Shown here piece after piece: positions 1 to 5,209 of a stretch of DNA of 5,209 nt. This DNA is from a virus (lineage: Duplodnaviria; Heunggongvirae; Uroviricota; Caudoviricetes). Within the stretch, counting starts at the first letter, position 1; each line of letters opens with the position of its first letter. The notes beneath the pieces were generated by a model. That model was not told where the DNA came from, ran no database searches, and was given only the letters and a program-made list of their open reading frames with translations. Both the position numbers and the translations under genes were made by a program. The stretch is taken from positions 1 through 5,209 of the IMG/VR virus record IMGVR_UViG_2690315922_000002, one strand, 5' to 3'.

Positions 1-2
1 GG

Positions 3-212
3 GAAGCGGTATATGACGAGAACAGTAGCGCCGCGCCATTTGCTGAAATCATTGTGACGAAAAACCGTTTTGGCTCGCTTGGTACGGTTTACCAGCGGTT
101 CTGCAACGGACACTTTGTTGCATGTGACCAGGATGAAGCCAGACAGATTTGCACAGCATCAAATGCACCTGCTGCGCGTGGCAGACGATATGCACAAGGG
201 GCTGACGTATGA
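3..212 (+). CDS. 3' end of an upstream ORF (partial, 69 codons in window); product not recognised
   Basis: Frame open from the window edge (...[53 protein letters not shown]) to TGA at 210-212, followed 25 nt later by an intrinsic terminator. No start codon context can be judged inside the window. Confidence 0.35.
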
Positions 213-237
213 CCATCTACATCACTGAGCTAATAAC

Positions 238-269
238 AGGCCTGCTGGTAATCGCAGGCCTTTTTATTT
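238..269 (+). terminator. Rho-independent terminator (possible tR2-type terminator of the nin region)
   Basis: Perfect 8-bp stem AGGCCTGC (238-245) / GCAGGCCT (254-261) with an 8-nt loop, followed by TTTTTATTT (261-269). Position upstream of ninB matches where lambdoid phages carry N-sensitive terminators (established knowledge; identity with lambda tR2 not verified). Confidence 0.6.
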
Positions 270-284
270 GGGGGAGAGGGAATC

Positions 285-491
285 GTGGTTGAGTTGATTT
301 TCTCTGCATTGAGGCTTCTCGGTGCTATGTGGATGGTGGCGACGTTCATTGTGGTTGCTCGCTGTTTTGTCCGGTTGGTAGGCGAAGGTAAAGACCTGGT
401 GGGTGTGCTTTTCGGTAGCATTCTCCTGTGGGTGATTATCGGTGTTGCGCCTGTCGCTGTAGCAAAAATGGCGTGGCGTTTTGTGAGTTGA
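285..491 (+). CDS. Small hydrophobic protein (68 aa), probably two transmembrane helices; unrecognised family
   Basis: ORF in track with GTG start at 285 preceded by GGGGGAGAGGG (271-281) as a Shine-Dalgarno-like purine run; stop TGA 489-491. Translation is dominated by L/V/I/A/F/W stretches (LLGAMWMVATFIVVA; VLFGSILLWVIIGVAPVAVA) separated by a charged loop (RLVGEGKD). GTG start and short length make this a tentative call. Confidence 0.4.
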   Translation: MVELIFSALRLLGAMWMVATFIVVARCFVRLVGEGKDLVGVLFGSILLWVIIGVAPVAVAKMAWRFVS

Positions 492-508
492 ACTGAGGGT
501 AAGTACCG

Positions 509-886
509 ATGGACGAATCAAGAAAGCAGTTTGAAGAAAGTTGGTTGCGACGTGGGGGCGAATCTTCAGACCTTATCCGTTACCCTGAAAATCACCATGA
601 AATTGGCTGCGGTAATATTGGTGGTCAATACGTGATGGACGATGTTCAAGGCCACTGGCAAACGTGGCAGGCATCGCGAGCAGCTATTGAACTGGATATC
701 GACTGGCCCGAATCGAATGACGACTTTTGGAAAGATGGTGAAGAAGGTGCTTATGCGATGGGTTATGAGGATGGGAGAGACAAAACGGTAATTGCAGTAA
801 TGAAAGCTATCAGAGCCGCTGGAATTAAAGAGAAGAATTTCGATGAAGCAAATATACATGCTTCGCAACGAAGCAATCAGAAATAA
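509..886 (+). CDS. Hypothetical acidic protein (125 aa) in the position occupied by ninA-type genes; family not recognised
   Basis: ATG at 509 with GAGGG (495-499) about 9 nt upstream; stop TAA 884-886. Acidic, W-rich translation (DIDWPESNDDFWKDGEEGAYAMGYEDG). Its 3' end overlaps the ninB start by 44 nt. Confidence 0.5.
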   Translation: MDESRKQFEESWLRRGGESSDLIRYPENHHEIGCGNIGGQYVMDDVQGHWQTWQASRAAIELDIDWPESNDDFWKDGEEGAYAMGYEDGRDKTVIAVMKAIRAAGIKEKNFDEANIHASQRSNQK

Positions 887-1289
887 CGCCATAGACGCAA
901 TACTCTCACTTCCCATCGACGACAAGTCACCTCACGAAGTCCACGTTAAAGAACCCAGGCGGAGTAATCCTCAAAACCGCCTTATGTGGGCGTTATTGCA
1001 GGACGTATCACGTCAGGTGCTTTGGCATGGACAGAGACTTGCGCCGGAGGACTGGAAAGACCTGTTCACTGCCCTGTGGCTTAAGACCAAAAAACTAGAG
1101 CAACGAAGTGTGCCTGGTATCGATGGTGGCGTTGTCATGCTTGGTGTGCGTACCAGCAAAATGCGAAAGGCCAGCATGACTGAGCTTATCGAAATCATGT
1201 TCTGGTTCGGAGCAGAGCGCAACGTGCGGTGGAGTGATGACTCCCGGCGAGAGTATGAATGGGCACAACGAAAAGGGAGGGCTGCATGA
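843..1289 (+). CDS. ninB: NinB-like recombination protein (lambda Orf146 family)
   Basis: 148-aa translation matches lambda NinB as recalled in length and conserved blocks (NAI...NPQNRLMWALLQDVSRQVLWHGQRL...DWK...FTA...ERNVRWSD...EW...RAA). Start at 843 (MKQ...) aligns with the lambda N-terminus; an alternative ATG at 858 is possible. Stop TGA 1287-1289 overlaps the next start (ATGA). Confidence 0.8.
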   Translation: MKQIYMLRNEAIRNNAIDAILSLPIDDKSPHEVHVKEPRRSNPQNRLMWALLQDVSRQVLWHGQRLAPEDWKDLFTALWLKTKKLEQRSVPGIDGGVVMLGVRTSKMRKASMTELIEIMFWFGAERNVRWSDDSRREYEWAQRKGRAA

Positions 1290-1813
1290 CTATCAAATCA
1301 AATACGCCAGCACACGACAAGGACTGCTGGCAAACGCCGCTTTGGCTTTTTGATGCACTGGATATTGAGTTTGGATTCTGGCTGGATTCGGCAGCGAGCG
1401 ACAAAAACGCTCTGTGCGCTCACTGGCTAACTGAGGCTGATGACGCGCTAAATTCTGAGTGGATAAGCCACGGTGCAATCTGGAATAACCCACCATACAG
1501 CAATATCAGGCCGTGGGTGGAAAAAGCCGCTGAGCAGTGCATACAACAGCGACAGACGGTAGTGATGCTTGTGCCAGAGGATATGTCAGTCGGATGGTTC
1601 AGCAAGGCTCTGGAGAGTGTTGACGAAGTTCGCATCATCACTGATGGACGGATTAATTTTATCGAACCATCGACAGGGCTGGAGAAGAAGGGAAACAGCA
1701 AAGGTTCCATGCTGCTGATTTGGCGACCGTTCATCAGTCCTCGACGGATGTTTACTACCGTATCCAAATCGGCATTGATGGTGATCGGGCAGGGCGTCAG
1801 GAGGGCTGCATGA
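1286..1813 (+). CDS. Phage Dam-type DNA N6-adenine methyltransferase (orphan methyltransferase; no restriction partner seen in window)
   Basis: 175-aa ORF with the N-terminal [12 protein letters not shown]...[11 protein letters not shown] block typical of phage Dam methyltransferases and the catalytic NPPY motif encoded at 1487-1498. Start ATG 1286 is preceded by AAAGGGAGG (1271-1279). Start and stop both sit in ATGA overlaps with neighbours. The 6-frame track ORF begins at 1259, but ATG 1286 has the better ribosome-binding site. Confidence 0.8.
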
Positions 1814-1986
1814 GGCGACAGCGACGAAGTTTCACCGACATCATCTGCGAAAACTGCAAATACCTTCCAACGAAACGCTCCAGAAATAAACCCAAGCCAA
1901 TCCCAAAAGAATCTGACGTAAAAACCTTCAATTACACGGCTCACCTGTGGGATATCCGGTGGCTAAGACATCGTGCGAGGAAATGA
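1810..1986 (+). CDS. ninE: NinE-like protein
   Basis: 58-aa translation [58 protein letters not shown] matches lambda NinE as recalled. ATG 1810 overlaps the methyltransferase stop (ATGA at 1810-1813); stop TGA 1984-1986. Confidence 0.75.
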
Positions 1987-1988
1987 CA

Positions 1989-2390
1989 ATGTTTTTAATT
2001 CAACCTGGATTTGGCCTTAGCATTAAAAAAATGCACATGTTTGGCGAGAAAGAGTCACAACGAAAAATGGTGTTTATCAGATTGCCATTTATCAGTATTT
2101 GTTGGCCAAACAGGGAGGCAGCAATTTATTTGTCTACATGCGCCAGAGCAGCATTTAACGACCCTGAGTGGTTTGTAGAAAACCATCACGCTGTTCGTCA
2201 GGCGAAGAGAAAAGCTAAAACGACATACATGAAGGCGTATCGAAAAGCATGGAAAGAACACCACGATCGATACCAGCAAGACATGGAAAAGCTTGAATCA
2301 GAAAACATGGAATTAAGACGAAAGCTTGGTGAAGCAAAACGAGACATTGATGCTTACAAGCGACTTTTTAATGGTGAAAGCCATGCTTAG
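1989..2390 (+). CDS. Hypothetical protein (about 133 aa) with basic, heptad-like C-terminal region; family not recognised
   Basis: Open frame 1947-2390 in the track. Preferred start ATG 1989 with GAGGA (1977-1981) 7 nt upstream; alternatives are ATG 1983 (ATGA overlap with ninE stop), 2031 and 2067. The 5' portion (1990-2100) is AT-rich, so the true start may be internal. C-terminal part (KAYRKAWKEHHDRYQQDMEKLESENMELRRKLGEAKRDIDAYKRL) looks coiled-coil-like. Stop TAG 2388-2390. Confidence 0.45.
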   Translation: MFLIQPGFGLSIKKMHMFGEKESQRKMVFIRLPFISICWPNREAAIYLSTCARAAFNDPEWFVENHHAVRQAKRKAKTTYMKAYRKAWKEHHDRYQQDMEKLESENMELRRKLGEAKRDIDAYKRLFNGESHA

Positions 2391-2559
2391 CCCATCCCAA
2401 TCCCTTCAATACCAGAAAGAAAGCGTCGAGCGAGCTTTAACGTGCGCTAACTGCGGTCAGAAGCTGCATGTGCTGGAAGTTCACGTGTGTGAGCACTGCT
2501 GCGCAGAACTGATGAGCGATCCGAATAGCTCGATGTATGAGGAAGAAGACGATGAGTGA
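2383..2559 (+). CDS. ninF: NinF-like protein (cysteine-rich, putative zinc-binding)
   Basis: 58-aa translation MLSPSQSLQYQKESVERALTCANCGQKLHVLEVHVCEHCCAELMSDPNSSMYEEEDDE matches lambda NinF as recalled. CxxC...CxxCC spacing. Start ATG 2383 overlaps the preceding ORF's stop; an alternative in-frame ATG lies at 2371. Stop TGA 2557-2559. Confidence 0.75.
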   Translation: MLSPSQSLQYQKESVERALTCANCGQKLHVLEVHVCEHCCAELMSDPNSSMYEEEDDE

Positions 2560-2770
2560 TTCGTTTAGTAGCTCTGATTATTTGTATTTGGTTTTAGTAC
2601 CTGTGGCAGAAGTATTCCGCTCTCGATTTCCTGAAGGCTCAGCACCATTTAATGCCATTAGCACTTGCTCAAAATGCAGAGTGAAATTTACAGGTAAGCG
2701 GCTGGAAAGAGAGTGGCAGCAATTCTGCAAAAAACATGACCTAAAAAATGACCATGAACTGGAGTATTAA
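2552..2770 (+). CDS. Hypothetical small protein (72 aa); family not recognised
   Basis: ATG 2552 with GAGGAAGAAG (2539-2548) upstream; overlaps ninF stop by 8 nt; stop TAA 2768-2770 lies immediately before the next ATG (2771). Translation MSDSFSSSDYLYLVLVPVAEVFRSRFPEGSAPFNAISTCSKCRVKFTGKRLEREWQQFCKKHDLKNDHELEY. Confidence 0.5.
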   Translation: MSDSFSSSDYLYLVLVPVAEVFRSRFPEGSAPFNAISTCSKCRVKFTGKRLEREWQQFCKKHDLKNDHELEY

Positions 2771-3061
2771 ATGGCTAACCTACGCAAAGAAGCGCGCGGA
2801 AGAGAATGCCAGGTACGTATTTACGGCGTATGCAATGGCAACCCTGAAACTACAGTTCTGGCACATTACCGGATGGCTGGAATTTGCGGAACTGGAATGA
2901 AGCCTGACGACCTGATCGGCGCATGGGCTTGTAGCGCGTGTCACGATGAAATCGACCGACGCACCCATAATCTCGACAACAAAGACGCCAGACTTTATCA
3001 CCTCGAAGGCGTGATCAGGACGCAGGCGATACTGCTGAAGGAGGGGAAGATTAAGCCATGA
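2771..3061 (+). CDS. ybcO: DUF1364-family protein (YbcO-like; putative metal-binding nuclease commonly found next to rusA)
   Basis: 96-aa translation MANLRKEARGRECQVRIYGVCNGNPETTVLAH...CSACHDEIDRRTHNLDN... matches the E. coli DLP12 YbcO pattern as recalled (RGRECQVRI..VCNGNPET..LAH...ACSACHDEIDRRTH). Four conserved cysteines. Stop overlaps rusA start (ATGA at 3058-3061). Confidence 0.8.
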   Translation: MANLRKEARGRECQVRIYGVCNGNPETTVLAHYRMAGICGTGMKPDDLIGAWACSACHDEIDRRTHNLDNKDARLYHLEGVIRTQAILLKEGKIKP

Positions 3062-3420
3062 ACGAATATCAGTTTGTGCTTCCATACCCGCCATCGGTGA
3101 ATACCTACTGGCGAAGACGGGGAAGCCAATATTACATAAGCGATAAAGGCCAGAAATACCGAAAAGACGTACAGCAAATCATCCGCCAACTCAAGTTAGA
3201 TATTTTCACCAAATCACGACTCCGCATCAAAGTCATCGCAGACGTTCCAGACTCCCGCCGCCGCGACCTCGATAACATCCTGAAGGGTTTACTCGACTCA
3301 CTTATCCACGCCGGATTTGCGGAAGACGACGAGCAATTCGATGACATTCGCGTAATTCGTGGTGTGAAAGCTCCAGGCGGAAGGCTTGGAATAAAAATCA
3401 CCGAACTGGAGAACGTATGA
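3058..3420 (+). CDS. rusA: RusA-family Holliday junction resolvase (crossover junction endodeoxyribonuclease)
   Basis: 120-aa translation has RusA hallmarks: N-terminal LPYPPSVNTYW, catalytic-region DSRRRDLDNILKGLLDSL and C-terminal GGRLGIKITEL. ATGA overlaps at both ends. Confidence 0.85.
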   Translation: MNEYQFVLPYPPSVNTYWRRRGSQYYISDKGQKYRKDVQQIIRQLKLDIFTKSRLRIKVIADVPDSRRRDLDNILKGLLDSLIHAGFAEDDEQFDDIRVIRGVKAPGGRLGIKITELENV

Positions 3421-3605
3421 ACGCCACAATTCAAACGATACCAGAGCTTCTTATCCAGACACGAGGCAATCAGACCGAAGTGGCGAGGATGCTTTCCTGC
3501 GCAAGAGGAACAGTGCTCAAGTACAACCGAGACAGCAAAGGCGAGCGTCACGTAATAGTTAACGGCGTCCTGATGGTCAAACAGGGCAAAAGGGGAAGGC
3601 CATGA
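3417..3605 (+). CDS. ninH: NinH-like small DNA-binding protein
   Basis: 62-aa translation (TIPELLIQTRGNQTEVARMLSCARGTVLKYNRDSKGERHVIVNGVLMV) matches lambda NinH as recalled (TIPDML...GNQTEVARRL.CSRGTVRKY...VLMV); contains a helix-turn-helix-like segment. ATGA overlaps with rusA and Q. Confidence 0.75.
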   Translation: MNATIQTIPELLIQTRGNQTEVARMLSCARGTVLKYNRDSKGERHVIVNGVLMVKQGKRGRP

Positions 3606-4225
3606 GACTCGAAAGCGTAGCTAAATTTCATTCGCCAAAAAGCCCGATGATGAGCGACTCACCACGGGCTACGGCTTCTGACTTTCTTTCCGGTACTGAT
3701 GTGATGGCTGCTATGGGGATGGCGCAATCACAAGCCGGATTCGGAATGGCTGCATTCTGTGGTAAGCACGAACTCAGCCAGAGCGACAAACAAAAGGCTA
3801 TCAACTATCTGATGCAATTTGCACACAAGGTATCGGGGAAATACCGTGGTGTGGCAAAGCTTGAAGGAAATACTAAGGCAAAGGTACTGCAAGTGCTCGC
3901 AACATTCGCTTATGCGGATTATTGCCGTAGTGCCGCGACGCCGGGCGCAAGATGCAGAGATTGCCACGGTACAGGCCGTGCGGTTGATATATCAAAAACA
4001 GAGCAATTGGGGAGAGTTGTTGAGAAAGAGTGCGGAAGATGCAAAGGCGTCGGCTATTCAAGAATGCCAGCAAGCGCAGCATATCGCGCTGTGACGATGC
4101 TAATCCCAAACCTTACCCAACCCACCTGGTCACGCACTGTTAAGCCGCTGTATGACGCTCTGGTGGTGCAATGCCACAAGGAAGAGTCAATCGCAGATAA
4201 CATTTTGAACGAGGTCACACGTTAG
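3602..4225 (+). CDS. Q: Late-gene antitermination protein Q (lambda-type Q)
   Basis: 207-aa ORF, the same length as lambda Q. The translation (MRLESVAKFHSPKSPMMSDSPRATASD...CRDCHGTGRAVD...CGRCKGVGYSR...) agrees with lambda Q as I recall it almost residue for residue, including the zinc-binding cysteine cluster. Followed by a pR'-type promoter. Confidence 0.9.
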   Translation: MRLESVAKFHSPKSPMMSDSPRATASDFLSGTDVMAAMGMAQSQAGFGMAAFCGKHELSQSDKQKAINYLMQFAHKVSGKYRGVAKLEGNTKAKVLQVLATFAYADYCRSAATPGARCRDCHGTGRAVDISKTEQLGRVVEKECGRCKGVGYSRMPASAAYRAVTMLIPNLTQPTWSRTVKPLYDALVVQCHKEESIADNILNEVTR

Positions 4226-4267
4226 CAGCATGATTGCCACGGATGGCAACATATTAACGGCATAATA

Positions 4268-4310
4268 TTGACTGTTTGAATAAAGTTGGGTAAATTTGAC
4301 CCAAGAATGG
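4268..4310 (+). promoter_or_regulatory. Late promoter pR' with overlapping qut (Q-utilisation) region
   Basis: TTGACT (4268-4273), 17-bp spacer, TAAATT (4291-4296), then TGACCC and a -10-like AAGAAT (4303-4308) at the position of the lambda pause-inducing element (AACGAT in lambda as recalled). The sequence differs from the lambda pR' region as recalled at only a few positions up to 4310. Confidence 0.7.
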
Positions 4311-4496
4311 CAGATTTATATCCGTTCACATTCTTTCAGCTTTTACCCACCTCATCTTTAAGTTCTAAGCGCACTGACATGCGCATCATAAACTCGAGAG
4401 CACATAGGAATAGAGCCTGAGAAATATCGCTTTTGGCGACTTCTCTCGTGGTGATATTTCTATGTCAGCAGGCTCTAATATCTATGTGGTTCGCCT

Positions 4497-4661
4497 ATGT
4501 TAAAACGTGAAGATGCATTGAGACTTTTTAATTACAATCCAGATACTGGAATTCTTACATGGAGGATTCATGTAGGGTGTTTTGACGATATCGAGGAGGC
4601 TAGAAAGGCAATGGAAAATGCCAGAATAAAATATCATGGTGAATTCTCCAGTATGGGATAG
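4497..4661 (+). pseudogene. Remnant of an HNH/AP2-type homing endonuclease gene (54-codon in-frame fusion of the N-terminal and C-terminal ends)
   Basis: Translation MLKREDALRLFNYNPDTGILTWRIHVGCFDDIEEARKAMENARIKYHGEFSSMG. The N-terminal Y-x-P-D/E-T-G-x-L/F-T-W motif and the C-terminal AP2-like G-x-F-x-x-x-E-E-A...A-x-x-K-Y-H-G-E-F are both present, but the roughly 100-residue HNH catalytic core between them is absent. No convincing Shine-Dalgarno sequence. Not in the ORF track because it is under 60 aa. Confidence 0.55.
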
Positions 4662-4663
4662 AT

Positions 4664-4780
4664 GGGGTAATTCGCTCGTTGTGGTAGTGAGATGAAAAAA
4701 GGCGGCGCTTTACTACCGATTCCGCCTAGTTGGTCACTTCGACGTATCGTCTGGAACTCCAACCATCGCGGGCTGAGAGG
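4664..4780 (+). other. Segment homologous to the 5' part of the lambda pR' transcript (6S RNA / late leader), displaced about 355 bp downstream of its promoter
   Basis: ATGGGGTAATTCGCTCGTTGTGGTAGTGAGATGAAAAAAGGCGGCGCTTTACTACCGATTCCGCCTAGTTGGTCACTTCGACGTATCGTCTGGAACTCCAACCATCGC... agrees with the lambda sequence just downstream of pR' as recalled. Resemblance ends near 4780; the lambda tR' hairpin (GCCTGCATAACGGTTTCGGGATTTTTT) is not present. Confidence 0.5.
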
Positions 4781-4821
4781 TTTGCAAATATTGACGCAAT
4801 AAAGTTGCTAATGTGGTAACT

Positions 4822-4848
4822 AATACCCCGTATCTCTGTGTGGGTATT
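4822..4848. terminator. Weak hairpin, possible bidirectional terminator (end of antisense ORF; possible tR' substitute on + strand)
   Basis: AATACCC (4822-4828) / GGGTATT (4842-4848), 7-bp stem with a 13-nt loop, followed on + by TAATTATTTC and on - by a modest T-rich tail. AT-rich stem, so predicted stability is low. Confidence 0.3.
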
Positions 4849-4851
4849 TAA

Positions 4852-5031
4852 TTATTTCAATAGTTCCTGAAATTCAGCGACTAGATCCGCATGTCTTTTC
4901 ATTAGTGGTGTGATAAGACTTTTCTTGTTTTCATCAGAGTGCGTTGACATGGCTATTTGCAAGGTTTTATCAGAGATCTCTTGAAGTAACATATGGATTG
5001 CGTGGAGCCTTCTTGTGTCAAAGTCATTCAT
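4852..5031 (-). CDS. Small hypothetical protein (59 aa), antisense to the late transcript; family not recognised
   Basis: Minus-strand ORF hand-translated as MNDFDTRRLHAIHMLLQEISDKTLQIAMSTHSDENKKSLITPLMKRHADLVAEFQELLK. The ATG (complement of 5029-5031) is preceded on the minus strand by AAGAAGGA about 10 nt upstream; stop is the complement of 4852-4854. Below the 60-aa cutoff of the ORF track. Lies in an AT-rich segment with no resemblance to lambda. Confidence 0.4.
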   Translation of the reverse strand: MNDFDTRRLHAIHMLLQEISDKTLQIAMSTHSDENKKSLITPLMKRHADLVAEFQELLK

Positions 5032-5209
5032 TTGTGTTTAATCCTTCTTTATATGAATGACAACATTAGCACAACATTTCTGAAATGCATAACCAACCAA
5101 ACACAAAGCATACAAAACAATCACCTTATCCGCTGTGGTACGGTGCGGTGTTCTTTGCATAAAAGAAAACCAGCGCAATGGCTGGCTTCGTGAAAGCGGG
5201 TGGCAAGAG

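What the first reader, a model, noticed from the sequence alone, without database searches (positions are those of the whole stretch)
285..886. Two unrecognised ORFs between the terminator and ninB: a small membrane protein and an acidic 125-aa protein
Directly after a strong intrinsic terminator lie a 68-aa, probably two-helix, membrane protein (GTG start) and an acidic W-rich protein whose 3' end overlaps ninB by 44 nt. Neither matches a family I can name. Small membrane proteins in prophage early regions are often host-killing or exclusion factors, but nothing in the sequence establishes a function here.
Basis: inference. Interest (0 to 1): 0.45.

Follow-up and report, generated by a model that had tools for sequence, protein, structure and literature searches.

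The report
Two uncharacterised lambdoid nin-region accessory genes
The interval holds two real but already catalogued phage genes of unknown function, a small two-helix membrane protein and an acidic soluble protein, sitting in a variable slot between a terminator and the recombination gene ninB of a lambda-like prophage; this is an ordinary finding.

Summary
The tR2-type terminator lies at 238-271. A 68-codon GTG-started two-helix membrane ORF lies at 285-491. An acidic (pI 4.8), Trp-rich 125-codon ORF lies at 509-886 and overlaps ninB by 44 nt.

Both are genuine genes. ORF68 is intact, at exactly 68 codons, in all 90 recoverable copies, down to 44% identity, and always about 10 nt after tR2. 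ORF125 belongs to a family of 704 clusters.

Both belong to catalogued families, though neither family has a known function. ORF68 is PHROG 1165. It is not NinA, which is a 27-codon ORF at 209-292. ORF125 is PHROG 343, and its near-identical relatives carry Pfam PF26207 (Phage_phiTE_015). Near-identical copies are deposited as "hypothetical protein" in mEp213, HK022, Kapi1 and E. coli prophages.

The two genes are separable: 30 of 92 loci have ORF68 directly followed by ninB. No promoter-like site was found, and ORF68 starts 14 nt after the terminator's T-run. By analogy with lambda they are therefore N-dependent delayed-early lytic genes, not prophage-expressed morons.

The ORF125 model (pLDDT 81) has no solved structural relative. 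The family swaps two hypervariable cassettes between conserved helices, which hints at a variable binding partner.

Function remains inferred. Interest is low to moderate.

The parts
238..271 (+). Intrinsic terminator tR2 (stem 238-261, T-run 262-271) closing the replication-gene segment of the early-right operon
   Evidence: Terminator scan. The sequence is 96-100% identical in nearly all related loci. It is annotated tR2 in HK620 and Nil2.
209..292 (+). 27-codon 'ninA' mini-ORF ([27 protein letters not shown]). It spans the terminator, overlaps the helicase stop (ATGA) and overlaps the ORF68 start. It is doubtful as a gene.
   Evidence: Translation. The HK620 ORF annotated ninA, 'similar to P22 NinA', differs at only 2 of 27 residues. 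The same ORF is annotated in 933W and Nil2.
271..284 (+). Ribosome-binding region GGGAGAGGGAATC for ORF68. From my own knowledge of the lambda sequence, this is the tR2-linked junction that precedes ninB in lambda.
   Evidence: Read directly from the sequence. ORF68 starts about 10 nt after the conserved tR2 block in all loci.
285..491 (+). ORF68: a 68-aa basic, two-transmembrane-helix protein of PHROG 1165 (unknown function), GTG start
   Evidence: The Kapi1_027 record carries a DeepTMHMM note.
509..886 (+). ORF125: a 125-aa acidic soluble protein of PHROG 343; its near-identical relatives carry Pfam PF26207 (Phage_phiTE_015). Residues ~110-125 are an out-of-frame read of the ninB 5' end.
843..1289 (+). 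ninB (Orf-family recombination mediator). Its first 44 nt overlap the end of ORF125.
   Evidence: Pfam PF05772 at E 1e-48. PHROG 72.

Best explanation
The interval contains two independent accessory genes from the lambdoid 'nin-region' gene pool. They sit in the hypervariable slot between terminator tR2 and ninB.

What is shown:
- ORF68 is a conserved 68-aa two-helix membrane-type protein (PHROG 1165).
- ORF125 is a soluble acidic protein of the phiTE_015 family (PHROG 343; Pfam PF26207 on its close relatives).
- In ORF125, three conserved helices (head ..SRKQFEE.W, linker W..WQASRAAIE, tail AIRAAGIKVK) frame two hypervariable cassettes, and these cassettes are exchanged between phages.
- The two genes occur with or without each other.
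- No promoter-like site was found for either gene.

Inferred from the lambda paradigm:
- Both genes are transcribed only when N-modified RNA polymerase from pR reads through tR2.
- They are therefore delayed-early lytic-cycle genes co-expressed with ninB through Q. They are silent in the repressed prophage and dispensable for basic growth.

Inferred with low confidence:
- Both are host-interaction factors acting during lytic development.
- ORF68 would act in the inner membrane, either modifying envelope physiology or blocking entry or an envelope-linked host response.
- ORF125 would act as a small binder whose swappable cassettes set specificity for a variable host or phage partner, with counter-defence as the leading guess.
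For: The genes are real and conserved.
- ORF68 is intact in 90/90 copies, with fixed length and a GTG start in 89/90.
- 23 residues are invariant across variants down to 44% identity.
- In-frame pN/pS is the lowest of the three frames in deep comparisons.
- ORF125 has 704 related clusters and matches PHROG 343 at E 1e-33. PF26207 is recorded on its 95-97% identical relatives and is named Phage_phiTE_015. BLASTP to phiTE_015 itself gives E 2e-7.

The slot is variable and the genes are separable.
- Among 92 loci, 30 have ORF68 directly before ninB, 51 have ORF68, then a phiTE_015-family gene, then ninB, and 6 have other inserts.
- 933W and Nil2 carry the phiTE_015-family gene without ORF68.

Expression logic.
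- The terminator ends 14 nt before the GTG, and there are 0 promoter-like sites in 1-1400, against 1.4 expected by chance.

Cassette shuffling.
- 42 distinct genes combine 7 N-cassette alleles and 6 C-cassette alleles in 14 combinations.
- Nucleotide identity is 98% within alleles, 35-40% between alleles, and about 85-91% in the constant segments.

Structure.
- The AF2 model has mean pLDDT 81, and the N-terminal domain scores 90-98.

Dispensability.
- Literature states that nin genes are non-essential in the laboratory and are drawn from a pool of 30-50 genes (PMC5630979).
Against: Nothing here measures function, expression or localisation.
- The promoter scan covers only sigma-70 consensus sites.
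- Within the closely related E. coli clade, selection on ORF68 is weak: pN/pS is 0.54, and one off-frame control is lower.
- There is no hit in PADLOC, Pfam or NCBIfam, in PDB by sequence or in PDB by fold. The host-interaction role therefore rests on position, composition and allelic diversity only.
- Cassette shuffling could simply reflect ordinary lambdoid mosaicism at conserved junctions rather than selection for new specificities.
Confidence: 0.55

Rival explanations
1. ORF68 is a prophage-expressed moron. It would be a superinfection-exclusion or host-killing membrane protein made in the lysogen, as the first reader leaned towards.
For: ORF68 is small, basic and has two TM helices, like several exclusion proteins (established knowledge: HK97 gp15, P22 SieA, T4 Imm). 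It is optional among related phages.
Against: There is no promoter-like site. The start codon lies 14 nt after the T-run of a strong terminator, inside a co-directional operon. The gene uses the shared tR2-linked ribosome-binding site in every locus. It occurs in podoviruses (Kapi1, HK620, Stx phages) and in HK022 and the mEp phages, which from my own knowledge are siphoviruses, so it is not linked to one injection machinery.
Confidence: 0.12
2. ORF125 is a functional partner of NinB in recombination, translationally coupled to it through the 44-nt overlap.
For: ORF125 lies immediately upstream of ninB and overlaps it here and in mEp213. Family members also sit directly upstream of ninB in Hafnia prophages that have different replication modules.
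Against: 30 of 92 loci have ninB with no family member upstream. The overlapping tail is allele-specific and absent when the ninB allele differs; in those cases the protein ends ..KVKE. Distant family members sit near integrases, or in the lytic phage phiTE, without NinB.
Confidence: 0.08
3. ORF125 is a restriction-alleviation or anti-restriction accessory that works with, or like, Lar-family proteins.
For: phiTE_015 lies directly next to the Lar-like gene phiTE_014 (PF14354, E 2e-11). Stx phages carry a phiTE_015-family gene and a Lar-family gene in the same tR2-ninB slot. Some family members carry an N-terminal Cys4 zinc-ribbon extension (P0028). The protein is acidic.
Against: ORF125 itself has one Cys and no Lar match even at E<=10. 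The zinc-ribbon extension does not match the Lar profile. No ORF of the window scanned against Pfam matched the Lar profile. The adjacency evidence comes from only a few lineages.
Confidence: 0.12
4. ORF68 is a holin, antiholin or pinholin-like regulator of lysis.
For: It has 68 aa and two TM helices, with conserved Gly, Pro and small residues on the helices (G13, G44, G53, P56, A60). From my own knowledge, this size and layout resemble class II holins such as S21-68.
Against: It lies in the early operon, not in the late lysis cassette. After TM2 there are only about 8 residues carrying two positive charges, rather than a long charged tail. There is no holin match in PHROGs or Pfam.
Confidence: 0.05
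5. ORF68 is not a gene but a chance open frame in a conserved untranslated leader between tR2 and ninB.
For: The antisense frame is also open over the same 68 codons in most variants. Within the close clade, pN/pS is not clearly lowest in frame.
Against: The sense frame alone is open in all 48 DNA variants. The antisense frame is broken in some, with a minimum of 42 codons. Length, start, stop, hydrophobic pattern and 23 invariant residues persist at 44-53% identity, where dS exceeds 1. A Shine-Dalgarno sequence is present. Several groups and PGAP annotated the gene independently.
Confidence: 0.03

Closest known systems
PHROG 1165 (e.g. Kapi1_027, HK022_58, the mEp213 gene at 14849-15055, and an unannotated ORF at HK620 12384-12581)
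   Same: Full-length profile match (1-68 of 68, E 4e-36). Same length, same two hydrophobic helices, and the same place directly after tR2.
   Different: Nothing of note. The window's copy is 96% identical to the Kapi1 copy and 94% to the HK022 copy. The family has no known function.
Pfam PF26207 Phage_phiTE_015 / PHROG 343 (type member: Pectobacterium phage phiTE gene 015; also 933W orf5, Nil2 ORF29, HK022_59)
   Same: It shares the conserved F8, E9, W12, W50, W53-Q-A-S-R and A-G-x-K-x-K positions and the overall layout. It is 66% identical to the mEp213 and HK022 members overall. 933W orf5 is 89% identical over the shared C-terminal part.
   Different: At 125 aa it is longer than the usual 90-105 aa. 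It carries the longest N cassette, plus a 16-residue tail produced by reading the ninB 5' end out of frame. The PF26207 model is missing from the local Pfam copy, so that match is indirect.
Lambdoid nin-region accessory genes in general (ninB-ninI; pool of 30-50 genes, Juhala et al. 2000 as cited in PMC5630979)
   Same: Same operon, same mosaic behaviour, optional presence, and expression downstream of tR2.
   Different: Lambda itself has nothing between tR2 and ninB. Here two extra genes occupy that junction.
Phage morons and superinfection-exclusion membrane proteins (HK97 gp15, P22 SieA, T4 Imm)
   Same: A small membrane protein that is optional among relatives.
   Different: There is no own promoter or terminator unit, no sequence similarity, and it is placed inside the delayed-early operon.

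Membership tests
PHROG 1165 (ORF68) | Significant full-length match to the family profile | tested here: met
   E 3.7e-36, residues 1-68 against profile 1-68 of 68.
PHROG 1165 (ORF68) | Two transmembrane helices in a 68-aa protein | tested here: met
   Kyte-Doolittle 19-residue windows peak at 2.09 (residues 11-29) and 2.54 (residues 41-59). The record of the 96%-identical Kapi1_027 carries a DeepTMHMM note. No dedicated topology predictor was run here.
NinA of P22/HK620 (considered for ORF68) | Homology to the ORF annotated ninA | tested here: not met
   The ORF annotated ninA is the 27-codon ORF spanning tR2, at window 209-292. ORF68 is a different frame that lies downstream of it.
Pfam PF26207 Phage_phiTE_015 / PHROG 343 (ORF125) | Significant match to the family profile | tested here: met
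   PHROG 343 at E 1.3e-33, and phiTE_015 itself also falls in PHROG 343. PF26207 is precomputed on the 95-97% identical relatives P0001 and P0002. The PF26207 model is absent from the local Pfam copy, so it could not be scored directly.
Pfam PF26207 Phage_phiTE_015 / PHROG 343 (ORF125) | Pairwise similarity to the type protein phiTE_015 | tested here: met
   BLASTP gives 29% identity over 104 columns, E 2e-7.
Pfam PF26207 Phage_phiTE_015 / PHROG 343 (ORF125) | Conserved signature F-E-x-W ... W-x-x-W-Q-A-S-R ... A-G-x-K-x-K | tested here: met
   F8, W53, S56 and G105 are invariant, and R5, E9, W50, A55, R57 and K109 are at least 90% conserved, in 82 diverse members.
Lar restriction-alleviation family PF14354 (considered for ORF125) | Cys4 zinc-ribbon matching the Lar profile | tested here: not met
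   No Pfam hit at E<=10 and only one Cys. The neighbouring genes in phiTE and SH2026Stx1 do match the Lar profile.
Moron (autonomous prophage-expressed unit) | Own promoter upstream and terminator downstream, allowing expression from the repressed prophage | tested here: not met
   There are 0 sigma-70-like sites in 1-1400. The gene starts 14 nt after the tR2 T-run, and no + strand terminator follows before ninB. Only consensus promoters were tested.
Holin / pinholin (considered for ORF68) | Profile match, location in the late lysis cassette, and a charged C-terminal tail | tested here: not met
   There is no holin family among the PHROG or Pfam hits. The gene lies in the early operon upstream of Q. 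The C-terminal tail is about 8 residues with 2 positive charges.
Known anti-phage defence proteins (PADLOC-DB) | Match to any defence-system model | tested here: not met
   No family at E<=10 for either protein.

The most novel reading that the evidence does not exclude
The phiTE_015 family (ORF125) would be a modular counter-defence or host-targeting binder. Its two hypervariable cassettes, shuffled between phages at conserved helix-coding junctions, would set target specificity. ORF68 would found a new family of lytic-phase inner-membrane effectors, for example exclusion of competing phages during lytic growth or neutralisation of a membrane-linked abortive-infection system.
Probability: 0.15. 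Interest if true: 0.6.

Novelty: already known. Interest (0 to 1): 0.22.

Why it matters
As it stands this adds little. Both genes are already in public phage and E. coli records as hypothetical proteins, and both are already grouped in PHROG or Pfam families of unknown function.

The value of the follow-up is practical, in four respects.
- It removes a mis-lead: ORF68 is not NinA, and it is not wired like a moron.
- It gives both genes a precise address. They sit in the tR2-ninB accessory slot and are N-dependent delayed-early genes by inference.
- It shows that culturable model phages (mEp213, HK022, Kapi1) carry them, so deletion tests are easy.
- It flags the unusually clean two-cassette shuffling in the phiTE_015 family. 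That family is large (704 clusters at 50% identity), has a confidently predicted N-terminal domain and has no solved structural relative. If the cassettes determine a binding specificity, the family would be a worthwhile target for anti-defence screens.

Tried and rejected
- Pfam, NCBIfam and PADLOC scans of both proteins returned nothing usable.
- PDB sequence searches with family profiles found nothing for ORF125. For ORF68 they gave one chance hit at E 1.3.
- The first AF2 model, built from 32 close sequences, was poor (pLDDT 60). Its BFVD search returned only uncharacterised homologues.
- The AFDB library was unavailable.
- Rfam found no RNA family in the window.
- Literature searches for PF26207, phiTE_015, Kapi1_027 and nin-region membrane proteins found no functional study.
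- I first read HK620 'ninA' as the ORF68 homologue from the feature list. The coordinates showed it is the 27-codon ORF across tR2, so I dropped that reading.
- The allele matrix built from the hits is biased, because the hits were selected by similarity to the query. I replaced it with the ORF68-anchored loci.
- A species-representative genome scan gave only 5 loci. Three of them are MAGs assigned to unrelated taxa, which I take to be mis-binned enterobacterial phage DNA.
- Neighbour analysis of distant family members gave no consistent partner gene.

Full report
**Context**

The window is the early-right 'nin' region of a lambdoid prophage. In order it contains:
- the 3' end of a DnaB-type replicative helicase, ending at 212 (weak DnaB_C match; annotated helicase in mEp213, Kapi1 and E. 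coli);
- terminator tR2;
- the two ORFs in question;
- ninB (PF05772);
- a Dam-type methyltransferase, NinE, an unassigned 133-aa ORF, NinF, an unassigned 72-aa ORF, YbcO, RusA and NinH;
- the antiterminator Q.

No complete E. coli genome in the collection matches 80% or more of the window in one place. The window is therefore a mosaic of common modules.

**Observation**

- Terminator: 8-bp stem (6 G-C) at 238-261, followed by TTTTTATTT.
- ORF68: starts with GTG at 285, 5 nt after a GAGGG Shine-Dalgarno, and ends at 491. The product is basic (pI 10.0) and very hydrophobic (GRAVY 1.53), with two hydrophobic stretches.
- ORF125: runs 509-886, with pI 4.77, 25 acidic against 15 basic residues, and 5 Trp. 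Its last 44 nt overlap ninB, which starts at 843.

**Are they genes?**

I collected 92 related loci from annotated phages, species genomes and IMG/VR.

For ORF68:
- The frame is intact in all 90 recoverable copies (48 distinct DNA sequences), always 68 codons.
- The start codon is GTG in 89 of 90 copies.
- It always lies about 10 nt after the conserved tR2 block.
- Variants from mEp213, HK620 and Salmonella P22-like phages are only 44-53% identical. They still keep the length, the hydrophobic pattern, the loop motif LV..GKD, the C-terminal P..(I/V)AK.AW.F, and 23 invariant residues.
- In near-versus-far comparisons, pN/pS is 0.52 in frame, against 0.79 and 1.04 in the two shifted frames.
- Within the close E. 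coli clade the signal is weak (0.54, with one off-frame control lower).
- The antisense frame is also open in most variants but is broken in some. I read this as a by-product of Leu/Val-rich codons.

For ORF125, gene status is not in doubt.
- It matches PHROG 343 at E 1e-33.
- Homologues 95-97% identical carry a precomputed PF26207 hit.
- A profile of 32 members finds 704 clusters at 50% identity in an exhaustive search. Most are 90-105 aa and cover the whole profile.

**Identity**

- ORF68 is PHROG 1165, of unknown function.
- ORF68 is not NinA. The ORF annotated ninA in HK620, 933W and Nil2 is a 27-codon frame that spans the terminator hairpin. It is present here at 209-292.
- ORF125 belongs to PHROG 343. 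Its close relatives carry Pfam PF26207, whose name, Phage_phiTE_015, appeared in the contig look-ups.
- PGAP uses 'phiTE_015 family protein' as a product name at one matching E. coli locus.
- ORF125 aligns to phiTE_015 itself at 29% identity, E 2e-7.
- The PF26207 model is not in the local Pfam copy, which explains the empty Pfam scans.
- Both proteins are deposited as 'hypothetical protein' in mEp213, HK022 and Kapi1, and in 71 of 5426 complete E. coli genomes that carry at least 80% of window 200-900.

**Anatomy of the slot**

Among the 92 loci:
- 30 have ORF68 directly followed by ninB;
- 51 have ORF68, a phiTE_015-family gene (sometimes plus others), then ninB;
- 6 have other inserts;
- 5 lack either ORF68 or ninB.

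933W and Nil2 lack ORF68 but carry a phiTE_015-family gene, a DUF7301 gene and a Lar-family gene in the same place. The two ORFs are thus independent modules in a hypervariable junction. In lambda itself that junction is empty (my knowledge of the lambda sequence).

Residues ~110-125 of ORF125 (EANIHASQRSNQK) are an out-of-frame reading of the ninB 5' end. With another ninB allele the tail reads EANNIPPN, or the protein simply ends ..KVKE. The tail, and hence the 44-nt overlap, is a junction by-product rather than a conserved feature.

**Expression logic (inferred)**

No sigma-70-like promoter is found in 1-1400, where shuffles give 1.4. ORF68 begins 14 nt after the terminator's T-run.

By the lambda paradigm (tR2 is overcome only by N-modified polymerase; nin deletions make lambda N-independent; cited in PMC5630979), both genes should be delayed-early lytic genes. 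They should be silent in the repressed prophage. This argues against the moron or exclusion-in-the-lysogen reading.

**Structure and function of ORF125**

- With 82 diverse sequences, AF2 gives mean pLDDT 81. The N-terminal domain (1-60) scores 90-98 and consists of a helix, a short helix, a beta-hairpin and a helix.
- Foldseek against PDB finds nothing at E<=0.001.
- BFVD returns only uncharacterised homologues.

The three conserved sequence blocks coincide with the three main helices. Between them lie two cassettes that are effectively unalignable between alleles.
- In loci chosen through ORF68, and so unbiased for ORF125, 42 distinct genes combine 7 N alleles and 6 C alleles in 14 combinations.
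- Nucleotide identity is 98% within alleles, 35-40% between alleles, and 85-91% in the constant blocks.

This is sub-gene mosaicism with conserved junctions. It is compatible with selection for changing binding specificities, but also with ordinary lambdoid recombination.

The associations with Lar-family genes are suggestive but thin, and ORF125 itself has no zinc ribbon. They are:
- phiTE_014 lies next to phiTE_015;
- both gene types share the slot in Stx phages;
- some family members carry zinc-ribbon extensions.

Neighbours of distant family members include integrases in three loci, one NinB/NinG/P set, DUF7301, HNH and a methylase. No partner is consistent.

**Function of ORF68**

ORF68 has no similarity to anything characterised. 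It occurs only in lambdoid phages and prophages of Escherichia, Shigella and Salmonella, irrespective of virion type or replication module.

Conserved Gly, Pro and small residues on both helices suggest specific helix packing. The position argues for a membrane action during lytic growth. Anything more specific, such as exclusion, anti-abortive-infection or envelope remodelling, is a guess.

**Verdict**

The genes are ordinary, already catalogued members of the nin accessory pool with unknown function. The only mildly unusual point is the clean two-cassette shuffling in the phiTE_015 family.

Noticed in passing
window 509-886 and loci L001-L092: The phiTE_015 family gene is a combinatorial mosaic. 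It has a constant head, linker (WQASRAAIE) and tail, with two hypervariable cassettes between them. There are 7 N alleles and 6 C alleles in 14 combinations among 42 distinct genes. Nucleotide identity is 98% within alleles and 35-40% between alleles.
   Followed up: partly
window 209-292 (+): A 27-codon hydrophobic mini-ORF ([27 protein letters not shown]) overlaps the helicase stop, spans the whole tR2 hairpin and overlaps the ORF68 start. It is annotated 'ninA' in HK620, 933W and Nil2. Its coding status is doubtful, because the terminator lies inside it.
   Followed up: partly
window 285-491 (- strand): The antisense frame of ORF68 is stop-free over all 68 codons in most variants and is part of the 85-aa minus-strand ORF 264-521. 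It is broken in some variants, with a minimum of 42 codons. It looks like a by-product of the Leu/Val-rich sense codons.
   Followed up: yes
window 4226-5209: Downstream of Q, where late genes would be expected, lies a remnant of an HNH endonuclease gene. Window 4226-4788 corresponds to about 889 nt in other E. coli genomes, so about 326 nt are missing internally. ORF 4497-4661 is a fragment of that gene. The AT-rich stretch beyond it, with a minus-strand 59-aa ORF at 4852-5031, was not examined.
   Followed up: partly
window 1989-2390 and 2552-2770 (+): Two further nin-region ORFs, of 133 aa and 72 aa, have no significant Pfam match. They are as uncharacterised as the two ORFs in the finding.
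   Followed up: no
L099 1250-1465 and 1932-2147; L003 1495-1710: Stx phages carry one or two copies of a 71-aa DUF7301 (PHROG 1785) gene in the same tR2-ninB slot. A DUF7301 gene also turned up among the neighbours of distant phiTE_015-family genes. This may be a recurring companion gene.
   Followed up: no
L009, L011, L012: Three metagenome-assembled genomes assigned to Cellvibrionaceae, Bacillota and Collinsella carry 85-89% identical ORF68 copies in a typical E. coli lambdoid context. These contigs are probably mis-binned enterobacterial phage DNA.
   Followed up: no
window 859-898 (- strand): Two terminator-like hairpins with T-runs lie on the minus strand inside the ORF125/ninB overlap. 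The count (3 in the region, against 1.1 +/- 1.3 in shuffles) is not beyond chance.
   Followed up: no

Follow-up and report, generated by a model that had tools for sequence, protein, structure and literature searches.

We have found that the methyltransferase gene at positions 1286-1813 of a 5,209-nucleotide stretch of viral DNA (the window, by which we mean the whole stretch that was analysed) is, judged by its sequence, the orphan Dam already described in lambdoid phages (as HK97 gp62 and M.EcoVT2Dam), an enzyme of the small NPPY type. The gene sits between ninB and ninE and is bounded on both sides by an identical 14-bp sequence. Taken as a whole, this locus is best explained by a known Dam gene together with a retained ninB 3' end, with no special insertion site, a reading to which we assign a probability of about 0.75.

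A reading of the whole window for ORFs, profile matches and signals identifies the 5.2-kb stretch as a lambdoid nin region. It opens with the 3' end of a replication gene (up to position 216), and the start of the nin region is marked by a tR2-like intrinsic terminator on the plus strand at 238-261 (stem-loop AGGCCTGCTGGTAATCGCAGGCCT, then a run of T), which is followed by two small ORFs (285-886). ninB, for the Orf recombination mediator, occupies 843-1289 on the plus strand; its 148-aa product ends in QRKGRAA and matches Pfam NinB (PF05772, E 1.2e-48) over residues 1-131, so that the C-terminal tail of NinB lies outside the domain model. Next come dam (plus strand, 528 bp, 175 aa), annotated by Pfam PF05869 and TIGR01712 as a phage orphan N6-adenine DNA methyltransferase, and ninE (1810-1986, plus strand, 58 aa), which matches Pfam NinE over its full length (PF05322, E 2.6e-43). 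The region continues with a ninX-like ORF (1989-2390), ninF (2377-2559), a 72-aa ORF of phrog_3379 (2552-2770, plus strand), YbcO (2771-3061), RusA (3058-3420), a ninH-like ORF (3417-3605), Q (3602-4225) and a pR'-like promoter (4268-4296). Between the tR2-like terminator and the pR'-like site no promoter-like site was found on the plus strand, and the scan of the window gave neither promoter-like nor terminator-like sites flanking dam on that strand.

Several features of the window lie apart from the dam locus. The 72-aa ORF between ninF and ybcO is labelled an endonuclease in PHROGs and has no match in Pfam or NCBIfam; its slot is held by the roi antirepressor gene in HK97, HK022 and E. coli 2013C-4991. 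Beyond the pR'-like promoter, the match of a 54-aa ORF (4497-4661, plus strand) to a PHROG HNH-endonuclease family is confined to a short internal stretch (profile positions 236-266, out of 383), and the ORF looks like a gene fragment at the place where the lysis genes of lambdoid phages normally follow. In the segment after Q there is no holin gene within 1 kb, and a reverse-strand ORF of 59 aa (4852-5031) belongs to phrog_3719. Among complete E. coli genomes and phage records none spans at least 80% of the window (the top match covers 75%, in four pieces), and this combination of modules is therefore absent from those collections. We also note that GATC is scarce in the window, with 7 sites (1783, 2265, 2518, 2914, 3013, 4884 and 4975) versus 19.6 +/- 4.4 in mononucleotide shuffles; the region itself encodes the predicted GATC methyltransferase.

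The repeat itself, GGAGGGCTGCATGA, occurs exactly twice in the window, at 1276-1289 and 1800-1813 on the plus strand, as the earlier note had observed, and no further match was found in the window with up to three mismatches allowed. The repeat is exactly 14 bp long, as the two copies are preceded by unlike bases (g/a) and followed by unlike bases (c/g), and it is the sole perfect direct repeat of at least 12 bp that a repeat finder reports in the window. Both copies stand in the same register. AGG GCT GCA TGA closes NinB and the methyltransferase alike (the latter ending in QGVRRAA), and the ATG within ATGA opens the gene that follows (dam from 1286, ninE from 1810), with GGAGG 5 nt upstream of each ATG. 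The left copy is the final 14 nt of ninB; the right copy codes for the last four residues of Dam, RRAA, the first R codon beginning one base upstream. dam thus overlaps each neighbour by 4 nt, and on both sides it has a nin-type junction in which the Shine-Dalgarno sequence lies inside the upstream gene and is followed by a 5-nt spacer and the ATGA overlap. That each copy supplies a ribosome-binding site together with an overlapping stop and start, and that both upstream proteins end in RAA, had been noticed before and is borne out here. ATGA motifs are typical of nin regions (PMC8022706), and translational coupling of ninB to dam and of dam to ninE is predicted.

An exact direct 14-mer repeat of some kind is present in 77 of 2000 mononucleotide shuffles of the window (about 4%), so the repeat taken alone is only mildly improbable. 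Its in-register placement at two consecutive gene junctions, together with its conservation in relatives, is not chance. We note also that the 3' end of dam, GATCGGGCAGGGCGTCAGGAGGGCTGCATGA (window 1783-1813, and likewise the dam 3' ends of loci L360-L369), holds GGGC three times; just upstream of the right copy stand ATCGGGC, as at the ninB end of HK97, and CAGGGCG, as at the ninB end of HK022. These may be traces of earlier junctions or a mere G-rich coincidence. One of the GATC sites of the window falls inside dam, 17 nt before the right copy.

The identification of the gene as a Dam-type methyltransferase, which had been proposed from the sequence, is upheld by profile matches far above the cutoffs of both models. 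The ORF matches Pfam Dam (PF05869) over residues 4-169 with E 1.4e-64 and 217.3 bits (cutoff 28.1), and the TIGR01712 equivalog phage_N6A_met with E 2.9e-78 and 261.1 bits (cutoff 97.05). The (D/N)PPY catalytic motif is present as NPPY at Dam residues 68-71 (1487-1498, plus strand; translation IWNNPPYS). The protein is identical to HK97 Dam at 174 of 175 residues and to VT2-Sakai Dam at 172 of 175, and about 244 phage records hold a dam copy that is at least 95% identical, with some 1,600 more holding distant relatives; searched by sequence, the PDB gave no relative of known structure. M.EcoVT2Dam of prophage VT2-Sa is described as an orphan, GATC-specific enzyme in PMC6602927, which cites Radlinska and Bujnicki (2001) on this point, and from the 98% identity to this characterised enzyme we infer that the window Dam methylates adenine in GATC. 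In the VT2-Sakai record this nin-region gene is named dam and likened to the methylases of HP1 and T1, and the homologue of dam in Phi24B has been detected as expressed in lysogen cultures (PMC3342100). Another "DNA adenine methyltransferase" of an Stx phage acts on 16S rRNA; this protein, gp5, belongs to the MT-A70 family and carries a DPPW motif (PMC10810198). It is the product of a different gene and has no bearing on the window dam.

No restriction endonuclease partner of dam was found among the ORFs of the window, in keeping with the earlier note, and none is annotated in the complete HK97 genome. All ORFs from the tR2-like terminator to Q are assigned to nin-type or phage families (NinB, NinE, NinX-like, NinF, phrog_3379, YbcO, RusA, NinH and Q). 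The 72-aa ORF and YbcO were considered as restriction partners and ruled out by their size and by their failure to co-occur with dam; HK022 has YbcO and lacks dam, and Sf101 and Stx2-86 have dam and lack YbcO.

If dam is a module that joined an existing ninB-ninE junction, as had been suggested for the window, phages in which ninB abuts ninE directly should hold the boundary once. An exact scan of IMG/VR for the 14-mer returned mostly unrelated metagenomic contigs, as chance predicts for a 14-mer in a large collection, and we therefore used 239 IMG/VR loci anchored on NinB, Dam or NinE proteins, together with annotated reference phages. Where a ninB of the window-type allele directly abuts ninE, the junction reads AGGGAGGGCGGCATGA followed by GGCGACAG; the boundary is present once and agrees with the 14-mer at 13 of 14 positions. 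This empty-site junction is identical to the commonest dam/ninE junction, GGAGGGCGGCATGA. In HK022, which has a lambda-type ninB allele, the ninB/ninE junction is ACAGGGCGGCATGA. The same short sequence is thus found on both sides of the dam module and once at the empty site. Near-isogenic pairs of loci with and without dam are 98.9-100% identical over the ninB flank (189 nt) and 97-99.5% identical over the ninE flank (200 nt), and the body of dam is 97-98% identical to that of the window in phages whose ninB is only 49-95% identical. Megablast similarity breaks at window positions 1279 and 1795-1818, that is, inside or at the two copies of the 14-mer. These observations support an inserted module; the part of the proposal that does not follow from them is the mechanism. 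Recombination at a conserved boundary as such is not required, since one joint together with the long homology of ninB, dam and ninE would also explain both the repeat and its spread. The boundary is not confined to dam and ninE, as it also precedes ninC, which follows ninB in lambda but dam in phage Oslo and some IMG/VR loci.

A relaxed pattern matched the arrangement in the genomes of two GTDB representatives, of which one is an Escherichia species. We note that a ninB tail, dam and ninE, in the order typical of enterobacterial lambdoid phages, stand on a 9.7-kb contig (JAUVQU010000080.1, locus L374) binned in a marine-type Cellvibrionaceae MAG, an occurrence that is probably a binning or contamination artefact.

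A base-by-base comparison of 241 distinct junction contexts indicates that the boundary is a family of alleles. The first bases of the 14-mer follow the ninB allele, and relatives with the ninB allele of the window have GGTAGGGCTGCATGA, GGGAAGGCTGCATGA or similar variants at the left junction. The eighth base is T before dam in 96 of 99 contexts and G before ninE in 98 of 118; it travels with the downstream gene, which would place some exchanges within or just upstream of the 14-mer. The junctions of relatives are usually 1-3 bases off the 14-mer. Among distinct related contexts the exact sequence was found at 7 of 107 dam/ninE junctions and 3 of 52 ninB/dam junctions, none of the 239 related loci holds two exact copies, and no other exact double copy at the spacing of the window was found in IMG/VR or the GTDB species representatives. 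Exact copies are thus minority alleles with no second double-exact case, so the perfect identity, which the earlier note had pointed out, is incidental; the 14/14 match in the window appears to be a chance pairing of two minority junction alleles.

A sequence of this kind might be no more than what any overlapping junction of the nin region looks like, but in its strict form the 14-mer is not a universal ATGA-junction sequence. Six other ATGA junctions of the window differ from it at 6-8 of 14 positions, 11 of 14 ATGA junctions of HK97 differ at six or more, and those of the window, HK97, lambda and P22 mostly do so as well. Within the 39.7-kb HK97 genome GGCNGCATGA occurs only twice, on the two sides of dam. 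A looser form, GCNGCATGA, coding for a protein end in AA before the stop, closes NinC, an inserted HNH ORF, Dam and three diverged NinB alleles, and a few junctions in the right part of the nin region, ninG/ninH and ninY/ninH among them, resemble it. The idea of a general ribosome-binding and overlap sequence, which the earlier note had named as a reason to set the repeat aside, therefore holds for the looser form at the ends of NinC, HNH and NinB genes and fails for GGCNGCATGA, found only around the HK97 dam.

The C-terminus of Dam looks foreign to its family and equals the tail of ninB. The Pfam and TIGRFAM Dam models end at residues 169 and 168 of 175; the Dam of a Proteus phage, the closest non-nin homologue (61% identical, encoded beside an integrase gene), aligns through IGNQ and then ends in ILNEWKIA, not VRRAA; and distant homologues mostly cease aligning by residues 146-168. 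Other inserts have retained the tail as well. In Stx2 phage 86 the HNH ORF that precedes dam ends in KARWGDRAA, encoded by the last 31 nt of a lambda-type ninB, and positions 411-441 of HK97 ninB run unbroken into this locus. NinC ends in GREAA, with GGGAGGCTGCATGA. We note that the ninB before the HNH ORF of Stx2 phage 86 (L363, 1409-2011) is a different, shorter allele, and that HNH endonuclease genes lie between ninB and dam in several relatives, including three E. coli matches (H102, H111 and H112). In Salmonella phage Oslo (L372, 1058-3210) the junctions ninB/dam, dam/ninC and ninC/ninD follow one another and all carry a GG(C/A)NGCATGA tail, which suggests repeated stacking of genes at one site.

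In the account that we favour, the 14-mer would be the 3' end of ninB, doubling as the translation start region of the downstream gene (GGAGG, a 5-nt spacer and ATG over TGA), and the ninB tail would have stayed with that gene on account of the ribosome-binding site and start that it provides. When dam arrived between ninB and ninE, the surviving joint would have left the last 14 nt of ninB on ninE. Dam would then read into this relic of ninB, which gives its RRAA end, and the original copy at the end of ninB would now start dam, hence the two copies. The gene, with no promoter or terminator of its own, would be read within the early-right (nin) operon and coupled to ninB through the ATGA overlap. 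Later spread and loss of dam would most likely have taken place by ordinary recombination in the long homology of ninB, dam and ninE. Of all this, the anatomy, the family assignment, the single boundary copy at empty sites and the keeping of the tail by other inserts are observed; we infer the order of events and that selection has acted on the start region. No donor turned up in which dam stands beside ninB with its native 3' end, and the single-joint scenario is thus a reconstruction. Three observations sit less easily with it. The genomes that lack dam could instead stem from deletion between the two repeats, the association of the eighth base also fits crossing-over at the boundary, and the AA end is kept among NinB alleles that are only about 55% identical, so that a constraint beyond translation initiation may exist.

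In a true linker-mediated exchange, the view of the earlier note and in line with Susskind and Botstein and with Clark et al. (2001), the boundary would have stood on both sides of a dam cassette as well as at the ninB/ninE junction, and homologous or homeologous recombination within roughly 14 bp would have inserted the module. This we consider possible and on balance doubtful. It accounts for a boundary that is single at the empty site and double around dam, and that stands interchangeably before dam, ninE and ninC. It also accounts for a 14-mer whose left part varies with the upstream allele and whose eighth base varies with the downstream gene, which would place exchanges inside it or just upstream. 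Short conserved boundary sequences have already been proposed (PMC3029335), and phage systems recombine very short homologies at low frequency (PMC2327257). However, the donor must already hold the boundary on both sides, which pushes the question one step back, and the same product would come from one joint in which the ninB tail stays on ninE; such a joint suffices for the repeat, and crossing-over at the 14-mer itself, or a linker, is unneeded. Mosaic boundaries, moreover, mark where homology ends, not necessarily where crossing-over took place, and flanks that are 97-100% identical over hundreds of bp can serve ordinary recombination. The direction of change could also be the reverse, with ninB-dam-ninE the older order and phages such as HK022, in which ninB abuts ninE, derived by loss of dam through recombination or slippage between the repeats. 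We regard this too as a minority view, with about the same standing. Between loci that have dam and matching loci that lack it, the identity of the flanks reaches 100%, and the empty-site junction is the hybrid to be expected from deletion, its left part being that of the ninB side and its right part, CGGCATGA, being typical of dam/ninE; yet an ancestral empty site predicts the same hybrid, and the ninB-like tail on Dam is left unexplained. Deletion is compatible with tail retention as a later event.

The remaining alternatives are far weaker. ATGA overlaps are common in nin regions (PMC8022706) and several unrelated nin junctions resemble GAGGCNGCATGA, so the two copies might be unrelated by descent and alike simply because each has to combine a strong ribosome-binding site with an ATGA overlap. 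We think this very unlikely, as the copies share the 5-nt spacer and the Ala-Ala codons too, six other ATGA junctions of the window, presumably functional, differ from the 14-mer at 6-8 of its positions, GGCNGCATGA is confined in HK97 to the two sides of dam, and the 31 nt that the HNH ORF shares with ninB reach far past what a start region needs. A direct repeat around a single-gene insert also recalls a target-site duplication left by a transposon-like or homing insertion of dam, and HNH endonuclease genes do insert beside dam in some relatives. The repeat belongs to coding sequence and a start region, however; the methyltransferase is the only ORF of the insert (1290-1799), with no transposase or integrase, and Dam does not belong among the nuclease families. 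No terminal inverted repeats bound the insert, and on this ground and that of the missing transposase we rejected a transposable element, leaving the whole idea of a mobile-element footprint with a negligible probability. A moron, with a promoter and terminator of its own, was rejected because no such signals flank dam and the gene overlaps both neighbours by 4 nt. It is finally conceivable, though we hold it improbable, that the tail of ninB (..GGGCNGCATGA) is more than a passive relic and acts as a hotspot of recombination, with genes stacked there as in the ninB/dam/ninC/ninD series of Oslo; the tail might then be a preferred cleavage or annealing site for a phage function encoded nearby, be it the HNH endonucleases whose genes have inserted here time and again, NinB/Orf, or Rap/RusA.

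Hosts of the enterobacterial phage Dam already own a Dam enzyme. Host Dam reportedly leaves the DNA in P22 and lambda virions under-methylated (PMC8022706), so a phage copy could complete methylation. By analogy with related enzymes an anti-restriction or epigenetic role of the window Dam, as suggested before, is plausible. The gene, the arrangement (HK97 versus HK022) and the idea of a boundary sequence are all already published, and the locus is a tidy instance of described phage mosaicism with little import beyond illustration. What it illustrates is that in tightly packed, coupled operons the last codons of one gene functionally belong to the next, and that surviving insertions therefore tend to duplicate the tail and lend it to the incoming protein. 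Short direct repeats made in this way mimic insertion footprints or "linkers" with no dedicated mechanism. Whether mosaics arise by homologous linker exchange or by selected illegitimate joints is an old question, for which this locus is a possible small test bed, not a decisive one.

The closest known systems are HK97 gp62 and M.EcoVT2Dam (VT2-Sakai / 933W L0094), which are the same gene, with the same length of 528 bp, in the same slot between ninB and ninE. HK97 has the exact 14-mer at its own dam/ninE junction; its left junction, ATCGGGCTGCATGA, agrees at 11 of 14 positions because its ninB is a lambda-type allele, 56% identical in nucleotides to that of the window. In VT2-Sakai the left junction reads GGTAGGGCTGCATGA and the right one GGAGGGCGGCATGA, and two exact copies are paired only in the window, as far as IMG/VR and the GTDB representatives go. 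HK022, HK633, mEp234 and Gally represent the empty site, with ninB abutting ninE, one ATGA boundary and no dam; the boundary is ACAGGGCGGCATGA in HK022 and GGAGGGCGGCATGA with the window-type ninB allele. More widely, modules bounded by a short shared gene-boundary sequence, as around the window dam, are what the linker models of lambdoid mosaics describe (Susskind and Botstein 1978; Clark et al. 2001, as cited in PMC3029335 and PMC2327257), and the same two papers cite illegitimate recombination followed by selection (Hendrix et al. 1999; Juhala et al. 2000); the evidence from the window fits linker exchange and illegitimate joining with selection alike. A similar case is gene 68 of mycobacteriophage Island3, an inserted gene whose product shares its last 18 residues with the C-terminus encoded by the upstream gene, and for which recombination between repeats of about 50 bp, by insertion or deletion, was proposed (PMC3029335). 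Island3 differs from the window in belonging to other phages and in having a longer repeat that is not an ATGA start region. As to the enzyme, M.Phi93DAM of the Lactococcus 936-type phage Phi93 and the methyltransferase in the mosaic phi11 record of S. aureus are distant members of the NPPY Dam family (33-34% identity by tblastn). M.Phi93DAM, in which NPPY is the only classical methyltransferase motif recognised, methylates GATC and guards phage DNA from DpnII (PMC4190342), and the adenine methyltransferase pamA of mPhi11 alters host gene expression and virulence (PMC12435837); the phi11 match is a candidate pamA only. The hosts and genomic contexts of these two enzymes are unlike those of the window, and their roles are only candidate ones for the enterobacterial Dam, whose nearest counterparts in gene, length and slot are those of HK97 and VT2-Sakai.

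Follow-up and report, generated by a model that had tools for sequence, protein, structure and literature searches.

The 5,209-nt stretch of viral DNA analysed here (the window) most probably carries a decayed accessory-gene cassette in the leader of a Q-dependent late operon, in which the leader RNA has stayed intact. The cassette lies in a block of extra DNA between the late promoter pR' and the 6S leader, and this block consists of three parts, namely the distal portion of an alternative ('B-type') 5' leader, a 124-nt structured RNA and an internally deleted HNH-AP2 nuclease gene. The 5' to 3' layout is Q, pR', a B-type hairpin, the 124-nt pseudoknotted RNA, the HNH-AP2 gene and the 6S leader from +5, made up of the following features.

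3602-4225, plus strand: Q antiterminator gene, lambda type, 207 aa (Pfam Antiterm PF03589, E = 3e-55; 201 of 207 residues identical to lambda Q)
4268-4296, plus strand: late promoter pR' (promoter scan, 9 of 12 matches; near-identical to lambda pR')
4303-4335, plus strand: 5' end of the late transcript, with the pause element AAGAAT (4303-4308) and a 5'-terminal hairpin
4311-4665, plus strand: block absent from lambda-type leaders (355 bp here; 682 bp with an intact nuclease gene)
4367-4490, plus strand: conserved structured leader RNA (covariance model R1, 131.8 bits, E = 5e-32)
4497-4661, plus strand: HNH-AP2 nuclease remnant, 54 codons (alignment to the intact 163-aa gene of L001)
4662-4789, plus strand: lambda-type 6S leader homologue, starting at lambda +5, without its own promoter (alignment A1 and megablast)
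4827-4854, plus strand: candidate terminator in place of lambda tR', with stem CCCGTATCTCTGTGTGGG followed by a T-rich tail (terminator scan)

Results

Extra DNA between pR' and the 6S leader

The initial annotation had described an insertion of about 353 bp (4311-4663) in the initial transcribed region of pR', and compared with lambda the insertion is real. Alignment with lambda gave homology on the left through ATGG at 4307-4310, with AAGAAT for AACGAT and TGACCC for TGACTC as differences in this flank, and homology resumed on the right with (G)ATGG at 4661-4665, confirming that the two flanks are genuine homologues of pR' and of the 6S leader. The proposed start at 4311 was retained and corresponds to +9, in agreement with a breakpoint near +8, where +1 = A4303 was assigned through lambda homology in the numbering of PMC9191641. 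The end, however, had to be moved, as the DNA that lambda lacks extends over 4311-4665 (355 bp, that is 351 bp and one ATGG copy). Similarly, the left of the two ATGG copies noted at the junctions is at 4307-4310 as described, whereas the right copy is 4662-4665, since 4664-4667 reads GGGG. From the sequences, the two copies are best explained as the common end of the homologous leader 5' ends AAGAAUGG and AACGAUGG rather than as the short duplication that had been considered. A target-site duplication left by a transposable element was rejected for the same reason, and no transposase is present.

Megablast of window positions 4200-4810 against 50,697 phage records gave 107 matches, including lambda, HK446, HK630 and Kapi1, and the flanks are contiguous in each match listed (query 1-589 corresponding to 233 bp of the record). 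None of these records covered 80% or more of the query, and the insert alone matched none of the 50,697, even by blastn at word size 11. The Q-pR' region was present in 1,215 of 5,426 complete E. coli genomes, 16 of which carry extra DNA at the insertion point. The insert therefore recurs at the same site, as the initial annotation had thought worth checking, but in complete E. coli genomes and in none of the phage records, and at 16 of 1,215 the arrangement is not the common, uninterrupted form among its relatives. Nor is the block anonymous DNA, the alternative leader, the conserved structured RNA and the HNH-AP2 gene with its internal deletion having been missed at first. Downstream of it, the lambda 6S leader sequence extends from +5 to about +132; the window then diverges from lambda at about 4790, before tR', the lambda sequence of which is absent, and the terminator-like hairpin found by the scan occupies 4827-4844.

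A decayed nuclease gene and its intact relatives

The 54-codon remnant itself gave no Pfam match. Its intact relatives contain HNH_3 (E = 5.7e-17) and AP2 domains, and an intact 163-aa HNH_3 plus AP2 gene (protein WP_000919140.1) is found at the same site in the 16 complete E. coli genomes; E. coli JNE131328 is one carrier of the intact form. In the window, a 327-bp in-frame deletion with its junction at 4562/4563 (one base ambiguous) lies between the short imperfect repeats ATGGAAGAATCC and ATGGTAAAAGGATTC, and residues 23-131 are missing, comprising all of HNH_3 (55-97) and the first half of AP2. The nuclease of the window is dead, since the deletion removed the HNH catalytic core and half of AP2, and the leader RNA was left untouched. 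At least 19 contigs contain this deleted form with an identical 54-aa remnant, which starts 272 nt after the Q stop codon in 10 of 10 places shown. The nin and packaging modules differ among these contigs; the Q-to-leader module (3591-5209) displays 99.2-99.9% identity in seven of eight loci and, in the eighth, 98.3% over a longer stretch. More distant nuclease homologues (86, 74, 66 and 62% identity), one of which is in Xenorhabdus bovienii, are all located 247-271 nt downstream of Q genes that differ in length. The 86% homologue has the same joint of nuclease stop codon to GATG of the lambda-type leader, suggesting that the composite arrangement is old. A protein-based scan for the nuclease in one genome per species found nothing. 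An internal sigma-70 promoter for the cassette was rejected, as there was no conserved candidate and the sole scan match fell inside the ORF.

The domain architecture raises another explanation, possible but rather unlikely in our view, in which a free-standing homing endonuclease gene invaded a lambda-type leader by homing and the window represents decay after fixation; the nuclease would cut the uninterrupted AACGATGGGTTAATTCG site in competing phages and insert itself together with co-converted AAGAAT and B leader. HNH_3 plus AP2 is typical of phage homing endonucleases, and 3,810 phage records contain tblastn relatives, often more than one in a genome, with many annotated as homing endonucleases. 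The presence or absence of the gene at one precise site in otherwise near-identical Q modules, the independent decay products (the 327-bp deletion, 112-aa truncations and HNH-less remnants) and the occurrence of other HNH_3 genes at intergenic sites in the same prophages are also consistent with homing. However, the same nuclease lineage follows Q genes of unrelated length, and a sequence-specific target fits poorly with this distribution because the leaders behind these Q genes share almost no sequence. The arrangement has moreover co-diverged with its flanks in the 86% homologue, and cleavage and homing are predicted activities. Finally, the leader RNA is common to nuclease and non-nuclease cargo (Rha, KilA-N and P22_AR_N), so that the mobile or exchangeable unit looks like the leader RNA plus a gene, and we prefer to regard the segment as a decayed accessory-gene cassette. 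The present arrangement may have arisen either by insertion into a lambda-type leader or by a B-type leader with its cassette acquiring a lambda-type leader downstream.

Late promoter, pause element and B-type leader

The Q gene is intact and its product is 97% identical to lambda Q. In pR', the -35 element TTGACT (4268-4273) and the -10 element TAAATT (4291-4296) are separated by a 17-nt spacer, which holds the putative Q-binding element by lambda homology and shows three differences from lambda, two of which are also present in uninterrupted relatives. The -35-like element upstream of the pause element reads TTGACC, compared to TTGACT in lambda. The -10-like pause element AAGAAT (+1 to +6, 4303-4308) shows A and T at positions 2 and 6, respectively, and agrees with TATAAT in four of six positions, compared to three of six for lambda AACGAT. 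The scrunched pause has the consensus T+14 N Y+16 G+17 (T-N-Y-G; PMC9191641). As anticipated in the initial annotation, the pause-site sequence is changed, with +14 to +17 reading TTAT (4316-4319); T14 is kept and Y16-G17 are lost, which may alter the strength of pausing. The discriminator-like GGG of the initial transcribed sequence has also become GGC.

AAGAAT had been viewed as a lambda element with new downstream DNA. In the MFE fold, however, AAGAAUG (4303-4309) pairs with CAUUCUU (4329-4335; +27 to +33) to form the 5' hairpin, and pattern comparison found AAGAAT only together with the B-type leader, the combination of AAGAAT with the lambda leader having no match in IMG/VR. Judged from these patterns, AAGAAT is a component of an incoming B-type leader, not a mutated lambda element facing foreign DNA. 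The possibility that the lambda-type leader is a recent deletion derivative of the cassette form was rejected because it predicts this same AAGAAT-lambda leader joint. HNH-less B leaders were likewise rejected as a simple empty site, as all that they retain of the structured RNA is its 5' half, joined to the 3' arm of tR'; with this partial RNA and covariance-model scores of 30-35 bits as internally deleted remnants, they are deletion derivatives. They share SNPs (CGGTTTTTT) missing from the nuclease-bearing forms, and most of them also have a 46-nt terminator-like block that is not found in those forms. By these markers, the HNH-less B leaders are sister lineages rather than direct descendants of the nuclease-bearing forms.

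The same transcribed sequence follows the same Q and pR' in 16 E. coli genomes, at least 19 deleted-form contigs and 20 IMG/VR contigs, and its carriers have different phage backbones with complete lysis and packaging genes. IS66 insertions were observed in or near the packaging genes of some carriers, so some of these prophages are defective.

An alternative in which the insertion disables late control, either by blocking Q loading or by bringing in new terminators or structure, and the window is a fragment of a dead prophage, appears improbable. The loss of Y16-G17, the divergence from lambda before tR' and the IS66 insertions could be read in its favour, as could the lack of the cassette at pR' among the isolated phages in the 50,697 records; this absence is weak evidence because only about 1.4 occurrences are expected from the E. 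coli frequency. Against this alternative, Q is intact, the promoter, Q-binding region and -35-like and -10-like elements are conserved, the transcribed sequence is common to dozens of prophages in which the holin, endolysin, spanin, terminase and portal genes are intact, and it has been exchanged between backbones as a 99%-identical module. In addition, the scan detected no terminator-like site from +1 to the nuclease start codon. Since no known loading determinant lies beyond the upstream side of the junction and many prophages use this transcribed sequence, Q would still load, and the comparative evidence favours working over defective Q loading, the two outcomes that the initial annotation had set side by side.

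A conserved structured leader RNA

The 124-nt RNA (4367-4490) folds with -50.1 kcal/mol (z = -4.45) and consists of the following elements.

4368-4383, plus strand: hp1, with its loop at 4373-4379
4394-4399 and 4442-4447, plus strand: a and a', a long-range pairing
4400-4418 and 4468-4487, plus strand: 5' and 3' strands of helix P1
4419-4429 and 4449-4460, plus strand: 5' and 3' strands of helix P2
4461-4467, plus strand: bulge, partner of the hp1 loop

The window copy contains hp1, the long P1/P2 hairpin and both long-range pairings (hp1 loop/bulge, CUGACAU/AUGUCAG; a/a', CGAGAG/CUCUCG) directly 5' of the ribosome-binding site. In the alignment of the family, 99.2% of cells are paired, and compensatory changes were present in every helix but hp1, which varies on one side only. 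Both long-range pairings covary, with at least five loop/bulge variants (CUGACAU/AUGUCAG, CUGACGU/ACGUCAG, UCUCA/UGAGA, UCGCA/UGCGA, CCGCA/UGCGG and UUCACC/GGUGAA) and at least eight a/a' variants. These were counted by our own script, as the short tertiary segments are out of register in the MAFFT alignment of all family types (A6); the shuffle test for these segments preserves composition and is conservative, giving single-type P values of only 0.002-0.3. As exceptions, the loop/bulge match of one family member (L102) is weak and some Stx2a copies lack hp1. An alternative c-d hairpin was rejected, having no covariation support. The covariance model scored 118-149 bits on the plus strand versus 14-28 bits on the minus strand, and many G-U pairs are compatible with the plus strand alone. 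The Shine-Dalgarno sequence lies in the base of P1. Of 16 representatives, 10 showed the a-a' pairing in the nascent-transcript MFE, and it was absent from all full-length nested folds; as it is topologically incompatible with a zipped P1, the fully zipped P1 and a-a' would be alternative states.

In phi80, Stx2a phages and phages of Hafnia, Klebsiella, Pantoea and Salmonella, diverged full-length copies (47-64 bits) immediately precede rha, KilA-N or P22_AR_N genes, and the RNA is also found before HNH genes, including that of the Xenorhabdus copy. In all cases it has the orientation of the late transcript and adjoins the ribosome-binding site, and it flanks exchangeable cargo genes at three different late-operon positions. 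A pattern scan of metagenomes returned mostly chance matches. The conserved RNA follows a terminator, suggesting that the cargo is expressed by read-through from the Q-modified late transcript. No credible match was obtained with Rfam 15 (4,227 models, E <= 1-10) on the window, the intact cassette, the L001 rha-type copy and the Xenorhabdus copy, and no published leader RNA of rha or antirepressor genes was found in the searchable literature. The RNA is strongly conserved and apparently undescribed so far.

The element might instead act as DNA, as an attC-like recombination site or an operator for IHF or the cargo proteins, which we consider very unlikely. It does flank exchangeable cargo at three positions and contains long imperfect inverted repeats, and in 1995 rha expression was reportedly linked to IHF. 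However, many of the conserved G-U pairs would turn into A-C mismatches if read from the opposite strand, the covariance model favours the plus strand by about 100 bits, and the covarying long-range pairings cross the main hairpin, which duplex DNA would not need; the constant late-transcript orientation next to a ribosome-binding site also argues for RNA.

A self-splicing intron or self-cleaving ribozyme cassette, excised to restore a lambda-like leader, is hardly credible. Group I introns often host HNH genes, and the leader that holds the insert is transcribed and non-coding. Genes in prophages can be flanked by hammerheads (PMC3088659). On the other hand, the group I/II intron, hammerhead, other ribozyme, HEARO and C4/IsrK/sar models gave no credible Rfam match on the four copies, hammerhead core motifs were absent on inspection, the nuclease ORF extends right up to the right junction (0 nt between them) with no 3' intron core behind it, and the same RNA precedes genes at ordinary intergenic positions.

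Discussion

With the segment taken as a decayed accessory-gene cassette, the Q-binding element, the -35-like TTGACC and the -10-like AAGAAT are all intact upstream of the junction, and the deletion between imperfect repeats killed the nuclease and spared the leader RNA. With the Shine-Dalgarno sequence in the base of P1 and the a-a' pairing as its alternative, the structured RNA may gate translation of the gene behind it. As a tentative extension, which we hold to be less likely than not, the 124-nt leader may represent a new cis-regulatory RNA class of lambdoid phages, a two-fold switch that gates the translation of 'conflict' genes, which encode antirepressor-like Rha, KilA-N and P22_AR proteins or HNH nucleases. 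A fully zipped hairpin would bury the Shine-Dalgarno sequence, as opposed to a docked fold stabilised by the loop-bulge and a-a' pairings, and the input could be a ligand, a protein or the speed of the Q-modified RNA polymerase. In the pR' leader, where the usual upstream terminator is missing, the leader RNA would also be made constitutively in lysogens.

The lambda pR'-qut-6S region is a textbook system for sigma-dependent pausing and Q loading. The window resembles it in Q, in the -35, the -10, the Q-binding spacer and the -35-like TTGAC(C/T), in a -10-like element that spans +1 to +6 with GG behind it, and in a 5' hairpin that involves the pause element. It differs in that the transcribed sequence is replaced from +9, the pause element is separated from the 6S leader by 355 bp (682 bp in the intact form) that include a gene, and the tR' hairpin is replaced. 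StxS and lambda 6S RNA are short constitutive pR' transcripts made without Q and ended at tR'; unlike them, the Q-independent transcript predicted here would be about 540 nt long, compared to the 194-nt 6S RNA, and would contain the structured element and the remnant ORF; for the intact form the predicted length is about 870 nt.

Similar to free-standing phage HNH (HNH_3 plus AP2) genes, the cassette shows the same architecture in its intact relatives, an intergenic place, sporadic presence and decay by deletion. In contrast to them, this lineage follows late promoters of different Q types and has a conserved structured 5' leader shared with non-nuclease genes, and the window copy lacks the catalytic domain. 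The units also recall phage morons and the Bro/KilA-N/Rha/Ant shuffling set, being optional terminator-bounded gene units between essential late genes with cargo from the Rha, KilA-N, P22_AR_N/ORF11CD3 and HNH families; unlike morons, they have no conserved promoter of their own and instead a leader RNA behind the terminator.

Control at the RNA level before antirepressor-type genes is known from the P1/P7 c4 antisense RNA and icd/ant (immI), the P4 CI RNA and P22 sar-ant; in these systems a stem-loop region upstream base-pairs with leader sequence further downstream through two short complementary segments. The element described here likewise stands before antirepressor-type genes and has two such short pairings. 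It differs, however, in showing no match to Rfam C4, IsrK or sar, in having both pairing partners in one compact leader with the target segments in a hairpin bulge and an apical loop rather than over the ribosome-binding site, and in its location in late operons instead of immunity regions.

The window thus provides a naturally occurring variant, which retains all sequence upstream of +8 and has all downstream sequence exchanged, for testing how far Q depends on the pause-site sequence. It also identifies the late-promoter leader as a niche for accessory genes, where a nuclease gene inserted after pR' and ahead of the terminator would be transcribed in lysogens even without Q. The control of accessory late genes is poorly understood, and a covariation-supported RNA, absent from Rfam and the searchable literature, before rha, antirepressor and nuclease genes of many lambdoid phages, those of Shiga-toxin phages included, may offer a handle on it.

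The late promoter carries an insertion relative to lambda

The 5.2-kb window is the nin-Q-late-leader portion of a lambdoid prophage, encoding NinB, a Dam-type methylase, NinE, DUF1364, RusA, NinH and a Q of lambda type. Of the 88 bases that separate the Q stop codon from the end of +8 of pR', just seven are not the same as in lambda (+1 is A4303, following the lambda PR' numbering of PMC9191641).

Features of the late-control region
3602-4225: lambda-type Q gene, 201/207 identity to lambda Q
4291-4296: -10 element TAAATT
4303-4308: -10-like pause element AAGAAT
4497-4661: nuclease remnant ORF, the 163-aa gene minus residues 23-131, in frame

The initial annotation had proposed an insertion here relative to lambda, and database comparison bears it out. 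When 4200-4810 was compared by megablast with 50,697 phage genomes, 107 records matched, and the flanks are contiguous in each of the 30 listed (query 1-589 corresponds to 233 bp of record). The region was found in 1,215 of 5,426 complete E. coli genomes, only 16 of which have extra DNA at the insertion point. The intervening sequence gave no match in the 50,697 phage genomes, even at blastn sensitivity. Alignment to lambda ended the left homology at ATGG 4307-4310, as annotated, and the right homology at ATGG 4662-4665, two bases off the annotated 4664-4667. The block with no lambda counterpart is 4311-4665 (355 bp), with its first base at +9.

Beyond the leader, the hairpin 4827-4844 could act as a bidirectional terminator. 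A 59-aa ORF (4852-5031, minus strand), convergent with the late transcript, sits in sequence replacing the lambda tR'-to-S upstream region; the annotation of E. coli 2013C-4991 lists it as hypothetical, gene calling also returned it at several loci, and its only match, to FliG_C, is weak and sub-threshold. In several related prophages (L001:5982-6137, L004 and L005), the stretch from tR' to the holin gene contains genes for tRNA-Asn and tRNA-Thr; in the window this ORF region takes their place.

A decayed nuclease gene linked to late promoters

The 16 E. coli genomes contain the insert sequence of the window plus 327 more bases, which makes about 680 bp in total (682 if one ATGG copy is counted). 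The annotated product is a 163-aa HNH endonuclease (WP_000919140.1) with Pfam domains HNH_3 (residues 55-97) and AP2 (residues 108-157). Loss of residues 23-131, with the break situated between imperfect repeats ATGGAAGAATCC and ATGGTAAAAGGATTC, leaves nothing of the HNH motif and only half of AP2. The remnant ORF gave no Pfam match, and the nuclease of the window is therefore dead. The deletion also made a new inverted repeat at 4553-4577 (TCTTACATGG AGG ATTCATGTAGGG, followed by TGTTTTG), rated terminator-like by the scan and probably an accident of the junction.

The identical 54-aa product occurs on at least 19 contigs, its ORF starting 272 nt past the Q stop codon in all 10 places shown. 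Prophages with the deleted form differ in their nin regions and packaging modules (lambda Nu1/A, Terminase_2/6N, or HNH plus Terminase_4). Seven of eight compared loci are 99.2-99.9% identical over the 3591-5209 block, and the eighth is 98.3% identical across a longer stretch, whereas the flanking sequences vary from locus to locus. The Q-to-leader module is therefore swapped between prophages as one piece, and it is evidently tolerated.

Relatives of the intact nuclease at 86, 74, 66 and 62% identity, one of them from Xenorhabdus bovienii, each lie 247-271 nt downstream of a Q gene, the Q proteins having 254 to 276 residues, plus one cut by a contig end at 193 aa. The nuclease lineage is tied to late promoters. 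The stop codon of the 86% relative abuts GATG of a diverged lambda-type leader, as in the window, so the composite of nuclease gene and lambda-type leader is old and has diverged in place. The wider phage collection holds thousands of relatives at ≤47% identity, many annotated as homing endonucleases and frequently several per genome. HNH_3 genes also take up further intergenic positions in the same prophages, which are riddled with them: L006 has one in the NinE/NinG gap (L006:5304-5870), and E. coli GF131 (H91) has three 'HNH endonuclease' genes within the nin-Q region.

Alternative late leaders meet at a mosaic boundary

In three genomes of E. coli and eight contigs of IMG/VR, the same pR' is followed at once by the initial ~110 bases of the insert, and a nuclease gene is absent (B-type leaders). 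AAGAAT was seen solely together with B-type sequence, and a scan of IMG/VR for the lambda leader preceded by AAGAAT gave no match. The pairing partner of AAGAAUG is CAUUCUU (+27 to +33); in lambda, AACGA and UCGUU form the equivalent pair. Strain 2013C-4991 has yet another, third leader type, which comes after AACGATGG. Hence +8/+9 is a mosaic boundary, with all that Q loading needs to its left and variable sequence to its right. The left part of the insert is itself another late leader, and each ATGG copy is best taken as the conserved end of one of two homologous leader starts.

By eye, in every late leader inspected (lambda, L003, window 4303-4335 and L036-L040), a hairpin at the 5' terminus has the -10-like pause element as its 5' strand, and the opposite strand changes along with it: AACGA/UCGUU (lambda, L003), AAGAAUG/CAUUCUU (B type), GGGAGA/UCUCCC, GCUGGGAG/CUCCCAGC, AAUGC/GCAUU and AAUGA/UCAUU.

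HNH-less B leaders keep the small hairpin hp1, segment a and the 5' strand of helix P1 of the leader RNA described below as far as AGAGCCTG, and then continue into the tR' 3' arm. They score 30-35 bits with the covariance model, as internally deleted remnants; a deletion between two repeats, AGAGCCTG in P1 and TAGAGCCTG in lambda tR', explains them. They have a CGGTTTTTT variant in common, and most carry a 46-nt terminator-like block exactly at the terminator position of other family members; they therefore derive from an older form with terminator, RNA and nuclease. From today's E. coli form with the nuclease, that terminator appears to have been lost. The block, a GC-rich hairpin and T run (GTGACTGCTCCCCGCCCTGTCGGGCGAGGGTTTACGGCGTTTTTCG), stands immediately before hp1 in the HNH-less B2 leaders (L005:2956-3001, L020-L022, L026, L032, L034 and L035), at the position of the conserved terminator (CCTCGCnTTnGCGGGGCTTTTTAT) of rha-type and Xenorhabdus copies.

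A leader RNA shared by several cargo genes

The ~130 nt 5' of the nuclease start codon are better conserved than the nuclease protein. Pattern scans found the same RNA element in 13 Xenorhabdus species and viral contigs, between endolysin and Rz/Rz1 genes and right after an intrinsic terminator, with varying genes behind it: Rha (PF09669), P22_AR_N plus ORF11CD3, HNH_3 and, in one probably rearranged locus, an Acb2/Tad1-like gene. In that locus (Xenorhabdus beddingii, L061:1145-1517) the RNA directly precedes an 80-aa Acb2/Tad1-hairpin-domain gene, of an anti-CBASS/anti-Thoeris sponge family; as this gene lies after Rz/Rz1 in sister loci, cargo and spanin genes have probably been deleted.

The covariance model also picked up full-length copies that have diverged, most scoring 47-64 bits and two 29-30. 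In E. coli prophages these lie directly 5' of rha or KilA-N genes that come after the lysis genes; others are in phi80, in Stx2a-converting phages and in phages of Hafnia, Klebsiella, Pantoea and Salmonella. With blastn alone, this diverged type was found in 152 phage records. The phi80 record annotates there solely the terminator preceding the RNA. Two copies occur in one Stx2a phage, the first between R and Rz ahead of a P22_AR_N-type gene and the second after Rz ahead of a rha-like gene (Stx2a copies: L099:645-770 and 2011-2136; L100:1511-1625). A deletion between GCGCAT repeats has removed hp1 from the second copy in a large set of Stx2a phages. Rfam 15 gave no credible match for any version of the element, and a literature search found no description of it.

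Classical homing of the nuclease gene is a possible explanation for the insert, but it fits poorly with both the differing Q-type leaders and a leader RNA shared with other genes.

Expected consequences for late control

The scrunched paused complex has the consensus T+14 N Y+16 G+17 (PMC9191641), which lambda fits perfectly. As the initial annotation anticipated, the pause-site sequence is altered: +14 to +17 of the window read TTAT, retaining T14 and losing Y16-G17, and the GGG behind the pause element reads GGC. Pause capture or lifetime may hence be lower. Q loading should persist given the retained Q, promoter, Q-binding spacer, and -35-like and -10-like elements, and this leader occurs widely in prophages whose late genes are complete, which argues for its sufficiency. 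On both counts, a dead late-control region is less likely.

Structure and proposed working of the leader RNA

RNAalifold of 22 distinct copies gave hp1 and a long bipartite hairpin (P1/P2). Two crossing pairings, of the hp1 loop with the bulge between P2 and P1 and of the 6-7-nt segment a with the apical loop (a'), give 99.2% paired cells when added; in slid controls the paired share drops to 33-50%. Compensatory changes occur at eight pairs, four of these within a-a'. A competing local hairpin within the element found no support. A covariance model made from the nested helices only scored the modelled copies at 118-149 bits on the plus strand vs 14-28 bits on the minus strand, and the tertiary pairs outside the model change together in diverged copies.

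Crossing pairs
Loop/bulge: CUGACAU/AUGUCAG, CUGACGU/ACGUCAG, UCUCA/UGAGA, UCGCA/UGCGA, CCGCA/UGCGG, UUCACC/GGUGAA
a/a': CGAGAG/CUCUCG, CAUGAG/CUCAUG, CACGAG/CUCGUG, CUGAGAG/CUCUCAG, UCAUGA/UCAUGA, CCCGAG/CUCGGG, CCACCGA/UCGGUGG, CACAGAA/UUCUGUG

Exceptions are a poor loop/bulge match in one Klebsiella copy and the missing hp1 of some Stx2a copies. Composition-preserving shuffles were weak for single types and consistent across types. The intact loci have exactly the same RNA sequence as the window (4367-4490), where the fold has -50.1 kcal/mol (z = -4.45). A function at the DNA level is contradicted by the strand-specific G-U pairs and the covariation of the crossing pairs, and an intron or ribozyme has no support.

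The terminator scan found no terminator-like site from +1 to the nuclease start codon, so constitutive pR' transcription would pass the RNA element, then the remnant ORF and the lambda-type leader, and reach the hairpin 4827-4844; in intact forms, the nuclease gene would be transcribed in lysogens. The Shine-Dalgarno sequence lies in the P1 base, opposite a CCUU/CUUA stretch directly 3' of segment a. Fully stacked P1 and P2 would put the apical loop out of reach of segment a, yet both P1 and a-a' covary, so alternative states are the best reading. Folding of the nascent RNA puts the a-a' pairing in the MFE structure of 10 of 16 representatives; no nested full-length fold contains it. Together, these features suggest a translational gate, which could be set by a ligand, a protein or transcription kinetics.

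The finding is real. The insert in the window belongs to a recognisable class, that of accessory nuclease genes in phage intergenic regions, and has already decayed; its location in the pR' initial transcribed region is unusual and informative. The newest content of the finding is the conserved leader RNA.

Follow-up and report, generated by a model that had tools for sequence, protein, structure and literature searches.

Probable Remnant of an HNH-AP2 Homing Endonuclease Gene in the Late-Operon Leader of a Lambdoid Prophage

Introduction

HNH-AP2 genes are a recognized class of free-standing phage homing endonuclease genes (PMC10448857). Members of the family include the IPA-HNH genes of Barth et al. 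2023 and the HNN-AP2 genes of the Xanthomonas phages Xp10, OP1 and Xop411 (PHROG_99; PF13392 + PF00847), and degenerate copies that keep only the C-terminal half of the AP2 domain occur in Xanthomonas phages (PMC2248197). The DNA-binding modules of homing endonucleases are also found in small phage proteins that have no nuclease, such as CapR of the PLE satellites and the anti-CRISPR repressors CasPR (CapR + AP2).

A second group of relevant systems is the cargo of lambdoid late leaders. The late promoter pR' is constitutive and its transcripts stop at the terminator tR' in lysogens (PMC7547250), while a role has been described for a −10-like element at +1 to +6 of the lambda leader (PMC4604602). 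Examples from this region are the Shiga-toxin and tRNA genes of Stx phages, the StxS small RNA and the lambda 6S RNA; foreign DNA located downstream of the Q-loading site is read by Q-modified polymerase.

Here we describe a 54-codon open reading frame (ORF) that brings these two groups together. It lies in a 5,209-nucleotide stretch of DNA (IMG/VR record IMGVR_UViG_2690315922_000002, positions 1–5,209; hereafter the window), in which a first-pass annotation had proposed a miniaturized HNH/AP2 endonuclease inside the late leader. A literature search found no description of an HNH gene in a lambdoid late leader (pR' to tR') or in Escherichia albertii prophages, and we conclude that the ORF represents a decayed homing endonuclease gene in a location for which no earlier description was found.

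Results

A lambda-type late promoter with an intact Q-loading site

The window is the nin-to-Q-to-late-leader segment of a lambdoid prophage. Its nin-side genes encode NinB, a Dam-type methylase, small nin ORFs, a DUF1364/YbcO protein, RusA and NinH; between 1947 and 2770 the nin region has three small ORFs (147, 77 and 77 aa) that overlap one another, and CxxC pairs occur in two of the products. The gene for a lambda-type Q antiterminator of 207 aa occupies 3602–4225 on the plus strand, and nucleotide identity to lambda over Q and pR' is 96.4%. Q homologues at related loci carry the PF03589 Antiterm domain or are annotated "antitermination protein". A promoter scan located pR' at 4268–4296 (plus strand), with the −35 hexamer TTGACT at 4268–4273, a 17-bp spacer and the −10 hexamer TAAATT at 4291–4296, and alignment to lambda showed both hexamers to be the same as those of lambda. 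Of the features of a lambda-type late leader, the region thus has a lambda-type Q gene followed by a pR' with matching hexamers.

The same alignment places the plus-strand transcript start (+1) at 4303, equivalent to lambda 44587. Positions +1 to +6 (4303–4308, plus strand) read AAGAAT where lambda has AACGAT, and are predicted from sequence to act as the −10-like pause-inducing element: AAGAAT matches four of the six positions of TATAAT, including A2 and T6, against three of six for the lambda element. Beyond +8 the sequence differs from lambda. The AAGAAT element is also present in the HNH-less leaders described below. The ORF had been presented as a selfish element sitting in an essential regulatory region, and it does lie in the late leader; the promoter and the +1 to +6 element, however, are uninterrupted, and the Q-loading site (promoter plus −10-like element) appears to have been kept intact.

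At 4286–4304, a T-to-C change at −2 gives a perfect 6-bp inverted repeat (TTGGGT ... ACCCAA) around the pR' −10. The −2 position is polymorphic among HNH-positive alleles (GACCC, GACTC, AACCC, GACCA), and the inverted repeat is therefore not tied to the insert.

The 54-codon ORF keeps both ends of an HNH-AP2 endonuclease

The ORF runs from ATG to TAG at 4497–4661 on the plus strand and its 54 codons encode MLKREDALRLFNYNPDTGILTWRIHVGCFDDIEEARKAMENARIKYHGEFSSMG. It starts 272 nt downstream of the Q gene, inside a 355-nt stretch (4311–4665) that is absent from lambda, and its 3′ end coincides with the right-hand junction to the lambda leader. PHROG_99, "HNH endonuclease", matched the product with E = 7.6e-14 in two separate stretches, residues 23–53 aligning to profile positions 236–266; a full-length relative covers positions 108–266 continuously. 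In an alignment (A1) with homologues 35–49% identical from Escherichia phage Bas77, Xanthomonas phage Xop411 (p42.1), Salmonella phage S101 and Klebsiella phage SCNJ1-C, residues Y13, T17 and G18 of the N-terminal motif were invariant, and the C-terminal G.F....A....K.H pattern was conserved too. The proposal that both terminal signatures of the family survive in the product is borne out by these matches.

Pfam alone was insufficient, and PHROGs together with comparison to relatives were needed. The AP2 match was sub-threshold (E = 0.13; 13.1 bits versus a 33.3-bit cutoff) and spanned only profile positions 29–53 of 54, and no HNH_3 match was obtained, because the HNH part is deleted. Profile searches of the 54-aa translation, which had been suggested as a check, consequently gave a clear answer with PHROG_99 but not with Pfam. 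The other ORFs of the insert, 4286–4420 on the plus strand and 4500–4637 on the minus strand, had no profile match. With homology to the family present and both the HNH motif and a complete AP2 domain absent, the ORF reads as a remnant of an HNH-AP2 family member and not as a working member.

A full-length gene at the same site and a single 327-bp deletion

Sixteen of 5426 complete E. coli genomes match window positions 4300–4700 over their whole length, in two pieces that span 724–726 bp compared with 401 in the window, and the additional sequence bears the annotation "HNH endonuclease". Four E. coli loci were retrieved, and each encodes the same 163-aa protein, WP_000919140.1, between Q and the holin gene. 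It contains HNH_3 at residues 55–97 (E = 6e-17) and AP2 at residues 108–157 (E = 5e-8; 33.6 bits, which passes the cutoff), and its 492-bp gene has flanks ~99% identical to those of the window. The full-length cassette was also found in 15 further IMG/VR contigs (11 intact, 2 frameshifted, 2 truncated where the locus ends); the upstream flank is the same in all of them, and so is the downstream flank wherever the locus extends that far. A search for relatives with a full-length HNH gene at this position, the second check suggested for the ORF, was thus positive. The site is empty in lambda and ~100 other phages, and none of the sequenced phages in INPHARED carries the insert; the gene is free-standing, with presence and absence alleles at one locus, and the occupied state was found in 16 E. 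coli genomes and, counting the deleted allele, in 16 IMG/VR contigs.

The window ORF equals the WP_000919140.1 gene minus codons 23–131, a loss of exactly 327 bp that preserves the reading frame, and its product is 100% identical to residues 1–22 plus 132–163 of that protein. Codons 1–22, with the N-terminal Y..DTG..TW motif, lie at 4497–4562 (plus strand) and are the same as the full-length gene in L002 at 66 of 66 nt. Codons 132–163 and the stop codon follow at 4563–4661 (plus strand; 98 of 99 nt the same as L002) and encode the last strand and helix of the AP2 domain. The one difference in the remaining 165 bp is synonymous. At the junction, 4562/4563, there is 1 nt (A) of microhomology. 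The deletion takes out the entire HNH motif and the first half of AP2: HNH_3, at residues 55–97, falls wholly inside the deleted codons, in agreement with the first-pass view that the catalytic core is lacking, and the colinearity with WP_000919140.1 upholds the accompanying suggestion that an internal in-frame deletion fused the two ends. Since the window ORF is the full-length gene minus 327 bp, the short form is a deletion product and not an independent domain.

The exact 54-aa protein is present on 19 contigs. All named members of its cluster are from E. albertii, where it is annotated "hypothetical protein"; three of the 19 contigs are complete chromosomes, and the assemblies are independent. 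The same junction occurs in one IMG/VR contig (L004 = L008), which is 98.3% identical to the window over 2501–5209. None of the 5426 complete E. coli genomes and none of the GTDB representative genomes has the junction, as would be expected if the short ORF were an assembly or sequencing artefact, or perhaps an ancestral state that later received an HNH core. Against both stand the recurrence of the exact junction and protein in the 19 E. albertii contigs and the related IMG/VR contig, the 2894 phage homologue records that are colinear with the 163-aa form and cover at least 80% of it, and the location of HNH_3 wholly within the missing piece. These observations refute the artefact and ancestral-state explanations, and we attach next to no probability to either.

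The insertion is a composite of two leaders and an HNH cassette

The window follows lambda to +8 of the pR' transcript and then departs from it for the 355 nt noted above; the lambda leader is back at GATGGG (4661). This lambda-type 6S leader (4661–4786, plus strand) begins at the equivalent of +4, has neither promoter nor tR', and is 95% identical to lambda 44590–44716. Taken at face value, such an arrangement suggests a simple insertion at +8/+9 that splits the Q-utilization site. That model was rejected, as HNH-less leaders of an alternative type ("type B") share 4303–4420. Thus the idea of an insertion into the pR' leader held insofar as an HNH gene does lie inside the leader, but the first ~110 nt of the foreign stretch are an alternative leader that exists without HNH.

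The HNH-less leaders to which window 4303–4420 aligns belong to the lambda-Q-type prophages L015 and L016, in which tRNA-Asn and tRNA-Thr genes precede the lysis genes. There, the leader passes from TAGAGCCTG into CATAACGGTTTCGGGATTTTTT, which is the 3′ half of a terminator shared with lambda tR'. The window and the HNH-positive alleles of E. coli differ at this point: after TAGAGCCTG come 76 nt of unique sequence, then the HNH gene, then the lambda leader from +4. Lambda tR' comes next in the E. coli alleles; one genome, L018, goes on from there into tRNA genes. The segment 4311–4420 (plus strand) is accordingly a type-B leader segment broken within its own terminator after TAGAGCCTG, and 4421–4496 (plus strand), the 5′ untranslated region of the HNH gene, occurs only together with that gene. 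Two descriptions of the insert are possible: relative to lambda it comprises 4311–4660 with ATGG repeats at both sides, and relative to the alternative leader it is enclosed by TAGAGCCTG repeats and consists of the HNH-specific 76 nt, the gene and most of the lambda leader.

These comparisons define a second late-leader type for lambda-type Q (window 4303–4420, L015 2502–2650, L016 2392–2580). It is identical to lambda to +8 except for two substitutions at +3/+4, is unrelated from +9 to ~+100, and then meets the tR' 3′ half, followed by tRNA-Asn, tRNA-Thr and a class II holin gene. The L016 leader has an extra 46-nt GC-rich insert. The 5′ end of the cassette was absent from GTDB representative genomes.

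The parent gene is maintained and the insert appears young

Among 15 intact genes, 15 variant codons are synonymous and 7 are conservative non-synonymous (pN/pS ~0.13). The intact alleles are under purifying selection, and the parent gene has therefore been maintained. Nucleotide diversity within the insert of HNH-positive alleles was 0.011 in the leader part, 0.002 in the 76-nt 5′ untranslated part, which is the least diverse of all segments, and 0.010 in the gene. The flanks of the same alleles gave 0.032 (Q), 0.033 (Q-to-pR' spacer) and 0.025 (lambda-type leader). Diversity of the insert is thus about three-fold under that of its flanks, and variable sites return within ~6 nt of its ends. 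This pattern fits a younger element entering diverged alleles and is consistent with homing.

The claim that an endonuclease delivered its own DNA to the leader is consistent with three features of the data: the presence/absence polymorphism, the identical junctions everywhere and the three-fold lower diversity of the insert. The latter two, identical junctions and low diversity, would be accounted for just as well by one illegitimate insertion that ordinary homologous recombination then spread. By that account the HNH gene is a "moron", a piece of extra cargo acquired once, the nuclease never homed, and the remnant carries no information on the arrival of the insertion. Every copy has the same upstream context and, where sequence reaches, the same downstream context; sequenced phages have no copy above 46% identity elsewhere. 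That alternative leader, HNH cassette and lambda leader are combined in one chimeric insert is unexpected for simple homing, and the 4-bp (ATGG) and 9-bp (TAGAGCCTG) repeats flanking its two descriptions are typical of microhomology-mediated joining. On the other hand, the family is a recognized class of homing endonuclease genes, and this member is under purifying selection though it offers no obvious benefit to the phage. An insert less diverse than both flanks is what a young element invading diverged alleles would leave, and the insert has been joined to two downstream contexts, lambda-type and tRNA-bearing. We consider acquisition without homing a serious but less probable account of how the gene spread.

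An independent dead allele was found in IMG/VR contigs L026 and L035. An A-run at gene position 118 has lost 1 nt, so that the frame shifts after codon 39, and the DHIN catalytic motif has a His-to-Tyr change at gene position 223. In frameshifted alleles, the frame of Met52 is the surviving C-terminal reading frame, and the L026/L035 allele is the probable source of some 112-aa entries that begin at Met52 and are annotated "HNH endonuclease / Fis family regulator". A contig recording one of the 112-aa cluster members has an intact 163-codon gene. The notion that the 112-aa forms are N-terminally decayed was rejected, since at least some are alternative start calls at Met52. Taken together, the alleles argue that this locus goes through the usual gain-then-decay cycle of a homing endonuclease gene, with homing itself the step that we infer.

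The deleted allele travels with the Q-to-leader module

Among the E. albertii loci, the module from Q to the leader (3591–5209) is at least 99.2% identical. Its surroundings are not: the nin genes upstream vary, and the packaging genes downstream are of lambda Nu1/A type, of Terminase_2/6N type, or an HK97-like HNH plus Terminase_4 set. Terminase and portal types differ among the loci with the deleted allele, which is found in at least four different prophage backbones. Such near-identity amid differing neighbors shows that the deletion arose once and then traveled with the working Q-pR' module through mosaic prophages.

The right-hand part of the module, 4787–5209, is unrelated DNA that replaces the lambda tR' region, homology of the leader to lambda stopping at 4786–4788, ahead of tR'. 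It holds a minus-strand gene for a 59-aa protein with no assigned function (4852–5031; full-length match to PHROG_3719, E = 1.9e-30), which lies outside the HNH remnant yet within the same E. albertii module and was found at all E. albertii loci. A good minus-strand terminator is located at 5189–5166.

Survival of the allele in several backgrounds, together with the in-frame deletion, could hint at selection for the short product. The 54-aa protein might then be a domesticated mini-protein (a repressor, an anti-homing immunity factor or a leader peptide for late transcription) that binds DNA or the full-length nuclease. Apart from the deletion its ORF is intact, the only change relative to the E. 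coli alleles being silent, and homing-endonuclease DNA-binding domains, AP2 included, have been co-opted as regulators elsewhere (PMC10448857; bioRxiv 10.64898/2026.02.23.707548). A single-sequence AlphaFold model of the product shows a hairpin plus a helix, although its confidence is low (pLDDT 60, pTM 0.33). However, one deletion in three would keep the frame by chance alone, so that the in-frame outcome needs no special explanation; the deletion looks recent, so that an intact ORF is uninformative; and with copies at least 99.2% identical, a test for selection on the short product is without power. Just 26 of the 54 AP2 profile positions are left, the lost strands being the first two of the DNA-contacting sheet, and one of the two known variants has a non-conservative E5A substitution (P0002). 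CapR and CasPR differ in keeping complete domains with conserved arginines, whereas the remnant is reduced to the final strand and the helix of AP2, with no sign of selection. Finally, the entire Q-to-leader module moves as one, and hitch-hiking suffices to account for persistence in at least four backbones. A domesticated function for the product is, in our judgment, very improbable.

Nuclease genes recur at several intergenic positions of these mosaic prophages. A further HNH_3 gene, of 188 aa, is present between ninE and ninG in L005 and L007 (3304–3870), a truncated HNH pseudogene precedes the terminase genes in L003 (8864–9013), and an HK97-type HNH lies beside the terminase gene in L009 (3789–4139).

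Hairpins, terminators and expression

The sequence 4411–4477 can form a hairpin of ~−30 kcal/mol (z = −3.1; none of 200 shuffles was as stable), with its left arm from the alternative leader and its right arm from HNH-specific sequence, 20 nt ahead of the ATG. A role as a signal in translation or processing is conceivable; with all copies ~99% identical, covariation is without power here. There is no obvious Shine-Dalgarno sequence ahead of the ORF ATG at 4497. Translation of other phage homing endonucleases is kept low, and by analogy the 4411–4477 hairpin and the weak start may hold down that of this nuclease.

A second hairpin was created by the deletion (4553–4587, plus strand). Its arms, TCTTACATGGA and TTCATGTAGGG, form an 11–16-bp stem followed by TGTTTTG (UGUUUUG in the transcript), and it was a terminator-like match in the scan; the fold of 4545–4590 has an energy of −11 kcal/mol (z = −2.4; 2 of 200 shuffles as stable). 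The terminator scan did not report this hairpin in the full-length allele. The deletion junction falls in the loop of the TCTTACATGGA / TTCATGTAGGG inverted repeat, a feature that could be fortuitous, could have guided the deletion or could serve as a weak terminator.

The window has no tR' between pR' and the lysis genes, whereas full-length E. coli alleles keep lambda tR'. All plus-strand terminator candidates in the window are weak (4553–4577, 4827–4844 and 5131–5150). In full-length alleles, the scan found no terminator-like site from pR' to tR'; it is limited to loops of 3–8 nt and misses lambda tR' itself. Rfam gave nothing for 4150–5209 at E up to 1. Compared with lambda and the E. coli alleles, the window has 1 extra nt at 4710–4712 (GCGCTTTAC; GCGCTTAC in lambda). 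The insertion shifts the frame of the lambda orf-64 equivalent and leaves a 36-codon ORF (4692–4802), which argues against orf-64 as a conserved gene.

These features admit an adaptive account, in which the leader position of the gene is no accident. From a place between the constitutive pR' and tR', the lysogen would continuously produce an intact nuclease, which might cut incoming HNH-less lambda-Q-type phages at their conserved pR'/leader sequence and so provide both homing and superinfection exclusion. In the tR'-less E. albertii module, the 327-bp deletion may have been favored, as it disarms the nuclease and leaves at the junction a hairpin plus U-tract, a possible replacement early terminator. 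We think this scenario unlikely.

Discussion

Our preferred explanation, which we hold to be highly probable, is that the 54-codon ORF is a dead allele of a free-standing HNH-AP2 homing endonuclease gene that resides in lambda-Q-type late-operon leaders, and that it is non-functional and kept by linkage. An intact allele reads, in order, pR', ~118 nt of leader, a 76-nt structured UTR, the 163-codon nuclease gene, a promoterless lambda leader from +4, tR' and the lysis genes. Because the gene lies between the always-on pR' and tR', its transcription is expected in lysogens; expression from pR' is what we infer from this position. Q-modified polymerase would read through the nuclease gene during lytic growth, when it would come first on the late transcript. 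Codons 23–131 were lost in one lineage through a single deletion of 327 bp, with 1 nt of microhomology at its junction, and by a chance in-frame outcome the 54-codon ORF was left, the only part of the gene that the transcript would carry in the window. The product of this ORF has none of the catalytic residues, cannot cut DNA and is most likely functionless. The remnant persists through linkage to a working Q-pR'-leader module that recombined into several E. albertii prophages.

In many respects the locus resembles described members of the HNH-AP2 family. The parent gene has the two domains and the N-terminal motif, is 45–47% identical to Xop411 p42.1, Bas77 and related Escherichia, Salmonella and Klebsiella phage genes (the best protein homologues among sequenced phages being at most 46% identical to the full-length gene), and is likewise intergenic, free-standing and polymorphic for presence and absence. 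Its setting is different, as the hosts described for the family are the Xanthomonas phages Xp10, OP1 and Xop411 and Vibrio phage ICP1, and the host of the remnant is a temperate lambdoid prophage. The remnant reaches the same end state as the degenerate Xanthomonas copies. Unlike them, it also keeps the N-terminal 22 residues, fused in frame by one clean deletion and not by progressive truncation.

The comparison with late-leader cargo gives a similarly mixed picture. As in Stx phages, foreign DNA is found downstream of the Q-loading site, where Q-modified polymerase would read it, and relatives of the window have tRNA-Asn/tRNA-Thr at the same place. As with other lambdoid leader cargo, the pR'-proximal part would be transcribed constitutively in lysogens up to tR' (PMC7547250). 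In contrast to Stx-type cargo, full-length E. coli alleles place the gene upstream and not downstream of tR', and what is carried is a selfish nuclease, inactivated in the window, rather than a gene of benefit to the host.

Losing the catalytic core is nothing out of the ordinary for a decaying gene of this kind; it is the place that is unusual. For annotation, the proper label of the E. albertii 54-aa "hypothetical protein" is HNH endonuclease pseudogene fragment. More broadly, one site, in a regulatory region that is among the best understood in biology, offers a natural life-cycle series that runs from the empty site through the intact gene, which is under purifying selection, to an allele with a frameshift and an active-site change and to the in-frame core deletion. 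The locus also shows that the lambda late leader tolerates several hundred additional bases of transcribed sequence immediately beyond the Q-loading site, and that a selfish gene can reside in the pR'-tR' stretch, a region transcribed in every lysogen. It is the parent locus, more than the remnant, that deserves experiment: should the nuclease turn out to be active, lambda genetics would make it easy to test both homing in temperate phages and the expression of a nuclease by a prophage.

What the first reader, a model, noticed from the sequence alone, without database searches (positions are those of the whole stretch)
4781..5185. AT-rich replacement segment downstream of the 6S-like region, with an antisense small ORF
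After about 4780 the sequence no longer resembles lambda as recalled, and resumes only at about 5186 (CTTCGTGAAAGCGGGTGGCA, which in lambda lies upstream of the lysis gene S). The intervening roughly 400 bp is AT-rich, lacks the lambda tR' terminator, and encodes a 59-aa predicted helical protein on the opposite strand (4852-5031) with its own ribosome-binding site and a hairpin just past its stop. A gene antisense to the late operon, between Q and the lysis genes, sits where lambdoid phages often carry accessory cargo; transcription of it would also collide with late transcription.
Basis: partly seen in the sequence, partly recalled or inferred. Interest (0 to 1): 0.55.

Follow-up and report, generated by a model that had tools for sequence, protein, structure and literature searches.

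The report
Small antisense prophage gene behind late terminator
The AT-rich stretch is a compact accessory-gene cassette found in a few lambda-like prophages: it encodes a conserved 59-residue two-helix protein of unknown function on the opposite strand, directly behind a replacement late-operon terminator. It is a real but fairly ordinary piece of phage cargo.

Summary
Lambda homology stops at 4788 and resumes at 5186, and the 397 bp between are 37.8% GC against 47.4% for the window. The minus-strand ORF 4852-5031 is a real gene. It matches PHROG 3719 (unknown function) over its full length. Eight distinct alleles are all exactly 59 codons, dN/dS is 0.04-0.32 between distant alleles, and changes concentrate at third codon positions.

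In every locus recovered it lies antisense between the late antiterminator gene and the holin gene. That holds across two Q families and at least two holin families.

The claim that tR' is missing misreads the hairpin past the ORF's stop. In all alleles that hairpin carries its U-run on the late strand. In the E. coli allele it would end the pR' leader at about 193 nt, as in lambda. In this window it is degraded (-7.6 kcal/mol).

The likely logic, which is inferred, is that the gene is expressed while Q is absent and is overrun once Q permits read-through. No convincing promoter was found.

The AlphaFold model is a generic helical hairpin. A sub-threshold resemblance to the FliG C-terminal domain is only a lead. 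This is a new member of the moron kind, of modest interest.

The parts
4661..4788 (+). Lambda-like body of the 6S / late-leader RNA. This is context and marks the left edge of the replacement.
   Evidence: 95% identical to lambda 44590-44716. A homologous stretch is also present next to the ORF in loci that carry a different Q family.
4789..4826 (.). Cassette-specific spacer between the 6S body and the hairpin.
   Evidence: No lambda homology. Conserved between the E. albertii and E. coli alleles.
4827..4857 (+). Hairpin (4827-4844) plus T-rich run (4845-4857), oriented to terminate late-strand (pR') transcripts. It is a degraded substitute for tR', and its T-run overlaps the ORF's stop codon (4852-4854).
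   Evidence: Flagged as a plus-strand terminator-like site. The E. coli allele has CCCCCG..CGGGGG + TTTTTTATTT. All alleles have a hairpin here with the U-run on the late strand, at -10 to -23 kcal/mol elsewhere (-17.0 in the E. coli allele L010) and -7.6 in the window.
4852..5031 (-). Gene for a 59-aa protein with two helices (residues 3-27 and 33-58). It belongs to PHROG 3719, of unknown function.
   Evidence: phrog_3719 E=1.9e-30, covering 59/59 positions. Eight alleles all have 59 codons. dN/dS is 0.04-0.32 for distant pairs. Variable columns by codon position are 29/17/44, and every other frame is closed. AF2 pLDDT is 96.
5042..5047 (-). Shine-Dalgarno-like GAAGGA, 10 nt upstream of the ATG.
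   Evidence: Sequence. A purine-rich element sits at the same position in the other alleles.
5063..5071 (-). TGcTAATGT, a candidate extended -10 element. This is weak and putative.
   Evidence: TGnTA(A/T)T(G/T)T ends 30-31 nt before the ATG in 6 of 7 alleles. Its score is no better than shuffled sequence, and the consensus scan does not report it.
5075..5087 (.). Inverted repeat CATTTC-N-GAAATG. Its core, TTTCAGAAA on the ORF strand, is conserved upstream of the candidate -10. This is also where homology to ORF-less phages such as HK140 ends.
   Evidence: Alignment A4. HK140 sequence.
5156..5189 (-). Intrinsic-terminator-like hairpin plus UUUUCUUUU on the ORF strand, about 135 nt upstream of the ORF. 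It probably insulates the cassette from leftward transcription.
   Evidence: Stem variants show compensatory change: CCAGC/GCTGG, CCCGC/GCGGG and CCCAGC/GCTGGG. It is also present in HK140, Sf101, ECP1 and about 640 E. coli genomes that lack the ORF.
5186..5209 (+). Lambda homology resumes here, in the region upstream of S. This is the right edge of the replacement.
   Evidence: 96% identical to lambda 45015-45038.

Best explanation
Window 4789-5185 is a moron-type accessory cassette. It has replaced lambda's tR' and the non-coding DNA downstream of it.

The cassette has four parts, read on the minus strand:
1. An insulating terminator (5189-5156).
2. About 130 nt of conserved 5' region with a weak promoter candidate and a ribosome-binding site.
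3. A gene for a 59-residue helical-hairpin protein (5031-4852).
4. A hairpin that abuts the stop codon.

The U-run of that last hairpin lies on the late strand, so it acts as the Q-sensitive late terminator. Without Q, pR' transcripts stop exactly at the gene's 3' end and do not enter it. With Q, RNA polymerase reads through the gene head-on.

Shown here:
- The gene is real and under purifying selection.
- Its position and its terminator geometry are conserved across different Q and holin families.

Inferred:
- The gene is expressed from its own promoter in the prophage or early state.
- It is shut down by convergent, Q-dependent late transcription.
- The protein acts by binding a partner through its helical hairpin, probably as a dimer forming a four-helix bundle. 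The partner is unknown.
For: Coding status:
- phrog_3719 match at E=1.9e-30 over the full length.
- Homologues at 85, 71, 69 and 59% identity, plus 73% IMG/VR alleles, all exactly 59 codons.
- Nei-Gojobori dN/dS is 0.04-0.32 for distant pairs.
- Variable sites by codon position are 29/17/44, and all five other frames carry stops.

Synteny:
- In all 26 assembly loci recovered with the look-up of encoding contigs, the gene is antisense between the antiterminator and the holin.
- The antiterminator is PF03589 in some loci and phrog_753 in L019 and L025. The holins belong to different families (phrog_126, phrog_785; Pfam holin_3_1, holin_3_3).

Terminator:
- At least four unrelated stem sequences occur, each 8-13 nt from the stop codon, and each has its U-run on the late strand.
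- The predicted terminated leader is 193 nt in the E. coli allele, against about 192-194 nt in lambda.
- L025 has a separate terminator directly after the 6S body as well as the cassette's own, so the hairpin travels with the gene.

Cassette character:
- Absent from lambda and from HK140-type phages at the same junction.
- GC is 36-38% against 47-49% in the flanks.
- The upstream minus-strand hairpin shows compensatory changes.

Structure:
- Two helices, pLDDT 96.
Against: - No sigma-70 promoter on the minus strand passes the consensus scan. A position-weight scan does no better than shuffles. The only candidate is a weak, positionally conserved extended -10-like motif.
- No expression data were available.
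- In this window the late-strand hairpin is weak (-7.6 kcal/mol, with 5 nt deleted from its T-run). The insulation logic may therefore be leaky in E. albertii.
- On the ORF strand, only L019 has a clear U-run after the hairpin. How the gene's own mRNA ends is unclear.
- No Pfam, NCBIfam, PADLOC or structural match gives a function.
Confidence: 0.6

Rival explanations
1. The ORF is a chance open frame in AT-rich filler DNA. The segment would then be only a non-coding replacement spacer with a different terminator.
For: The window has 61 ORFs of at least 30 aa. There is no Pfam or NCBIfam family. There is no tblastn hit in 50,697 phage records.
Against: There is a full-length PHROG match at E=1.9e-30. 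All eight alleles have exactly 59 codons with no indels, while flanks diverge beyond alignability in L019. dN/dS goes down to 0.04, changes favour third positions, and the other frames are closed.
Confidence: 0.03
2. The working product is antisense transcription or RNA rather than the protein. Leftward transcripts from the cassette would run past the hairpin into the 6S body and pR', and damp late-promoter firing or Q loading by head-on interference. Comparable cases are lambda paQ and coliphage 186 pR-pL. The peptide would be secondary.
For: On the ORF strand the hairpin lacks a good U-run in most alleles, so read-through toward pR' is possible. The cassette always sits next to the conserved 6S body, even in loci with a different Q family.
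Against: Strong purifying selection on the amino-acid sequence, with synonymous sites saturated, shows that the protein itself is under selection. No strong promoter was found that could compete with pR'.
Confidence: 0.12
3. The protein mimics the FliG C-terminal (torque-helix) segment and acts on the flagellar motor of the lysogen. For example, it could bind MotA and act as a brake, which would also block flagellotropic phages.
For: Pfam FliG_C is hit by 4 of 5 alleles, with best E=3.4e-4. PDB FliG 1qc7 scores E=0.39. BLASTP against E. coli FliG gives 29% identity over 49 residues, with E=3e-4 for that single comparison. hhalign against a 19-sequence FliG_C alignment gives 49% probability over 43 ungapped columns. 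In that alignment the invariant R46 and E53 fall opposite FliG R281 and D288; these FliG residue numbers are my own count.
Confidence: 0.06
4. The protein regulates the neighbouring late functions directly. It could be an inhibitor of Q or holin, or a lysis-timing factor that keeps leaky late expression harmless in lysogens.
For: It is always adjacent to the antiterminator and holin genes.
Against: The neighbours belong to different families: two Q families, and holins of different families, endolysins of different types. The 59-aa protein stays 59-85% identical, which argues against a specific co-evolving partner next door. It has no hydrophobic segment that would suit holin binding in the membrane (sequence).
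Confidence: 0.1

Closest known systems
Morons of lambdoid phages, as defined by Hendrix and co-workers (my own knowledge). Examples are lambda bor, which sits on the opposite strand just after Rz, lambda lom, and HK97 gp15.
   Same: - A small extra transcription unit lies between two conserved genes.
- Closely related phages lack it at the same junction.
- Its base composition is lower than that of the flanks.
- It is flanked by terminator-like hairpins.
- Its orientation allows expression independent of the late operon.
   Different: - Its promoter is not evident.
- Its 3' hairpin is oriented to stop the opposing (late) transcript and doubles as the phage's tR'.
- The product is a soluble 59-aa helical hairpin, not an envelope protein.
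- Expression from the prophage has not been shown.
Lambda tR' and 6S RNA, the Q-dependent late terminator.
   Same: A hairpin plus U-run lies about 193 nt downstream of the pR' start in the E. coli allele, directly after the lambda-like 6S body.
   Different: - The sequence is unrelated to lambda tR'.
- Its U-run abuts the stop codon of a convergent gene.
- In this window the stem and U-run are degraded, and a 355-bp insertion lengthens the leader to about 551 nt.
PHROG 3719.
   Same: Full-length profile match at E=1.9e-30, covering 59/59 positions.
   Different: None in sequence. The family carries no functional annotation, so membership explains nothing about mechanism.
FliG C-terminal domain (PF01706).
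   Same: An ungapped 43-column resemblance that includes an Arg and an acidic residue at the spacing of FliG R281 and D288.
   Different: - The score is below the Pfam threshold.
- It covers only part of the domain.
- The predicted fold is a simple two-helix hairpin.
- No fold match to FliG was found.

Membership tests
PHROG 3719 (phage protein family, unknown function) | Significant full-length match to the family profile. | tested here: met
   E=1.9e-30, 105.7 bits, residues 1-59 on profile positions 1-59 of 59.
Moron (independent accessory transcription unit in a lambdoid phage) | Present in some closely related phages and absent from others at the same gene junction. | tested here: met
   Lambda and HK140, Sf101 and ECP1 lack it between Q and S. 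No match to the ORF segment in 5,426 complete E. coli genomes.
Moron (independent accessory transcription unit in a lambdoid phage) | Base composition differs from the flanking phage DNA. | tested here: met
   GC is 35.5-37.8% against 47.4-48.9%.
Moron (independent accessory transcription unit in a lambdoid phage) | Has its own promoter. | tested here: inconclusive
   No minus-strand site in the consensus scan. The position-weight scan is not above shuffles. Only a conserved TGnTAnTnT motif ends 30-31 nt before the ATG.
Moron (independent accessory transcription unit in a lambdoid phage) | Has its own terminator downstream of the gene. | tested here: inconclusive
   A hairpin lies 8-13 nt after the stop codon in all alleles. 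Its U-run is on the opposite strand, except in L019, where both strands have one.
Moron (independent accessory transcription unit in a lambdoid phage) | Expressed from the repressed prophage. | not testable with these tools
   No transcriptome data were available.
Q-dependent late terminator (tR' equivalent) | An intrinsic terminator on the late strand, a short distance downstream of pR' and ahead of the lysis genes. | tested here: met
   In the E. coli allele: a 9-bp predicted stem (CCCCCG/CGGGGG core) + UUUUUUAUUU, -17.0 kcal/mol, 193 nt from the start site. In the window: a weaker version at 4827-4857, -7.6 kcal/mol.
Q-dependent late terminator (tR' equivalent) | Termination is overridden by Q-modified RNA polymerase. 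| not testable with these tools
   This needs in vitro or in vivo transcription assays.
FliG C-terminal domain (PF01706) | Score at or above the Pfam gathering threshold. | tested here: not met
   18.8 bits against 23.3. Best allele E=3.4e-4. hhalign probability 49%.
FliG C-terminal domain (PF01706) | Same fold. | tested here: not met
Type I toxin (hok-like) or other small membrane toxin with an antisense RNA | A hydrophobic transmembrane peptide. | tested here: not met
   The sequence is hydrophilic and charged throughout. Both helices are amphipathic and there is no hydrophobic stretch.
Known anti-phage defence proteins (PADLOC-DB) | Match to any PADLOC model. | tested here: not met
   No hit at E<=1 for four alleles.

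The most novel reading that the evidence does not exclude
The cassette could be a transcription-interference switch. In this reading, a small regulator is made only while Q is absent and is erased the moment late transcription reads through the shared terminator.

The 59-aa hairpin would then act on a central host machine. One possibility is that it mimics the FliG torque helix and stops the flagellar motor. Another is that it is a coiled-coil hairpin that binds RNA polymerase and tunes pausing or termination at pR'/tR'.

Nothing here excludes these readings, and nothing beyond sub-threshold similarity supports them.
Probability: 0.1. Interest if true: 0.65.

Novelty: new member of a known kind. 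Interest (0 to 1): 0.33.

Why it matters
The finding shows that the Q-to-S junction of lambda-like prophages carries cargo other than toxins and tRNAs. Here it is a tiny, selected gene that is wired tail-to-tail to the late terminator. That arrangement is a simple way to tie a gene's expression to the state before late transcription begins.

The family is rare. It was found in E. albertii, E. coli, Pseudocitrobacter and some metagenomes. It is unstudied and easy to test genetically.

The practical value is modest:
- It corrects annotation, since the gene is real and the hairpin is the late terminator.
- It gives a defined candidate for small-protein studies in prophages.

Tried and rejected
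- **Rfam:** an E-value search of 4100-5209 found nothing.
- **Protein family libraries:** Pfam, NCBIfam and PADLOC gave no family above threshold.
- **Phage records:** tblastn of P0001 and P0006 against 50,697 records found no match.
- **Nucleotide searches:** megablast of the segment against phages and against 5,426 complete E. coli genomes matched only the 5068-5209 block and the 6S part.
- **GTDB species-representative genomes:** no confirmed locus.
- **Exhaustive HMMER search of 1.84 billion representatives:** one true relative, plus one spurious repeat protein (P0004) that I rejected as a wrong-frame repeat.
- **PDB sequence profile search:** only designed coiled coils and a weak FliG hit.
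- **Promoter search:** the sigma-70 position-weight scan scored no better than shuffled sequence.
- **Literature:** two full-text searches found nothing on this gene.
- **Readings considered and dropped:**
  - Rop-like RNA-binding hairpin: Rop was not among the fold hits.
  - GnsB-like, DicB-like or hok-like small prophage proteins: no family hit and the wrong chemistry.
  - Overlapping plus-strand ORFs 4944-5060 and 4993-5193: no PHROG hit, and these frames are closed in other alleles.

Full report
**Source and context.** The window is identical to the reverse complement of a 5,209-bp contig, BBVO01000045.1 of assembly GCA_001514765.1. Other carriers of the identical protein are labelled Escherichia albertii. 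The window is the nin-Q-pR' region of a lambda-like prophage. It holds NinB, Dam, NinE, NinF, YbcO, RusA, NinH and Q (PF03589, 3602-4225).

**The observation.** BLASTN against lambda gives three matches. Window 4200-4304 matches lambda 44484-44588, 4661-4788 matches 44590-44716, and 5186-5209 matches 45015-45038. Window 4789-5185 therefore replaces lambda 44717-45014, which contains tR'. The segment is 37.8% GC against 47.4% for the window. The ORF at 4852..5031 on the minus strand, its GAAGGA 10 nt before the ATG, and the hairpin at 4827-4844 are all present.

**Is the ORF a gene?** Yes.
- It matches PHROG 3719 (unknown function) over all 59 positions at E=1.9e-30.
- Database searches found a small family: P0002 and P0008 in E. 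coli (85%), P0005 in Pseudocitrobacter (71%), P0006 (69%) and P0003 (59%) in metagenomes, and 73% alleles in IMG/VR.
- All eight distinct coding sequences are exactly 59 codons.
- Nei-Gojobori dN/dS is 0.62 for the closest pair, which differs at only 14 sites. It is 0.04-0.32 for all distant pairs, with synonymous sites near saturation.
- Variable columns fall 29/17/44 on codon positions 1/2/3. The other five frames contain at least two stops in every allele examined.
- Against the most distant allele (L019), both flanks of the cassette are unalignable. Only the ORF and the separate 6S body still match.

**Position.** In all 26 assembly loci recovered with the look-up of encoding contigs, the gene lies antisense between the late antiterminator gene and the holin gene.
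- The antiterminator is lambda-type Q (PF03589) in most loci. It is a different family (phrog_753) in L019 and L025.
- The holins belong to different families (phrog_126, phrog_785; Pfam holin_3_1, holin_3_3). Endolysins and spanins also differ.
- Head and terminase modules vary widely.

The conserved feature is the position relative to the late promoter and terminator, not any particular neighbour.

**The hairpin past the stop codon.** In every allele a GC-rich hairpin lies 8-13 nt beyond the stop codon. The intervening A-run on the ORF strand is a U-run on the late strand.
- The stems are unrelated in sequence: CCCCCG/CGGGGG, GCCCCGG/CCAGGGC, GCCCCAC/GCGGGGC and GCCCAC/GTGGGC.
- Only L019 also has a clear U-run on the ORF strand.
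- In the E. coli allele the structure is a canonical terminator (-17 kcal/mol, UUUUUUAUUU). It is the only one between the 6S body and the gene, and it would end the pR' leader at about 193 nt. My same calculation for lambda gives about 192 nt.
- L025 has a terminator directly after the 6S body and, about 330 bp later, the cassette's own. So the hairpin travels with the gene.

I conclude that the cassette supplies a late-strand terminator that substitutes for tR'. The statement that tR' is lacking is true only of lambda's own sequence. In the E. albertii alleles, including this window, the stem has mismatches and 5 nt are deleted from the T-run (-7.6 kcal/mol). Termination here is probably weaker.

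**Upstream of the gene (minus strand).**
- A hairpin followed by UUUUCUUUU lies at 5189-5156.
- Its stem shows a compensatory double change (CCAGC/GCTGG to CCCGC/GCGGG) and a compensatory added pair (CCCAGC/GCTGGG) in other alleles. This argues for a selected structure.
- The block from 5068-5078 to 5209 also occurs, without the ORF, in HK140, HK106, mEp234, N7, Sf101, ECP1 and about 640 E. coli genomes. In HK140, homology ends at TTTCAGAAA, just upstream of the candidate -10 element.
- Between this terminator and the ATG, the alleles share three islands: TTTCAGAAA (part of an inverted repeat at 5075-5087), TGnTA(A/T)T(G/T)T (5063-5071), and the ribosome-binding site.
- Neither the consensus scan nor my position-weight scan finds a promoter better than shuffled sequence.

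The promoter is therefore unproven.

One recurring sub-threshold signal is the FliG C-terminal domain:
- Pfam hits it in 4 of 5 alleles, with best E=3.4e-4.
- PDB 1qc7 scores E=0.39.
- BLASTP against E. coli FliG gives 29% identity over 49 residues.
- hhalign against a 19-sequence FliG_C alignment gives 49% probability, but only 15% against the single sequence.

The alignment is ungapped over 43 columns and puts the invariant R46 and E53 opposite FliG R281 and D288. The predicted fold does not match, and the test is not independent of the scan that raised the idea. I treat it as a lead only.

**Mechanism.** The evidence shows a selected small protein gene in a compact, compositionally distinct cassette, placed tail-to-tail with the pR' leader and sharing a terminator whose polarity protects the gene from Q-less pR' transcription.

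The rest is inferred. The gene is probably expressed from its own weak or regulated promoter while Q is absent, in the prophage or early in infection. It would then be overrun by Q-modified polymerases at late times. The protein probably acts by protein-protein contact as a helical hairpin or four-helix bundle. This fits the moron concept, which I cite from my own knowledge of Hendrix and co-workers' work. The closest parallel is lambda bor, which also sits on the opposite strand, on the other side of the lysis cassette.

**Rivals.**
- A chance ORF is excluded.
- An RNA-only antisense function is possible as an added layer but cannot explain the selection on the amino-acid sequence.
- Direct regulation of Q or holin is made unlikely by the variety of neighbouring families.
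- FliG mimicry remains a long shot.

**Novelty and interest.** The sequence family already exists as an unannotated PHROG, and the cassette is a new member of a known kind. The terminator-sharing geometry is neat but not surprising to a phage specialist. Interest is modest, at about 0.33.

Noticed in passing
window 4305-4660: A 355-bp insertion begins 2-3 nt after the predicted pR' start site, between the promoter and the lambda-like 6S body. It is absent from the E. coli loci L009-L016. It carries a 54-aa ORF (4497-4661, plus strand) that matches only the C-terminal end of HNH endonuclease phrog_99. Locus L029 has a full 163-aa HNH endonuclease at the same site. The window copy therefore looks like a decayed homing-endonuclease insertion in the late leader, which lengthens the terminated leader to about 551 nt.
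   Followed up: partly
window 4297-4310: Because of that insertion, the initially transcribed sequence reads TGACCCAAGAATGG instead of TGACTCAACGATGG as in lambda. The -10-like pause element AACGAT becomes AAGAAT, which is closer to consensus. The effect on sigma-dependent pausing and Q loading is unknown. The role of this element in lambda comes from my own knowledge.
   Followed up: no
window 5156-5189 (minus strand): A terminator-like hairpin plus U-run on the minus strand shows compensatory stem changes. It is conserved in many lambdoid phages and about 640 E. coli genomes that lack the 59-aa gene. It is not clear what leftward transcript it stops in those phages.
   Followed up: partly
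window 4661-4788; L019 and L025 downstream of the ORF: The body of the lambda 6S / late-leader RNA (GCAGACCTCTCAGCC...GGTTGGAGT.CCAG...CGAAGT.ACCAACT.GGCGGAATC on the ORF strand) is conserved even in loci whose antiterminator belongs to a different family (phrog_753) and whose promoter region differs. This suggests a function for that RNA segment beyond Q-specific signals.
   Followed up: no
window 5075-5087: An inverted repeat, CATTTC-N-GAAATG, has a conserved core (TTTCAGAAA on the ORF strand) just upstream of the candidate -10 element. It coincides with the homology breakpoint to HK140-type phages. It could be an operator or a recombination junction.
   Followed up: no
window 4553-4577 (plus strand): A terminator-like hairpin (11 pairs, followed by TGTTTTGA) lies inside the HNH-remnant insertion on the late strand. 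It could prematurely stop the lengthened leader in E. albertii.
   Followed up: no
L002 3875-5103; L003 18-2606: E. albertii CP043266 carries the cassette in two prophages. One has an IS (rve-type transposase) inserted between the 59-aa gene and the holin. The other has an IS66-family element downstream of the lysis genes. Some carriers are therefore probably defective.
   Followed up: no
L025 6181-6520: In the most divergent lambda-unlike locus, about 330 bp of unassigned DNA lies between a first late-strand terminator (after the 6S body) and the cassette's own terminator. Its content was not examined.
   Followed up: no
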